Below, piece after piece: positions 1 through 64,000 of a stretch of 64,000 bases of DNA. The stretch is taken from positions 1,984,001 to 2,048,000 of the forward strand of contig OZ252220.1 of the NCBI GenBank assembly GCA_965249135.1. The letters are read 5' to 3'. The first letter of the stretch is position 1; every line of letters begins with the position of its first letter. The notes below the pieces were generated by a model that was not told the origin of the DNA, did not search any database, and was given only the letters and a program-made list of their open reading frames with translations. Origin of the DNA: Alphaproteobacteria bacterium (GTDB lineage Bacteria; Pseudomonadota; Alphaproteobacteria; GCA-2746255). The position numbers and the translations under genes were made by a program.

Positions 1-1011
1 GCTCGCACCGAGGACATCGAGGATCTGATCGTCGGCTGCGCCTTTCCGGAGGGCGAGCAAGGGCTGAACGCCGCCCGCCTGATCGGATTCATCGCCGAAT
101 TGCCGATCGAAGTGGCAGGCGCCACGGTGAACCGTTTCTGCGGTTCCTCGATGCAGGCCATCCACATGGCGGCGGGCGCCATCCAGATGGATGCCGGCGA
201 GGTTTTCCTTTGTGCCGGCGTCGAATCCATGACCCGCGTACCCCTGCCGGGGTTCAATCCGTTGCTCAATCCCGCCCTCTACGAAGCCTATCCGGAGGCC
301 TACATATCGATGGGCGAGACGGCGGAAAGGGTTGCCACGCTCTATGACGTCTCCCGCGATGATCAGGAAGGCTTCGCCGTGGCAAGCCACCAGAAGGCGG
401 CTGCGGCCCAGGCGAATGGCAAGTTTAATGACGAGATCGTACCGATCACCAGCAAGGATGGAACGATCAAAAAAGACGGCTGTATCCGGCCCGATACGAC
501 GCTCGAAGCGCTATCCGCACTGAAACCGGCCTTCGATCAGGAAGGAACGGTGACCGCCGGGACCTCTTCCCCGTTGACCGACGGTGCCGCCGCGGTCTTG
601 GTATGCACCGAGGACTATGCCGCAAGGACGGGTCTGAAGCCGCTGGCAAGGATTAAAAGCGTTGCCGTGGCGGGGTGTCGGCCGGAGATCATGGGCGTCG
701 GTCCGGTAGGCGCGACCAGGAAGGCCCTGGCGCGTGCAGGGCTTAAGGTTGGCGATCTCGACGTCATTGAATTGAACGAGGCCTTCGCCTCGCAGTCTTT
801 GGCCTCCATTCGTGAACTTGGCCTCGACATGGCAGCGGTCAATCTGGATGGTGGTGCGATTGCCCTTGGGCATCCGCTTGGCGCGACCGGAGCTCGGATC
901 ACCGGCAAGGCCGCGCAGCTCCTGAAACGAGAAGGCGGCAGGTTTGCGCTCGCGACTCAATGTATTGGCGGCGGGCAGGGCATCGCGACCATTCTGGAGG
1001 TCGTTCAATGA
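1..1011 (+). CDS. fadA: Thiolase / acetyl-CoA C-acyltransferase (5' end outside window)
   Basis: Thiolase motifs NRFCGSS, NEAFA, GHPLGATG and CIGGGQG; the frame is open from base 1. Confidence 0.93.
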   Translation, partial: ARTEDIEDLIVGCAFPEGEQGLNAARLIGFIAELPIEVAGATVNRFCGSSMQAIHMAAGAIQMDAGEVFLCAGVESMTRVPLPGFNPLLNPALYEAYPEAYISMGETAERVATLYDVSRDDQEGFAVASHQKAAAAQANGKFNDEIVPITSKDGTIKKDGCIRPDTTLEALSALKPAFDQEGTVTAGTSSPLTDGAAAVLVCTEDYAARTGLKPLARIKSVAVAGCRPEIMGVGPVGATRKALARAGLKVGDLDVIELNEAFASQSLASIRELGLDMAAVNLDGGAIALGHPLGATGARITGKAAQLLKREGGRFALATQCIGGGQGIATILEVVQ

Positions 1012-3335
1012 CCGGCGTTGACAGGATCGCCGTCATCGGCGCCGGAGTCATGGGCGCCGGAATTGCCGCCCAAGTGGCGAATGCCAGAAAGCGCGTGGTG
1101 TTGTTGGATATCGTTCCCGAAGGTGCGGACAACCGGAATGTCATCGCCGAAGGGGCGATCACCAAAATGCTGAAGGCCGATCCCGCGCCCTTCATGCACA
1201 AGCGCAACGCGAAGCTTATTACCGCGGGCAATACCGAAGACCATTTCGACCTGCTGGCCGAATGCGACTGGATCATCGAGGCGGTGATAGAGAAACTGGA
1301 AGTTAAGCAAAGCCTGTACCGGAGGCTTGAGGATGTTCGAAAGCCGGGTTCGGTCGTTTCCTCGAACACATCGACCCTTCCCCTCGCAGTTTTGACGCGA
1401 GGCATGCCGGATAATTTTATCCGGGATTTTCTGATCACTCATTTTTTCAATCCGCCCCGTTACATGCGCCTTCTCGAAATCGTTGCCGGTAAGAGAACGC
1501 GTCCCGAGGCACTCGATACCATTCGCGTGTTCGCGGATATGGTGCTCGGCAAAAGTGTCGTCGGTTGCAAGGATACGCCTGGCTTTATTGCCAACCGCAT
1601 CGGCACCTTCTGGCTGCAATGCAGCGTCATTGAGGCGATGGACGCGGGGCTCACGGTCGAAGAGGCGGATGCCATCGTCGGCCGTCCGATGGGCATTCCC
1701 AAGACCGGCGTATTCGGACTTCTCGACTTGGTTGGGTTGGACCTCATGCCCCATGTCCTCGATGGGCTCGCTGGGGCTCTGGCAAAAGGAGACGCTTTCC
1801 ATGACGTCTACCGAAAGCCCGAGCTGATTGAGCGAATGATTGCCAAGGGCTACACCGGCCGTAAGGGCAAGGGCGGGTTCTACCGCCTCGATACGTCTAC
1901 GGGAAAACGAATCAAGGAAGCGATCGACCTCACAAGCGGTGAATACCGGACGGCCACGAAACCAACCTTCGCGAGCGTCAAGGCGGCGTGGAAAAAAGGG
2001 CTGCGCGCGTTGGTCGAGCACGACGACAAAGGCGGAAAATATGCATGGCGTGTTCTTTCAAAGACACTCGGTTACGCAGCCTCGCTCGTTCCAGAGATCG
2101 CCGACGACATCGTGGCGGTCGATGAAGCCATGCGGCTCGGTTACAACTGGAAGTACGGCCCCTTCGAGATGATCGATAGGCTCGGGCCGGCATGGTTTGC
2201 CGATCGATTGCATACCGCCGGCCTTCCCGTGGCGCCACTGCTTGAGCGGGCTGCCGACCGTCCGTTCTACCGGGTAGAAGAGGGGCGGCAGCAATACCTG
2301 ACCGTCGAGGGTGCCTACAAAGATTTGGTTCGTCCCGCTGGTGTCGAGATGCTGTCCGACATCAAGCACCGTTCGCAACCGCTTATCGCCAACCGGTCGG
2401 CCAGTCTGTGGGACGTCGGAGACGGGGTGGCCTGTCTCGAGTTCCATTCCAAGATGAACTCGCTCAACCTTGGCATTCTGTCCATGATCCGCAAGTCCAT
2501 CGACACGGTATCCGAACAGCACAAGGCCCTGGTGATCTACAACGAAGGTACCAATTTCTCGGTCGGTGCAAATTTGGTGCTGTTGCTGTTTCCGGCGCTG
2601 CTTCGTGCCAGGTTCTTGATCGGTTGGGTGATCGGTAAGGGCCAGGAGACGTTCAAGGGCCTCAAATACGCGCCGTTTCCTGTAATCGGGGCGCCATCGG
2701 GCATGGCACTGGGCGGCGGCTGTGAGGTTCTTCTTCATTGCGATGCGGTGCAGGCCCACGCCGAAACCTACACAGGCTTAGTGGAAACCGCCGTCGGGAT
2801 CATCCCCGGATGGGGCGGTTGCAAGGAGATGCTGACACGGTGGTGGGTCAATCCCCGCCGTCCCGGTGGTCCCATGCCGCCGATCCGCAAAGTTTTCGAG
2901 ACGATCAGCACGGCGACCGTCGCCAAGTCGGCGGATGAGGCGAAAGACTACCTTTTCCTGCGCCCCGAAGACGGGATCACCATGAACCGCTATCGGCTGC
3001 TCGCCGACGCCAAGGCCAAGGCGCTCACCCTGGTGGCCGATTACGTGCCGCCGGAGCCGGTCGAGGTTTCCCTGCCGGGGGCCAGCGCATTGGCCGCGAT
3101 GAAAATGGCCGTCGAGGACTTCCGAAGACTCGGTCTGGCGACCGCATACGATACGGTCGTGGCCGGCGTGTTGGCGACGGTTCTCAGCGGCGGCGATAGC
3201 GATGTCACGGAGACGTTGAACGAAGACGACTTATTAGTACTCGAGCGCCGGGCCTTCACCAGACTGGCGTGCCGGTCGGGCACCATTGCCCGTGTCAAAC
3301 ACATGTTGATGACTGGTAAGCCGTTGCGAAACTAG
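1008..3335 (+). CDS. 3-hydroxyacyl-CoA dehydrogenase/enoyl-CoA hydratase (FadN-type)
   Basis: GAGVMG Rossmann motif, SSNTSTLP, HFFNPPRY, C-terminal crotonase domain (GGGCE); ATGA overlap with the thiolase stop. Confidence 0.93.
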   Translation: MTGVDRIAVIGAGVMGAGIAAQVANARKRVVLLDIVPEGADNRNVIAEGAITKMLKADPAPFMHKRNAKLITAGNTEDHFDLLAECDWIIEAVIEKLEVKQSLYRRLEDVRKPGSVVSSNTSTLPLAVLTRGMPDNFIRDFLITHFFNPPRYMRLLEIVAGKRTRPEALDTIRVFADMVLGKSVVGCKDTPGFIANRIGTFWLQCSVIEAMDAGLTVEEADAIVGRPMGIPKTGVFGLLDLVGLDLMPHVLDGLAGALAKGDAFHDVYRKPELIERMIAKGYTGRKGKGGFYRLDTSTGKRIKEAIDLTSGEYRTATKPTFASVKAAWKKGLRALVEHDDKGGKYAWRVLSKTLGYAASLVPEIADDIVAVDEAMRLGYNWKYGPFEMIDRLGPAWFADRLHTAGLPVAPLLERAADRPFYRVEEGRQQYLTVEGAYKDLVRPAGVEMLSDIKHRSQPLIANRSASLWDVGDGVACLEFHSKMNSLNLGILSMIRKSIDTVSEQHKALVIYNEGTNFSVGANLVLLLFPALLRARFLIGWVIGKGQETFKGLKYAPFPVIGAPSGMALGGGCEVLLHCDAVQAHAETYTGLVETAVGIIPGWGGCKEMLTRWWVNPRRPGGPMPPIRKVFETISTATVAKSADEAKDYLFLRPEDGITMNRYRLLADAKAKALTLVADYVPPEPVEVSLPGASALAAMKMAVEDFRRLGLATAYDTVVAGVLATVLSGGDSDVTETLNEDDLLVLERRAFTRLACRSGTIARVKHMLMTGKPLRN

Positions 3336-3383
3336 TCGAGGCGTCAAGGAGCTCGCGTCGAAAGAAAAGAAAAGGATGCCGTC

Positions 3384-5801
3384 ATGGAAACGTTGCTAAT
3401 TGCGATCGGTGTGATCCTTCTTCTCGGCCTTCTCTATGCCGGAAGAGGTTATTGGGCGTGGATTGCCCTGACGGCCGCAGTTCTCCTCGCTTGGGTTATT
3501 GGCGGGATCGAATCGCTTGAAGCCTTCGCCGTCGTGGCCGTTGCTGCCTTTACCATTGCGCTCCTTTTCGGCATTTTCGCGATCCGCCGGACGCTTGTTT
3601 CGTCCCCCCTGATGCGACTCGTCGGTAAGGCGCTCCCGATCATGGGAGACACCGAACGGATCGCCCTTGAAGCGGGAACCGTCTGGTGGGATGGCGAGCT
3701 TTTCTCCGGCAATCCCGACTGGCAGAAATTGATCGACTTCGAATCACAGCCCTTAACAGGGCAAGAACGGGCTTTCCTTGATGGTCCCGTCGAGGAACTA
3801 TGCGCCAAGCTCGACGATTGGCAAATCGCCCAGGCCAGGGACATCCCCCAGGAGGCTTGGGATTTTCTGAAGCAGCATCGTTTCCTGGGCATGATCATTC
3901 CCGAGAAATACGGTGGGCTTGGATTCTCGGCGATCGCGCATTCCGCCGTCATCGCCAAGATCTCCAGCCGAAGTGCCGCCGCCGGTGTGACCGTGATGGT
4001 TCCCAATTCCCTCGGCCCCGGCGAACTCTTGCTCCATTACGGAACCGACGCACAGAAGGATTACTATCTGCCGCGCCTCGCGCGCGGTGAGGAAATCCCG
4101 TGCTTTGCCCTGACTGAGCCGACGGCCGGTAGCGATGCGGCCTCCACGACCAGCACCGGCATCGTTTGCCACGGCACCTACGAGGGGAAAGAAGTGTTGG
4201 GCATGCGGCTCAACTGGGAGAAGCGCTACATCACGCTGGCACCCATTGCCACGGTGATCGGCCTTGCCTTCCGGCTTTACGACCCGGACGGTCTCATAGG
4301 CGATGAGGAAGATCTGGGGATCACCTGCGCCCTGCTGCCAAGGGACCTGCCGGGAATCGAAATCGGCAACCGTCACGATCCCATGGGCGTTCCATTCCCC
4401 AACGGCCCGATTTTCGGAAGGGGCGTCTTTGTCCCCTTGAGCTTCATCATCGGCGGCCCAGATGGGACCGGCCAAGGTTGGCGGATGTTGATGGAATCCC
4501 TGGCGGCGGGCCGCTCGATCTCACTGCCGTCGCTTTCGATTGCCGCCGCCCAGACGGCGACCCGCGTCGTCGGCGCCTATGGCACAATCCGCGAACAATT
4601 CGGCCTGCCGATCGGTCGTTTCGAGGGCGTGGAGGAAGCCATCGCCCGGATCGGCGGCTACACCTACCTTATGGATGCGGCTCGCAGGCTGACCTGCGGT
4701 GCCGTGGATGCCGGCGAAAAACCGGCCGTGCTTAGCGGGATCGTCAAGGCCTACCTTACCGAAATCATGCGGAGCGTTCTCAACGACACCATGGACATTC
4801 GTGCCGGCGCCGAAATCTGCCGCGGGCCGAAGAACACCATCGGTCGCACCTACACGGCCGTTCCGATTGCGATCACGGTGGAGGGAGCAAATATCTTGAC
4901 CCGATCCCTGATCATCTATGGGCAGGGTGCGGTTCGTGCACACCCCTTCGTCCGCGAAGAGATGGAGGCCATAGGGCGGAAAGATCTGGCCCGGTTTGAT
5001 CGCGCCTTCTTTGGTCACGTCAATTTCTTTTTCCGCAACTTCGTCCGAGCCTTCCTCCTCGGGCTCACCGGCGGCCGTTTCGTAAGCGCGCCCATCGGCG
5101 GTCCTTCGGCCCGGTACTACCGGGCGTTGTCGCGATGGAGTGCAGCCTTCGCCCTGGTTTCCGATTCGGCGTTGGCAATCTTCGGGGGCGAACTGAAGCG
5201 GCGCGAGAAAATTGGCGGACGTCTTGCCGATGCCTTGGCTTGGCAATATCTCGCTTCGGCGACTCTCAAGCGTTTCTACGACGAAGGCCAGACGCCGCGG
5301 GACGAAGCGGTGATGCGCTGGGCGGCAACCCAAGCCTTGGCGAAGATCGAGGAAGCGCTCGGCGGCGTCCTCGACAACCTTCCCAACCGACCGGTAGCGT
5401 GGTTGCTCAGGCTCATCGTATTGCCTTGGGGCTTTTCCATGCGGCCACCGTCCGACGCACTCGGCACCAAGGTGGCAGCGGCAATTTTGAATGATGGCGA
5501 GTTACGCCGTCACCTGACTCCCGACGTCTACGTGCCATCAGCTCAGGAGGACGGGCTGGGCGTCCTCGAATTCGCACTTATCAAGGTCGTCGAGGCGCAA
5601 CCGGCCAAGGTCAAGCTCCGCAATGCCATGCGCGATGGCCGGCTCAAAGGCGTCACCGCCGATGATCTTGCCGCCGCGGTTTCGGCGGGGATCGTCACCG
5701 ACACCGAACGTCGCAGTCTCGAAGAAGCGGACGCGGCACGCAACGCGGCAATCCAGGTCGACGTCTTCGAACCGGATGTCTACTACTCCCTCAAGGGCTA
5801 G
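3384..5801 (+). CDS. fadE: Membrane-anchored long-chain acyl-CoA dehydrogenase
   Basis: 805 aa, N-terminal TM helices, CFALTEPTAGSDA, ITVEGANILTR. Confidence 0.93.
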   Translation: METLLIAIGVILLLGLLYAGRGYWAWIALTAAVLLAWVIGGIESLEAFAVVAVAAFTIALLFGIFAIRRTLVSSPLMRLVGKALPIMGDTERIALEAGTVWWDGELFSGNPDWQKLIDFESQPLTGQERAFLDGPVEELCAKLDDWQIAQARDIPQEAWDFLKQHRFLGMIIPEKYGGLGFSAIAHSAVIAKISSRSAAAGVTVMVPNSLGPGELLLHYGTDAQKDYYLPRLARGEEIPCFALTEPTAGSDAASTTSTGIVCHGTYEGKEVLGMRLNWEKRYITLAPIATVIGLAFRLYDPDGLIGDEEDLGITCALLPRDLPGIEIGNRHDPMGVPFPNGPIFGRGVFVPLSFIIGGPDGTGQGWRMLMESLAAGRSISLPSLSIAAAQTATRVVGAYGTIREQFGLPIGRFEGVEEAIARIGGYTYLMDAARRLTCGAVDAGEKPAVLSGIVKAYLTEIMRSVLNDTMDIRAGAEICRGPKNTIGRTYTAVPIAITVEGANILTRSLIIYGQGAVRAHPFVREEMEAIGRKDLARFDRAFFGHVNFFFRNFVRAFLLGLTGGRFVSAPIGGPSARYYRALSRWSAAFALVSDSALAIFGGELKRREKIGGRLADALAWQYLASATLKRFYDEGQTPRDEAVMRWAATQALAKIEEALGGVLDNLPNRPVAWLLRLIVLPWGFSMRPPSDALGTKVAAAILNDGELRRHLTPDVYVPSAQEDGLGVLEFALIKVVEAQPAKVKLRNAMRDGRLKGVTADDLAAAVSAGIVTDTERRSLEEADAARNAAIQVDVFEPDVYYSLKG

Positions 5802-5843
5802 GGGCCTAGGCTCGAGTCCTGGTACGACTACGTTTTTTTTCAA

Positions 5844-6288
5844 TCAGTTCGATTGTTGTTCAGGATGAGTCGACCCACCTAGGGTCAACCATTTGTCGTC
5901 CTTGCGTAGGATGAAGAGGGCGACAAGTGCACCAAGTACAGGTACGGCAGCCCAGAACAGGTGATTGATATCGCTGTAAGGATTGGCGAGTTGTCCAATG
6001 GTGGATAGCGTCGAGGCCGTATGCATGAGGAGGACAGCGCCGTAAGTCCAAATCTTCCAAAGTCCGCAGGCGAAGGCGAGGATGATAGCGGTCTGAACGG
6101 CGCCGACGAAGATGGAGCCCATGGCGGGAAGCGATTCGATGAAATAAAAGGCTTGAAACACACTGGCCGCTCTCTCAGGCGCGGCAATCTTCTCGATGGA
6201 CCAGACAAAGAAAGAAGGCCGCGGCCGTTAAACGAATAACGGCAAGGCCAAACTCGAGACGGCGTGTGCTTAGGATTTCATTTAACAT
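5844..6288 (-). pseudogene. DoxX-family membrane protein, frameshifted near 6208
   Basis: ATG at 6288 gives MLNEILSTRRLEFGLAVIRLTAAAFFL; removing one base in a T run continues VWSIEKIAAPERAASVFQAFY...HLFWAAVPVLGAL; four hydrophobic segments. Confidence 0.7.
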
Positions 6289-6318
6289 ATCTATCGAAAA
6301 TCGTAGGCTTTTTTTAGC

Positions 6319-6531
6319 CTAAAGGGCCATAGATTCCCCTTCCAAGGCTTCTTCCTGTGCTTGTTCCTCGATTTTCCAGCAAGCGTCACAAAGATCAACA
6401 AGCCTGCCACCACACGGGCAATCTTCGATTTCAGGGTCCGGATGGTGTGCCAGAATGCGCGACGTCGTCGCCACCGTTTCGATACCCTTTCGGATGCAGA
6501 TTTCGCAGAGGTCCTTCGGTTCGGATGACAT
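6319..6531 (-). CDS. Small Cys-rich protein (CEIC...CPC...CDAC), probable metal/Zn binder
   Basis: GGAGG RBS upstream of ATG at 6531; 70 aa with two CxxC motifs and one CxC. Confidence 0.6.
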   Translation of the reverse strand: MSSEPKDLCEICIRKGIETVATTSRILAHHPDPEIEDCPCGGRLVDLCDACWKIEEQAQEEALEGESMAL

Positions 6532-6762
6532 TCGATCCTCCGGCAAGTCCGATTGTTGTAGATACAAGCAACCTCATCATAGCGTAATTTTAAGGGGCTG
6601 GAAAAGGGCTCTTCGGCAACGGTCAGGGCGGCGGGCGAATCCAACTGCCTTCCCATGGACTTATCCAACAAGCCAACCCGTCGCGCTCGGTTTCTGGTAA
6701 AATCTGGGCAAACAACAGATTGCCCTTGTCCATGGGCGCGTACGGAAACATGAGAGGGCTCG

Positions 6763-6840
6763 ATGGCTTCCCGATTCAAGTTCACCATTGCCGCAGCAAT
6801 TTTTGCCATTCTGTGGTGGTTGATTGCGAATTTCCTATAA
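6763..6840 (+). CDS. Putative 25-aa single-pass membrane peptide MASRFKFTIAAAIFAILWWLIANFL
   Basis: GAGAGG upstream of ATG, basic N-terminus followed by a hydrophobic helix; below the ORF-track cutoff. Confidence 0.4.
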   Translation: MASRFKFTIAAAIFAILWWLIANFL

Positions 6841-6873
6841 TAACCGCTTCGAATGACGACTAGACTTTCACCA

Positions 6874-7470
6874 ATGCAGGCAAGGGGATTTCGAAAAAAG
6901 GTAATTCTTTTTGCCATTCTCATTTTTGCACTCGCAGGCATTGGCGGCTTTTTCGCCTTCAAAAATGAGGTCGGGCGGATCGCCAGCATCCCCAATCTCT
7001 CCCCGGAGGAACTCTCCCAGGGCCTTTCCACGCGTAAGGAAGATTTCGTTCCCTTTGACGTGCGAACGCCGGCAGAGTTTAGAGAAAGCCACCTTGCGGG
7101 AGCGATCCGGATCGAGCCCGGGATGAAGGCGCAAGGCTTTGCTCGGGAGCATGGGGATCGGCTGGAGGGGAAGACCGTGGTTTTCTATTGTACGCTTGGT
7201 GTGCGCAGCACGCGGCTTGTCCATCGAATCCGGGATCGCCTGGAAGGCCTAGGCATTACCGCCTTCTATAACCTGAGCGGCGGCATCTTCCGATGGTCGA
7301 GGGAAGGCTATCCCGTCGTGAGGACAGAAACACCGGTGGACAGCCCCTTTACCCGCCGATCACCGATCGTTGATGAAGTTGCTGCACAACAGCGCTTTGC
7401 TCACGTTTCTCCTCGGGATAAAACAGGGTTTTCCATTACCGCTCCGATGGGTGAGGGGGACGCGCCATGA
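6874..7470 (+). CDS. Membrane-anchored/exported rhodanese-like domain protein
   Basis: DVRTPAEFRESHLAGA, VFYCTLGVRS active-site loop, NLSGGIFRW; N-terminal TM/signal. Confidence 0.85.
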   Translation: MQARGFRKKVILFAILIFALAGIGGFFAFKNEVGRIASIPNLSPEELSQGLSTRKEDFVPFDVRTPAEFRESHLAGAIRIEPGMKAQGFAREHGDRLEGKTVVFYCTLGVRSTRLVHRIRDRLEGLGITAFYNLSGGIFRWSREGYPVVRTETPVDSPFTRRSPIVDEVAAQQRFAHVSPRDKTGFSITAPMGEGDAP

Positions 7471-8635
7471 GCACGACGACACTCGATAAGGACGCCGCCG
7501 TTTTACGCCGTTATGCGGCAGCGTCGCAGGTTCGCGAAGAGGCCTTATGCTGCGCCCCGCAATACGACCCCGCCTATCTCAAAATTCTGCCCAAGGAAAT
7601 TATCGAACGCGACTATGGCTGCGGAGATCCGACCTCTTACGTTCGTGAAGGCGAGACGGTGTTGGATTTGGGAAGCGGCAGCGGTAAAACCTGCTATGTG
7701 CTTTCGCAGGTCGTAGGGTCGTCCGGCCGTGTGATCGGCATCGATTTTAATCCCGACATGCTTGCCTTGGCGGAAAAGCACCGCCTCACAATCGCCAAGC
7801 GGATCGGCTGGGACAACGTCACCTTTTGTCGGGCTCGGATTCAAGACCTTCGGACGGATATCGGGGTCCTCGAGAAGCAAATTGCCGAGAAACCGATCGC
7901 CAGTTACGAGGATTACAGCGCTTTCGAATCTCATCACCGCGAGATGGTGACGCCACTCATTGCCGACAATAGCATCGACGTCATCGTCTCGAGCTGTGTG
8001 CTGAATCTTATCCATCCGGATGAAAAACAACTGCTATTCCAGGAGATGTATCGCGTGCTGAAAGTAGGCGGGCGCGTGGCGATCTCGGATATTGTGTCGG
8101 ATGAAGAGGTCCCGGCACGCCTACGCGAAGATGCGGAGCTCTGGTCCGGTTGTGTTTCTGGTGCCTTTCAGGAGACGGCCTTCCTGCGTGCGTTCGAAGA
8201 AGTGGGTTTCTACGGGATTTCGATCGAAAAGCGCGACTCGACTCCATGGTGCACCGTCGAGGGTGCACCGTCGAGGGAATCGAATTTCGGTCCGTAACGG
8301 TAACCGCTCACAAGGGCAAGGAGGGCCCTTGCTGGGAGCGCAATCAGGCAGTGATCTATAAGGGCCCTTGGCGGGAGGTACAGGACGATGACGGTCACGT
8401 TCTGCAACGCGGCGTACCGACGGCCGTATGTGACAAAACCTATCGGATTTTCACCCCCCCGTATAAGGGCGAGATCGATCCAGTGTCTCCTCGGGTCGAT
8501 ATTCCTTTGGAACAAGCCCATCCCTTCGACTGTTTACGCACCGTCGCACGTCATCCCAGAGAGACGAAGGGGATGGACTACGACGTCACCACGGAAGCGG
8601 CCGACGTTTGCGGATCGGAGAAGGATTGTTGTTGA
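7467..8635 (+). pseudogene. ArsM-like SAM-dependent methyltransferase broken by a 14-bp tandem duplication at 8250-8277
   Basis: ALCC, DYGCGDP, LDLGSGSG, SSCVLNL, WSGCVSGA, C-terminal CC; ORFs 7467-8297 and 8150-8635 join when one TGCACCGTCGAGGG copy is removed. Confidence 0.8.
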
Positions 8636-8653
8636 GAGTGAGGCCGTGGCCGC

Positions 8654-9136
8654 TTAGAGCCGTTCCGCGATAGCGTCTGCGTCGGGAGCCAGGTTTGCCA
8701 GAGTGGCGACCACTTCTTCCCACTGACCGGGCTTCATTTGTTGGACAAGCTGGGTTTGTACTTTCGTCCAAAGCGGCAGGGCTTCCTTCAGTCGCTTAAC
8801 CCCTTTCGCGGTTAGGGCAAGCTCCTTATGGCGCTGCTTGGGACGGGCCTTCACCTTGATCAGACCATCCCGTTTAAGCGGCCTTAGATTGCGGGAAAGG
8901 GTTGAGGGATCCATCGCCATCTCCTGGGCAAGGCCCGAGATTGTTGGCCGATCCGCAAGCGCCGTACTGACCAGGATGGCCATTTGGTTTGCATGAAGCC
9001 CTGTGGGAGCCAGTGCTTCGTCGTAGAGCCGCGTCACCGCTCGGGAGGATCGCCGCAAGTTGTGGCAAACACAGACCTTTCTAGTCCGAGCAAATTTCTT
9101 AAGTTCTTCGCGATTCCATGCATCCGGCATGTGCAT
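8654..9136 (-). CDS. MarR-family transcriptional regulator with an N-terminal CxC motif
   Basis: CVCHNLRRSSRAVTRLYDEAL, MDPSTLSRNLRPLKRDGLI winged HTH, LTAKG. Confidence 0.92.
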   Translation of the reverse strand: MHMPDAWNREELKKFARTRKVCVCHNLRRSSRAVTRLYDEALAPTGLHANQMAILVSTALADRPTISGLAQEMAMDPSTLSRNLRPLKRDGLIKVKARPKQRHKELALTAKGVKRLKEALPLWTKVQTQLVQQMKPGQWEEVVATLANLAPDADAIAERL

Positions 9137-9271
9137 ATCCCTTGATACTATCTCGGCAAGATAAGGAAAGCCGAACAATCCCACAACTTCCCAGCTTTTG
9201 GCGGCCTCTCGTCTGCTGACAAAAAACTCTCACAAATTTGTGATCGTCCAGAATTTGAACAGGCAAGTCCG

Positions 9272-9281
9272 TGTATATACA
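9272..9281. promoter_or_regulatory. Palindrome TGTATATACA, candidate MarR operator
   Basis: Perfect 10-bp palindrome in the divergent marR/P460 intergenic region. Confidence 0.45.
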
Positions 9282-9425
9282 ATCAAATATATATGGAACG
9301 ATTCTAAAAATCAAAAACAAATCTCACTTACGGATTAAGAGGATCTCCTGAGGTTGGAACGTACCGAAGGAGGAAATGCAGAAGAAAAAAGTTGGTGTAA
9401 TGCGACTTGGAATCAGGAGACTCCG

Positions 9426-10360
9426 ATGAGTGCAGATTCCCTAAAAACCCTTAAATCCGTTTTGCTATCCGGCACCATGCTTCCTTTGGTGGCGGGGGCA
9501 GGCGTTATTGCGATTGGCGTGACGCTTGGTGACACCCCTGTGCAAGCCGAGCAGCTCGCGGGCTATTACAAAAATCAGGGAACGAAGAATCCCTGTGCCG
9601 CGAAGAATCCCGATATGGCAAGGCGGGGCTGCAACCCTTGTAACCCTTGCGCGGCGAAGGGCTGTACCCCTGTGGCCCGTGCGGTCCATGCGGTGCCGCT
9701 GCAGGCCCAGAGCTTTCGGATAAGGAAGCAGACGCGCTTTATAAGAAGCTCAAGGGCAAGATGGCGAAGGCCTACAAGCAATCCGGTCTTCCCTTCGCCG
9801 CCTATTACCAGACCTGGAAACGCTTCAATACCGTCCCATACGTTTCCGCCACCCATGGCGGTCGTTATGTGAACAACTATGGGAACGCGAAGGCAGGCGC
9901 ATACAGAAAATTCGAAGAAGCTGGGAAGATGCCCAAAAGCGCCATCCTTGTGAAAGACAGCTTCACGAGCGTGGCTGCGAAAGGATGCAACCCCTATAAT
10001 CCCTGTGCGGCGAAGAACCCTTGTGCGGCGAAAGGATGCAATCCCTGCAACCCCTGCGCGGCGGAGAACCCTTGTGCGGCCAAGGGCTGCAACCCTTGCA
10101 GCCCGTGCGGTCCCTGCAACCCATGTGGGGCTACATCGAAATCTCCCATTGGTCCCCTCTTCGTCATGGAAAAGATGGGAGAAGGATTCTACCCCGCGAG
10201 CGGCGATTGGCGTTACACGATGGTCTTGCCAAACGGGCAGGTCTTTGGGACGACGAAGGGAAAGGGCTCCGACAAGGTTGAGTTCTGCATAACCTGTCAC
10301 GTAGCTGCGGAAGATTACGATCACTTGATGTTCTTGCCGGACGAATATCGGAAAAAGTAA
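9426..10360 (+). CDS. Cytochrome P460-family c-type cytochrome with two Cys-rich NPC/AAK repeat blocks; 1-bp frameshift near 9665
   Basis: CAGGAG RBS, signal peptide, [31 protein letters not shown]-terminal CITCH; adding one A (TGT-AAC-CCC) restores the repeat and a 311-aa ORF. Confidence 0.8.
9586..9693 (+). repeat. Coding low-complexity repeat block 1 ([14 protein letters not shown]), 8 Cys
   Basis: Read directly from the frame-corrected translation. Confidence 0.85.
9973..10130 (+). repeat. Coding low-complexity repeat block 2 ([11 protein letters not shown]...), 12 Cys, inserted inside the P460 domain
   Basis: Lies between LVKDSF and GPLFVMEK in ORF 9647-10360. Confidence 0.9.
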
Positions 10361-10466
10361 CCGAAACCGGCATCCGAACATCCAAGCACTTTGGCCCATC
10401 CGCGGCGGCATCGCGTTAAAACGTGAGTCGCCCGGTGGTGTCAAGGTGCAAGTCTAGGGAAGAATC

Positions 10467-11495
10467 ATGCGCGAGGATTGGACAAGGCCCCTTTTATTGG
10501 CAGCTGGCATATTTATCTTTTGTGTAACCGCCTACCATCTTTTTTCAGGGAACGACGTCCTGGCCAGCGATTTGCGCAAATCCAGCGATTTGCGCAAATG
10601 GAGGTCAGAATGGCCCCATACGGACTTTGCAAAAACATCGATCGACTTCAATGAGATTTCTTCCGGGGGACCCAAGAAAGACGGTATTCCTGCAATTGAT
10701 TATCCGAGATTTAAGCCGATCGATGAGATTTCGACGGTCGGCAATGATGAACTCGTTGTGACGGTTATTATTGGTGATGAGGCACGTGCCTATCCAGTGC
10801 AAGTCCTGATGTGGCACGAGATCGTCAATGACAAGATCGGGGAGGTGCCCCTTTCCGTCACGTTCTGCCCGCTTTGCAACTCGGCAGTCGTTTTCGACCG
10901 GCGGCTGAAAGGGAAAGTCCTGGATTTTGGGACCACCGGTAAACTTCGCAACTCAGACCTCGTCATGTACGACCGTCAAACGGAAAGCTGGTGGCAACAG
11001 TTCACGGGTGAGGCGATTGCCGGATCCCTTACCGGCGAAAAATTGACGTTCCTCCCGGCGCGGGTCGAATCCTTCGCGAAGTTTCGGAAGCGGGCTCCAA
11101 AGGGAAAAGTGCTGGTCCCGAATTATACGAGCATGCGTGCCTACGGCTACAATCCCTATGCCGGCTATGACCGCAATCCCTATCCTTTCCGCTATCGGGG
11201 CGAAATGCCGTCAAACATCGCCCCGTTGGAAAGAGTCGTCTCGGTGGGGAAAGAGGCCTGGAGCCTCAAATTTCTCCGCAAACGTCGAAAGATCGTCGCC
11301 GATGGTCTTATTCTCACATGGGAATCCGGCCAGAACTCGGCGCTTGATACAGAGCGTATCAGCGAGGGGCGCGATATAGGGAATGTCATCGTCCAACGGA
11401 AAACGGCGGATGGCCCGGAAGATGCCGTTCACGACATAAGTTTTGCCTTTGCGTTTCATGCCTTTCATCCCGACGGCGTGATTCACGTGGATTAG
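10467..11495 (+). CDS. DUF3179 domain protein (exported, CxxC)
   Basis: SGGPKKDGIPAID, WHEIVND, TFCPLCNS, FGTTGKLRNSDLVMYDRQTESWWQQ, FAFHAFHPD. Confidence 0.88.
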   Translation: MREDWTRPLLLAAGIFIFCVTAYHLFSGNDVLASDLRKSSDLRKWRSEWPHTDFAKTSIDFNEISSGGPKKDGIPAIDYPRFKPIDEISTVGNDELVVTVIIGDEARAYPVQVLMWHEIVNDKIGEVPLSVTFCPLCNSAVVFDRRLKGKVLDFGTTGKLRNSDLVMYDRQTESWWQQFTGEAIAGSLTGEKLTFLPARVESFAKFRKRAPKGKVLVPNYTSMRAYGYNPYAGYDRNPYPFRYRGEMPSNIAPLERVVSVGKEAWSLKFLRKRRKIVADGLILTWESGQNSALDTERISEGRDIGNVIVQRKTADGPEDAVHDISFAFAFHAFHPDGVIHVD

Positions 11496-11567
11496 GGAAA
11501 CCCGGGTCGACGCGATGGGGATTATCAGCCCCGACGGCAATCAGAAAATACTATATTTTTCAACAAA

Positions 11568-13148
11568 CTACGCAAAGTTGATCGGCCGTCCGATGAGCGA
11601 TTCCGTAAGCCGTGCCGTGTTCCGGGCAACCAGCGCATAAATCGATACCTGGGGATTGACGCCGAGGCTCGTCGGAAAGACGGATCCATCAAAAATGGAA
11701 AGCCCTTCGACTTGGTGATGGCGACCAAACGAATCGACGACCCCAAGCTTGGCATCGTCCGACATCGCACAGCCGCCCATGATATGTGCAGAGAAGATAA
11801 GTGCGCGAGGAGGTTTCATCGAAAGACCCTCGGTGATCGCCTGTTTTGCCTCTCGCCAGCTTTCATAAGGCCGCGTCTCCCGGTGAACGGGAAAAACGGA
11901 TTTTGCACCTGCTGCAAAGCTAAGTTCCGCCATCGAAAGATAAGCGTGACGGAATCCTTCCCAGTGAAATTCATTTGTACGGTAGTCGAGCACGGGACTT
12001 TCATCTTTTTGGAGAACGACCGTGCCGCCTTCGAAAGAGGGATTGAACCCATCCCGTATTAGCGCAATCAAGGCATGCGTATAGGGAAGCTGCGCCATCC
12101 CGTCTGCACGCTGATCACCGAACGTCGGGATCGAAATCGCCGCATGAACGGGGAAAAGCGGAGGCACCTCAAGTTTATAGCCGACCTTTCCATCGATACC
12201 GTCGCGCCAGAGAAACTCATCCGAATAGATCGACTGCGGTGCTCCATCGAAAGGCAGGACTTCTTTCGATAATTCACCGGCAAGGGCATTGACCGGATGG
12301 AGGAAGGTTCGTTTACCAAGCCGTTGATAAGGATCTGGAATCTTGGATCGGAGAAGCAGGCCGGGTGAATTGATGCCACCCCCCGCCACGACGACGTTTG
12401 ATGCATAAACCCTGATCTTCCGGCCGTTCGGATGAATACCTTCCGGATCGAGAGCCAGACACTGCACCATTTTCACCTGACCGTGCGCCGTTTCGATCTT
12501 CCTGGCTCTGGCATGGCTGATCAGGATGGCGCCGTGGTCAAGCGCCGCTGGAATCGTCGTTACCAGCATGGATTGTTTCGCATTCGTCGGGCATCCATAG
12601 CCGCAATAGCTGATGTTCCAGCATCCACGGACATTCCGGGACACGATGCCATGTTTCCAGCCAAGGGCATCGCAGCCACGAAGCAGCGCGCCGTTGTTGG
12701 CATTCGGAGGCACGTCCCAGGGCGCGATGGCAAAGCGGCGTTCCACCATTTCGAACCACGGCGCCATCGTCTCTGCGTCCGTCTCCTTCACGCCAAACGC
12801 TTCCGCCCAATGGGCAAGGGTCTCGGGCGGCGTGCGGAAGCTTGCCGTCCAGTTGACGACGGTGCCGCCGCCGACGGCCCGCCCCTGAAGGATGGTGATT
12901 GCCTTGTCCTTCGTCTTATGGCTTCCCGTGTCCCAATAGAGCCTACGGTAGGCGTCCCCCTCCCGGCCCGTGAAATCACGCGCCGTCCAATAGCCGCCTT
13001 CCTCGATCAGCACGACCTGCAGGCCGGCCTGGGCCAGCATTTCCGCCGCCACGCCGCCGCCGGCACCGGTACCGATGATGGCGACATCGGCGGCGAAGCT
13101 TTCGTCCTTCTCGAGCGTCGCAGCGTCGATATGGATTTGTTCCGCCAT
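11568..13148 (-). CDS. GMC-family FAD oxidoreductase (long-chain alcohol oxidase-like)
   Basis: GTGAGGG FAD motif, GRAVGGGTVVN, SAHIMGGC, GVNPQ. Confidence 0.9.
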   Translation of the reverse strand: MAEQIHIDAATLEKDESFAADVAIIGTGAGGGVAAEMLAQAGLQVVLIEEGGYWTARDFTGREGDAYRRLYWDTGSHKTKDKAITILQGRAVGGGTVVNWTASFRTPPETLAHWAEAFGVKETDAETMAPWFEMVERRFAIAPWDVPPNANNGALLRGCDALGWKHGIVSRNVRGCWNISYCGYGCPTNAKQSMLVTTIPAALDHGAILISHARARKIETAHGQVKMVQCLALDPEGIHPNGRKIRVYASNVVVAGGGINSPGLLLRSKIPDPYQRLGKRTFLHPVNALAGELSKEVLPFDGAPQSIYSDEFLWRDGIDGKVGYKLEVPPLFPVHAAISIPTFGDQRADGMAQLPYTHALIALIRDGFNPSFEGGTVVLQKDESPVLDYRTNEFHWEGFRHAYLSMAELSFAAGAKSVFPVHRETRPYESWREAKQAITEGLSMKPPRALIFSAHIMGGCAMSDDAKLGVVDSFGRHHQVEGLSIFDGSVFPTSLGVNPQVSIYALVARNTARLTESLIGRPINFA

Positions 13149-13496
13149 CAGACTACCTTTTGCACCTCGTCCGGGATGTCCGGCGGCCCGTCATAGCCCA
13201 CCCAGGGCCAGGCGCGCGGATTGTCGTACCAGGCGGCCATAACCAAGTCGTGGAAGGCGGCATAGGCAAGCTGCAGGAGCGTAAATGAGCTCGTCGACCA
13301 ACGGCCCCCAGGAAATCCTCCACCTCTTTCCCGGAGGCCGTCTCCCAGCCGCTCCAAATGCCCGTGAGTGCTATTCTGGCCGGCGGGAAGTCCAATAGGT
13401 CGAAAAGCTGGCGCAGGTCAGCCTGCATCAGGGGGGACATGGCGGCGATTAGGCGGTCGATTTCACCCAAGATTTCGGCAATCGCAGCCGGCCGCC
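13148..13496 (-). pseudogene. 5'-truncated, frameshifted small partner subunit of the GMC oxidoreductase
   Basis: Two frames join at a G run near 13305 to give ...LTGIWSGWETAS...FLGRWSTSSFTLLQLAYAAFHDLVMAAWY...VGYDGPP; no start codon before the upstream gene's stop. Confidence 0.7.
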
Positions 13497-15161
13497 CTAA
13501 CCGGCCTTGTGCGCTCCGTCCTGCTTGCGCAGTTTCCGACGCATGATCTTGCCGGTTGCCGTCATCGGCAATTCGGAAACGAACTCAACTTCGCGCGGAT
13601 ATTCATGCGCCGCAAGACGCGACTTTACGAAAGCCTGAATCTCGCTCGCCAGCGCATCATTTGGCGAGAACTCCGGCTTGAGAACGACGAATGCCTTGAC
13701 GACCTCTGTGCGCACCGGATCCGGGATGCCGATGGCAGCGACCAGCGCGATGGCCGGATGCTTCATCACGCATTCCTCGATCTCACCGGGACCGATGCGA
13801 TAGCCAGCGCTGGTGATAATGTCATCGTCGCGACTCTTGTACCAAAAGTAGCCCTCGTCATCCTTACTTGCCAGATCGCCGGTCAGACACCAATCGCCGA
13901 TGAATTTCTTCTTGGTGGCTTCCGGGTTCCGCCAATATTCGAGAAACATCACTGGATCCGGGCGTTGGATTGCAACCTGACCGACGGTCCCCGGTGCTAC
14001 CGGATGACCCTCCTCGTCGACGATATCGACGTTATGCCCTGGGATCGGACGTCCCATGGAACCAGGTCTCACGGGCAGAATGGTAGCGCAATTGCCCAGC
14101 ACCAAATTGACCTCGGTCTGACCATAGAACTCATTAATGGTAAGGCCGAATACCTCGTCCCCCCAACGCAACAATGCCTCGCCCAGCGTTTCGCCGCCAC
14201 TGCCAAGGCTTCGTAGGTTGACGGCATGACGTTCCTTCGGATTTTCGACCTGACGCATGAGCTTGAGAGCGGTCGGCGGCAGGAAGACGTTGCGTACATT
14301 GTGCTTTGCGATCAGATGAAACGCATGTTCAGGATCAAACTTGCGCGCCCGGTGGGCGAGAACCGGAATGCCATGATGCCAACTCGGCAACAGCACATCG
14401 ATCAGTCCGCCGATCCATGCCCAATCCGCCGGTGTCCAGAACAGATCTCCCGGCTGCGGAAACAGGTTGTGAGGAAACTCGACCCCTGGCAGATGACCGA
14501 GCAGTACACGATGGGCATGTACGGCTCCTTTCGGCGGGCCGGTCGTGCCGGAGGTATAGATGATCAGTGCCGGGTCATTGGCGGTCGTGGCGACAGGCTT
14601 GAAATCGGCCGACGCCTCATCGAGGAGGGCCCAGAAATTGGCAGTGTCTTCATCCTTTCCCTCAGTCACGATAATGGTGGAAAGGCTCGGCAGGCGGTCG
14701 CGAATGGTGAGTAGCTTTTCAAGATTTGAACCGTCCGTGACGACCACGCGGGCATCGCTGTTGGCGAGCCGGTATTCGATGGCATCCGGTCCAAACAGCG
14801 TAAACAGCGGAACGGCAATACCCCCCGCTTTGTAGACGGCAAGGTGGGTAATCGCCGCTTCGGGGGATTGCGATAGCAAAATGCCAACGCGTTCGCCGCG
14901 CTCGAGACCCAAAGCCTGTAACACGTTCGCGAAACGATTGGAAAGTTTTCTCAGTTGACCAAAGGTGTAGGTGGTAACGTTGCCGGCCTCGTCTTCGTAG
15001 ATTAAGGCCCGTTTATTGGCCGGGTGCTTGTCGCAGACATCGATGCCAAGGTTGTATTGCTCGGGCACCTCCCAGCGAAATGCTTGGCGAATTTCCTCGT
15101 AGCTTTTGCCCGGTTTTAGCATGCTTCTTCCCAAAAAATTTATTGGTTTTTTTTCATTCAT
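13497..15161 (-). CDS. Acyl-CoA synthetase (AMP-forming, short/medium-chain type)
   Basis: YTSGTTGPPKG, YGQTE, TGDL, MTATGKI. Confidence 0.92.
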   Translation of the reverse strand: MNEKKPINFLGRSMLKPGKSYEEIRQAFRWEVPEQYNLGIDVCDKHPANKRALIYEDEAGNVTTYTFGQLRKLSNRFANVLQALGLERGERVGILLSQSPEAAITHLAVYKAGGIAVPLFTLFGPDAIEYRLANSDARVVVTDGSNLEKLLTIRDRLPSLSTIIVTEGKDEDTANFWALLDEASADFKPVATTANDPALIIYTSGTTGPPKGAVHAHRVLLGHLPGVEFPHNLFPQPGDLFWTPADWAWIGGLIDVLLPSWHHGIPVLAHRARKFDPEHAFHLIAKHNVRNVFLPPTALKLMRQVENPKERHAVNLRSLGSGGETLGEALLRWGDEVFGLTINEFYGQTEVNLVLGNCATILPVRPGSMGRPIPGHNVDIVDEEGHPVAPGTVGQVAIQRPDPVMFLEYWRNPEATKKKFIGDWCLTGDLASKDDEGYFWYKSRDDDIITSAGYRIGPGEIEECVMKHPAIALVAAIGIPDPVRTEVVKAFVVLKPEFSPNDALASEIQAFVKSRLAAHEYPREVEFVSELPMTATGKIMRRKLRKQDGAHKAG

Positions 15162-15279
15162 CTACCCACTTAAACTTGTTGTGGATTATGACCAGCGTCT
15201 TTGGTCGCACCTAGCATTTTTCAGAACTCCTTGTATGCTAAGGGGTTCTTACTAAATAAGGGGGCAGGAGTCAGAACGG

Positions 15280-16551
15280 ATGATGGTGAAGACAAGGATC
15301 ATTTGGATATGGGCCATGTTGGCCGCTGGCCTGATCTTTGGGATTCCGGCTTATGCCGAAGAAGTGCCCGAAGGGACAGTCATCAGCGCCAAGAATCTTG
15401 GCTCCCTTCTCGATAAGACCTTCGAGGGGGAAACCATTCAGAATCTTATCTCTGAGCAGTTTCAGTGGCAGATTCGCGAGAAGGGTCTGACGATGAAACT
15501 TAAGCATTCGAAGCCTCATCCAAAGGATCCGCAATGGGTGGCGGCGACGAATCGCAATCTGGAAGCGGTAACGCTGGATGGCGCAACGAATCAGGTGAAT
15601 GGCTGGCTGGCTGGTGCGCCTTTTCCGGCGATCGACTTGCAAGACCCGAAGGCGGGCATCAAGGTCATGTGGAACATGTTCCTGGGCAAGCAGCAGGGCG
15701 ATAGTCAGGAATACCCGAACACGGTCATTGCACTTCTCAACGACAAATCAGGGCTCGAACGGGTCCAGAAACAATTTGTCAAGCGGGTTTTCGTGAGAGG
15801 GGCTTTGCGCCGGGGCGGGCAAGTCTCCGAAGAGAAGAGAATCTTGGAAAAAACGCTTTCCGTCCTGACCGCACCCCTGGACTTGAAGGGAAATGGGCTG
15901 GTCCTGATCCGCTACGTAAATGGGGATCCGGATTGGCTATTGGCCTACGCGGTAGCGGCGCGCAAAGTACGGCGTTTTTCAGGGGCCTTCTGGATGGATA
16001 AGTTGGGTGCCACGGACTTCCTTACCGACGATTTGATGGTCTTGAGCGCACATCCGACCTGGTATCCAGAATTCAAGATAATCGCGAAAAAGAAGATCCT
16101 TGTAGTTGCCCATTCGAAGGACCCTTTCTGGCAGCCAAAGGCTGCCACGCCCCAAGAACGATTTCCTCTCTTCGATTTAGGAACGCCACCCTATTGGAAT
16201 CCGGTCGATGAGTGGGAACCCCGTGAGGTCTACGTCGTCGAGGGAAAAACGCCCGAACAGCACCCCTATAGCCGCAAGGTGGTCTATGTCGATGCCGAGT
16301 TCTGGACCCCTTATTTGGGCGAGTATTACACGCCGAAGGGGCAGCTCTGGAAAACGACGATCCAGGGCTACAGCGTCTTCCCGACCCAGGATGATCCAGA
16401 CGGAAAGGTCTTGTGGCCGACATGGTCGGCGGTTTTTGATTTTCAGATCGGCCACGCCACTATTCTGATGACGGATGAAAACATCCGATTCAATACCGAT
16501 ATTTCGCCAACGGAAATCAATCTGAAGGCCGTCAAAAGAGCAAAGTGGTGA
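15280..16551 (+). CDS. DUF1329-family exported protein (LolA-like fold)
   Basis: Signal peptide, GAPFPAID..DPKAGIKVMWN, RKVRR, WEPREVYVVEG, HPYSRKVVYVD. Confidence 0.8.
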   Translation: MMVKTRIIWIWAMLAAGLIFGIPAYAEEVPEGTVISAKNLGSLLDKTFEGETIQNLISEQFQWQIREKGLTMKLKHSKPHPKDPQWVAATNRNLEAVTLDGATNQVNGWLAGAPFPAIDLQDPKAGIKVMWNMFLGKQQGDSQEYPNTVIALLNDKSGLERVQKQFVKRVFVRGALRRGGQVSEEKRILEKTLSVLTAPLDLKGNGLVLIRYVNGDPDWLLAYAVAARKVRRFSGAFWMDKLGATDFLTDDLMVLSAHPTWYPEFKIIAKKKILVVAHSKDPFWQPKAATPQERFPLFDLGTPPYWNPVDEWEPREVYVVEGKTPEQHPYSRKVVYVDAEFWTPYLGEYYTPKGQLWKTTIQGYSVFPTQDDPDGKVLWPTWSAVFDFQIGHATILMTDENIRFNTDISPTEINLKAVKRAKW

Positions 16552-16576
16552 GGGGTAGCTTTTTGTGAAGCATCGC

Positions 16577-16613
16577 AAAACCGGGCAGAGCCGATAGGCT
16601 CCGCCCGGTTTTT
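16577..16613 (+). terminator. Intrinsic terminator, probably bidirectional
   Basis: AAAA-CCGGGC-AGAGCC...GGCTCC-GCCCGG-TTTTT downstream of DUF1329. Confidence 0.8.
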
Positions 16614-16657
16614 ATATGTGCCGTCTCATAGGATGCCTTCCACATAAGAGGAAGCTC

Positions 16658-16689
16658 AAAAAAAAGAGGAGCGCGAAAGCGCCCCTCTT
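16658..16689 (-). terminator. Intrinsic terminator of the POTRA-P460-like gene
   Basis: Minus strand reads AAGAGGGGCGC-TTTC-GCGCTCCTC followed by T8. Confidence 0.8.
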
Positions 16690-16715
16690 GCATAAATCCG
16701 GAACGAATTTAGGTT

Positions 16716-17834
16716 CTAGCTCGCATCGGTCTCGAAATAAAGCGTCTTCTTGTACTCATCCGGAAGGGCGAACAAATAATTGGATTTTGCGCCTCTTTCC
16801 TTTGTGATATCTGCAGCACTACCTTTGGCGTCGATCCTGGTGATCTTCCAGTCGCCGGTTGCAGCGCTGAAGCCTTTTTCCATCTTTTCAAGAATGACGA
16901 GCTCGCCGGCCCTCCACCTGGCGGTGAAGCCGGTGCGATTGCCATCACCGTGGAAGCTCTCCAGCACGAGAATCGTGTCGGCCGGCATCCGGTTGAAATT
17001 GCCCCACTTGTCCACCTTGTCGTTTGCATAAAGGTTGACGTAATGGTCGCCGGTGTATTTTCCGATTTGGAAGGGAACGAAGTTATAGCGCTTCCATTCC
17101 GTGTATTCGGAAACGATCTCGTTCTGGGATTTTTCCCACTCTTCCACCATCTTCCATCCAACCGCCATATAGAGGGCCTGCGCTTCCTTCTTCGAGAGCT
17201 TGTTGCGGGCGACCAATTCAGCTTGCTCTTCAGCCGACCTCAAGTCTTCACGACCGATCACTTCGCCGCGCACGACTGGAGATTCAATGGCGTTGACGAC
17301 CAAGGCGTCTCCCTCGGTGTGAACGATGATCTCCCAGAACATGCCGGTTGCGAAAAGCGACGTCACGGCAAGAACGAACTGATCGTAGTCAAACGGCTCA
17401 CCCGGACGTGTACGCTTGGCGTGGTCTTCGCCCAAGATATAGCGTTCGGCAAAACCTGCTTCGAGATCCTTCTCGCCCTCGACGCGAAGCTCTTTAACGA
17501 CCTTGCCGTTCTTCATAGGCCAAGTCTTGCCGGCACCGGGCGCGTAGAACGTGCCAGGGAGGTCAATCGTATCCGGGTAAAACCGGTAATAGTCCTTCGG
17601 CAAATCTTGCGTGAAGTTTTGGGGGGCGGCATCTGTTCGATCGTGATGCGTGAACGTGTTTTCTTTCACGTTGTAGATATGCCCGCCCCGAATGAAGGTG
17701 TCTGGTGCGTCCGGCGATTCGGCCCTGGCAGACGTGCCCATGACCAGAGCGGCTGTCGTTACGACGACAGCCCCAAAGGCTATTGGAAGTATCGCTCCGG
17801 ACGACAGAAGGGATTTCACGAAACTGGAACTCAT
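16716..17834 (-). CDS. Exported protein: POTRA-like domain fused to a haem-less cytochrome P460-like domain
   Basis: GAGGA RBS and signal peptide; LRVEG...PGEPFD...LFATGMF...EGDALVVNAIESP resembles BamA POTRA1; the C-terminal half aligns with the 9426-10360 protein but has no cysteine. Confidence 0.7.
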   Translation of the reverse strand: MSSSFVKSLLSSGAILPIAFGAVVVTTAALVMGTSARAESPDAPDTFIRGGHIYNVKENTFTHHDRTDAAPQNFTQDLPKDYYRFYPDTIDLPGTFYAPGAGKTWPMKNGKVVKELRVEGEKDLEAGFAERYILGEDHAKRTRPGEPFDYDQFVLAVTSLFATGMFWEIIVHTEGDALVVNAIESPVVRGEVIGREDLRSAEEQAELVARNKLSKKEAQALYMAVGWKMVEEWEKSQNEIVSEYTEWKRYNFVPFQIGKYTGDHYVNLYANDKVDKWGNFNRMPADTILVLESFHGDGNRTGFTARWRAGELVILEKMEKGFSAATGDWKITRIDAKGSAADITKERGAKSNYLFALPDEYKKTLYFETDAS

Positions 17835-18094
17835 GGCTTCCTCGCTGTCTTTGTTCTGTTTAGAAATTCTTTGTTTTTTATCGTTGGCGCCAAGCTGGCG
17901 CGTTGAATTATTTAACATATTTTCAACGGGTCAGGAAATCTAGTCAATATCGCTTGATTGGTGGCCTGACTTTGCGGGCGCGGGAGACCAGGGCTTGGCC
18001 TTATTTCTTAAGCTGTTGATCTGACTTAAGAACTGGGATTAACCTTAGCGACGATACCGAATTTTAAAAGCCGGCCCAGAGGCGCCAGGGTGCA

Positions 18095-18802
18095 ATGACC
18101 GACCAAAACCCGATTTCTCGCCCTAAACTCGAGGCCATGCTGACGGCCGGCCACGAGATCCTGGAATGCTACCGGCTGCTCACCAAGACAGGCGACAACG
18201 TCGTCGGCGAGCTGATTCGCGGTCACGAGACCTTCTATGAGTGGAATCACTATCCCGAGGGGGATGCCTACGATCCGGAGACCCATTCCCAGTACTACTA
18301 CCACGCCCATCGGGAGGATCGGGAGGAACACGGCCATTTCCACACCTTCCTGCGGCCAAAGGGCATGCCTTCGGATATCCTGCCGGCTCTTTTGGCGGAT
18401 TTCGAGCCGCCTGAAGGCGACAACGCCGCCCTCAGCCATCTCATCGCCATCTCGATGGATGCCCATGGGTACCCGACCGGACTGTTCACCACGAACCGCT
18501 GGGTGACCGGCGAGGTCTGGTATGCCGCAAAGGATGTCTGCCGGATGGTTGAAATTTTCGAGATGGATCAGGCGCGTCCATCCTGGCCAGTCAATCGCTG
18601 GGTTACGGCAATGCTGCGGCTTTTTCAGCCGGAAATTTTTGATCTCCTTTCACGTCGCGACGCGGCGGTAAAAGCCTGGGAGGAGAAGCATCCGGATCGC
18701 AATGTTTACGAAGACCGGGAATTCGAGGTCGCTTCCGAAATCGACATTTCCGTGGAGGGTAAACTTCGCCAACTCGAAGCGATGCTCCAGGAAAGCGCCT
18801 GA
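18095..18802 (+). CDS. DUF6969-like His-rich hypothetical protein
   Basis: HYPEGDAYD, QYYYHAH, EHGHFHTF, LFTTNRWVTGEVW. Confidence 0.7.
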   Translation: MTDQNPISRPKLEAMLTAGHEILECYRLLTKTGDNVVGELIRGHETFYEWNHYPEGDAYDPETHSQYYYHAHREDREEHGHFHTFLRPKGMPSDILPALLADFEPPEGDNAALSHLIAISMDAHGYPTGLFTTNRWVTGEVWYAAKDVCRMVEIFEMDQARPSWPVNRWVTAMLRLFQPEIFDLLSRRDAAVKAWEEKHPDRNVYEDREFEVASEIDISVEGKLRQLEAMLQESA

Positions 18803-18830
18803 TATCGGCGCGATTCATCGGTCGAAATGG

Positions 18831-18870
18831 AAAAGGCGCCGCTACCCGTTAAGGTGACAGCGCCTTAAAA
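18831..18870. terminator. Hairpin/terminator between convergent genes
   Basis: AAAAGGCGC...GCGCCTT inverted repeat. Confidence 0.55.
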
Positions 18871-18888
18871 GCATGCGGTTCGGAAGGC

Positions 18889-19266
18889 TTACTTTGCCGC
18901 TTCCTTCAAATACGCGATTAGATTCTGGCGTTGGGCTTCCTTCTTCAGTCCCGGGAAGGCCATTTTGTTGCCTTTAATGTAGGTCTTCGGGCTTGCAAGA
19001 TAGGCGTCGATCGTTTCTTCGTTCCAGGTGACGCCCGCCGCCTGCATCGCCTTCGAGTAGTTGAAACCTTCCGCCGTTCCCGATTTCCGACCGAAGATGC
19101 CGGCAAGGGAGGGACCTACTTTGTGTTTGCCAGCCTCCAATGTGTGACAGGCTTTGCACTTTTTAAAAACCTTTGCGCCTTTTTTCGCGTCACCCGCCAA
19201 CGCGGATACACTCGACAGTGCGAGCACTAAGGCAACCGAAACGGCCAGAATCTTCGATGATTTCAT
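18889..19266 (-). CDS. Class I cytochrome c (c2/c550 family)
   Basis: Signal peptide, [22 protein letters not shown]. Confidence 0.95.
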
Positions 19267-19420
19267 CTATTCTCTCCTGAACCTTTCACAGGCTTGGGGA
19301 ATTCGTTCAAAATGCGTCCGCAGTATCCGAAAGATATAGGCGCCTTGCAACCGGTTAGCTGGAAATCGGCCGAATCATTGTTCCCATACGGGACGCACCC
19401 TCAGACGTAATGCCCGCGTC

Positions 19421-20530
19421 TTAAAAAGGCGTAAATCCAGACTGACCCCCCATACGACGGTAACGGAAAGGGGGCGGCGCCTCGCCAGGCTCGCTTTCCA
19501 CCAAGCGTCTTACCAAGTCGTGGTCTGGGGAAAGTTCACAGACCGGGTCCGTGTTTGCCGCGTTTCCGGTCAACATCAGCGCCTGGCAACGACAGCCCCC
19601 CCAATCGACTTCTCGCCGGTCGCAGGACCGGCAGGGCTCTGGCATCCAGTCGGTACCTCGGAAACGATGGAAGGCGTCCGATTCCAACCAGATATCGGTC
19701 AAACTCCGCTCCCGGACATTGTCGAAGTGAAGGTCGGGGATGGTCTCGGCGGCATGGCACGGAAGCACCTTGCCGGATGGGCTTACATTCAGGAATTGGT
19801 TGCCCCATCCGCCCATGCAGGCCTTTGGCCGCCTCGCATAGTAATCCGGCGGCACGTAATCGATGAGTAGAACCCCCTTCAGCCGCTCTTCCGCCTCCAC
19901 GACGACGGCATTTGCCGCTTCAATCTGCTCACGGCTGGGAAGCAGTGCACGTCGGTTTTCGATGGCCCATCCGTAATATTGGGCATGGGCGATCTCCAGC
20001 CGTCCGGCGCCGAGATCGACGGCAAGATCAATCATTGCGTCCAGCCGCTCCAGATTCTGGCGGTGAAAGACGCAATTGATCGTGAGCGCAAGGCCGGCAT
20101 CGCGAATAAGCCGTGCCACCGTAAGTTTCTTTTTGTGTGCACCTTGTATGCCGGCGATCCGGTCTGCTGGCTCAGCAGAGACGTCCTGAAGACTGAGTTG
20201 AACATGCTCGAGGCCAGCTTTCCTAAGTGCGGCAATCTTCGATTCATCAAGGGGGATGCCAGAAGTGATCAGGTTCGTATAAAGCCCAAGGCCTGTGGCA
20301 TGGCGAACGAGGGTGGAGAGGTCCTTGCGAGCGGCGGGTTCGCCGCCGGAGAAGTGGATTTGATAGGCGCCAAGGGCAGCTGCTTCCTCCACTACCCGGC
20401 ACCATTCCTCCGTTCCTAGTTCGTCGCCTACGCCCTCCAGTGCCAGCGGGTTCGAGCAATATGGGCATTGCAGCGGGCAGCGGTGGGTGAGCTCGGCTAG
20501 CACGGCAAGAGGGGGTGCCGGCGTGTTCAT
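19421..20530 (-). CDS. pqqE: PQQ biosynthesis radical SAM/SPASM enzyme
   Basis: ELTHRCPLQCPYCSNP, KACMGGWG, DWGGCRCQA. Confidence 0.97.
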   Translation of the reverse strand: MNTPAPPLAVLAELTHRCPLQCPYCSNPLALEGVGDELGTEEWCRVVEEAAALGAYQIHFSGGEPAARKDLSTLVRHATGLGLYTNLITSGIPLDESKIAALRKAGLEHVQLSLQDVSAEPADRIAGIQGAHKKKLTVARLIRDAGLALTINCVFHRQNLERLDAMIDLAVDLGAGRLEIAHAQYYGWAIENRRALLPSREQIEAANAVVVEAEERLKGVLLIDYVPPDYYARRPKACMGGWGNQFLNVSPSGKVLPCHAAETIPDLHFDNVRERSLTDIWLESDAFHRFRGTDWMPEPCRSCDRREVDWGGCRCQALMLTGNAANTDPVCELSPDHDLVRRLVESEPGEAPPPFRYRRMGGQSGFTPF

Positions 20531-20814
20531 ACCGCAAGGATCCCCTGATCCGCGAGGTCCTGAAGAAGCTCCAATACGTCCTCCCCAACCCTTTCGCTGG
20601 AGGTCTCGTAGCGCTCGGCAAGGGTTGTAACCATAGCAGCAACGGATGAATTCCCATCGCAGAGCTTCAGTACCTCGACCGCGATTTCGTCTGGCACGAG
20701 AAGGCGTTCCGGGGCCAGCACGATCCACCGCCCGCGCTTTTCATCGAAACGAAACCGAACATGCGGCGCAAGTCGTGGCATGGTCTCGGTGTCAAGCACA
20801 CGTCGTTTATTCAT
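20527..20814 (-). CDS. pqqD: PQQ peptide chaperone
   Basis: WIVLAPER, LCDG; 95 aa between pqqC and pqqE. Confidence 0.95.
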   Translation of the reverse strand: MNKRRVLDTETMPRLAPHVRFRFDEKRGRWIVLAPERLLVPDEIAVEVLKLCDGNSSVAAMVTTLAERYETSSERVGEDVLELLQDLADQGILAV

Positions 20815-21551
20815 GCACCGCTCTCCGGTTGGAAGGCGCCAGGTGGAACCCGTCCGGGATCAACATAGGCATAGGTAAGCGCATCCAGCTGTGTCCACAA
20901 AACGTCACATTTGAAGTGGAGGGCCTGAAGGACGCGTTGCTGGGCTTCTGCCGTTCGTGCTTCCCTCTTCACATAGTCGAGGGCAAAATCGGCGTCCCGC
21001 GTTGCCTGGTCGAGGCGCTTGCGAAAATAGGAAAGCGTCGTCTCATCGATGAAATCGTAGTGTTCCAGCATGCCGGCGATCCGCTCGCGATGGATTTTCG
21101 GCGCGAAGAGTTCCGTCAATGAAGAGGCGATTCCCTCAAGAAGGGATCGCTCGGCGACGAAGTGAACATAGGCTTTCACGGCAAACCGCGTGGCTGGCAG
21201 GACCCCTTGCATGGAGACGACGTCGTCCCGGGGAAGTCCCAGGCCATCCGTCAGTTTCAGCCAACGGGCGATACCCCCCTCGCGTTCCGGCGTCCCGTCG
21301 TGATCCTCGATGCGAACACGCCAGGCGCGTCGGAGTGCCGGGTCCGTCATACGCGAAAGCAGCACGGCATCCTTGATCGGAATGTGCGCTTGATAGCAAT
21401 AGCGGTTAAGTGCCCAAGCCTGCACCTGTCCTTTCCGAAGCTTCCCTCCGTGAAGAAGTGCATGGAAAGGATGCTTGTCATGATAGCGCTCGGCTCCGAT
21501 CGCATGCAGCGCCGCTTCAAGTTCATCCGGTGTCAATGGCACGCCACTCAC
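20811..21551 (-). CDS. pqqC: PQQ synthase
   Basis: RYHDKHPFH, IPIKDA, SSLTELFAP, LWTQLDAL. Confidence 0.97.
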   Translation of the reverse strand: MSGVPLTPDELEAALHAIGAERYHDKHPFHALLHGGKLRKGQVQAWALNRYCYQAHIPIKDAVLLSRMTDPALRRAWRVRIEDHDGTPEREGGIARWLKLTDGLGLPRDDVVSMQGVLPATRFAVKAYVHFVAERSLLEGIASSLTELFAPKIHRERIAGMLEHYDFIDETTLSYFRKRLDQATRDADFALDYVKREARTAEAQQRVLQALHFKCDVLWTQLDALTYAYVDPGRVPPGAFQPESGA

Positions 21552-22480
21552 AACTGAATCTCCATGCCGTCATAGGCCACTTCCCAGCCCTTCTCGGTAA
21601 CCGACTCGCGTTCCGGCGAATCATCCATGAGAACAGGGTTCGTATTGTTGAGATGAACGAAGATTTTCCGTTTCACCTCTAACGTCCGAAAGGCGGCAAG
21701 GCTACCTTCTTCACCGGAGATACTCATGTGTCCCATACGCTTTCCCGTCTTTACGCCAGTGCCGGCCGTGACCATTTCATCGTCCTGCCATAGCGTTCCG
21801 TCGAAAAACACAAGGGGCGTCTTACGAAGGCGCTTCGCCAACCCATCGGGGAAGGCCGCGCAGCCCGGTATGTAATAGAAATAACCATCCCCCGTCTCGG
21901 ATGCCACCCGAAGCGCGATGGTGTCTTCCGCAACGCTGCCGAAATCTGGTCCCGCCGTCGGATCCTCCAGATAAAGCGCCACTTTCCCCGGGACGGTGAA
22001 TGCCTCGACGACGAGGCCGGAGGGAGCGCGATCGGCGTTTTCGAGTCGCGTTGGTGTGTCGAGGGTAAATTTTCTCCGGCTCACTACCTCAGGGTTTAGC
22101 GCTTGAAAAATTTGATTTGCATCGAAAGTCCCGTGCACCCTTGCCGTCGCGTAAAGGCTTAACGGTTGCCCCTCACGAAGGGTAAGAAGCCCTGCGATGT
22201 GATCGACATCGGCATTCGTCACCACGACACCGCCAATCGGACTGTGCCTTGCCCCATCCGCTGGATGAAGGGCCGGATTGTCGTTCAGTTGCTGGCGAAG
22301 ATCGGGGGAGGCGTTGAGAAGAAACCAGGGCCCTTCATCCGCGCGCACGGCAAGGGAGGACTGGGTTCTGGGGTGGACTTTCGGATCCCCCGAACGGGCG
22401 CGCTGGCAGACGGGGCAGTTACAGTTCCACTGAGGGAGCCCCCCACCGGCAGCCGATCCCAGAACGAGAATCTGCAACAA
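21548..22480 (-). CDS. pqqB: PQQ biosynthesis protein B
   Basis: LGSAAGGGLPQWNCNC, RMGHM, HLNNTNP. Confidence 0.97.
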   Translation of the reverse strand: MLQILVLGSAAGGGLPQWNCNCPVCQRARSGDPKVHPRTQSSLAVRADEGPWFLLNASPDLRQQLNDNPALHPADGARHSPIGGVVVTNADVDHIAGLLTLREGQPLSLYATARVHGTFDANQIFQALNPEVVSRRKFTLDTPTRLENADRAPSGLVVEAFTVPGKVALYLEDPTAGPDFGSVAEDTIALRVASETGDGYFYYIPGCAAFPDGLAKRLRKTPLVFFDGTLWQDDEMVTAGTGVKTGKRMGHMSISGEEGSLAAFRTLEVKRKIFVHLNNTNPVLMDDSPERESVTEKGWEVAYDGMEIQL

Positions 22481-22539
22481 CCGGCGCCTCCCGTTGCGAT
22501 GTTTTCTTCGAGGGCTGTGTGAAACTTAAAAGTTTGAAA

Positions 22540-22623
22540 TCAGCCTTCCGCACAGGCGTAGGCGTTGATCTCAAGGCCGATGCGGATCACTTCGATCCGG
22601 GGTTTCTTCCACTGCTTTCGCAT
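22540..22623 (-). CDS. pqqA: PQQ precursor peptide MRKQWKKPRIEVIRIGLEINAYACAEG
   Basis: W-x-x-P and E-x-x-x-Y (EINAY) motifs; immediately upstream of pqqB. Confidence 0.93.
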   Translation of the reverse strand: MRKQWKKPRIEVIRIGLEINAYACAEG

Positions 22624-22741
22624 ATCTGCTTCCCTGGGCCTTGTCTTCTTTTCGTCTAAGGCCTTTCCATGCAAAGTATGGCCTTTCCGTCTGCAGAGAG
22701 GCAAGGGCTTTATCTGGAGGATGGGGAGGTAAGGTACCGCA

Positions 22742-23746
22742 ATGCTGCGAAGGCAAAGAGCCCAATGGAAAATATTGCTGGTCACGGCGCTTATCCTCGC
22801 CGTTGCGCCTGCCGGAGCCGTGTCCACTCAAGAGGCCACGCCGTTAATCCGGCTTGCCGTCCTGAAATACGGTTCCGTGGCCTGGGAACGCGACGTGATC
22901 GAACACCATGGGCTTGATCGCAAACATGGCTTTACCCTGGATACCGTCGAGCTTGCCGGCACACAGGCCTTGAAGGTTGCGCTCCAGGCGAATCGCGTCG
23001 ATATCATTCTCTCCGATTGGCTCTGGGTTTCCCGCATTCGCCAGATGGGTTCCGATGTTACCTTCGCCCCCTATGGGGCGTGGGCGGGCGGACTCGTGGT
23101 TTCGGCGGACTCCTCGGTCCAAACTCTCGCGGCGTTGCGGGATCGCCGCCTCGGTGTTGCCGGTGGGCCGATCGATAAGAATTGGCTTCTCTTGCGGGCA
23201 TTGGTCGCTCGTGAAGAAGGCATGCGGCTTGTCGAAGCGACGGACGTCGTCTTCGGTGCGCCGCCGCTCTTGCGGATGGAATTACAACAAGGGCGTTTGG
23301 ATGCTGTGCTCACCTATTGGCAAGACGTGGCGAAGCTTCGAATGACCGGATTCCGCCTGCTTATCGACACGGCAGAAGTCGCGAAACGTCTTGGCATTCA
23401 ACGGCGGGTCCCGTTTTTGGGCTATGTCTTCTCGGAAGGGTGGGCGGAGAAGCACCAAAAGACCGTTCTGGGGTTTCTGGCGGCCTCCCGTGAGGCAAAG
23501 GCGATCCTTCGTGATTTGGACGCGGAATGGGACCGGATTGCCCCGCTCACCCGCACACAGAATGAGGCGCAGCTTCATGGCGTACGTGATGCCTATCGGC
23601 GTGGCCTTCTCGATCGCTGGGGAAACGAGGAGCGGACAGCGGCGAAGGCCCTCTTCCGGATTCTTGCTGAAATTGGGGGCGAGCCGTTGACCGGTGGGCA
23701 GGCGGTCCTTGCGGCGGGTACGTTCTGGGCGGAGGACCGATTTTAG
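22742..23746 (+). CDS. ABC transporter substrate-binding protein (NitT/TauT type; possibly PQQ-binding, PqqT-like)
   Basis: Signal peptide, VLKYGSVAWE, DWLWVSR, AGGPIDKNW, FGAPPLL; divergent from pqqA. Confidence 0.8.
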   Translation: MLRRQRAQWKILLVTALILAVAPAGAVSTQEATPLIRLAVLKYGSVAWERDVIEHHGLDRKHGFTLDTVELAGTQALKVALQANRVDIILSDWLWVSRIRQMGSDVTFAPYGAWAGGLVVSADSSVQTLAALRDRRLGVAGGPIDKNWLLLRALVAREEGMRLVEATDVVFGAPPLLRMELQQGRLDAVLTYWQDVAKLRMTGFRLLIDTAEVAKRLGIQRRVPFLGYVFSEGWAEKHQKTVLGFLAASREAKAILRDLDAEWDRIAPLTRTQNEAQLHGVRDAYRRGLLDRWGNEERTAAKALFRILAEIGGEPLTGGQAVLAAGTFWAEDRF

Positions 23747-23749
23747 GGA

Positions 23750-24499
23750 ATGTTCAGCCTGAAAGAACACGCACCGAGGCTTGCCTCTTTTCTCCTCTTT
23801 CTCCTTCTTTGGGAGGTTGGGGCGGTTGCGTTCGAGAGCCGTCTCCTGCCGCTGCCGGAAGCCGTCTTTTCCGTACTGCTTGACGGCCTGCGAAATGGCG
23901 AAATCCCCTATCATATTGCCATTACGCTTGGACGCGTGGCTGCGAGTTTTGTGCTCGCGATGGCGATCGGGTCTGCCGTCGGCATTGCGATGGGGCAATC
24001 TCGGTTGCTTGATCGGTTGTTTGATAGCTGGCTTGTTTTTTTCCTGAACGTTCCTGCGCTGGTCGTCATTTTGCTGGCCTATGTTTGGTTTGGACTGATC
24101 GAAGCCGCCGCGATCTTGGCCGTTGCCGTGAACAAAATCCCAAACGTTGCCGTTACCTTACGGGAAGGCTCTCGTGCACTTGATCGAGACTACCTTGAAA
24201 TGGCGAGAAGTTTTCACTTGAGTTCCATCCGAACGTTTCGCCATGTGGTTCTCCCGCAACTTTCCCCGTATTTCCTTGCCTCTGCGCGTTCCGGACTGGC
24301 GTTGATCTGGAAGATTGTCCTCGTCGTCGAACTGCTTGGGCGAAGTGATGGGGTCGGCTTTCAATTGCATCTCTATTTTCAACTGTTCGACGTGACTTCC
24401 ATTCTTGCCTACACCCTGGCCTTCATTGCCGTCGTGCTGGTGATCGAAGCGACGGCCCTTCGGCCGCTTGACCGTCGGGCGCTTCGGTGGCGGCGATGA
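23750..24499 (+). CDS. ABC transporter permease (NitT/TauT)
   Basis: TM helices, EAA-like loop, WKIVLVVELLGRSDGVG. Confidence 0.9.
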   Translation: MFSLKEHAPRLASFLLFLLLWEVGAVAFESRLLPLPEAVFSVLLDGLRNGEIPYHIAITLGRVAASFVLAMAIGSAVGIAMGQSRLLDRLFDSWLVFFLNVPALVVILLAYVWFGLIEAAAILAVAVNKIPNVAVTLREGSRALDRDYLEMARSFHLSSIRTFRHVVLPQLSPYFLASARSGLALIWKIVLVVELLGRSDGVGFQLHLYFQLFDVTSILAYTLAFIAVVLVIEATALRPLDRRALRWRR

Positions 24500-25245
24500 G
24501 CGGAATCCGGGTCGATGTCCATGCGAAGCACTTTCCGGATACAACCGGGGCCGGGTTGCGGAAGGTCCTCGACACACTCCGTTTTACGGCCGAAAAGGGG
24601 GAATTTCTAGCCATCGTCGGGCCATCCGGCTGCGGCAAGACGACGCTTCTCAACCTGATTGCGGGTCTGGATTTGGCTTACGAGGGCAATGTCGAACTTC
24701 CTCTCGCATCCGGAAAGGACATGCCTGCCATCGGTTATGTCTTTCAAAATCCGCGCCTGCTTCCTTGGCGGACGGTGCTCGAAAACATCCACCTTGTACT
24801 CGAACACCCTGGGAAGAAGGCGGCCCTTGTAGAGGCACTGCTAGAAGAAACCGGTCTCTCGGAATTCCAGGATGCGTACCCTGGGAAACTCTCCCTCGGT
24901 CAATGCCGGCGCGCCGCCATCGTCCGCGCCTTTGCCCCTGAACCGGACCTGCTCCTTATGGATGAACCTTTCGTCTCGCTCGATGCGACGACGGCCGAAC
25001 GGCTTCGCCAGCTCCTTCTGCGAATTTGGCAGGTTCGCCCGACGACAGTTCTGTTCGTCACGCACGATCTGGACGAAGCGATCACGCTTGCCGATCGCAT
25101 TCTCGTTCTTTCGGATATTCCGGCGACGGTGGTGGCGGATGTGCCGGTCACGATTCCACGCGAGAAACGCATGGACGCTGCGTTGATCGATGAATTCCGG
25201 CGCCGTCTTCCTGAATCCAAGGCAACCGGTTCGTCGGATTCCTAA
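24496..25245 (+). CDS. ABC transporter ATP-binding protein
   Basis: GPSGCGKT, LSLGQ, LLMDEPF, FVTHD. Confidence 0.93.
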   Translation: MSGIRVDVHAKHFPDTTGAGLRKVLDTLRFTAEKGEFLAIVGPSGCGKTTLLNLIAGLDLAYEGNVELPLASGKDMPAIGYVFQNPRLLPWRTVLENIHLVLEHPGKKAALVEALLEETGLSEFQDAYPGKLSLGQCRRAAIVRAFAPEPDLLLMDEPFVSLDATTAERLRQLLLRIWQVRPTTVLFVTHDLDEAITLADRILVLSDIPATVVADVPVTIPREKRMDAALIDEFRRRLPESKATGSSDS

Positions 25246-25249
25246 TGCC

Positions 25250-26053
25250 CTAGGTACCAACCTTCCGCTGCATCATGCCGCGTGCCGGGTTGTAACCAAG
25301 GACGGCGAGGGCTAGGAACAAAACAAAAGTTCCGGTGGTGATGGCGATGGCCCAGAGATTAACCTCGCCGTATAGCGCAAAGCGGATGGTTTCGACTGCA
25401 TGGGTGAACGGGTTGAAGCGGCAAATCTCATAAAGCAACACGCTCGACTCTTGCATTTTCCAAAGCGGGTAAAGTGCGGAAGATAGAAAGAACATCGGGA
25501 AAATCACGAAGTTCATGATACCAGCGAAGTTCTCAAGTTGGCGAATGGCAGACGAAAGCAAAAGCCCAAGTGCACCGAGCATAAGACCAGAAAGGACCAG
25601 TGCTGGAAAGATGGTGACATAGCCAAGGATCGGTGCCTCGATGCCGATCAGCCAGGCAATGCCCAGAAAGGCGTAGACTTGCAGGATCGAGACGAAGGTT
25701 CCCGCCATAAGTTTACAAATTAAGAGATACCATCGGGGCAGCGGGCTTACGAGAAGCGTGCGCATGCTTCCCATTTCCCTGTCGTAAACCATCGAGAGGG
25801 AACTTTGCATGCCGTTGAAGAGTTGGATCATGCCGATGAGACCGGGGACGATATAGACCTCGTAGGTGATATAGGTTTCGTAAGGTGGAATAATCGAAAT
25901 ACCAAGCGCTGCTCGGAAGCCGGCTGCAAAAACGACAAGCCAGATGAGAGGACGAACGAGAGCGGCGAGAAACCGTTCGCGCTGTTGTATGAATCGCAGT
26001 GCCTCGCGGGTCAGAATCCCGATAAAGCAACGGAGGTAATGCATGGCACTCAC
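25250..26053 (-). CDS. ABC-2 permease of the PQQ-dependent alcohol dehydrogenase-associated system (PedC-like)
   Basis: ALVRPLIWL, MQSSLSMVYDREMGSMR, QLENFAGIMNFVIFPMFF. Confidence 0.9.
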   Translation of the reverse strand: MSAMHYLRCFIGILTREALRFIQQRERFLAALVRPLIWLVVFAAGFRAALGISIIPPYETYITYEVYIVPGLIGMIQLFNGMQSSLSMVYDREMGSMRTLLVSPLPRWYLLICKLMAGTFVSILQVYAFLGIAWLIGIEAPILGYVTIFPALVLSGLMLGALGLLLSSAIRQLENFAGIMNFVIFPMFFLSSALYPLWKMQESSVLLYEICRFNPFTHAVETIRFALYGEVNLWAIAITTGTFVLFLALAVLGYNPARGMMQRKVGT

Positions 26054-26814
26054 GCGGCGCCCTCCATCGGCGTCAGTTTCGTGAAGGCGTCGCCAATCGT
26101 TGCCACGCCAGCCGCTCGAACGACGTCTGCAACCGAGCCCTCGGCCTGAATCCGTCCTTCATGCAGCAAGACGATACGATCGGTGGGTGCAATTTCATCG
26201 ATCAGATGCGTTGCCCAAAGAACGGCGATCCCTTCGTCTTCGCAGAGATGATGAATGTGATCGATGATGGCTTGGCGGGTTGGAACGTCCAGACCGACGG
26301 TAGGTTCGTCTAGTAGAAGAAGGCGCGGCCGGTGAAGGAGTGCGCGGGCGATTTCAACCCGGCGGCGGTGTCCACTGTTGAGTGTCCGGACCTTCTCGTT
26401 TCGACGCTCTTCCATGCCGAGTCGCTGGAGTTCGATTTCGATCCGCGCGAAGACCTCTCGCTTCCGCATGCCACGAAGCGCCGCGTGGTAGCGAAGGTTC
26501 TGCATCACGCTAAGGTCCAAATCCAGCGTCGATTGCTGGAAAACGACCCCCATCTCCGCCAGCGCCGGCAGGGGGGCCGTTTGAACGTTATGACCGCCGA
26601 CGGCGATGGTTCCCTGGCCGGCGTCGTAGAGGCGGGTGATCAGGGAAAAAAGCGTCGTCTTTCCGGCGCCGTTCGGGCCCAAAAGCGCGGTGAACCCACC
26701 CGGCGCAATCGTAAAACCGATGTCGGCAAGGGCTGGTTTCGCGCCATAGCCGAAGCTTATCCCCTCGACGCGAAGAGCCGGCCTTGAACCGCCATTTGGT
26801 TTACGGTCCGACAT
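26050..26814 (-). CDS. ABC ATP-binding protein, PQQ-ADH-associated (PedB-like)
   Basis: GPNGAGKT, HRRRVEIARALLH, LDEPTVGLD, WATHLIDE. Confidence 0.9.
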   Translation of the reverse strand: MSDRKPNGGSRPALRVEGISFGYGAKPALADIGFTIAPGGFTALLGPNGAGKTTLFSLITRLYDAGQGTIAVGGHNVQTAPLPALAEMGVVFQQSTLDLDLSVMQNLRYHAALRGMRKREVFARIEIELQRLGMEERRNEKVRTLNSGHRRRVEIARALLHRPRLLLLDEPTVGLDVPTRQAIIDHIHHLCEDEGIAVLWATHLIDEIAPTDRIVLLHEGRIQAEGSVADVVRAAGVATIGDAFTKLTPMEGAA

Positions 26815-27775
26815 CGATCCCCCAGGGATAGCGACCCGTGGCAACGGATTTCCGAACCTTCAGGGCCTCCACATCGATGATGGAGATGTCGTTGCTGACC
26901 CCGTTCGTCGAATAAAGCCACTTTCCGTCCGGCGAGAAGGCAAGATTCCATACCCTGTTGCCGACAAGAAGATATTTCTCCACCTCATAAGTATGACGGT
27001 TCACTACGGCGACGTGATTTGCCGGACCGAGCGCCACGAATGACCGTGAGCCGTCCCCAGAATGAGCAATGCCGACCGGCTGGATCTTCTCGGATTCGAT
27101 GCCAGAGATGGCAAACGCAATTCTTTGGGTAATTTCGTGGGAGGTGCTGTCGATGACATTCACCGTGCCGCCGATCTCGGAGGAAACCCATGCCTCCTTC
27201 GCATCCGGCGTAAAGGCGATGTATCGAGGGCGGCCGTCGACAAGAATGTTCTTGACGACCGTTTGCGTCTCCACCTCGATCCAGTGAACCATGTTTGTGG
27301 TCTCGGAGGTGACGACGGCCCATCGCCCATCCCCGCTTATGCCCACGCCCTCCGGTTCGACTCCGACCGGGATTTCGGCCACGACTTCGCGTTTCTCGAC
27401 GTCGATGACGGTGGCGAGGTTGTCATCTTCATTCGATACATAGAGAAGCCGTCCATTTGGGTGAAGGGCGAAGGTTTCCGGATCATCCCCCGAAGGAAGC
27501 GTATGCGTGATTTTACCCGTCTCCAGATCAAGAACCTGGATCGTATCGTCGTCGCTGGCACAGATGTAAAGCGCCTTCTTGTCGTGGCTTAACGTGATCC
27601 CACGGGGGCGTTGACCGACGGCAATCGTCTGCTTGAGTTCACCTGTCTTGCCATCGAGGATGGCGATCGAATTGTCCTTTTCGTTCGAGACATAGACGGT
27701 CTGAGCGAAAGCCGCATTTGGGACGGAAAGGGCCAATGCCAAAAGTGTGATTCCTAACGCCCGTTTTGCCGCCAT
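26801..27775 (-). CDS. YVTN beta-propeller protein associated with PQQ-dependent catabolism
   Basis: YVSNEKDN, GQRPRGI, VGVEPEG, TSETTNM, SSEIGG. Confidence 0.9.
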   Translation of the reverse strand: MAAKRALGITLLALALSVPNAAFAQTVYVSNEKDNSIAILDGKTGELKQTIAVGQRPRGITLSHDKKALYICASDDDTIQVLDLETGKITHTLPSGDDPETFALHPNGRLLYVSNEDDNLATVIDVEKREVVAEIPVGVEPEGVGISGDGRWAVVTSETTNMVHWIEVETQTVVKNILVDGRPRYIAFTPDAKEAWVSSEIGGTVNVIDSTSHEITQRIAFAISGIESEKIQPVGIAHSGDGSRSFVALGPANHVAVVNRHTYEVEKYLLVGNRVWNLAFSPDGKWLYSTNGVSNDISIIDVEALKVRKSVATGRYPWGIDVGP

Positions 27776-27779
27776 GGTC

Positions 27780-28970
27780 TCACTCTCTGTTCTTGGTCGT
27801 TGAAGTTTTGCAGCTGCTTTCCGGCTCATCGTAACCCAGGGTATCGAGCGTGGTTTCGGGATGCAGGAAACCTTCTTGGGGGGCGGTCGCCACCAGGGCC
27901 TTCGGTGCGGCAAGCAGGATCGGCTGCCGCAGCTGTCGATTCCATTGGCGGAAGGTAAGTTTCCGACCCTTGAAGCCCTGCAGGGCGAAGCTCTCATCCA
28001 GGAGGTGATGGCGGATCGCCCTGAATTCGACGGACTGCGTTCGCGTTGCCGCTTCTCCGATGGCCCGTACGGAAAGCCAGGCTGCGTAATCGATCGCCCG
28101 CATTGGGCGGCCGGTTAGTTTCCTGAAGCGCCGTTGGAGTTGGGTGGCGCCCCATTGCTCATGCGCATGGTGCCAGGCCGTTGGCGTCAATCCCTGTGTG
28201 CCGGCGGTTGGTCGAGGCTCCCAACTGCGGTATGCGAAATATTCACCGAAATCGCCGCGTTCGTCGGCAAGGATTAGGATGTCATAATCCACCCCTTGTG
28301 TGAATACCGGCACCTCGGCCTGCGCCGTTCGCCTGGCGTCATGAGTATAGGTCCAGTTTTTTTCCGCGACGATACGGCCACCGAAGCGATCGGCAGCCCG
28401 CTTAACGGCTTCGGCAAAGCGCATGTCCGCCTTGCTGGGACCGACGACAAGAAACCATCGCGACCAACGTTTACGAATGAGGTATTGCGCAAGGGCATCC
28501 GCCAGCATTGCGCGGCTTGGAAATATATGGAGAAGGTTTGGCCGACACGAACCATTCCGCAAAGCATCGTCCGGCGCACTGGCGTTATAGAGAAGTACAT
28601 CCTTCGCCTCCGGTAGGTCTGCAATCTTGAGAAGCGTGTCTGCGGGAAGATGTGTCACGATATGACGAACGTTGGACGTGACGAGGTCGTGAAACGCGGC
28701 TAACGGATCGCCATCTATCGGTACGACGACTTCTTCAAGCTGGAAATCCTGTTTCAGGAAACTTCCCGTCGTATCGTTATCCCGAAGGGCAAGACGGGCC
28801 CCTTGCATACCAAGATCGCCGGGTTCCGTCTCAAGATTCGAAAGTGCCGGCGGCGCCTCCCTTTCCATCGTTAGAAAGGCAATGCGGACCGTTGCCATAC
28901 CCGTTTTTTCGGCAAAGGCGTGATTTCCAGCAATCGCCAGAGGCAGCAAGCACCACGCCAAGACGGCCAA
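27780..28970 (-). CDS. ABC substrate-binding protein, PQQ-ADH-associated (start uncertain)
   Basis: DNDTTGSFL, PSRAMLADALAQYL, HEQWGATQLQ, QLRQPI, LDTLGYDEPESSC. Confidence 0.88.
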   Translation of the reverse strand: MAVLAWCLLPLAIAGNHAFAEKTGMATVRIAFLTMEREAPPALSNLETEPGDLGMQGARLALRDNDTTGSFLKQDFQLEEVVVPIDGDPLAAFHDLVTSNVRHIVTHLPADTLLKIADLPEAKDVLLYNASAPDDALRNGSCRPNLLHIFPSRAMLADALAQYLIRKRWSRWFLVVGPSKADMRFAEAVKRAADRFGGRIVAEKNWTYTHDARRTAQAEVPVFTQGVDYDILILADERGDFGEYFAYRSWEPRPTAGTQGLTPTAWHHAHEQWGATQLQRRFRKLTGRPMRAIDYAAWLSVRAIGEAATRTQSVEFRAIRHHLLDESFALQGFKGRKLTFRQWNRQLRQPILLAAPKALVATAPQEGFLHPETTLDTLGYDEPESSCKTSTTKNRE

Positions 28971-29188
28971 TCCCCGCCTCCAGTGCGATAACCCAGTGAT
29001 TTTTTTACGTTTTATCAGGAATTCCTCCAGATGATCGGATTGTCGAAAAGGAATCTGCCGCCGTCAAGGCCATCTCCGTCCCGTACTTGGCCTTGAGGGA
29101 TCAAAGTGGAAGCGAGTCTTTCGGAATGGATGCGGAATGGGCTAGCTTATCCAAGGGTAATACCCCTGTTCTCCAGGGCGAAGAAGGC

Positions 29189-32100
29189 ATGTTAGAGAAA
29201 ACCCAACAAGCACAAACGACCCTCATTGATAGCGTCGTTCAGGCGGCGGCGAAGAAAAAAGAAGGCGGAAAAAATACCTCGCTGGGAAAGTTTATCCGTC
29301 TTTATTTTTCGAACGTTTCGCCTGTGGACCTGGCTGGTTGTTCCATTGACGAACTTTGTTGTGCGGCACTCTCTGTCTGGCGCTTAGGTCAGGAACGCGC
29401 CCCTTGCGAGGTGCGGATTAGGACTTTCAATCCAGACCGTAAAAAAGACGGATGGGAATCCTCACACACAATCATTGAAATCATCAACGACGATATGCCG
29501 TTTCTCGTCGATTCCCTGACGATGGAACTCAACCGTCATGGACTCACGGTGCACCATATCATCCATCCAGTTTTCGAGGTTAAACGTACGAAAGCTGGAA
29601 AACTTTCTCGGATTGATGGACTCGAGGATGGCGGTGACAAAACGACCCGTGAATCCTTCATGCACATCGAGATCGATCAGCAAACCGCGCCCGATTTCCT
29701 AAAGCGCCTTAAAGAAGGGCTGACAAGTGTTTTGGAAGATGTACGGTTTTCAGTCGAAGACTGGATGCCAATGCGCAACCAGATGAATGCGATTATCGAC
29801 GAGCTTAACCAAAAGCCGCCTCCCTTGCCGGCGCACAAGGTTGCCGAGGGAATCGCCTTCCTTCAATGGCTGCTCGACAATCACTTTTCTTTTCTTGGGT
29901 ATCGTGAATACAGCTTGGTGGAGGAGGGGGGGAAGGAATATGTACGCCCGGTTTCCGAATCTGGGCTTGGAATCCTTCGGAAGATGACGCCGGAAGCAAT
30001 TGCCCATAGCGAGCAGGCCCTTCGCCCGGCAATCCAGCGCTTCGCTCACAAGAAGGCCTTGTTGATTGTTACGAAGACAAACGCACAGGCCACTGTCCAT
30101 CGGGCGGCCCATATGGAGTATATCGGGATCCGGGTCTTTGATGCGGATGGCAACGCAGTGGGCGAGATGCGATTCCATGGTCTTTACACTTCCACCGCCT
30201 ATAGCCGAAGCCCGAGAGAGATCCCAATTCTTCGCGACAAGGTTGCTGCCACGCTTGAACGGGCCGGTTTCCTTCCCGCCAGTCACAGTGGAAAGGCGCT
30301 ACTCCACATTCTTGAGACCTATCCGCGGGATGAATTATTCCAAATCTCAAAGCCCGAGCTTCATCGGATCAGCACTGGAATACTCGCCCTTCAGGAGCGT
30401 CGGCGCGTAGCCCTTTTTACCCGCCATGACGTGTTCCAACGTTTCGTTTCCTGTCTCGTTTACCTTCCACGGGACATTTTCGACACCGAATTACGCGAGC
30501 GCATACAGAAGGCTCTTGAGGAATCCTACAAAGGCGAGATGACCGACTACTACACGCAGGTCGGCGATCCGGCCCTTGCTCGTCTTCTATTCATTATTCG
30601 AAGCACGCCCGGGAAGGCTTCAAAAGTTAACGATGCCGATGTTGAACAACGGCTGATCGTGATCGCGCGCTCCTGGGAAGCGGATCTTCGAGAGGTATTG
30701 ATTGAAAGTAGTGGAGAAGAGAAGGGCTTAAGCCTGCTCCGAAAATATGAAAAGGCTTTTCCGCCTTCCTATCGTGAGCATTTCGATACCGGCGCTGCGG
30801 TTGGCGATATAGAGAAAATTTCGAACGTGCTCACAACCGGCGAGCTTGACCTCGATCTTTACCGGCAGGAAGGCGAGGCAGGCAACCAACTAAGATTCAA
30901 GATTTACAATCCCAGTGTACCCGTACCGCTCTCGGATGCCTTGCCCATGCTTGAGAATATGGGGCTTCGTGTTATTGGCGAAGTTCCATTCCAGATTACA
31001 CCGAAGGATGCCGAACCCGTCTTCATTCATGATTTTCGGATGGTGACGCAAGACGGGAGTGAAATTTCACTCGAAAAGGTCAAAGAGAATTTCGAAGAGG
31101 CGTTCCAACAGGTCTGGTGCGATCATGTCGAGGATGATGTTTTCAATCGTTTGGTTTTAATTGCCGGCCTCACCTCACGGGAAGTCGTTATCCTCCGTGC
31201 CCTACATAAATTCCTTCGTCAGATTGGTATTCCATTCAGCCTGGCTTATATGGGCGAGACGCTGGCAAGCAATGCGCATATCGCGCGTATGATCGTTGAA
31301 TTGTTCGCGGCTCTTTTTGATCCGAGGAATCGCAAGCGAGCGGAAGTTCGTACTGTGAAGCTTCGCAATGAAATTGAAGAAGCATTGGACAAGGTTCCGA
31401 ATCTTGATCAGGATCGAATTCTTCGGCGGTTTCAGAACCTCGTCGAATCGACTTTGCGCACAAACTATTTTCAACGGGACGCGGAAGGGGAGCCGAAAAC
31501 TTACGTTTCCTTCAAATTCGCCAGCCAATGCATTGAAGGCCTGCCATTACCGCGGCCGATGTATGAGATTTTTGTATATTCACCGAGAATGGAGGGGGTG
31601 CACCTTCGTGGTGGTCCAGTCGCTCGTGGTGGTATTCGCTGGTCGGATCGGCGCGAGGATTTTCGAACCGAAATATTAGGCTTGATAAAAGCCCAGATGG
31701 TGAAGAACGCCATCATCGTACCGGTTGGCGCAAAGGGAGGTTTCGTGATCAAACGCCCGCCGACGGAAGGTGGGCGTGAGGCGCTGATGACCGAGGTCGT
31801 CGCCTGTTACAAAACGCTCATCCGGGGCATGCTGGACATCACGGACAATCTCAAGGGCGATCAGGCCATTCATCCGTTGGAGACGCTCTGCAAGGATGGG
31901 GCGGATCCGTATCTGGTGGTTGCCGCCGATAAAGGGACGGCAACTTTTTCCGATACCGCGAACGAGCTTTCGCAAGATTACGGCTTCTGGCTTGGGGATG
32001 CCTTCGCCTCCGGCGGGTCACAAGGCTACGATCATAAGAAGATGGGCATCACGGCACGTGGAGGCTGGGAATCCGTCAAACGCCACTTCCGTGAAATTGG

Positions 32101-34030
32101 TATTGATACCCAACAGACGGATTTTACCGTCGTCGGGGTGGGGGACATGTCCGGGGACGTCTTCGGTAATGGAATGTTGCTATCCGAGCACATTTGCCTC
32201 CTCGCCGCCTTCAATCACCTGCATATCTTCATCGACCCCGAGCCGGATGCGGCCAAGAGTTTTCAGGAACGCAAACGGCTTTTCGAAACGCCACGTACGA
32301 CTTGGCTTGATTACGATGCGAAGTTGATCTCAAAGGGAGGCGGGGTCTTCGATCGCTCGGCGAAATCCATCAAGCTTTCCCCGGAGATCCAAAAGCGATT
32401 CGGGATTTCGTCCGCAAGTGTTACACCGAACGATTTGATTCTTAACCTTTTACGTGCGGAAGCGGACTTGCTTTGGTTTGGCGGCATCGGAACCTATGTG
32501 AAGGCGGCCAGCGAAAACAATCTCGATGCCGGCGATCGTGCAAACGATGCGCTTCGGGTAGATGGAAAAGACCTTCGCTGTAAAGTCGTGGGCGAAGGGG
32601 CAAATCTTGGCATTACACAATTGGGACGGATTGAGTATGCCTTGGCAGGAGGACGTCTTAATACCGACTCGATCGATAATTCCGCGGGCGTGAACTGTTC
32701 CGACCACGAAGTCAATATCAAGATTTTACTAAACGAAACCGTAGCAAGAAAAAAGCTTACGGAACGCCAGCGCAACAGTCTTTTGGCGCGCATGACGAGT
32801 GAGGTTTCCAACCTCGTGCTCCGAGACAACTACTTGCACACGCAGGCCATCACATACGTCGCTTCGCGGGCCGGGGACCTTCTTGATCGTCAGGCGGGGT
32901 TGATCCGGATGCTGGAACGTCAGGGAAGGCTTGATCGTGAGATCGAGTTTTTTCCAAATGATGAGTCGATTGAAGAGCGACTCATGGCACGGCAAGGCTT
33001 AACCCGGCCGGAAATCTCCGTTCTCATTTCCTACGCGAAGAATTGGGTCTACAGCGAACTTCTAAATTCGGATCTACCCGACGATCCCATTCTTGCTGCC
33101 GATCTCGAGCGCTATTTCCCGTCACCTCTTCAAAAAGATTATGGGCCCGAAATTGCAAACCATCGTCTCCGCCGCGAGATCATTGCAACGCAGGTCACGA
33201 ATGGCATGGTAAACCGGATGAGTGGCGCCACCATTGCTCAATTGATCGAAAGCACAGGCATACCGCTTGGCGACATTGCGCGCGCCTATCTTATTACGCG
33301 TCAGGTATTTGGCTTTCTCGATATGTGGGAGCATATCCAGAAGCTCGATAACAAAGTCGATGCAAGCATACAGACGGAAATGTTCTGTTATATCGGACGA
33401 CTTACCGAACGGGGAACGCTCTGGTTCCTTCGAAACGGAAATCGGCCATTGACGATTGCGGGGCATCTCGAAGAATTCGAGTCTGGCGTTGTTGAATTTG
33501 TTGGATCCCTTAGGGAAATTTTGCCTGAAGAGGATCTTGAGGCAGTCGAAAAGCGAAAGGCGCACTACGTTTCGGCGGGGGTTCCGAAAAAACTAGCAGG
33601 CCAAGTATCGGCCATGGATTTTCTTGCGTCGGCCTTTGATGTGGTGTTGGCGGCTCAGGATTCCGGTCATACCGTAAAAGAAATCGGTGAGCTTTACTTT
33701 AAAATAGGCGTCGCCTTTGGTCTTGATTGGCTACGCATCGAGGGACAACGGATCATGCCGGAAAGCCACTGGCAGAAGGCGGCGATCGAGGCGATTCTGG
33801 ATGATTTATTCGGCCAGCAGGCGGCGGTCACATGTCGGATTGTCCGTGCCGGAAAAGGGGTTCCGCGTCTCGATGGCGTACTCGATTCGTGGATGTCGGA
33901 CCATAAACTCTCCGTAGAACGGACCCGCCAGCTTTTTAACGACATCCGTTCGGCAAGCGCGCTGCACAGCTTCGATCTTGCCATGCTGACGGTTGCAAAC
34001 CGTCAGGTGCGATCGCTCATCCAGGAATAG
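29189..34030 (+). CDS. gdhB: Large NAD-specific glutamate dehydrogenase
   Basis: About 1610 aa; DDMPFLVDS, VARGGIRWSDR, YLVVAADKGTATFSD, GVGDMSGDVFGNG. Confidence 0.95.
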   Translation: MLEKTQQAQTTLIDSVVQAAAKKKEGGKNTSLGKFIRLYFSNVSPVDLAGCSIDELCCAALSVWRLGQERAPCEVRIRTFNPDRKKDGWESSHTIIEIINDDMPFLVDSLTMELNRHGLTVHHIIHPVFEVKRTKAGKLSRIDGLEDGGDKTTRESFMHIEIDQQTAPDFLKRLKEGLTSVLEDVRFSVEDWMPMRNQMNAIIDELNQKPPPLPAHKVAEGIAFLQWLLDNHFSFLGYREYSLVEEGGKEYVRPVSESGLGILRKMTPEAIAHSEQALRPAIQRFAHKKALLIVTKTNAQATVHRAAHMEYIGIRVFDADGNAVGEMRFHGLYTSTAYSRSPREIPILRDKVAATLERAGFLPASHSGKALLHILETYPRDELFQISKPELHRISTGILALQERRRVALFTRHDVFQRFVSCLVYLPRDIFDTELRERIQKALEESYKGEMTDYYTQVGDPALARLLFIIRSTPGKASKVNDADVEQRLIVIARSWEADLREVLIESSGEEKGLSLLRKYEKAFPPSYREHFDTGAAVGDIEKISNVLTTGELDLDLYRQEGEAGNQLRFKIYNPSVPVPLSDALPMLENMGLRVIGEVPFQITPKDAEPVFIHDFRMVTQDGSEISLEKVKENFEEAFQQVWCDHVEDDVFNRLVLIAGLTSREVVILRALHKFLRQIGIPFSLAYMGETLASNAHIARMIVELFAALFDPRNRKRAEVRTVKLRNEIEEALDKVPNLDQDRILRRFQNLVESTLRTNYFQRDAEGEPKTYVSFKFASQCIEGLPLPRPMYEIFVYSPRMEGVHLRGGPVARGGIRWSDRREDFRTEILGLIKAQMVKNAIIVPVGAKGGFVIKRPPTEGGREALMTEVVACYKTLIRGMLDITDNLKGDQAIHPLETLCKDGADPYLVVAADKGTATFSDTANELSQDYGFWLGDAFASGGSQGYDHKKMGITARGGWESVKRHFREIGIDTQQTDFTVVGVGDMSGDVFGNGMLLSEHICLLAAFNHLHIFIDPEPDAAKSFQERKRLFETPRTTWLDYDAKLISKGGGVFDRSAKSIKLSPEIQKRFGISSASVTPNDLILNLLRAEADLLWFGGIGTYVKAASENNLDAGDRANDALRVDGKDLRCKVVGEGANLGITQLGRIEYALAGGRLNTDSIDNSAGVNCSDHEVNIKILLNETVARKKLTERQRNSLLARMTSEVSNLVLRDNYLHTQAITYVASRAGDLLDRQAGLIRMLERQGRLDREIEFFPNDESIEERLMARQGLTRPEISVLISYAKNWVYSELLNSDLPDDPILAADLERYFPSPLQKDYGPEIANHRLRREIIATQVTNGMVNRMSGATIAQLIESTGIPLGDIARAYLITRQVFGFLDMWEHIQKLDNKVDASIQTEMFCYIGRLTERGTLWFLRNGNRPLTIAGHLEEFESGVVEFVGSLREILPEEDLEAVEKRKAHYVSAGVPKKLAGQVSAMDFLASAFDVVLAAQDSGHTVKEIGELYFKIGVAFGLDWLRIEGQRIMPESHWQKAAIEAILDDLFGQQAAVTCRIVRAGKGVPRLDGVLDSWMSDHKLSVERTRQLFNDIRSASALHSFDLAMLTVANRQVRSLIQE

Positions 34031-34055
34031 ACCGGATGGGGATGACCGTTCCTCT

Positions 34056-35642
34056 TTAATGATGGAAGTGGCGCATGCCGGTGAACATCATCGCAAGCCC
34101 CTTCTCGTCGGCTGCCGCAATCACCTCTGAATCGCGCTTTGAACCGCCCGGCTGAATGACGGCGGTTGCTCCCGCCTCCGCCGCTGCAAGGAGGCCGTCG
34201 GCAAACGGAAAGAAAGCATCGGACGCAACGACGGAACCCTTGGCTAGGCTATCCGCCTCATTGGCTTGTTTCGCCGCCTCAGCCGCTTTGTGCGCGGCGA
34301 TGCGGGAGGAATCGACGCGACTCATTTGGCCCGCGCCGATCCCAACGGTCGAAAGGTCCCTCGCATAGACGATGGCGTTGGATTTGACATGCTTGGCGAC
34401 GGTAAAGGCAAAAAGGAGGTTGGCCACCTCGTCCTTTGTCGGTTCGCGCTTCGTTACCACTTGGAGATCGCCATTGTGGATTTGGCCGTTATCACGGCTT
34501 TGCAGGAGGAATCCGCTCGCCAGGTCACGGAAGACGATCCCCGCCTCGCCCAGATCCGGCATGCCGCCGGTGATCAGCACGCGTAGGTTCCTCTTCGCTC
34601 CCAGGATATTCCGTGCTGCCTCATCCAGGGCCGGCGCGATGACGACTTCTACAAAAAGCTTGGCGATTTCCTCCGCCGTCGCGACATCCAGGGGTCGGTT
34701 GACGGCGATAATTCCCCCGAACGCGCTTACCGGATCGCAGCGCAGGGCTTTCTCCCATGCAGTCCTCAGGTTTTTAGCTTCGGCAACCCCGCAGGGATTG
34801 GCATGTTTGATGATGGCGATGGCCGGCTCCTTGAACTCGGCAACCAGCTCAAAGGCGGCATCCGTGTCATTCAGGTTGTTGTAGCTGAGTTCTTTTCCCT
34901 GAATCTGTTTTGCCGTTGCTACGCCGGGACGGCTCGCACCATCGGTATAGAAGGCAGCCTTCTGATGCGGATTTTCACCGTAACGAAGCGTTTGCTGCAA
35001 TTCCCCGGAAAAAGTGACCCGCCGCGGGAAGAAATCCGAAAGCACGCCCGCGAACCAGTTGCCGATCACGGAATCATAGGCGGCGGTTCGTTGGTAGGCA
35101 TTCGTGGCGAGGCGATAGCGTAATTCCAGTGTCGTAGCACCCTTTGTCTCCTTCATTTCCGCCATTACCGCCTCATAGTCGATTGTGTCCACGACGACGG
35201 TGACGAAGGCATGGTTTTTTGATGCCGCACGTAGCAGTGCGGGTCCCCCGATGTCGATATTCTCGATGCAATCTTCGAAAGAGGCCCCTTTCGCAACCGT
35301 CGCCTCAAACGGGTAGAGATTGACGACCAAAAGGTCGATCGGCGCAATGCCGTGATTCTTTATTGCCTCCACGTGGGACGGGTCATCGCGTCGCGCGAGA
35401 AGCCCACCATGTATGAGCGGGTGAAGGGTTTTTACCCGACCATCCAGGATTTCCGGAAAACCGGTGTGGTCCGACACCTCGGTGACAGGAATGCCGGCCT
35501 CCCGCAGCTTTTTTGCGGAGCCACCCGTAGAAAGAATCTCTACTCCGAAATCCGCAAGGAAACGGCCGAATTCCTCCAGCCTGGTCTTGTCGGAGACCGA
35601 AATCAGCGCCCGACGGATGGGGATGAGATGAGGATCAGACAT
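34056..35642 (-). CDS. purH: AICAR transformylase/IMP cyclohydrolase
   Basis: [33 protein letters not shown]. Confidence 0.98.
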
Positions 35643-35729
35643 GCAAGGGCTCAATTCCGAAGTGATGGACAATACGATGTTCGCTGGACGCGAGTGTGCA
35701 TGACCGACTTCCGAACGGCAACCACTCGC

Positions 35730-37667
35730 TTAGGATATGGATTCGCGGCTAACGGGACTTGAAACCGGGGCCGGCGCTACCCCCTCAAACTCTGGAACGA
35801 GTTTGTCGAGAAGCTCCCTTACATCATCTGTTTTACGAGCTTGGCAAAGCTCGGAAAGCTCATCGAAGCCACGGGCAAGGATTGCGTGGTCGGCCGTGCG
35901 CGGCGCGGCAAGCAGGATGCCTTTGTAAGCCGTTTCTATCAGCTCCTCCGAGGCATGGAAGAGTTCCTCGTTGAGCTTCTCGCCAGGACGAAGACCGGTA
36001 AATTCGATGTGAATGTCATCCCCGGGCTGAAGACCTGCCAGACGAATCATTTGTCGGGCCAAATCCTGAATGCGGATAGGTTCACCCATATCGAGAACGA
36101 AGATGCCGCCGTGTTCTTTCTCATGGGCGCCAAGAGCGGATGCTTGCAGCACGAGTTCGACTGCTTCTCGGACAGTCATGAAATAGCGGCTCACCTCCGG
36201 ATGTGTGACGGTTAAAGGCCCGCCATGTCGCAGCTGATGCTGAAAAAGTGGTACGACAGAGCCAGTCGAGCCAAGAACGTTGCCGAAACGAACGGTCAGG
36301 AACCGCGTGCCACTTCCACTCGTCGCGGAGGTCAGATCAAGCGATTGGCAATAGCTTTCCGCCAAGCGCTTCGTTGCCCCCATTACATTCGCCGGATTCA
36401 CAGCCTTGTCGGTGGAAACCATAACCATGGCCGTTACGCCTGCCTTGCGGCAGGTATCGGCCACGTTTCGGGTGCCAATGGCATTCGTTAGTACACCTTC
36501 AATCGGGTTTTTCTCGACCATCGGAACGTGTTTGAGGGCGGCCGCATGGAAAACGAGATCCGGAGTTTCGCGGGAAAAAACGATTGCGAGTCGTCCAAGA
36601 TCCCGCACGTCACCGAGGAGCGTGCTTCGCGAGAGTTCAGCATGTCGGCGAATGAGTTCCTGATCGATCTGGTAGAGGTTGAATTCGGAGTTATCGAACA
36701 GGGTTAAATGCGATGGCGTGTAATCGGAGATTTGTCGAACGAGCTCGGCACCGATCGTACCTCCTGCACCTGTCACCAAGACTCGCCGCCCGGCAATCAA
36801 TTCTCGCATGACATCCCGATCCAATACTGTCTGCGGCCGGCCCAACAGGTCCTCGATCGCAATGAGGCGGACCTCAAGGCCGTCACTATCCCCTCGGTGG
36901 AAATCCGTGATTTTTGGAATCCGCGACAGCGATATTCCAAGTTCATCGGCGATTTCAAGTAGTTCCCTTACTTTCGCGCCGTCCAGGTTCTGACGCGTCA
37001 GGATCAGGCGTTGAGGCCGCTCGCCCCTGCGTTCGAGCCGCTCGACAATATCGGGGAGCCTATCAGGGGTGCCCAAAACGGGGATGCCGCGAATATTTCG
37101 TCCGACCCGGCTACCCTTCTCATCGATGACGCCAATCACGCGGTAAGCGGCACCAGCCTCGTGATCGGTCGCGCGGATGAACATCTCCGTGCCTTCGCCA
37201 GTTCCGACCAGAAGAACGGGCACGCGCCGGTGTTGGTTTCGTTCCAACAGATAATCGAACTTACGATCCTTGGTCAGCCGATAGAGAAAACGCGGTCCTC
37301 CAAGAAGTGCCATAAGCACAAACCAATTAATCACAAGGAGCGAGCGCGGCAATGCTTCAAGGCGTGTCACCATGAACATGAGAGGTGTGAAAATCAGGAT
37401 CACAAGCGTTACAGCGCGTGTGATTGCAACAAGATCGTCAAGCGATGCATAGCGCCAGATGCCGCGATAAAGTCGCATCGACAAAAATATGCCGGCCGCC
37501 ACGGCAGTGAAGATTGCCGTTCCCTCGAACAGGAAGTCTTGGGAATATTCGAATAGCTTATTGCCCAACCGAAGGTGGAGCGAAATCAAAAATGACAACG
37601 CCGCCATGACGATGTCGTGGGTGAAGGCGACCCAAGGATGACTAATGCGGCGGAAGAAATCAGCCAT
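35730..37667 (-). CDS. Membrane-bound NDP-sugar 4,6-dehydratase (CapD/WbpM/PglF family)
   Basis: Four N-terminal TMs, GAGGTIG, HAAALKHVP, STDKAVNP, RFGNVLGS. Confidence 0.93.
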   Translation of the reverse strand: MADFFRRISHPWVAFTHDIVMAALSFLISLHLRLGNKLFEYSQDFLFEGTAIFTAVAAGIFLSMRLYRGIWRYASLDDLVAITRAVTLVILIFTPLMFMVTRLEALPRSLLVINWFVLMALLGGPRFLYRLTKDRKFDYLLERNQHRRVPVLLVGTGEGTEMFIRATDHEAGAAYRVIGVIDEKGSRVGRNIRGIPVLGTPDRLPDIVERLERRGERPQRLILTRQNLDGAKVRELLEIADELGISLSRIPKITDFHRGDSDGLEVRLIAIEDLLGRPQTVLDRDVMRELIAGRRVLVTGAGGTIGAELVRQISDYTPSHLTLFDNSEFNLYQIDQELIRRHAELSRSTLLGDVRDLGRLAIVFSRETPDLVFHAAALKHVPMVEKNPIEGVLTNAIGTRNVADTCRKAGVTAMVMVSTDKAVNPANVMGATKRLAESYCQSLDLTSATSGSGTRFLTVRFGNVLGSTGSVVPLFQHQLRHGGPLTVTHPEVSRYFMTVREAVELVLQASALGAHEKEHGGIFVLDMGEPIRIQDLARQMIRLAGLQPGDDIHIEFTGLRPGEKLNEELFHASEELIETAYKGILLAAPRTADHAILARGFDELSELCQARKTDDVRELLDKLVPEFEGVAPAPVSSPVSRESIS

Positions 37668-37744
37668 GTTACTCAGTATCTGACATATGGCTCACGGGCA
37701 GTATAACGGCCGGGGCCACACCGCGCATAGAGGCATTCCCCTGT

Positions 37745-38695
37745 TTATTTGGTCTTTCCTTGTGCTCGATACCAATGAACGGTTTTACGCAGGCCCGCAT
37801 CAAGGGAATCCGGCGGCCACCAGCGAAGGGTATCGTGGATATGTGTGCTACTCAATGTAAGGGAACCGAGAAGGCGACGCGCCAAATCCGTTTTCCCGAC
37901 CAGCTTAAGCGCGAATTCCAGAAATACCGGGGAAACCGGTAGCATATAGACTCGTTTTCCCATTTTTTCAGAAATTCCGATAGCAAGCTCCGGTGTTGAA
38001 ACATCCTCGCCGTCACTCACGAGAAAAGTTTCGCTGGCGGCTTTTGGATGTGTCAAACAACAGCAGATTGCACTCGCAAGATTATCAGCGCCGATCAAAC
38101 TTCGCCGATTGTGAATTCCGCTGAATGGGAGTGGAAGGCCCAGTTCGCAGAGGCGTAATAACTTAAGCAAATTGCCTTTCACGCCTGGCCCATAAACGAG
38201 TGGGGGGCGCAGAATAACCAACTCCATCGACGTTTCGCTAACCATCTCTCTTAATGCAATCTCTGCCTCCAATTTCGAAATGCCGTAGGGGTCTTTCGGT
38301 GCCGGGATATCTTCTTCCCGGTAAGGCTGCGGGCCTTCGCCATTGACCTTGATGCTGCTCAAAAAAACGAAGCGTTTGATTCCAGCCTTGATGGCTTGCT
38401 CGGAAAGACGGCGGCTGCCCTCGACGTTTACTCGGCGGTAGGTGGCCAGCGGGTCCACCGCTTCGTCTCGTAGGATGTGGACGCGTCCAGCAAGATGAAC
38501 GACCGCATCCATTCCATCCAACGCCGATTCCCATGACGTTTCCGGACCGATGTCGGCGATTTTCCGGATCGGGATTGTCGGGTCAAGCGAGTGAGTGTCG
38601 CGCACGGCGGCAACGACGTCGTGTCCGTTCGCAATCAGGGCCGGGCAAAGCGCCTGTCCGACCAATCCATTCGCCCCGGTTACCAGGATGCGCAT
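37745..38695 (-). CDS. NAD-dependent NDP-sugar epimerase/reductase
   Basis: GANGLVG, SSIKVNGE, YGISK, RPPLVYG. Confidence 0.9.
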   Translation of the reverse strand: MRILVTGANGLVGQALCPALIANGHDVVAAVRDTHSLDPTIPIRKIADIGPETSWESALDGMDAVVHLAGRVHILRDEAVDPLATYRRVNVEGSRRLSEQAIKAGIKRFVFLSSIKVNGEGPQPYREEDIPAPKDPYGISKLEAEIALREMVSETSMELVILRPPLVYGPGVKGNLLKLLRLCELGLPLPFSGIHNRRSLIGADNLASAICCCLTHPKAASETFLVSDGEDVSTPELAIGISEKMGKRVYMLPVSPVFLEFALKLVGKTDLARRLLGSLTLSSTHIHDTLRWWPPDSLDAGLRKTVHWYRAQGKTK

Positions 38696-39699
38696 TATGC
38701 CTTCTCCCGAAAGGGATTCCATAGGATTCCGAGAACCATTCCAACCAAGAGGGTGGCGACGAAAAGAGAAAGCCAGGGCAAACCAGTCGAAGCCAGAACC
38801 GCAAGTCCGATAAGTCCTAAATTCGTCGCCAGGACAACATAGACAACGCTCGCATGGCTAAGGCCGCGACGAATCGCCAGTTGATAGAAATGGCTGGCAT
38901 GTGCTTCCCAGATTTGTTCTCCTGCAAACAAACGTCGAATCAGTGTCATTGTCGAATCCGCCAGGTAGTAGAAGGGCAACACCAATGACTCGACCCAATG
39001 GCCACTCGCTGCTAGGGAAATTAAGAGCCAGCCAAGCAAAAAGCCGAGGGGGATACTTCCCACATCGCCAAGAAAAATCTTGGCCGGCGGCCAGTTCCAA
39101 ACTAAGAACCCAAGCGCCGCCGCTGCGATCGTGATCCCGTAATAGGAGAAGCTCGGCGCCAACCCGACGAGCAATGCGACCAGTGCCACGCCGAACCCGA
39201 GAGCCGCAGTCTCCACGCCGGCAATGCCGTCGATTCCATCCATAAAATTAAAGAGATTGAGGAACCAGATCCAGAGAAGGCCTGCCGCAATTCGATCAAG
39301 CAATGGAGGCAGGATTCCTTGAAAAACCATAGCATCGCTTGGGAAGACAATAAGAACGGTCGTGACAGCGATGCCCTGAAACAACAGACGGATCGTCGGA
39401 GATAATCCCTGAAGATCGTCGACCCAAGAAATCGTCGCCAAAAAGAAAGCTGCGCCGAGTAGGGTCCATCCCCCAACCGGGACGGACGGAACGAAATAGA
39501 CGATGGCGCTCCACGCCAACAGCAGTACCGCGATCACACCCAACCCGCCACCGCGCGGTGTGGGTAGGGTGTGGCTGCTGCGCGGGTTTGGATGATCGAG
39601 AACGGCGTACCGATGAAGGAGGTGTCGAACGAAGCCCGTGCTTGCCCAGGCGGCAATTAACGTCACGCCCCCGGCAAGAAAATACGTAAGCCATTCCAT
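38695..39699 (-). CDS. Polyprenyl-phosphate sugar-1-phosphate transferase (MraY/WecA/WbpL family)
   Basis: RSSHTLPTPRGGG, NFMDGIDG, IFLGDVGS, HFYQ. Confidence 0.92.
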   Translation of the reverse strand: MEWLTYFLAGGVTLIAAWASTGFVRHLLHRYAVLDHPNPRSSHTLPTPRGGGLGVIAVLLLAWSAIVYFVPSVPVGGWTLLGAAFFLATISWVDDLQGLSPTIRLLFQGIAVTTVLIVFPSDAMVFQGILPPLLDRIAAGLLWIWFLNLFNFMDGIDGIAGVETAALGFGVALVALLVGLAPSFSYYGITIAAAALGFLVWNWPPAKIFLGDVGSIPLGFLLGWLLISLAASGHWVESLVLPFYYLADSTMTLIRRLFAGEQIWEAHASHFYQLAIRRGLSHASVVYVVLATNLGLIGLAVLASTGLPWLSLFVATLLVGMVLGILWNPFREKA

Positions 39700-39771
39700 G
39701 ATGCGGGTTATAGCCTGCTCACTCGGCTCTCTGCAAAAGCAAGTTCTATGGGTGTGAGGCTACCATTTTCC

Positions 39772-40998
39772 CTAGGAAGTACCCTTTGGTAAGGCTTCAC
39801 CCTTCCCTTCCTCGCCGAGCCCCACCATTACGGCAGTGATTAGAAGCAGCAAAGCAAGCCACCAGGATTGCCATATGCCATAACCAGTAGTAGCAATGGC
39901 AATGCCCGTGACTAGTGCTCCGATGAAAACTGCATTCTGGAATGGATCCAGTCGTCTTCGTTGGATGATGACAAATAACCAAGTCATAAACAGGCCACCG
40001 ATAACGGCTCCAAACAATCCAAGTTCCAGCCACCATTGTAGAATCGCGTTATGTGGATGGAGGGGCAAGATCTCGCCGCCACCTCCAACGTTCCAGACAA
40101 TTTGCGCGCGGCCAGGCATGTCCCTGCCAGTGTCGAGCCCCCATCCCGTGAAAGGGCGCTCTTCGACGCGATCGGCTACGTATTGCCAAATGTAGAGCCG
40201 GTGAATTACCGAAGTTGGAATTTCAGGCACTGCTTCCCAAAGTACTTTTGGTTCGGGGAGGGCGCGCGGAATAAGCGGCGCCAGTGCAGTGCCGGCCATG
40301 GTTAAGCAAATAAATACGATAGCGGTCCGCTTCGGAGAATTTAGCGCAAAAACAAATGCTATTAGACCAATACTGAAACCAACCAGCGATGAAGCATTTT
40401 CAAGTTGGATAAGAATGGCAAATAATAAGGCAAAAACCGTAACAATCATCCAAGGGCGGGGTTTTGGTCCGATCGATAATAGGATCGGCCATGCAAGTAG
40501 TGTGACAAGCGTAGTCCAGCGATTGAACTTCGTATATAGCGGGTATTGTTCGCCCCAAAGTGGATTGTCCCAGCGATAAATTGCTAGGTCTGTGAAGACC
40601 TCGATTGTCATGAATAGCGTTGCAACTGCAAATCCGGCTAGCAATGCTAGGCTAATCGGGTGCCGTTCATGCGGCTCCAGTGCGCGCGCTCCTGCCAGCA
40701 ACACAAGCCCACATGCAGCAATACCGATAAGTTCGAGCGCTTGAGTCACACTCCTTTCCGGTGCGACGGACCACAAGCTGCTTACCCCTCCCCAAGAAGC
40801 AAGAACGATAAAAAAAGCTGCAGCTATCCAAGAGATCTTCAATCGACCCGTTTTTCGGCAGAAAGAAAGAACGAGAATTAGCAATGTCATAAGAATTAGA
40901 AGTGGCATAAAAAATCCGGATAGATATACGCCGAGCGTTGGAATAAAAAATGCACATGTGGCCAGAAGGTGTCCGTTATGCAGTTCGCGAAGTCTCAC
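39772..40998 (-). CDS. O-antigen ligase (WaaL-like)
   Basis: Multi-TM protein, HRLYIW, GWGLD, LHPHNAILQWWLELG. Confidence 0.85.
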   Translation of the reverse strand: MRLRELHNGHLLATCAFFIPTLGVYLSGFFMPLLILMTLLILVLSFCRKTGRLKISWIAAAFFIVLASWGGVSSLWSVAPERSVTQALELIGIAACGLVLLAGARALEPHERHPISLALLAGFAVATLFMTIEVFTDLAIYRWDNPLWGEQYPLYTKFNRWTTLVTLLAWPILLSIGPKPRPWMIVTVFALLFAILIQLENASSLVGFSIGLIAFVFALNSPKRTAIVFICLTMAGTALAPLIPRALPEPKVLWEAVPEIPTSVIHRLYIWQYVADRVEERPFTGWGLDTGRDMPGRAQIVWNVGGGGEILPLHPHNAILQWWLELGLFGAVIGGLFMTWLFVIIQRRRLDPFQNAVFIGALVTGIAIATTGYGIWQSWWLALLLLITAVMVGLGEEGKGEALPKGTS

Positions 40999-41795
40999 CG
41001 AAAATGTGCCCCTCGAGAAGGATGAAGAAAGAAGTAATCACGCCACGGCTCGTCTATTACCGTGTCTACTCGCTTTGGTTTTCCGTCTTTTAGACAATAG
41101 GGCTCATAACCTCGAGATTCAAAGAAACCGAAAACCTCTTCTTTCGAAGCGTTGAAACTACCTTCAAGTGCGTGAGGGTGAATTTCAATGAGTGCATTTG
41201 GAAGATTACGGTCGATCATTCGTTCTCCGCCCCTAAGCACCTTGTATTCCGCCCCCTCTACGTCGCATCTTAGAAAGTCGATTTTCTCAATGCGATTTCG
41301 TTTGCAAAAAGCATCGAGGGTTACCGCTTGAGTCAGTTCCGTGACAACGTCTTCCATCTGAATGTCAGGGAAAGAAGCGCGGCCTTCTTCTAAGGCGGCG
41401 ACATGGCCGAAAGAATGGCCAAGACGGCCACTCGTCTTCACGGGCACAATAAGATCAAGTTCGCCAATGTGGTCCATGAGGGCAACGTTAAAACAGCTTA
41501 CGTTCCCAAGTCCATGAAACGCCATGGCGCGCTTTAAAATCTCAAAGCTGTAACTCGAGGGCTCAAAGCAGTAGACGTGGCCTCGCTCTGCGAGACGGGC
41601 CATCACCAATGTATGCCTTCCATCGCTGGCCCCAACGTGCAGACAGATGTCATCTGACTGAATGATATCTTTTAGATAGGCCACTTCGGGTTCGAATTTA
41701 TAGTGGCGCAGATTTCTGGAGATGACGCGAGCTGTTGCCATCCAGGATCGCAGGGGTTTACCCATTATCGTCCAGATATCCTCATTCCGGAACAA
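40995..41795 (-). CDS. FkbM-family methyltransferase
   Basis: HVGASDG, CFEP, TLDAF, DVEGAEYKVLRG. Confidence 0.88.
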   Translation of the reverse strand: MFRNEDIWTIMGKPLRSWMATARVISRNLRHYKFEPEVAYLKDIIQSDDICLHVGASDGRHTLVMARLAERGHVYCFEPSSYSFEILKRAMAFHGLGNVSCFNVALMDHIGELDLIVPVKTSGRLGHSFGHVAALEEGRASFPDIQMEDVVTELTQAVTLDAFCKRNRIEKIDFLRCDVEGAEYKVLRGGERMIDRNLPNALIEIHPHALEGSFNASKEEVFGFFESRGYEPYCLKDGKPKRVDTVIDEPWRDYFFLHPSRGAHFR

Positions 41796-41811
41796 GAGGC
41801 ACCGTCCAGTG

Positions 41812-43542
41812 TTAAGCTGTTTTGTGTGATGGAATGCGTTTGAATGCCCACTTCACTTGGATGGGGCTTCCTTCCAGCGGGCCGCTGACAACAATTTGTT
41901 CGCTGCGATACATTTTACGCCAATCGCCAAGGTAAGCGCTTTTTTCAAGGTGGATCACACCACCAATGGCTTGAAATTTCCAGCCACCGCCTTTTGGAAG
42001 ACGAAGCAAGGCGGTAAAACCATCACGTGCCAATGAGATAGAAATATTTGGGTGCAGATGAAAACGAATATCGAATCGAGACTCACCGAGTCCATCGATG
42101 TGGTCTTCGCCACGCAAGTCCTCTCCATCTGCTGAAAGATAAAGCCGTCGTCGGTGCACAAGACCGAACGGCCCGCGATAGCCATCGTGGCTTCCCTCGA
42201 CCCAAACGTTGCCGTCTTTCTCATCGCGGCGGCAGGTTACCTTGCGAGGTCGTCGTCCTATACTTCCATCCGAAAGAATCTCTGACGAATTCGTATCCTC
42301 GATCGTAACGGTCGAATGGGCTGCGGTTGAACGGATAGCCTCACGCCACTCATTCTTGTTTCCTGCGTAGGCGCCACTATTTACGACTAGGCGTTCCTTG
42401 CCGCTGCTCATTTCGAAAGAAAGGGTTCCGGCATGGGGTTGTTGAATGCCAGGTGCAGCGGGTTCGGGTACGCCGGTGTCAAAAAGAACAAGTGCGCGGC
42501 CAGCCACCAGTCGCTCGAAGCCTGTATAGGGAGCGCTTTCCGGTGGATTGCCACTCGCATCTGCTCGTCCTAGCACCATGTCGATCAACCAGCTTTCTTC
42601 CTCATGCGCACCATTGAAAAGAGCAAGCCCTCCATCACCATGTCGGAAGAAACGAAGCATGGCTCCCATACGATCCGTCGTCGATTGCAGCACTCCAGGC
42701 ACTTCGCGATGGGTAGACAAAAGAAGCGCTCGGATCTCCGCAAGATCACGAAGAACGACAAGCTGAACGGAAGGACTCCGAAGGATGTGTCCGCCGTCGC
42801 TATAGATCTGTCGGGATATTTCCTTCTCCAGCAGTCGGAGACCGCTTTCAAGGTACGGCTCATGCTTTGCAAAGACGGCGCCGACATAAATCAGGCCTTT
42901 GGCAACGGCGATTCGGGCCGGGCCATGAAGATGGCCGGGAGCTGCGCGATAAAGGTGCCGCGCCTGGCGTGCAAGAGAGGCTAGAAAAGTGATGCGGAAA
43001 CTGTCTTCTGCACCGGCACATAGAAATTCACCATGACTGGCCCAGGAAGAAAGGCGCGAGCCAAGCACATCGGCGCGCCAACCGATTGGATGCCAAAAAT
43101 GATTGGCTTCGATCCAGTCAAGGATAAGCTTACGTCCCTGACGGCGTGCCGCATCCGACCCGATCGAGCGAAGGTCACGCAACCAGGCAAAACCATGCAG
43201 CTCGGCAAGCCAGTTTGGGTCTACCCCAGGCGCCCCCCAAAACCGCGCCTCGTGGCGGATGGTCGTACCCTGGAAGGCGAAGGTGTTGTTGAGGATGGCC
43301 TCGCCGCGCTCGTAATTGCCTGGCCATGGATCCGAGGGGATGACTTCAAGGCGCCTTGGCGCCTTTCCGATCAGGAAGAGCGAGTAGAGTGGGTTTCCAC
43401 AGAAAACGCTTTCGAAACCGCTCTTAAGTTTCCGAAGGTAACGCTGCAGCCAAATGCTGAAAGCCGACGTTCCTGAACCCGTGTGGGCATAGAGTTCAGA
43501 CGGTTGGACCGCACTTCCTTTAAGCCCGTCTAGAGGTGACAT
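41812..43542 (-). CDS. Heparinase II/III-family protein
   Basis: [43 protein letters not shown]. Confidence 0.88.
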
Positions 43543-44206
43543 CAAACCCATTCCGGAGGTGCTGGATATTTTCGGCATAGCGGTTTGGACCGCCTTTAAA
43601 TGTGGCGGTTCCGGCCACTAGCACATCGGCCCCCGCCGCGACGGCTTCAGCTGCGGTTTTTACATTAATGCCGCCATCGACCTCGAGGTCGATGGCCCGG
43701 CCATTCGCGTCGATTCGTTCTCGCAATGCGCGAATTTTTTCCAGTTGCGACCGAAGGAAGGCCTGTCCCCCAAAGCCCGGGTTGACGGTCATGACGAGCA
43801 CCAGTTCGATGTCGTGGAAGACGTTTTCCACGGCCTCCAATGGCGTTCCCGGATTTAACGAGACCCCGGCTTTCTTGCCGGCTGACTTGATGAGTTGAAC
43901 CGTGCGGTGGAGATGCGGCCCCGCCTCGGGATGAACGGTGATGATGTCGGCTCCGGCTTCTGCAAACTGTGCGACGTAAGGATCGACCGGACTAATCATC
44001 AAGTGGACATCAAAGGGCAGATCCGTATATGGCCGGAGTGCCGCCACGACCGAGGGCCCGATGGTGAGATTCGGGACGAAGTGGCCGTCCATGATGTCAA
44101 TGTGGATGTAATCCGCGCCTGCTGCGCTGATCGCCTGGATCTCCTCGCCTAATTTTGCGAAATCGGCGGAGAGGATGGAGGGGGCAATCCGCGTAGGCTG
44201 CTGCAT
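43520..44206 (-). CDS. rpe: Ribulose-phosphate 3-epimerase
   Basis: [33 protein letters not shown]. Confidence 0.97.
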
Positions 44207-44282
44207 GGCGCTTTCCTAACAGCTTCCCGGGTGGCTCGCAAGACGAAGCAGGAAAGGGGGAATGGCAATGGACTCAGAGGGT

Positions 44283-45575
44283 TCAGCGCAGTTTTCGAAG
44301 GCGGGCCGCGTAGAAGCCGTCCATGCCGCCGAGCGTATCGAGATGCGAGGGTAGCGTGCGAAGATCGCCTACCGGGGTGAGCAATTCACCGATCCCGCCG
44401 ACCTCATCCGGCTCGATCGGCAAACGCACCAGTGGCGCGCCTTTTGCCAGCAGCGCTTCGATCCGTTTTTCCGCCTCCTCCGGCTGCAGCGAGCACACCG
44501 CATAAACGAGGATTCCATCGTCTGCCATCATCGCAACGGCGGACTGAAGCAACGCATCCTGTATGACCGCCAGCTTCTTGATGTCGTCCGGCGTCTTCTG
44601 CCAGGCAATGTCCGGATGGCGCCGTATCGTGCCAGTCGCACTGCAGGGGGCATCCAGAAGGACGAAGGAGGCGGGTTGCTCCGGTTTCCAATCGGTGGCA
44701 TCCGCCTCGATGGTTTGTGCGTCCAGATGAAGGCGGGCAAGATTCTCGTGAAGAAGCCCCAAACGCGAAGGCGAGCGATCGATGGCGATTACACGCGCCC
44801 CATGATCGGCAAGTTGGGCTGCCTTTCCCCCAGGGGCGGCGCAAAGGTCCAGAACGAAGGCATCCTCCACATTGCCGAAAAGCTTCGCCGGAATGGCGGC
44901 GGCTGCATCCTGCACCCACCAGATACCTTCCCCATAGCCGGGAAGCGCATCGATGGACCCATGTGTGTGCAATCGAAAGCTTCCTGTAGGAAGCAGCGTT
45001 GCATCGAGTTTTGCGGCGAAATTTTCCATGCCCTGTCGAAAGGTAAAATCCAAAGGTGCTTTCCGAAGATGGGCGAGGGCAATCTCTCGGCAAATTTCCC
45101 CTCCATAGGCATGCTGCCACGATTCCCAAAGCCAGGCCGGTGTATTGAGGTGCGCCGCATCGTACGATCGAAGCAGTTTCGTTCCCTCTTGCGACAGACG
45201 GCGAAGAACCGCATTCACAAGCCCCTTGTAGAAGGCGAACGGAGTGGCGTGAAGAAGCTCGACGCTGCTGTCGACAGCGGCATGCGGAGGGGTTTTGAGG
45301 AAGCAAAGCTGTGCGATTCCTATACGCAACACATCCCGCACGATGGCGGCTTTTCGTGGGAGCGGCTTTTCGAGGACGTGATCGATGAGGGCGTCGATCT
45401 CGCCAAGATGGCGAAGGGTGGTGGCGACGAGATTGTAAACGAAGGCGCGATCGCGCGGATCGAAACTGGCGATTCCGGGGTCCTCCGCGAAGGCTTCCTC
45501 GAAAGGCGCCTTCCGGCCAAGCACGGCGGCAAGAAGGTCGAGAATGGAACGACGCGGGTTTCGAAAACGGTTCAT
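44283..45575 (-). CDS. rsmB: RsmB/NOP-family rRNA m5C methyltransferase with NusB-like N-terminus
   Basis: DLCAAPGGK, DAPCSATGTIRRHPD, VCSLQPEE. Confidence 0.9.
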   Translation of the reverse strand: MNRFRNPRRSILDLLAAVLGRKAPFEEAFAEDPGIASFDPRDRAFVYNLVATTLRHLGEIDALIDHVLEKPLPRKAAIVRDVLRIGIAQLCFLKTPPHAAVDSSVELLHATPFAFYKGLVNAVLRRLSQEGTKLLRSYDAAHLNTPAWLWESWQHAYGGEICREIALAHLRKAPLDFTFRQGMENFAAKLDATLLPTGSFRLHTHGSIDALPGYGEGIWWVQDAAAAIPAKLFGNVEDAFVLDLCAAPGGKAAQLADHGARVIAIDRSPSRLGLLHENLARLHLDAQTIEADATDWKPEQPASFVLLDAPCSATGTIRRHPDIAWQKTPDDIKKLAVIQDALLQSAVAMMADDGILVYAVCSLQPEEAEKRIEALLAKGAPLVRLPIEPDEVGGIGELLTPVGDLRTLPSHLDTLGGMDGFYAARLRKLR

Positions 45576-45629
45576 GAGCCAAACCGACGATGCTAAGCTT
45601 CGGGTCCTAATCTCTCTCAGAGGTTTTCG

Positions 45630-45830
45630 ATGGCTGCAAGCTCCGATAAGCCAACACCATCCGCCGTACCTTCCGCGAGAAGGGTGGAAGGGAAGAAGAA
45701 GCGAAAACGAAAAAAAGGCAGCCCGCCGGGTCCGACGAAGGCGGCTCCTGCCGAAATCGGCGGGCCGAAAGGGCCGGAGCCGACCCGCTATGGCGATTGG
45801 GAGCGAAAGGGCCGTTGCTCGGATTTCTAG
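45630..45830 (+). CDS. DUF1674 / SDH assembly factor 4-like small protein
   Basis: EIGGPKGPEPTRYGDWERKGRCSDF. Confidence 0.92.
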   Translation: MAASSDKPTPSAVPSARRVEGKKKRKRKKGSPPGPTKAAPAEIGGPKGPEPTRYGDWERKGRCSDF

Positions 45831-45997
45831 GCGCCGGAAAATTAGGCCTTAATTCCCAATTATATACTTTAAAAATACACCATATCTTGTTAAAAAATGG
45901 ATATCTAGTAAAGGCACGGCGTCAGCATCCTCTCTCTGGTAGAGAGAACTTGCCAAAGACGGCCGTTTCTGGAATCGATGCAAGGTTGAATGCTAGG

Positions 45998-46026
45998 AAA
46001 AAGGCCGGGGCTTGTAATCCCGGCCT
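45998..46026 (-). terminator. Intrinsic terminator inside the IS
   Basis: AGGCCGGG/CCCGGCCT stem followed by a U tract on the minus strand. Confidence 0.6.
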
Positions 46027-46117
46027 CTATAGGCGTCCCCGCTGCAATTTATCGGAACCGCCGCGGGGCATTGGATTTCTGTAGTAGGGCTTATCTAGCC
46101 TCAAGCGCTTCCTTCGT

Positions 46118-46193
46118 CAAGGCGGTTCTCTTACGAGAAGGAGAACCGCTATGAACAAGGCGGTTCTCTTACGAGAAGGAGAACCGCTATGAA
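46118..46193 (+). repeat. Perfect 2 x 38-bp tandem repeat; each unit is a hairpin containing an RBS and followed by ATG
   Basis: CAAGGCGGTTCTCTTACGAGAAGGAGAACCGCTATGAA twice. Confidence 0.95.
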
Positions 46194-46422
46194 AAAGCGG
46201 AAAATCGTTGATGCAAGGGCGGACAAAGAGGGTGACATCACCCATGTCCGTTTCGAAGATAACTCTCGATTTACCTCTGTCGAGCAGGCCATTCCGATGG
46301 CCGATCGCGGGGAAATCAAAGACACCCATGTTGTCAGACGCCAAAATGCGAAGACGCACTTGCGGACGGACCGCGATGGCAGGAAAAGCAACAACCTCGA
46401 TTACATGGCTGGCGGCGGCTAA
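46189..46422 (+). CDS. DUF3892-like small protein (IS passenger)
   Basis: AAGGAG RBS; GDITHV...AI...G.I...HVV...HLRTDRDG..SNNLD pattern. Confidence 0.75.
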   Translation: MKKRKIVDARADKEGDITHVRFEDNSRFTSVEQAIPMADRGEIKDTHVVRRQNAKTHLRTDRDGRKSNNLDYMAGGG

Positions 46423-46602
46423 AGCCAGTAGGTGAAGCGCGGCTTCATAACGCGTTCATTCCTGTAATCGTCGAGATTCCGATACAGGTTGGCCGTTATG
46501 GAGCCGTCTTCATCGTCCCGGTTCATCGTCCCGGAATATTTCGCTCGCGATATAAATTTTATCGTCCAAGACGACGAGATAATCATAGTTTCTCAGCATC
46601 AT
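46419..46602 (-). pseudogene. Small hypothetical passenger ORF interrupted by a 13-bp duplication
   Basis: Removing one TTCATCGTCCCGG copy gives MMLRNYDYLVVLDDKIYIASEIFRDDEDGSITANLYRNLDDYRNERVMKPRFTYWL*. Confidence 0.35.
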
Positions 46603-46753
46603 CGCGGTGCTTCGTTTGCGGTTTGGCTTTTGGTTTACGTGGACGCGGGGGCGTGTTCAACATGCGACGAATGACTGCTTTTTCAATAGGACGCTGGCGG
46701 ATGCTCTTATCGGTCACGACTTTGTTTTTATTACCTTTTTTTGTATCAGTCAT
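46583..46753 (-). CDS. 56-aa basic peptide with RRMLNTPP motif, a type I recall downstream of IS1595 transposases
   Basis: MTDTKKGNKNKVVTDKSIRQRPIEKAVIRRMLNTPPRPRKPKAKPQTKHRDDAEKL; below the ORF-track cutoff. Confidence 0.55.
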   Translation of the reverse strand: MTDTKKGNKNKVVTDKSIRQRPIEKAVIRRMLNTPPRPRKPKAKPQTKHRDDAEKL

Positions 46754-46756
46754 CGT

Positions 46757-47005
46757 AGCTACCTTGGGCTGGTAAAAAATAAACGGCTGCTTTTAAAGAG
46801 GGGGTGAACAATACCGTGCAGCAAACCATTTCGCGGGATAAATGGGAGGTCGCTTTTCTCGAATCGGCAAAAGACACCCTGTTATGGGCGGCTGATTATT
46901 GTGCTTGGGCCATACAAAGGAAGTGGGAGACTGGCGATACTCGCTCCTTTGATTTGATTGCCGATAAGGTGGCAGTGGAGGCAGGGTACACGCCATTACT
47001 ATTAA
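46757..47005 (+). pseudogene. C-terminal remnant of a DUF3800-like gene
   Basis: AAFKEGVNNTVQQ...S.KD..L..ADYCAWAIQRKWETGDTRSFDLIADKV, then GTRHYY-TAA in another frame; in-frame stop upstream and no N-terminal half. Confidence 0.55.
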
Positions 47006-47008
47006 AGA

Positions 47009-47081
47009 AAGCGAGACCCGCAATCTTAGCTATCCTTTCGGAGGTGCCCAGGGGCACTTTCGCTAAGCAAGGGTCCCGCTT
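47009..47081 (+). ncRNA. Candidate structured RNA 3' of the DUF3800-like remnant
   Basis: Nested pairings AAGCG/CGCTT, GACCC/GGGTC and CTTAGC/GCTAAG enclose hairpins TCC-TTTC-GGA and GTGCC-CAGG-GGCAC. Confidence 0.5.
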
Positions 47082-47211
47082 CTGGAACCTACAGAATCAC
47101 GGCTGGCAAGGAAGGTCAAATCACAATCAACCGCGCCTCAACCAAACCAACCATCTAGCTTTTTCAAGCACTTGTCGGACGTTTAGCCTGGCAAGCCGAA
47201 GCTTCGGCAAT

Positions 47212-48136
47212 TCACCACCCTTGAGACCTCCCATAGGTAAGCCGTTTGCCTTCGATGCCTCTTAAGGCCATATCCGCACGGGTGGCATCCTCAATCTTGC
47301 GGGTGTTGTAGCGGAAATCGAACTCCGCCAGGTACCGATGAAGGTGTTTCTCTTGGCAGTGCTGGTAAACGCCCCTCATGCCCCGTTTAAATACGCTGAA
47401 ATAGGTTTCCACGGCATTCGTGGACTCACCCGAAGGGCCGACATACTGACCCCTAGCGTGAACGACCGTCCTGTGGGCTGCGAACTCCTTGCCAAGTTTC
47501 GTATAGATGCGGCTTTCGTCCGTATGCAATTCCGACTTGCGGGAGATGTGACGGACGAGAATTTCACGCACCGTCCGGGCATTGGCCGTTTTAACATTGA
47601 AGGAGCGAACACTACCGCCGGGCTCTACTAGGGTCACGACCGAGCGCTTTTTGGACAGGCCCTTTTTCTCCGGCCATTTCTTGCCGCGCACTACATCCTT
47701 GGAGCCGAAGTAGGTTTCGTCCACCTGGATGGCCTTGCCGGGGCCGCCCATAGGCGAGGAATTGTCCCCTCGCATGGGCCTCGCGGATGCGGTGGGCCAT
47801 GAACCACGCCGTCTTGTAGGTAATGCCAAGCATCCTGTGTAGTTGGTGGGCGCTCATGCCCTTCTTGGAGGCGCAAATAAGGTGGTTCGCCGCCAACCAT
47901 TTATGCAGGGGGACGTGGGAGCGCTCGAAAAGGGTGCCTACCGTCACGGAGAACTGCTTTCTGCAAGCGCCGCAATGCCATAGGCCGGGGCGGGCTGCCT
48001 TGCCGCGAATTCGCGTCGAGCGGCCTTTCTTGCCACAATGAGGGCAAGTAGGAATTTTGTCCGGCCAGCGGGCCGATTCCAGCCATTTCCGGGCTGTTTT
48101 CTCGTCGTGAAACCGCTTTTCACCAAGGCTTACCAT
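47212..48136 (-). CDS. IS1595-family DDE transposase with N-terminal Zn ribbon; +1 frameshift near 47778
   Basis: CPHC...CGAC, FSVTVGTLFERSH, TAWFMAHRIREA, VDETY, HTDE, TNAVE, HLHRYLAEFDFRYN; extra C in GAGGCCCATG. Confidence 0.93.
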
Positions 48137-48387
48137 CTTCTTAGCTCCTTCATATCCTTACATAAAGGAGCATATCGGAATCAGAGTGTATGTGTCAAGT
48201 ATATAATTAGGCCTTAATTCCTTAATTAAGATTATTAACCTAAAAATTCTTGCTTTGTTCCAGGATCCGTTCCACACTTTCGACGGATTTCAGCCGGGCG
48301 AGGGCAATTTTCATACGCCCGTATTCAGGCAGGCCGGGCCTGCCGTGGAATAATCCGGCACATGCAATGGTAAGAAGGGTAAGGAGG

Positions 48388-48861
48388 ATGATCGGTTCCT
48401 TCCGGCCTTTTACACTCTTCTTCGGTCTCGTTCTTGGCTTCTGGGCTTCGGCTGCAGATGCAGTGGAAGCGTTGCCGGGGCCGGCGCCGGCGCGAGTGCT
48501 GCGCGTCGTCGATGGCGACACACTGGTTGTGCGGGCCAGGGTTTGGCCGGGCCATCAGGTGGAAACGCTCGTCCGCCTTAAGGGCATCGACGCACCGGAA
48601 CTGAAGGCAGGCTGCGAGAGAGAACGTGCCCTTGCTCACCAGGCGCGTAGCTTTCTGGAACAACATGCCGCCGAAGGGCCCGTCTGGCTCTCGGATATCC
48701 GTTTCGGGAAATATGCCGGTCGGGTCCTCGCGCGCGTAACGGTCGATTCCGGGGCGGATCTAAGCATGCAGCTGTTGGCGGTCGGCCTCGCACGCGTCTA
48801 TGCAGGGGGCGCGCGCCTTTCCTGGTGCGGCGAAACGCATTCGGAGCACACGACGCCTTAA
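48388..48861 (+). CDS. Thermonuclease (SNase-like) family exported protein
   Basis: [32 protein letters not shown]; signal peptide. Confidence 0.9.
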
Positions 48862-50795
48862 CGATTCATTCGGTGCTCGACCAGTTCGTTCACGACGCTT
48901 GGGTCCGCCAGAGTCGAGGTGTCACCAAGGTTTTCGTATTCATTTTCGGCAATCTTGCGAAGGATTCGCCGCATGATTTTGCCGGATCGCGTCTTTGGTA
49001 GTCCCGGCGCCCATTGGAGAAAATCCGGAACGGCGATCGGTCCGATTTCCTTTCGGACCCATTGGACGAGCTCTTTGCGCAGCGAATCGCTTGGCTCCTC
49101 GTGTGCCATCAGGGTGACGTAAGCATAGATGCCTTGACCCTTGATCTTATGGGGGTAACCGACGACGGCCGCTTCCGATACCTTCGGATGCGCGACCAAT
49201 GCGCTTTCAACCTCGGCCGTGCCCATCCGATGACCAGAAACGTTGATCACGTCGTCGATTCGACCGCTGATCCAGTAGTAGCCGTCTTCATCCCGGCGGC
49301 AGCCGTCGCCGGTGAAGTAGTGGCCTGGATAGGTCGAGAAATAGGTCTGCACGAACCGCTCATGGTCGCCATAGAGGGTCCGCATCTGGCCGGGCCAGGA
49401 ATTGGCGATGCAGAGGGCGCCTTCGCAAACGCCTTCCTGGGGATTTCCCTTTTCGTCGACGATCTCCGGCTTCACACCGAAGAAGGGCCGGGCGGCGGAT
49501 CCCGGTTTTAATTGGGTGGCCCCCGGCAGGGGTGTGATCAATATACCGCCCGTCTCCGTCTGCCACCAGGTGTCCACGATTGGCGAACGCTTATCGCCGA
49601 CGACACGGTAGTACCAAAGCCATGCCTCCGGGTTGATGGGCTCCCCAACCGTGCCAAGAAGGCGAAGCGACTTTCGGCTCGTTTGCTTTACCGGGCCATC
49701 CCCCTCATGCATGAGGGCCCGGATCGCCGTCGGCGCGGTGTAGAAGATATTGACCTGGTGCTTGTCTACAACCTGCCAAAAGCGGGAATAGTCCGGATAA
49801 TTCGGCACGCCTTCGAATATCAGTGTCGTCGCGCCGTTCGCCAGCGGGCCATAGATGATGTAGCTGTGTCCGGTTACCCAACCGACGTCCGCCGTGCACC
49901 AGTAGGTATCGCCATCGTGATAGTCGAAGACATACTTATGCGTCATCGCGGTGTAGACGAGATAGCCACCACTCGTATGCAAAACCCCCTTTGGCTTTCC
50001 CGTTGAGCCCGATGTGTAAAGGATAAAAAGCGGATCCTCCGCCGCCATTTCCTCCAGAGGACAATCGGGAGAGGCGGCTTCCAGTGCTTCCTCGTACCAG
50101 ACGTCGCGCCCTTCCACCCAGTTTACGTCGCCACTGGTCCGCCGGACCACGATAACGGTATGGACGTTCGGGTAGGTTTCGAGTGCTTGGTCCGTATTCG
50201 CCTTAAGTGGAACCGTTTTCCCGCCGCGGATTCCTTCATCTGCGGTAATGACCACCGTGCTATCGCAATCCTCAATTCGGCCATGCAACGAAGTCGGTGA
50301 GAACCCGCCAAAGACGACGGAGTGAATCGCTCCGATCCGCGCGCAGGCGAGCATGGCGTAGGCCGCCTCTGGGATCATCGGCATGTAGATGGTGACTCGA
50401 TCGCCCTTCTTTGTGCCCCGGTCTTTCAATACATTCGCAAAACGTGAAACCTGCTCGTGAAGCTCACGGTAGGTAATTTTCTTGTCATCCTTTGGGTCAT
50501 CCCCTTCCCAGATAATGGCCGTCTGGTCTGCGCGTTCGGGAAGATGGCGATCGATGCAGTTTGCACAGACATTCAGTGTCCCGTCATAGAACCAGCGGAT
50601 GTGAACGTCACCCTTGAAAGAAGCGTCTTTTACTTTCGTGTATGGCGTGATCCAGTCGAGGCGCTTGCCCTGCTCGCCCCAGAATCCTTCCGGGTCCTTT
50701 ATCGAGCGTTCGTACATTTCCTGGTAGGTCGCAGCATCCGCCCAGGCGGCCTTTGCCACGGCCTCTGGCACCGGAATCACAAGGTGTTCGGACAT
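48858..50795 (-). CDS. acs: Acetyl-CoA synthetase
   Basis: [35 protein letters not shown]. Confidence 0.97.
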
Positions 50796-50914
50796 CTTAT
50801 GGGCTTCCTTCCCTGATTTAGGCTTTTCGTTTCCAAATAGTTTAGGGGATCAACGGTTGAAGGCAAAGCCGTCCCGTGACCGGGCGCCGGGTTCAGATTT
50901 AAGAAGCCAGTAGT

Positions 50915-51217
50915 TCATCGGATTCGGATGTTGTTTTCCTTAGGCAACACAATTTTATAGGGCTGAATCGTGACCGTTTGAAAAATCCCATCCTTCTTAT
51001 AGGGGTCACCTTCCGCGAAGGCCTCAGCTTCCGCCAGACTTTTAAACTCGACGACAAGAAGGCTTCCAGTGGGCTTGCCGTTTTCTTTCGAAAGCGTCGG
51101 TCCGGCGAGGATAAGATGATCCTTTTGCTCCTCGAGATAAGCAAAGTGACGTTCGCGGAATTTTGCGCGGTGTTCTAGGCCATCCGGGCCGTCATAGCAA
51201 TGAATCAAGTAGAACAT
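50915..51217 (-). CDS. YciI-family protein
   Basis: RERHFAYL, LAGP, GSLLVVEF, DPY. Confidence 0.9.
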   Translation of the reverse strand: MFYLIHCYDGPDGLEHRAKFRERHFAYLEEQKDHLILAGPTLSKENGKPTGSLLVVEFKSLAEAEAFAEGDPYKKDGIFQTVTIQPYKIVLPKENNIRIR

Positions 51218-51250
51218 GCCCCGTCTCCTTAGCCGCGCTGTAAGAGAGAT

Positions 51251-52261
51251 TTAAGCAAATACGACGCCGTCCGGCAGCTCTTCTCCAAAGGGTCGGGCAA
51301 GAAGGCCTTTGATCGTCTGATCGATGTCCGCGCCATGATGGAGCACGTCACGAATTGCATTGGCGATCGGCATTTCAAGCCCATGACGGTTGGCAAGCTC
51401 GGGTATGGCACGCGCCGTAAAGATCCCCTCTGTTACGGACTTGCGGGCGGCCAGTATTTCTTCGAGCGTTTTTCCTTCGCCTAACGCGATGCCGAGGGTG
51501 AGGTTGCGGGACTGACGGCTACTGCAGGTGAGCGTAAGGTCTCCCAATCCCGAAAGCCCCATGAAGGTTTTGGCATGGCCCCCGAGCACGACACCCAAGC
51601 GTAGGATTTCAGCAAGCCCGCGGGTAATCAATGCTGCTCTGGCATTCTCACCAAGACGGCGCCCATCGACGATCCCACAGGCGATCGCCAGCACATTCTT
51701 CACGGCGCCACCGATCTGGGTGCCAACGACGTCTTCGGAAAGGTAGGTGCGAAAACGAGGACTTCCTAAAATCGCCTGCAATTGCTCGCCAACATGCGTG
51801 TCTTCGCAGGCCAAAGTCGCGGCCGTCGGCAAACCACGCGCTACCTCCGCTGCAAAAGTTGGTCCCGACAGCACGGCAAGGGATGCGTTTGGAAGCGTCG
51901 CGCCTATGACTTCGCTCATCAAGGCGCCGCTCTTCTCCTCGATACCTTTCGCGCAGATAACCACCGGGGTCTCGTTCTTCACGTGGGGGGCAAGTGATTC
52001 GGCGGCCTTGCGTAGGTATTGTGCAGGTGTGGTGAGTAAAAGCACGTCCGCTTTCGCCACTACATCAAAGGCATCGGTCACATGGATTTCAGAGTCGAGC
52101 TTGATTCCAGGTAAGTAGACCGCATTTTCGGAAGTCTCTCGAATGACCTCGATGACCTCCGGCTCCCGGGCGTATAGAATCGTTTCCTTGCCTTGCCGCC
52201 GTACGACTTGTGCAAGGGCCGTTCCCCAGGCACCCGCTCCCACAATCCCGATTCGCGTCAT
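51251..52261 (-). CDS. gpsA: NAD(P)H-dependent glycerol-3-phosphate dehydrogenase
   Basis: GAGAWGTALA, LSGPTFA, KNVLAIACG, GLGDLTLTC. Confidence 0.96.
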   Translation of the reverse strand: MTRIGIVGAGAWGTALAQVVRRQGKETILYAREPEVIEVIRETSENAVYLPGIKLDSEIHVTDAFDVVAKADVLLLTTPAQYLRKAAESLAPHVKNETPVVICAKGIEEKSGALMSEVIGATLPNASLAVLSGPTFAAEVARGLPTAATLACEDTHVGEQLQAILGSPRFRTYLSEDVVGTQIGGAVKNVLAIACGIVDGRRLGENARAALITRGLAEILRLGVVLGGHAKTFMGLSGLGDLTLTCSSRQSRNLTLGIALGEGKTLEEILAARKSVTEGIFTARAIPELANRHGLEMPIANAIRDVLHHGADIDQTIKGLLARPFGEELPDGVVFA

Positions 52262-52292
52262 GGTATTCACTCTAGCATGGATGCTGGTTGCG

Positions 52293-53351
52293 TCATGGGC
52301 GGGTCCCGCTGCCACGATTCGATATGGCGCACGGGTCAAGCGGCCAACGGGGCTTCGCCGCAAAATCGAGGCCGTCCGTTAACCCAAGACGAAGGCGTTC
52401 GATACCAGCCCAGGCGATCATCGCGCCATTGTCTGTACAAAGGTTCTGAGGCGGTACGTGAAGCCGCATGCCTTCACCTTCGGCCAGTTCGGAAAGACGT
52501 GCCCGCAAATATTCGTTGGCGGCGACCCCGCCGGCGATGACGAAGGCCTCTTGGTTCGGATGACGTGCCAGGAATTGCTGGATTGCGTTTCTGGACCGAT
52601 CTACCAGTACGTCGCCGATCGCCGCTTGGAAGGCGGCTGCGATATTCGCCAAATCTTCGGTTGGTTTGGGGCCCTTCGCGAGCTTTGCGACGGTTTGCCG
52701 GACGGCCGTTTTCAATCCAGAGAGGGAAAGGTCACATCCCTCCCGCCCGATCATCGGCCGCGGAAGATCGATGCCTTTCGCATCGCCTTTCTTGGCCAGC
52801 TCCTCAACCTTCGGGCCACCCGGATAGCCGAGACCAAGAAGCTTTGCCGTCTTGTCGAAGGCCTCTCCTACTGCATCGTCAATCGTAGAGCCAAGCAAAA
52901 GGTAATTGCCAACGCCTTCCGCGATCACAAACTGCGAATGCCCTCCGGAAACAAGAAGAAGGAGGTAAGGAAAATCGATATTTTCCAAAAGACGAAATGA
53001 AAGGGCATGTCCCTCCAGATGATTGATGGCGAGAAAGGGAAGTCCATGAAAGGCGGCGATGGCCTTTGCTGTCATTACACCCACTAGAAGGCCACCGATT
53101 AAACCGGGTCCAGCCGTCGCCGCAACGCCGTCAAGCTCATCGAATTCAAGCTCCGCGTCCGCTATGACCCCCGCCACGATTCCATCCAGATAATCGAGAT
53201 GGGCACGCGCAGCGATCTCCGGAACAATGCCGCCATAGGGTTCGTGAGCCGCTACCTGAGAATGGATGCACTCTGCCAGAACTTGGCGTTGGTCGTTTAC
53301 GATTGCGGCGGCGGTCTCGTCACAACTGCTCTCTAAGCCAAGGACGATCAT
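52293..53351 (-). CDS. tsaD: tRNA t6A threonylcarbamoyltransferase
   Basis: ESSCDETAAA, NHLEGH, DDAVGEAFDK, CTDNGAMIAW. Confidence 0.97.
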   Translation of the reverse strand: MIVLGLESSCDETAAAIVNDQRQVLAECIHSQVAAHEPYGGIVPEIAARAHLDYLDGIVAGVIADAELEFDELDGVAATAGPGLIGGLLVGVMTAKAIAAFHGLPFLAINHLEGHALSFRLLENIDFPYLLLLVSGGHSQFVIAEGVGNYLLLGSTIDDAVGEAFDKTAKLLGLGYPGGPKVEELAKKGDAKGIDLPRPMIGREGCDLSLSGLKTAVRQTVAKLAKGPKPTEDLANIAAAFQAAIGDVLVDRSRNAIQQFLARHPNQEAFVIAGGVAANEYLRARLSELAEGEGMRLHVPPQNLCTDNGAMIAWAGIERLRLGLTDGLDFAAKPRWPLDPCAISNRGSGTRP

Positions 53352-53457
53352 AGTTTTCTGTCACTATCCGCCTTTCAAAATGAAGGGGCGGATGATGGTT
53401 TTTCCCTTCCGTAATAACCACTTTACCTTGCGGGTCAGCAAGCACTACACACATGGC

Positions 53458-54399
53458 ATGGCCGAAAGAAAGCCCATTCGCATCGGCACGAGAGGTAGTA
53501 AGCTTGCGCGTGTCCAAGCAGAAGAGGTGATGAGCCGTCTGATGGCGGCCCATACGGCGCTTGCCGAGCCGGAGGCGCTTGCGATCCAGGTCGTTCGGAC
53601 GACCGGTGACCAGGTCCTCGACCGCCCACTCGCTGAGCTGGGCGGCAAGGGGCTCTTCACGAAAGAGATCGAGACGGCCTTGTTGGCAAACGAGATCGAT
53701 CTTGCCGTCCATTCCATGAAGGACGTTCCGACCTGGCTGCCCGATGGGCTCGTTATCGCCGGCTGTCTTCCTCGGGAAGACCCAAGGGATGCCTTCATTT
53801 CCCGCCGATATATAACATTTGCAGACCTACCGAGAAGGGCCATCTTGGCCACCTCTTCCCTTCGCCGCCAAGCGCAGGTCCTCAGTCGGCGATCCGACCT
53901 TCGGGTCGTACCCATGCGTGGGAATGTAGGAACCCGGCTTCGCAAGCTCTCGGAAGGGGAGGCGGATGCCATTCTTCTCGCCGTGGCCGGGCTCAAGCGG
54001 CTCAACCTTGCCGATCACGTCACCACCGTGCTTGAACCCGACGAGTTTTTGCCTGCTGCGGCGCAAGGGGCAATCGGGATCGAATGTCGAACCGATGACG
54101 ATGCGCTCAAGTCTCTCCTTAAACCGATCTTCGATGTGAACACAGATTGTTGCATCGCGGCCGAACGTGCAACCCTTGCCGCACTGGACGGTTCCTGTCG
54201 AACGCCGATTGCCGTGCTGGCAGAGCTCGTCGGCGAGGGCAAACTTTTCCTTCGTGCGATGGTTGCGCTGCCGGATGGCTCGCTTCGCTATGATGCGGAA
54301 CGTCGCGGGCCGGTTGCGGACGCGGAAGCACTTGGCAAAGACGCAGGCGAAGAACTTCGCGGCCGGGCAGGTCCGGATTTTTTTGCAGGGCTCGGCTGA
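53458..54399 (+). CDS. hemC: Hydroxymethylbilane synthase
   Basis: IGTRGSKLA, GGKGLFTKEIE, VHSMKD, LDGSCRTPI. Confidence 0.97.
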   Translation: MAERKPIRIGTRGSKLARVQAEEVMSRLMAAHTALAEPEALAIQVVRTTGDQVLDRPLAELGGKGLFTKEIETALLANEIDLAVHSMKDVPTWLPDGLVIAGCLPREDPRDAFISRRYITFADLPRRAILATSSLRRQAQVLSRRSDLRVVPMRGNVGTRLRKLSEGEADAILLAVAGLKRLNLADHVTTVLEPDEFLPAAAQGAIGIECRTDDDALKSLLKPIFDVNTDCCIAAERATLAALDGSCRTPIAVLAELVGEGKLFLRAMVALPDGSLRYDAERRGPVADAEALGKDAGEELRGRAGPDFFAGLG

Positions 54400-54403
54400 C
54401 GAA

Positions 54404-55159
54404 ATGCAGGTTCTTTTAACCCGTCCGAAAGAAGACTCCGAAAGCCTTGCGGCCCTTCTTCAAGCGCGAGGAATCACAAGCCTTATCGAGCCGATGCTTA
54501 CGATCCGCCCGCGTACCAACGTCCGGCTTTCGATCGACGATGTTCAGGCCTTTCTCCTTACGAGCGCAAATGGCGCACGTTCTTTGGCAGAAGCCACACC
54601 GGAACGAGGCCTTCCGGTCTATGCGGTTGGGAACGTAACGGCAGAGATCGCGTGCGCCCTTGGTTTCAGGGAGGTGCATAGTGCGGCTGGGGATGTGCGT
54701 GCATTGGCGGACCTCGTCGTGGAGCATGTGGACCCAAAGGCTGGCCCTCTCCTACATGCGGCAGGCAAGACGGTTACCGGTGATTTGGCGATGCAGCTCG
54801 CCGATCGTGGGTACGACATAGCGTGCAAGACACTCTATGACGCAACGCCGGCGGAGAGGATTTCCCCCACCGTTGCCGAGGCACTTCAGAAAAGAGAGAT
54901 CACAGCGGTCCTTTTTTTCTCTCCCCGAACGGCGGCTGCCTTTGTTAGGCTAGCGAGCGAAGCCGGGCTTGCCCCTCACTGCGAACGGGTGTTTGCGCTC
55001 TGTCTCAGCCCCGCGGTGGCCAGAGAGGCAGATGCCATCCGTTGGCAAGAACTGCGGGTATCCGCACATCCGGATGTAGCTTCCCTTCTTCGTGATCTTG
55101 ATGACGTTGCGAATCACGCAGGCAAACGAAAACTCGGTAAAACTGGCCAAAACCGATGA
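54404..55159 (+). CDS. hemD: Uroporphyrinogen-III synthase
   Basis: VLLTRP, TSANG, FFSPRTA; follows hemC. Confidence 0.92.
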   Translation: MQVLLTRPKEDSESLAALLQARGITSLIEPMLTIRPRTNVRLSIDDVQAFLLTSANGARSLAEATPERGLPVYAVGNVTAEIACALGFREVHSAAGDVRALADLVVEHVDPKAGPLLHAAGKTVTGDLAMQLADRGYDIACKTLYDATPAERISPTVAEALQKREITAVLFFSPRTAAAFVRLASEAGLAPHCERVFALCLSPAVAREADAIRWQELRVSAHPDVASLLRDLDDVANHAGKRKLGKTGQNR

Positions 55160-56154
55160 ATGATCAAGAAAGTCCGACGACGAAAGCCAACGCAACGCCT
55201 GCACAAAAGAAAGGCCGGGTGCTTTGGATCGCCGCTCTTTTGTTGCTGGTGGGTCTCGGCGCGCTTTACTACTACGTTCCCTTGTCGAAGGAGCTTGCCG
55301 GATTGACAGCGACCGTGCCGCTTCCAAAAGCGTCGGAAACCCTTTCCGAGAGAATTACCGCCCTTGAAGAGATGCTGGCGACTCTTCCGCAAGCTTCTCC
55401 AGATTCGAGTTCGACATTGAATGCGATCGAAGCCGACATAGCCTCGCTCGACGCTCGGCTTGCCGCCCTCGAACAAAGAGCGACGCAAAATCCAAGCGGG
55501 AAAGAGACAGGGACTCTTAAACCAGAGACCGAAAAACTCCGAAACGAGCTTCAGAATCTTTCCTCGCGACTTGCAAACCTTGAGCGCGCTCCGGAAAAAG
55601 CCGCTTCGATTGACGTTCCCATGAACCCGCGCCTTCGCGCCGTCGAGGATCTCCGGGAGGGCCTTTGGGAGTATGGGCCCTTCAGCGAACGGTTAGCCGT
55701 TCTCTTATCGGTAGCGGGCGATGATCCGGTGGTGATGGAGGTGCTTGCGCCTATTACCGCTTATGCGGATCAGGGAATCCCAACGCTTCCGATGCTTCGC
55801 GTGCGATTCGATGACATGGCCGCGGCCGCGCTTGAAGCCGGATGGAAGAAGCCGGAAGCCGACTGGCGGGAAAGGATTCTTGCAAACCTTGCCAGCGTCG
55901 TGACGATTCGACGGACCGGGGATCTGGAAGGCGACGACCTGGAAGCGGTGCTCGCGCGTGCGGAAGTGGCCCTTAATTCTGGCGATCTTGAACGCACCGT
56001 TTCCCTTCTCGAGGGAATCGGAGAACCGGCCTTGAAAGCAGCGGAATCCTGGTTCCGTGATGCCCGTGCCCGCCTTGCGGCAGAGACCGCGATACGGCGT
56101 TTACGGCAGGTGGCTTTCTCGAAGGGAAAAACACCGACGGAATCGCAACAATGA
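55156..56154 (+). CDS. COG4223 / mitofilin-like membrane-anchored coiled-coil protein
   Basis: N-terminal TM, coiled coil, GIPTL, VVTIRRTG, LARAE..L..GDL; hemD-hemY position. Confidence 0.8.
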   Translation: MNDQESPTTKANATPAQKKGRVLWIAALLLLVGLGALYYYVPLSKELAGLTATVPLPKASETLSERITALEEMLATLPQASPDSSSTLNAIEADIASLDARLAALEQRATQNPSGKETGTLKPETEKLRNELQNLSSRLANLERAPEKAASIDVPMNPRLRAVEDLREGLWEYGPFSERLAVLLSVAGDDPVVMEVLAPITAYADQGIPTLPMLRVRFDDMAAAALEAGWKKPEADWRERILANLASVVTIRRTGDLEGDDLEAVLARAEVALNSGDLERTVSLLEGIGEPALKAAESWFRDARARLAAETAIRRLRQVAFSKGKTPTESQQ

Positions 56155-57530
56155 TTCGCGCTTTCGTGTTCTTTCTGATTCTTGCGATTCTTGTCGTGCT
56201 TACGGCATGGGTTGTTGAGCATCCTGGAGCCGTCCTTGTTACGTTTGGCGAATACCGTCTTCGTACCTCGGTTGGCTTTCTGGTCGTCGCAGCTGCATTG
56301 CTTGCATTTGCCATGACCTTCCTCGATCGAATCTGGCGTTATCTTGCGGTAGCACCTCACCGGATCGCCCTTGCCTTTCAGGAAAACCGTCGCCGGCGTG
56401 GCTACCGGGCACTCACTCAGGGCATGGTCGCGGCGGCGGCGGGGGATGCGGACGAAGCCGGCCGCCAGGCCAAACGGGCGGAGGGGCTTTTGCATGATCC
56501 GCCGCTTACCATGCTGCTTTCCGCGCAAGCCGCCCAACTGAGTGGCGATGAAGGCGCGGCGACCGGCTATTTCGAATTGATGCTTAACCACCCTGAGATG
56601 GCGTTTCTCGGTATCCGCGGCCTTTTCATGCAGGCCCTTCGAGAAGGGGACGAGGAAAACGCTCTCCGGCTCGCCCAGCGCGCCTATGAGCTTCATCCTA
56701 AGACGCCATGGGTCGTTCAGGCGCTCTTCGATCTGCAGGTGCGCGCCGGCAGGTGGGAGGAAGCCGAAGCAACGCTCAAGGATGCGACGTCACGAAAGGC
56801 GATTCCGACTACCGAAGGCAAACGGCAAACGGCCGTTCTTCTGCTTCGCCAAAGCGAAATTGCGGAAGGGCAGAGACGGGACCACGAAGCGCGGCGCTTC
56901 GCTCAGGATGCCTTGAAGCTGGCGCCCGATTTCGCGCCGGTGGCGGCCCACTGTGCACGGCTCTCTGCAAAGGAGGGGGATGTGCATCGCGCCGAAAAGA
57001 CGATTGAAAAAGCATGGTCAAAAGTACCGCATCCGGATCTTGCCGCTACCTATCTGGAAATATTTTCAGCTGAAGACGCATTGGAACGTCTGAAACGAAT
57101 TGAGAAATTGGTGGCACTCTATCCCGATCATCCGGAAAGCCATCTTGCCATTGCAGAGGCGGCGATCGCCGCGAAGATTTGGGGCGAAGCTAGAAATCAC
57201 CTAGCAGAAGCAATCGCAGCCATGCCATCGGTGCGTGCCTTTCGAAAAATGGCGGAACTTGAAGAGGCAGAAGCGGGAAAAGGGCGCACAGCCGAGCAAT
57301 GGCGTACACGTGCCACCGAAGCGTCGGCGGACAACATGTGGGTGTGTGCAAATTGTGGCGCGATTGCCGAATCTTGGTCCCCGACTTGTGCAAATTGTGG
57401 GGGGTTTGATGGCTTTCGATGGCGTTCCCCAAGGCTTGGTAGTATCGAGAGCACCGCTGCGTTTCGACGCCGTAGAGCCGGTCGAAGTAGCTGGTTTCCT
57501 AGAGAAAATTTAGCAATGCCTAACCGTTGA
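56151..57530 (+). CDS. hemY: HemY N-terminal domain/TPR protein
   Basis: Two TMs, LLSAQAAQL, FLGIRGL, PHPDL, WVCANCG...CANCG. Confidence 0.85.
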   Translation: MIRAFVFFLILAILVVLTAWVVEHPGAVLVTFGEYRLRTSVGFLVVAAALLAFAMTFLDRIWRYLAVAPHRIALAFQENRRRRGYRALTQGMVAAAAGDADEAGRQAKRAEGLLHDPPLTMLLSAQAAQLSGDEGAATGYFELMLNHPEMAFLGIRGLFMQALREGDEENALRLAQRAYELHPKTPWVVQALFDLQVRAGRWEEAEATLKDATSRKAIPTTEGKRQTAVLLLRQSEIAEGQRRDHEARRFAQDALKLAPDFAPVAAHCARLSAKEGDVHRAEKTIEKAWSKVPHPDLAATYLEIFSAEDALERLKRIEKLVALYPDHPESHLAIAEAAIAAKIWGEARNHLAEAIAAMPSVRAFRKMAELEEAEAGKGRTAEQWRTRATEASADNMWVCANCGAIAESWSPTCANCGGFDGFRWRSPRLGSIESTAAFRRRRAGRSSWFPRENLAMPNR

Positions 57531-57555
57531 CGTGGCGATTTTCTGCCGCTACCTT
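57527..57555 (+). promoter_or_regulatory. Sigma70-type promoter for tRNA-Thr
   Basis: TTGACG-N17-TACCTT. Confidence 0.6.
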
Positions 57556-57574
57556 CGCCGCCTTCGCCGCCTTC

Positions 57575-57650
57575 GCCGCGTTAGCTCAGTTGGTAGAGCA
57601 CAGCATTCGTAATGCTGGGGTCGTAAGTTCGAGTCTTACACGCGGCACCA
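57575..57650 (+). tRNA. tRNA-Thr(CGT)
   Basis: Acceptor stem GCCGCGT/ACGCGGC, D arm GCTC/GAGC, anticodon loop TTCGTAA, GTTCGAG T loop, encoded CCA; 76 nt. Confidence 0.97.
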
Positions 57651-57770
57651 TTTAACCTCCACTTCCCGAGACGCGCCCGGTGCGCTAGACTGTGCCTTCG
57701 CTTCCGGCGTCGTTCGCGAATCGAACGACGCAGTGCGGAGGCGTGATTGTGTATTTGGAGTTGCAGTCTA

Positions 57771-57980
57771 ATGTCAGTAGGAACGGTGAAGTGGTTCAAC
57801 CCGGCCAAAGGATACGGTTTTATTCAACCAGAGGACGGCTCGAAGGATGTGTTTGTGCATATCTCGGCCGTGCAGCGTGCGGGTTTGAATACATTAACCG
57901 AAGGACAGCGGGTTGAGTACGAGCTTGTGCCCGGCAAGAATGGTCGGTCTGCAGCCGAGAATTTGGTTGTCAGCGAGTAA
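57771..57980 (+). CDS. cspA: Cold-shock protein (CspA family)
   Basis: [21 protein letters not shown]. Confidence 0.95.
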
Positions 57981-58156
57981 TCGCGGCAAGCTACTCCACC
58001 ACCGCTAAAGGTTTCTGACGGCCGGCGTCGTTTTTCACTTCCGTGACATTCTCAGTCGGCAAGCCCTTGGTTCCTCAAGTGGGGTTCCGGCGAAAGGCGG
58101 CTGCGCCCGCAAACCTGGTGCCCTTAGACGGCTAGTTGTGGCCGAGGATTAGGGCC

Positions 58157-58212
58157 TTGACAGGGTTTCCCGGGCACGCTATTTTGGTTGCGATTGAGAA
58201 TGATTTGCAATC
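58157..58212 (+). promoter_or_regulatory. Sigma70 promoter followed by a Fur-type iron box
   Basis: TTGACA-N17-TATTTT (58157-58185), then imperfect palindrome GATTGAGAATGATTTGCAATC (58192-58212) upstream of iron-uptake genes. Confidence 0.7.
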
Positions 58213-58243
58213 TCATCTAGCAATAGATCCTTACGGATCTGAG

Positions 58244-58597
58244 ATGAAACGACCAATTTATCAAAGACTTGGATATTTAACGGCGACCCTGTTCTTGGCC
58301 TTGGCCCTCTCCATTGGCCCGCTCTTGGCCGGCGATGAGGTCTACACGATCACCATTAAGGACCACCGGTTCGATCCAGTCGATCTGGAGATTCCTGCCG
58401 GCAAGAAGGTGAAGCTGCTCATCAAGAATCTCGACCCCACCCCGGAGGAGTTTGAAAGTTACGACCTCAACCGCGAGAAGATCATCGCTGGTGGCCGGGA
58501 AGGAACCGTCTATGTCGGACCGCTGGATCCGGGGACCTATGAATATTTCGGTGAGTTCAACCCGGACACGGCCCAAGGCCGCATCATCGCCAAGTAA
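58244..58597 (+). CDS. Exported cupredoxin-domain protein (FtrB / EfeO-N-like)
   Basis: Signal peptide, PEEFES..LNREK, YFGEFNP..AQG. Confidence 0.88.
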   Translation: MKRPIYQRLGYLTATLFLALALSIGPLLAGDEVYTITIKDHRFDPVDLEIPAGKKVKLLIKNLDPTPEEFESYDLNREKIIAGGREGTVYVGPLDPGTYEYFGEFNPDTAQGRIIAK

Positions 58598-58619
58598 CCA
58601 TTAGCCTTTTTGAAAAACC

Positions 58620-59501
58620 ATGCTCGCCAGTGCCCTGATCCTGTTTCGCGAAGTTTTCGAGGCGGCCCTCATCATCGGGATCGTTATGGCGGCGACGAAA
58701 GGGGTCTCCGGACGTAGCCGCTGGGTGCTCTATGGCATCGGCGGCGGCCTTGCCGGCGCCTCGCTGGTCGCGGCCTTTGCGCAAACGATCGGCGATGCGG
58801 CAGAAGGCATGGGTCAGGAATATTTCAACGCCGGCGTGCTGTTCCTCGCCGTCGTCATGCTCGGCTGGCACAACGTCTGGATGAGCCGCCACGGCCGCAA
58901 GATCACCAGCCAGATGAACGAGATGGGAAAAGCGGTTTCCTTGGGCGCCCGTCCGCTTTACGTGCTTGCCACCGTCGTCGGGCTTGCCACCCTGCGGGAG
59001 GGCTCCGAGATTGTGCTCTTCCTTTACGGTATTGCGCTCAGCGGCGCCGCCGCGATGGAAATGCTGATCGGCAGCGCAGGGGGGCTGGCCGGTGGCGTAG
59101 CGGTCGGCTTCGCCCTTTATTTCGGTCTCCTGCGCATTCCGACGAAGCATCTCTTCACCGTGACGAACTGGATGATCCTGTTACTGGCTGCCGGGCTCGC
59201 CTCCCAAGGCGCCCACTACCTTGTTCAGGCAGGCGTCCTGCCCACGTTCGGCCAGACGATCTGGGATAGCTCCCATCTCCTTTCCGAACGCAGCATGCTG
59301 GGTCAACTCCTTCATACATTGATCGGTTACAGCGCCCGGCCGGACGGTATCCAGCTCGTCTTTTATATCGTGACCTTGATTGTCATCGGTGCGCTGATGC
59401 AGCTCTATGGCGGCACAGCCATGCCGAAGCCGAACGCAGCCCTACGCACGATGGCAGCGCCTGCTGTCGGCGGGTCTTCTTCTTGCCGGCAGCGCCTCTA
59501 A
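58620..59501 (+). CDS. FTR1-family iron permease
   Basis: Two RExxE motifs (REVFE, REGSE), about 7 TMs. Confidence 0.93.
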   Translation: MLASALILFREVFEAALIIGIVMAATKGVSGRSRWVLYGIGGGLAGASLVAAFAQTIGDAAEGMGQEYFNAGVLFLAVVMLGWHNVWMSRHGRKITSQMNEMGKAVSLGARPLYVLATVVGLATLREGSEIVLFLYGIALSGAAAMEMLIGSAGGLAGGVAVGFALYFGLLRIPTKHLFTVTNWMILLLAAGLASQGAHYLVQAGVLPTFGQTIWDSSHLLSERSMLGQLLHTLIGYSARPDGIQLVFYIVTLIVIGALMQLYGGTAMPKPNAALRTMAAPAVGGSSSCRQRL

Positions 59502-60188
59502 GGCACATGCGACCCATAAGGTCTATTCACCGCATGTCGAAGAGGGCGAAGCAGAGATCGAATTGCGAAGTCATGTGGACTTCGATGGCAATTCCTCGAA
59601 GAACAAGAAAAACAAACACAAGCTCGATCTTGGTTATGGCTTCACGGATTTCTGGTGGCAGGAAGTCGTTTTTGAATATGAACAGGTACAGGGAGAGAGC
59701 CTGAACTTTGAAGCGGTCGAGTTCGAAAGTGTTTTTCAATTAACGCCGCAGGGCGCCTACTACGCCGATCTTGGGCTATATGTCGAATATTCCCTCGCCG
59801 ATGATGCAGGCAAGGCCGACAAGGTGAAGCTCGGCCCCATTTTCCAAAAGGGCTTCGGACGGACGCTGATCACCTTCAACACGTTCTTCAGGAAAGAAAT
59901 TGGTGCGAACCAGGAAAAGGAACTCGAATTCGAGTATGGCTGGCAGGCAAAGTATCGCTTTATGCCTGAGTTCGAGTTTGGCTTGGAGGCCTTCGGTAAA
60001 CCCGGCGAGATCAACGACTTCAAGGCTGTCTCCGCACAAGAGCACCAGCTTGGCCCGGTCATTTACGGGAAATTCCCCTTAACGAACATGACCGCCTTCA
60101 AATACGAGGCAGGCCTGCTGTTCGGCCTCACGAGTGCTCCCCGAACACCACCTTCAAGTGGCTCTTGGAATACGAATTCCGCCTTTAA
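59407..60188 (+). CDS. Putative outer-membrane beta-barrel of the iron-uptake locus; frameshift near 60137, start uncertain (possibly fused to FTR1)
   Basis: AHA cleavage site then THKVYSPHVEEGE; alternating beta strands; corrected C-terminus TTFKWLLEYEFRL-TAA. Confidence 0.7.
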
Positions 60189-60193
60189 AAAGC

Positions 60194-61456
60194 TTAGGAA
60201 AGCCAATCGGGGACCGATTCCCGAGCGAGGATCGATTCGACCGTCGGTCGCGGGCGAATCACCGCAAACCGGTCGCCATTGACCAGCACCTCCGGTACAA
60301 GCGGGCGCGTGTTGTACTCGGATGCCATGACGGCGCCGTAGGCCCCGGCCGAGCGAATGGCCAGCAGGTCTCCCGTCTGGACCGGCGGCAAGGGCTGGCC
60401 GCTTGCGAAAATGTCGCTGCTCTCGCAGACCGGGCCTACGATCTCGACCGGCTCCTGGTGATCGGCAGCCCCTGGCTCCGCCACGGGCTCGACGCGATGG
60501 GAGGCACCGTAAAGAGCCGGCCGGAGCAGGTCGTTCATGGCCGCGTCCACGATGACGAAGGGGCGCTCCGAGCCTGCCTTTACGTGGATAACCCGCGTTA
60601 CCAAGATCCCGGCATTGCCGGCAATCAGCCGGCCCGGTTCGAGGATCAATCGGCAATCGAGTGGCGCCGTTACCTGCCGGATCAGATCCGCATATTCCGA
60701 AGGCTCCGGAGGGAGTTCGTCACCATAGGGAATGCCAAGCCCGCCTCCGAGATCGAGCCGTTCGATCCGATGGCCATCTTCCTTAAGGGTCGTCACGAGC
60801 TCGGCCACCCGTGCGAAGGCGGCACGAAACGGCGCCAGGTCGACAAGCTGCGATCCGATATGAACGGCGATGCCGACGACCTCGATTCCGGGCAGGCTGG
60901 CGGCCAGCGCACAGGCGTTCTCGATGTGCTCCCTTTCGATACCGAACTTGTCTTCTCGACGCCCGGTCGCAATCTTCTGGTGGGTTTGGGGATCGACGTC
61001 CGGGTTCACGCGCAGTGCCACCGGGGCTTGCACGCCGCGCGCACTGGCCAGCTCGCTTAAGGCCTCCAGCTCGGCCTCCGATTCGACGTTGAACTGCAGG
61101 ATCTGCGAATCGAGCGCATGAGCCATCTCCTCCCTTGTCTTGCCGACGCCGGAAAAGACGATTCGTTCCGCCGGGATCCCCGCCGCCAGCGCGCGCTGGA
61201 GTTCGCCACCCGAGACGACATCAGCGCCGGCGCCAAGCTCGGCCAGCGTACGAAGCACCGCCTGGTTCGAATTCGCTTTTACGGCATAGCAGATCGTCGC
61301 ATTCTGGCCTTCGAAGGCAGCCTCGAACACGCCGTAATGGCGAACTAGCGTCGCCGTCGAATAACAATAAAACGGCGTACCGATCGCCTCGGCGATGCGG
61401 GGGATCGGTACCTCCTCGGCGGAGAGCACCCCGTCGCGATAGATAAAATGGTTCAT
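60194..61456 (-). CDS. lysA: Diaminopimelate decarboxylase
   Basis: YAVKANSN, HIGSQ, DLGGGLG, EPGR, GPVCESSD. Confidence 0.97.
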   Translation of the reverse strand: MNHFIYRDGVLSAEEVPIPRIAEAIGTPFYCYSTATLVRHYGVFEAAFEGQNATICYAVKANSNQAVLRTLAELGAGADVVSGGELQRALAAGIPAERIVFSGVGKTREEMAHALDSQILQFNVESEAELEALSELASARGVQAPVALRVNPDVDPQTHQKIATGRREDKFGIEREHIENACALAASLPGIEVVGIAVHIGSQLVDLAPFRAAFARVAELVTTLKEDGHRIERLDLGGGLGIPYGDELPPEPSEYADLIRQVTAPLDCRLILEPGRLIAGNAGILVTRVIHVKAGSERPFVIVDAAMNDLLRPALYGASHRVEPVAEPGAADHQEPVEIVGPVCESSDIFASGQPLPPVQTGDLLAIRSAGAYGAVMASEYNTRPLVPEVLVNGDRFAVIRPRPTVESILARESVPDWLS

Positions 61457-61584
61457 TGCGGGTATTGCCTTGGGTAGTCGCTTTTCTTCCCAGGCGGTGG
61501 CTCAAGTGAACCCTTCTTGCCACAAGCGTTCAGCGTTATGGCAAGACAAAAGGCAAGCACCAGCGAAAGAATCGCCTGCCTCAT
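61453..61584 (-). CDS. Small lipoprotein (LptM/LppL-like)
   Basis: [43 protein letters not shown]; lipobox LNAC-GKKG; ATGA overlaps with argH and lysA. Confidence 0.85.
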
Positions 61585-62990
61585 AAGAAACGACCTCTCG
61601 CCTTACGTATAGCTTCCCGTACGTTTTCCGGTGCTGTACCGCCGGCGCTCGTCCGGCTTTCGACGGAACGCTCGACGCCCAGCACATCGAAAACGGCCTC
61701 CGTGATTCCAGCCTCGACGCGCTGCATATCTCCAATGAAGAGCGCTTCCAGGCCGACGCCCTTCTTCTCCGCCTGCTTCACGAGCTCGCCGGTGACGCGA
61801 TGGGCCTCGCGGAAGCTGAGTCCAAGCACCCGGACCAGCCAGTCGGCGAGATCCGTCGCCGTCGTATAGCCTTCGCCCGCCGCCACATGCATCCGCTCCT
61901 TATCCACCTCGAGGTCGACAACCATGCCGGTCATCGCGGCGAGGCACAGAAGCAAGGTATCAGTCGTATCAAACACCGGCTCCTTGTCCTCCTGCATGTC
62001 CTTGCTATAGGTGAGCGGCAGCCCCTTCATCACGATGAGAAGGGCGGAAAGCGCGCCCAGGATCCGGCCTGTCTTGCCACGAACGAGTTCGGCGGCATCC
62101 GGATTGCGCTTTTGGGGCATGATCGAGCTGCCCGTCGAAAAGGCGTCGGAAAGGCGTACAAAGCCAAACGCCGTGCTTGACCAAAGCACGATCTCTTCGG
62201 CCAGCCGCGATAGGTGTGTCGCCGCAATCGCCGCAGTGCTCAGAAATTCCAACGCAAAGTCCCGATCGCTCACGGCGTCCATCGAGTTTGCCATTGGGCG
62301 GTCGAAGCCAAGGGTTGCCGCCGTCATCTCCCGATCGATGGGGAAGGACGTTCCGGCAAGCGCCGCCGCACCGAGCGGACTTTCGTTCAGCCGCTTCCGA
62401 CAATCCTGAAACCGTCCCCGGTCGCGCCCGAACATCTCGACATAGGCCAGAAGATGATGGCCGAAGGATACCGGTTGGGCCGCCTGGAGATGCGTGAAGC
62501 CGGGCAGCAAGGTCTCGGCGTGCTCTTCGGCCCGGTCGATCAGTGCCGCCTGCAGCTCCCGGATCGCAAGGTCGCACGCGTCGATCGCCTCCCGCACCCA
62601 AAGCCGAAGGTCGGTGGCCACCTGATCGTTCCGCGAACGCGCCGTATGCAGTTTCCCTGCGGCGTTGCCGATAAGCTCCCGAAGCCGTACTTCGATATTC
62701 ATGTGGATGTCCTCAAACACCGTCTTGAACTCAAATTCACCTTTCTCGATCTCCGCTTCGATTCGCTCAAGACCCATGAGAATTTCCTCACCGTCCTTGC
62801 GATCCAGAATCCCAGTCGCGATGAGCATGGCGCAATGCGCCTTCGAGCCGGCGATGTCCTGCGCATAAAGGCGCTTGTCAAAGCCGATGGAAGCATTAAT
62901 TGTCTCAAGGACAGCATCCGGGCCGCCGTCAAAACGGCCCTGCCGTATTGTTCGGTTGCCATCCTTCGCGGAGGAGGTCTTTGGTTTCAT
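61581..62990 (-). CDS. argH: Argininosuccinate lyase
   Basis: [35 protein letters not shown]. Confidence 0.97.
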
Positions 62991-63010
62991 GTCACAATAC
63001 AAGATTCACA

Positions 63011-63592
63011 GTGTCTAACCGCTTACGTCTAATTCTCTTTTTGGGAGCGTTTGCCGTTCTTGCCAGTCTTGCGGTCTGGTGGTGGCAACCCAACCGCGTG
63101 CCGGCTGAACGCCCCGTGCCAACGGTCCAGCACTTTACGCCGCTTTCAAAGCCCCGACCAGTACCGGATGTGGTCTTCTATGACGGGGATGAATCGGAAC
63201 GACGCTTTGCGGATTTTCGCGGAAAGGGGATCGTTCTGAACTTCTGGGCCACTTGGTGTGGTCCTTGCGTCCGTGAAATGCCGACCCTCGATCGGTTGGC
63301 GGATCGGATCGCCAAGGATGACATTGTCGTTCTCCCGCTTTCCCAGGACCGCAAGGGACTTGCGGTCGTGAAACCCTTCTATAAGCGCCTCGGAATAAAA
63401 AATCTCGAGATTTATCTAGATCCGAAAGGCAAGGCAGCAGGTCCGTTTGGCCTGGAATCCCTGCCCGTCACCGTCTTCGTCGATCGCGAGGGCCTGATGG
63501 TCGGAAGCCTCACCGGCCTTGCCGAGTGGGATTCCCCGGAAGCCATCGCACTCATCCGCTCTTATCTTGGGAAATCGGCTGCCCGGGATTAG
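63011..63592 (+). CDS. tlpA: TlpA-family thiol:disulfide oxidoreductase
   Basis: N-terminal TM, LNFWATWCGPCVREMPTLD; divergent from argH. Confidence 0.9.
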   Translation: MSNRLRLILFLGAFAVLASLAVWWWQPNRVPAERPVPTVQHFTPLSKPRPVPDVVFYDGDESERRFADFRGKGIVLNFWATWCGPCVREMPTLDRLADRIAKDDIVVLPLSQDRKGLAVVKPFYKRLGIKNLEIYLDPKGKAAGPFGLESLPVTVFVDREGLMVGSLTGLAEWDSPEAIALIRSYLGKSAARD

Positions 63593-64000
63593 CGAGTGGG
63601 CACGGGCTCTGCGCCGGAGTAGTCGTAAAAGCCGCGTTTTGTCTTTCGACCCAGCCAACCGGCTTCGACGTATTTCACCAGCAGCGGGCAGGGGCGATAC
63701 TTCGTGTCCGCCAAACCCTCGTTCAATACCTGCATGATGGAGAGGCAGACGTCGAGTCCGATGAAATCGGCGAGCTCCAGCGGTCCCATCCGGTGGTTTG
63801 CACCCAATCGCATGGCGCGATCGATCTCTTCGACGGAGCCGACGCCCTCATAGAGGATGTAGATCGCCTCGTTGATCATAGGAACGAGAATACGGTTCAC
63901 AATGAAAGCTGGAAAATCTTCCGCAACGGAGACGGTTTTCCCAATCCGCTTCGCAAGGTCCTGGATCGTGTGAAACGTCTCGTCATTCGTCGCAATCCCG
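63589..64000 (-). CDS. hbd: 3-hydroxybutyryl-CoA dehydrogenase (5' end outside window)
   Basis: FIVNRILVPMINEA, GANHRMGPLELADFIGLD, GRKTKRGFYDY. Confidence 0.93.
   Translation of the reverse strand, partial: GIATNDETFHTIQDLAKRIGKTVSVAEDFPAFIVNRILVPMINEAIYILYEGVGSVEEIDRAMRLGANHRMGPLELADFIGLDVCLSIMQVLNEGLADTKYRPCPLLVKYVEAGWLGRKTKRGFYDYSGAEPVPTR

Follow-up and report, generated by a model that had tools for sequence, protein, structure and literature searches.

What is a protein that joins a BamA-type POTRA domain to a cytochrome P460 fold whose haem site has gone, and what might such a protein do in the periplasm? The question is raised by a gene on the reverse strand of the window, the 64,000-nucleotide stretch of DNA analysed here, for which a preliminary description, without naming the strand, had proposed this architecture. 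Its product is an exported protein without Cys and consists of a leader, a region of about 70 amino acids (the N-region), a POTRA domain and a P460/c′-β fold (Table 1). Our favoured reading, which we consider to have about an even chance of being right, is that the fusion works in the periplasm as a binding or adaptor protein without catalytic activity.

The open reading frame of 372 amino acids had been described as having a ribosome-binding site and a terminator of its own, and both signals are present at its ends. An alternative ATG at position 17918 would lengthen the product by 28 residues to 400 amino acids; the start was set at 17834, not 17918, because all orthologues begin at M(R/S)SSFVK. 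The gene stands alone. It is convergent with a DUF1329/LolA-like gene (15280–16551) and divergent from a DUF6969 gene (18095–18802), past which lie a class-I cytochrome c gene and then pqqE/C/B-like genes. A promoter scan of the upstream region returned two weak σ70-like sites, which is not above the shuffled expectation of 1.2 ± 1.0. As the family is found in one genus with fixed synteny, the neighbourhood gives no independent clue to function.

Table 1 Features of the fusion gene and of its Cys-rich paralogue, in window coordinates.
Feature	Position	Strand	Basis
Whole gene, 372 codons and TAG stop (16716–16718)	16716..17834	-	ORF list; orthologue alignment fixes start
Shine-Dalgarno sequence GAGGAAG, ending 2 nt before the ATG	17837..17843	-	Read from sequence
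Leader, residues 1–38: invariant SFVKSLLSSG..LP, long hydrophobic stretch, conserved A-x-A followed by E	17721..17834	-	Invariant columns
N-region, residues 39–110: motifs RGGH.YN, YRFYPD, PG.FYAP, WP.K	17505..17720	-	Conserved in 9/9 sequences
BamA-POTRA1-like domain, residues 111–190	17265..17504	-	Profile, BLASTP, AF2 model, structure search
Linker and N-terminal helices common to the ~220-aa P460-like subfamily (LSKKEAQALY...), residues 191–246	17097..17264	-	Alignments; model helices
P460/c′-β β-sheet core without haem site, residues 247–372	16719..17096	-	Foldseek, VIA-align, hhalign
Codon 291, Leu, at the position of the haem cross-link Lys	16962..16964	-	Alignment to solved chains
Junction of A and K, codons 349–350, where the ~15-residue CxxCH segment is missing	16785..16790	-	Alignments
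Intrinsic terminator, 11-bp stem with 7 G-C pairs, T-run	16664..16689	-	3′ of the fusion stop codon
Cys-rich P460-like paralogue that has CxxCH and shares the leader of the fusion	9426..10360	+	Sequence comparison

The middle of the protein had been said to follow the pattern of BamA POTRA1 between about 17270 and 17500, and BLASTP, hhalign, the AF2 model and structure matches all place the domain there. The genome encodes a full-length BamA separately (C1:530629–532821), which the fusion matches in BLASTP with an E value of 7e-13 and 29% identity in an alignment that spans from the mature N-terminus of BamA to the start of POTRA2. When the nine-member fusion family was compared in hhalign with 30 N-terminal fragments of BamA, the probability was 98.8% (E 1.2e-16; 78 columns at 38% identity), and sequence matches to BamA POTRA1 in the PDB reached an E value of 2.2e-5. 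Positions 1–73 of the NCBIfam BamA model match residues 111–190 with an E value of 4.5e-4, far below the cut-off of that model. The matches of an exhaustive phmmer search to residues ~90–210 are mostly short N-terminal pieces of other proteins, and Pfam POTRA was found in all ten that were scanned.

The AF2 model of this part (pLDDT 86–94) has a β-strand at residues 115–119, helices at 128–134 and 150–162, and strands at 166–174 and 177–184, which is the β-α-α-β-β order of a POTRA domain in about 75 residues. VIA-align superimposed it on POTRA1 of Acinetobacter baumannii BamA (9cx4_A, residues 28–96) with a Z-score of 7.0 and an rmsd of 1.7 Å over 69 residues at 32% identity, and on that of Escherichia coli BamA (2qcz) with a Z-score of 6.5, also at 32% identity; Foldseek matched the POTRA part to 2v9h (E 1.8e-4). 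The likeness to BamA POTRA1 thus comprises the fold, the motif LFATG.F....GD.L.V...E.P and 29–38% identity to BamA N-termini. Unlike BamA, the fusion has a single POTRA domain, which is preceded by an unrelated conserved region of 70 amino acids and followed by the P460 fold, and which carries an invariant seven-residue insert, GEDHAKR (residues 135–141), that is seen in the hhalign alignment and is specific to the fusion family. The C-terminal 16-stranded barrel of Omp85 proteins (Bac_surface_Ag) is absent, the fusion ending in the P460 fold.

The C-terminal half, with the P460/c′-β fold quoted here as extending over residues ~200–365 (helices and sheet core), had been aligned by eye with a P460 protein at 9426–10360. 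BLASTP against the reading frame at 9647–10360 (E 5e-22, 28% identity) reproduces every motif pair that had been quoted. The fusion family aligned in hhalign with 28 CxxCH-bearing relatives at a probability of 99.8% (E 7.7e-30, 35% identity over 148 columns). These relatives belong to an uncharacterised P460-like subfamily of about 220 amino acids with the motifs KDSF and MEKM and a C-terminal CxxCH, with which the fusion shares its N-terminal helices. Residues 234–365 of the model superimpose on Methylococcus capsulatus P460 (9hrk_A) with a Z-score of 8.8 over 124 residues (rmsd 3.9 Å). The Z-scores for Thermus thermophilus cytochrome c′-β (7ead) and Nitrosomonas europaea P460 (2je2) are 8.6 and 7.2, respectively, and target-normalised Foldseek TM-scores to P460/c′-β structures lie between 0.56 and 0.58. 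In the model, the C-terminal half of the fusion therefore has the sheet fold that characterises the superfamily (PF16694). The ~85 proteins that phmmer matched to residues ~210–350 are mostly ~200–240 amino acids long. Pfam Cytochrome_P460 was found at E ≤ 1.3e-4 in all eight scanned matches of ~190–345 amino acids, six of them above the curated cut-off, and two longer matches (570 and 710 amino acids) contain no Pfam family.

The preliminary description had proposed Pfam and structure comparison as checks of both domains. Pfam detected neither in the fusion itself: PF07244 and PF08478 gave no match at E ≤ 1, nor did PF16694, whose gathering threshold was not reached. The structural comparisons, on the other hand, matched BamA POTRA1 and the P460/c′-β fold, each in its expected half.

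The leader has an unusually long hydrophobic stretch of about 24 residues, the N-terminal half of which is invariant, and this is atypical for a cleaved signal peptide. In FtsQ/DivIB, an N-terminal hydrophobic segment is followed in the envelope by one POTRA domain and a C-terminal β-rich domain, an order that the fusion repeats. The protein could accordingly be imagined as an FtsQ-like assembly factor held in the inner membrane by an uncleaved signal anchor, with a transmembrane segment, a spacer, the POTRA domain and the β domain in succession. The invariant A-x-A followed by E, with a variable insertion of 14 amino acids directly behind it, is however what is expected of a cleavage site. 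Furthermore, it is BamA POTRA1 in particular that the domain resembles, the Pfam model of the FtsQ type found no match, the C-terminal domain is a P460 fold, and there is no cell-division gene context; we consider membrane anchoring of this kind very unlikely. Twin-arginine export, which the sequence MRSSFVK might suggest, was rejected, as the leaders hold at most a single Arg and the copy in this genome has none.

For the N-region behind the leader, phmmer found no relatives outside the fusion family when run exhaustively over 1.84 billion representatives. Its pLDDT is low in two AF2 models; in the second, built for the N-region and POTRA domain from 14 family rows, it ranges from below 50 to 74 and no fold can be assigned. 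Nothing points to a second POTRA domain here: hhalign against the BamA fragments reported a match to residues 105–189 only, and the best ESM Atlas scores of the N-region by itself, 0.85 and 0.80 to ShlB/FhaC-type POTRA clusters, are within the range of shuffled sequences. The whole fusion protein found no usable match in the ESM Atlas.

How completely the haem site has been lost can be seen from the alignments. All ten members of the fusion family are free of Cys. The hhalign alignment has a clean gap of ~15 residues exactly over the ‘..V.FC..CH..’ of the relatives, and the CITCH of the paralogue at 9426–10360 lies opposite this gap, as had been proposed along with the replacement of LVKDSF by LVLESF and the lack of Cys. 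A restored CxxCH in independent reads would have spoken against the deletion; contigs of two other studies cover the fusion gene with zero indels. Because the deletion is common to all members and these contigs are free of indels, it is not an assembly artefact. The Lys that forms the haem cross-link in cytochrome P460 proper is likewise missing, its position being occupied by Leu in four of nine family members and by Ile in the other five. When the profile of the relatives was compared with solved chains, the K of KDSF aligned with Lys78 of the M. capsulatus P460 chain 6hiu_B, with Phe61 in 7ead and with the Met in 7s5o; Table 2 of PMC11928373, a 2025 review of the superfamily, gives Lys78, Phe61 and Met79 as the residues at the cross-link position.

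The extent of the change was gauged from the 36 columns conserved at ≥85% in 63 relatives with a C-terminal CxxCH (alignment A2). In the fusion family 17 of these are kept, among them W247, GDW and (E)KM, seven are partly kept and 12 are lost, including both Cys and the His of the haem-binding motif, the cross-link Lys, now Leu or Ile, and an almost invariant His that has become Tyr or Phe. At E316, which lies opposite the distal carboxylate in the alignment, the family has Glu, Lys, Arg or Gln. The fusion lacks the superfamily hallmark of CxxCH with its axial His as well as the cross-link Lys, and, judged from its sequence, its P460 fold cannot bind haem c covalently. Since the CxxCH segment and the cross-link Lys are both gone, the fusion can be neither a c-type haem protein nor a hydroxylamine/NO enzyme.

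Partial parallels exist in another branch of the same P460-like subfamily. In P0049, P0088, P0097, P0099, P0124 and P0136 haem ligation is also broken (no axial His) and the cross-link Lys is also replaced. These proteins, however, keep CxxC, have long Pro/Asp-rich tails and lack a POTRA domain.

The POTRA domains of Omp85, TpsB and FtsQ proteins are protein-binding modules that act by β-strand augmentation. By analogy, the POTRA module of the fusion would bind an extended partner polypeptide by adding a strand. The dead P460 sheet, with its charged loops, may provide a second surface for binding or oligomerisation; these loops, HGD..R.G and ID.KG...DIT.E, are conserved and specific to the fusion family. 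A homodimer prediction for two copies of residues 196–372 (alignment A2) scored 0.00 and gives no answer either way. The invariant polar residues of the family are H52, E136, D137, H138, D297, R300, D335, K337 and D342. H52 is the only invariant His of the N-region, and together with H138 of the POTRA insert it might form a site of its own, in which case the N-region could carry a real activity.

Such residues, specific to the fusion family as they are, also lend themselves to a different reading, in which the protein binds a ligand in the emptied P460 pocket or at a site of the N-region and GEDHAKR and the POTRA domain serves for docking only. Candidate ligands would be a non-covalently held haem or other tetrapyrrole, a metal, or a small hydrophobic molecule. 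The 17 core columns kept from the P460-like relatives and the cytochrome c and pqq genes beside the locus are consistent with it. The segment on the proximal side of the haem has been deleted, however, and the sheet domain has no His, Met or Cys that is both invariant and new, H295 being Arg in one member; a distal position as variable as that of E316 also argues against this reading. We regard a ligand binder as unlikely.

The binding or adaptor function that we favour presupposes a working gene, and its distribution bears on this. A search of 5.8 billion proteins returned ten relatives, eight of them full length (353–373 amino acids, 62–97% identity). The preliminary description had made its case dependent on homologues that keep both domains, and all eight retain the leader, N-region, POTRA and P460 parts. 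In GTDB, the order to which the genome of the window belongs consists of one genus with six genomes, and the full-length fusion gene is present at the same syntenic place in five of them; the three further homologues are metagenomic. Absence from the sixth (G002, 91% complete) was considered as a gene loss and rejected: the contig stops ~2.3 kb past the Cys-rich paralogue, where only the next gene has been passed and the expected site of the fusion is not yet reached. Elsewhere in the class, ~397 genomes of other genera contain no fusion match at E ≤ 1e-20. Among the 128 matches of the exhaustive phmmer search of 1.84 billion representatives, no protein outside the family covers both halves.

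Whole-gene dN/dS (Nei-Gojobori, codons with N in G001 being skipped) lies between 0.13 and 0.21 in all ten pairs, and the closest pair has a dS of 0.42 and an ω of 0.14. By part, the ratios are 0.09–0.15 for the P460 sheet (nine pairs, one being saturated), 0.07–0.24 for the POTRA domain and 0.08–0.25 for the N-region. Every part of the fusion gene is therefore under purifying selection within this genus. In one metatranscriptome run, four contigs cover 16791–17836, that is, 974 of the 1119 nt of the gene. For the rest of the 8.6-kb stretch, the pieces listed from the same run comprise one of 197 nt and three matches of ~36–38 nt, a sparse cover in which uncovered parts are not to be read as silent. 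Because contigs cannot prove transcription, they give only a weak hint that the fusion gene is transcribed.

These observations leave next to no probability for the view that the fusion is a functionless relic of a P460 gene in the course of decay. The loss of the haem site would fit a relic, as would a broken gene elsewhere in the window, frameshifted at 9665, but the reading frame is open in five species and in the three metagenomic homologues, and dN/dS values as low as those above contradict decay. The gene, moreover, has kept a ribosome-binding site and a terminator, and contigs from an RNA library cover it. With no Cys in ten of ten members, a replaced cross-link Lys and a gene that is intact and selected, the earlier view of the protein as an intact haem-less pseudo-cytochrome stands as far as covalently bound haem c is concerned.

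The broken gene is the Cys-rich P460-like paralogue. It had been taken as a single reading frame at 9426–10360, but in this assembly the absence of one base at 9665 divides it into two (9354..9872 and 9647..10360), although a near-identical strain and four sister species have an intact copy. Against PF16694 the window copy scores 27.9 bits, the cut-off being 27. Only two reading frames of the 2.1-Mb genome, those of the fusion and of this paralogue, contain the leader motif K-[ST]-x-L-L-S-G-x-x-L-P. The intact orthologues of the paralogue in four sister genomes carry the same leader as the fusion, and looser versions are found on Cys-rich P460-like relatives elsewhere.

Could the fusion then be the dedicated partner of its haem-bearing P460 paralogues, paired with them sheet to sheet while the POTRA domain tethers or delivers the enzyme? 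Heterodimerisation with the CxxCH-bearing paralogue had been suggested in the preliminary description. In PMC11928373, solved P460/c′-β structures are described as mostly homodimers that associate along their β-sheets and whose haems point outwards from the interface, and pairing of P460 folds therefore need not require haem. The paralogues are also close at hand: the Cys-rich one with the same leader lies 3–7 kb away in all six genomes, and in two of five species (G003 and G004) a tandem P460-like gene with CMNCH is found directly downstream of the fusion on the same strand. The tandem gene is missing, however, in G000, G001 and G005, with an 18-aa remnant in G001, and as it occurs in two of five species only, the fusion is independent of it. 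The Cys-rich paralogue, for its part, is frameshifted in this genome while the fusion is still intact. A dedicated partnership is in our estimate quite improbable.

The shared leader also bears on how the fusion arose. In a maximum-likelihood tree, the eight fusion C-terminal domains form one clade (support 100/100), the stem of which measures 2.14 changes per column, compared with a median tip of 0.58. Because the tree does not settle the sister group of this clade (support 45/77), the source paralogue is argued from the leader. We infer that the fusion originated from a Cys-rich-type P460-like gene and the 5′ end of bamA, with loss of the haem following. In this scenario, a paralogue of the Cys-rich type would have gained, between its leader and its P460 domain, a piece of bamA encoding POTRA1 and the first strand of POTRA2. 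The haem site would then have been lost in a burst of change, seen as the long stem branch, and the protein conserved since.

The adaptor idea also has a more specific version. The fusion could act as a free-standing decoy or adaptor of POTRA1 that engages the clients or chaperones of BamA POTRA1 and couples them to the surface of the dead cytochrome. These would be unfolded outer-membrane proteins or a SurA-like chaperone. We would put this version, taken in its full detail, at no better than a long shot. If it were true, outer-membrane protein assembly would have a periplasmic chaperone or regulator of a new kind. In that case, too, a POTRA domain would for the first time have left the Omp85/TpsB/FtsQ setting for a soluble protein of the periplasm, and its fusion partner would be the first member of the P460 fold to be free of haem.

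No protein of this architecture had been known to the author of the preliminary description, and the literature searched held none. When full texts were searched for the two domains in combination, a single unrelated paper came up, and neither a stand-alone POTRA protein nor a haem-less P460 was found. In the part of PMC11928373 consulted, the fold is presented only as a scaffold for haem c, is called distinct from other protein families and has CXXCH as its conserved motif, and the words ‘fused’ and ‘fusion’ do not occur. We conclude that the combination of a POTRA domain with a haem-less P460 fold is undescribed in the literature searched.

The fusion family is confined to one uncultured genus. 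Within it, a P460 version that is conserved, selected and free of Cys shows that the fold is reusable without haem; with this naturally ‘apo’ scaffold one can ask what the fold adds beyond its cofactor. POTRA domains are familiar as components of membrane machines; a protein that is probably soluble and has a single POTRA1 of the BamA type would provide a handle on the ligands of this domain.

The haem-less fusion and the Cys-rich P460-like clade have a common leader, in which K-S-x-L-L-S-G/T-x-x-L/I/V-P is followed by a Gly-rich hydrophobic stretch, and only two open reading frames in the window genome carry it. This export leader is unusually strongly conserved, which is not normal for leaders.

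In the window, the Cys-rich paralogue is interrupted by a frame break that could be either a strain-specific pseudogenising change or a consensus error. In a contig of a near-identical strain from another study (X5), one additional A behind position 9665 restores a single frame of about 312 codons, and the orthologues in four sister genomes (G001–G004) are intact at 285–348 aa; the extra A is absent from the probable source run (X1). Compared with the window, X5 also lacks 18 nt of the DUF3179 gene at 10564, a deletion that keeps the reading frame. In the spacer around 13300 (13270–13313), both X5 and X8, the latter likewise a near-identical strain from another study, carry small insertions or deletions.

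Repeats of the [12 protein letters not shown] type are inserted at two sites of the Cys-rich paralogue. Cys-rich repeats of the same type occur in P0014, P0067, P0093, P0123 and other relatives: 14 of the 137 fetched proteins contain at least three NPC units, and some of these NPC-repeat proteins have as many as 38 cysteines, with metal binding by the repeats being possible.

Features in the window (contig OZ252220.1) and in related loci
Feature	Position	Strand	Remarks
MarR-type regulator gene	8654-9184		just upstream of Cys-rich paralogue
Cys-rich P460-like paralogue	9426-10360	+	split in two frames, 9354..9872 and 9647..10360
Cys-rich repeat insertions	9580-9700; 9985-10130		in Cys-rich paralogue; behind leader; in hairpin loop
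Shared leader	17721-17834 (fusion); 9426-9550 (Cys-rich paralogue)		also P0023, P0051, P0093, P0094, P0123
Class-I cytochrome c, then going upstream pqqE-like, PqqC-family and PqqB-like genes	18889-22480	-	
Short CMNCH P460-like gene	L009 2800-3477; L013 1417-2055	+; -	loci around fusion in sister genomes
Two canonical-length CxxCH P460/c'-beta-type genes	C1:993964-994638; C1:994911-995363	-; +	head to head

The fusion is adjoined by the cytochrome c gene and a DUF6969 gene (18095–18802) in G001 and G003 as well, with a pqqE-like frame beyond them in both; G004 and G005 also retain the DUF6969 gene. The pqqE-like product of the window is a radical SAM/SPASM protein, and the PqqB-like one has a metallo-beta-lactamase fold. 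Directly downstream of the fusion, G003 and G004 encode a short CMNCH-bearing P460-like protein (212–225 aa), which is absent from this position in G000 and G005 and of which an 18-aa remnant alone is left in G001 (L008, ~1206–1259; 61% identity, E = 1.7e-4).

The head-to-head pair of CxxCH-bearing genes is separated from the window by about 1 Mb of the same genome, and for the second of them the family search counted one TGA within the match. Six further relatives (P0049, P0088, P0097, P0099, P0124 and P0136) form a separate P460-like branch with long Pro/Asp-rich tails containing LDPNAP-like repeats. Its members keep the CxxC, while the axial His is replaced by D, S, L, T or G and the cross-link Lys position is occupied by P, S or A. 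Canonical haem ligation may have been lost independently a second time in this branch.
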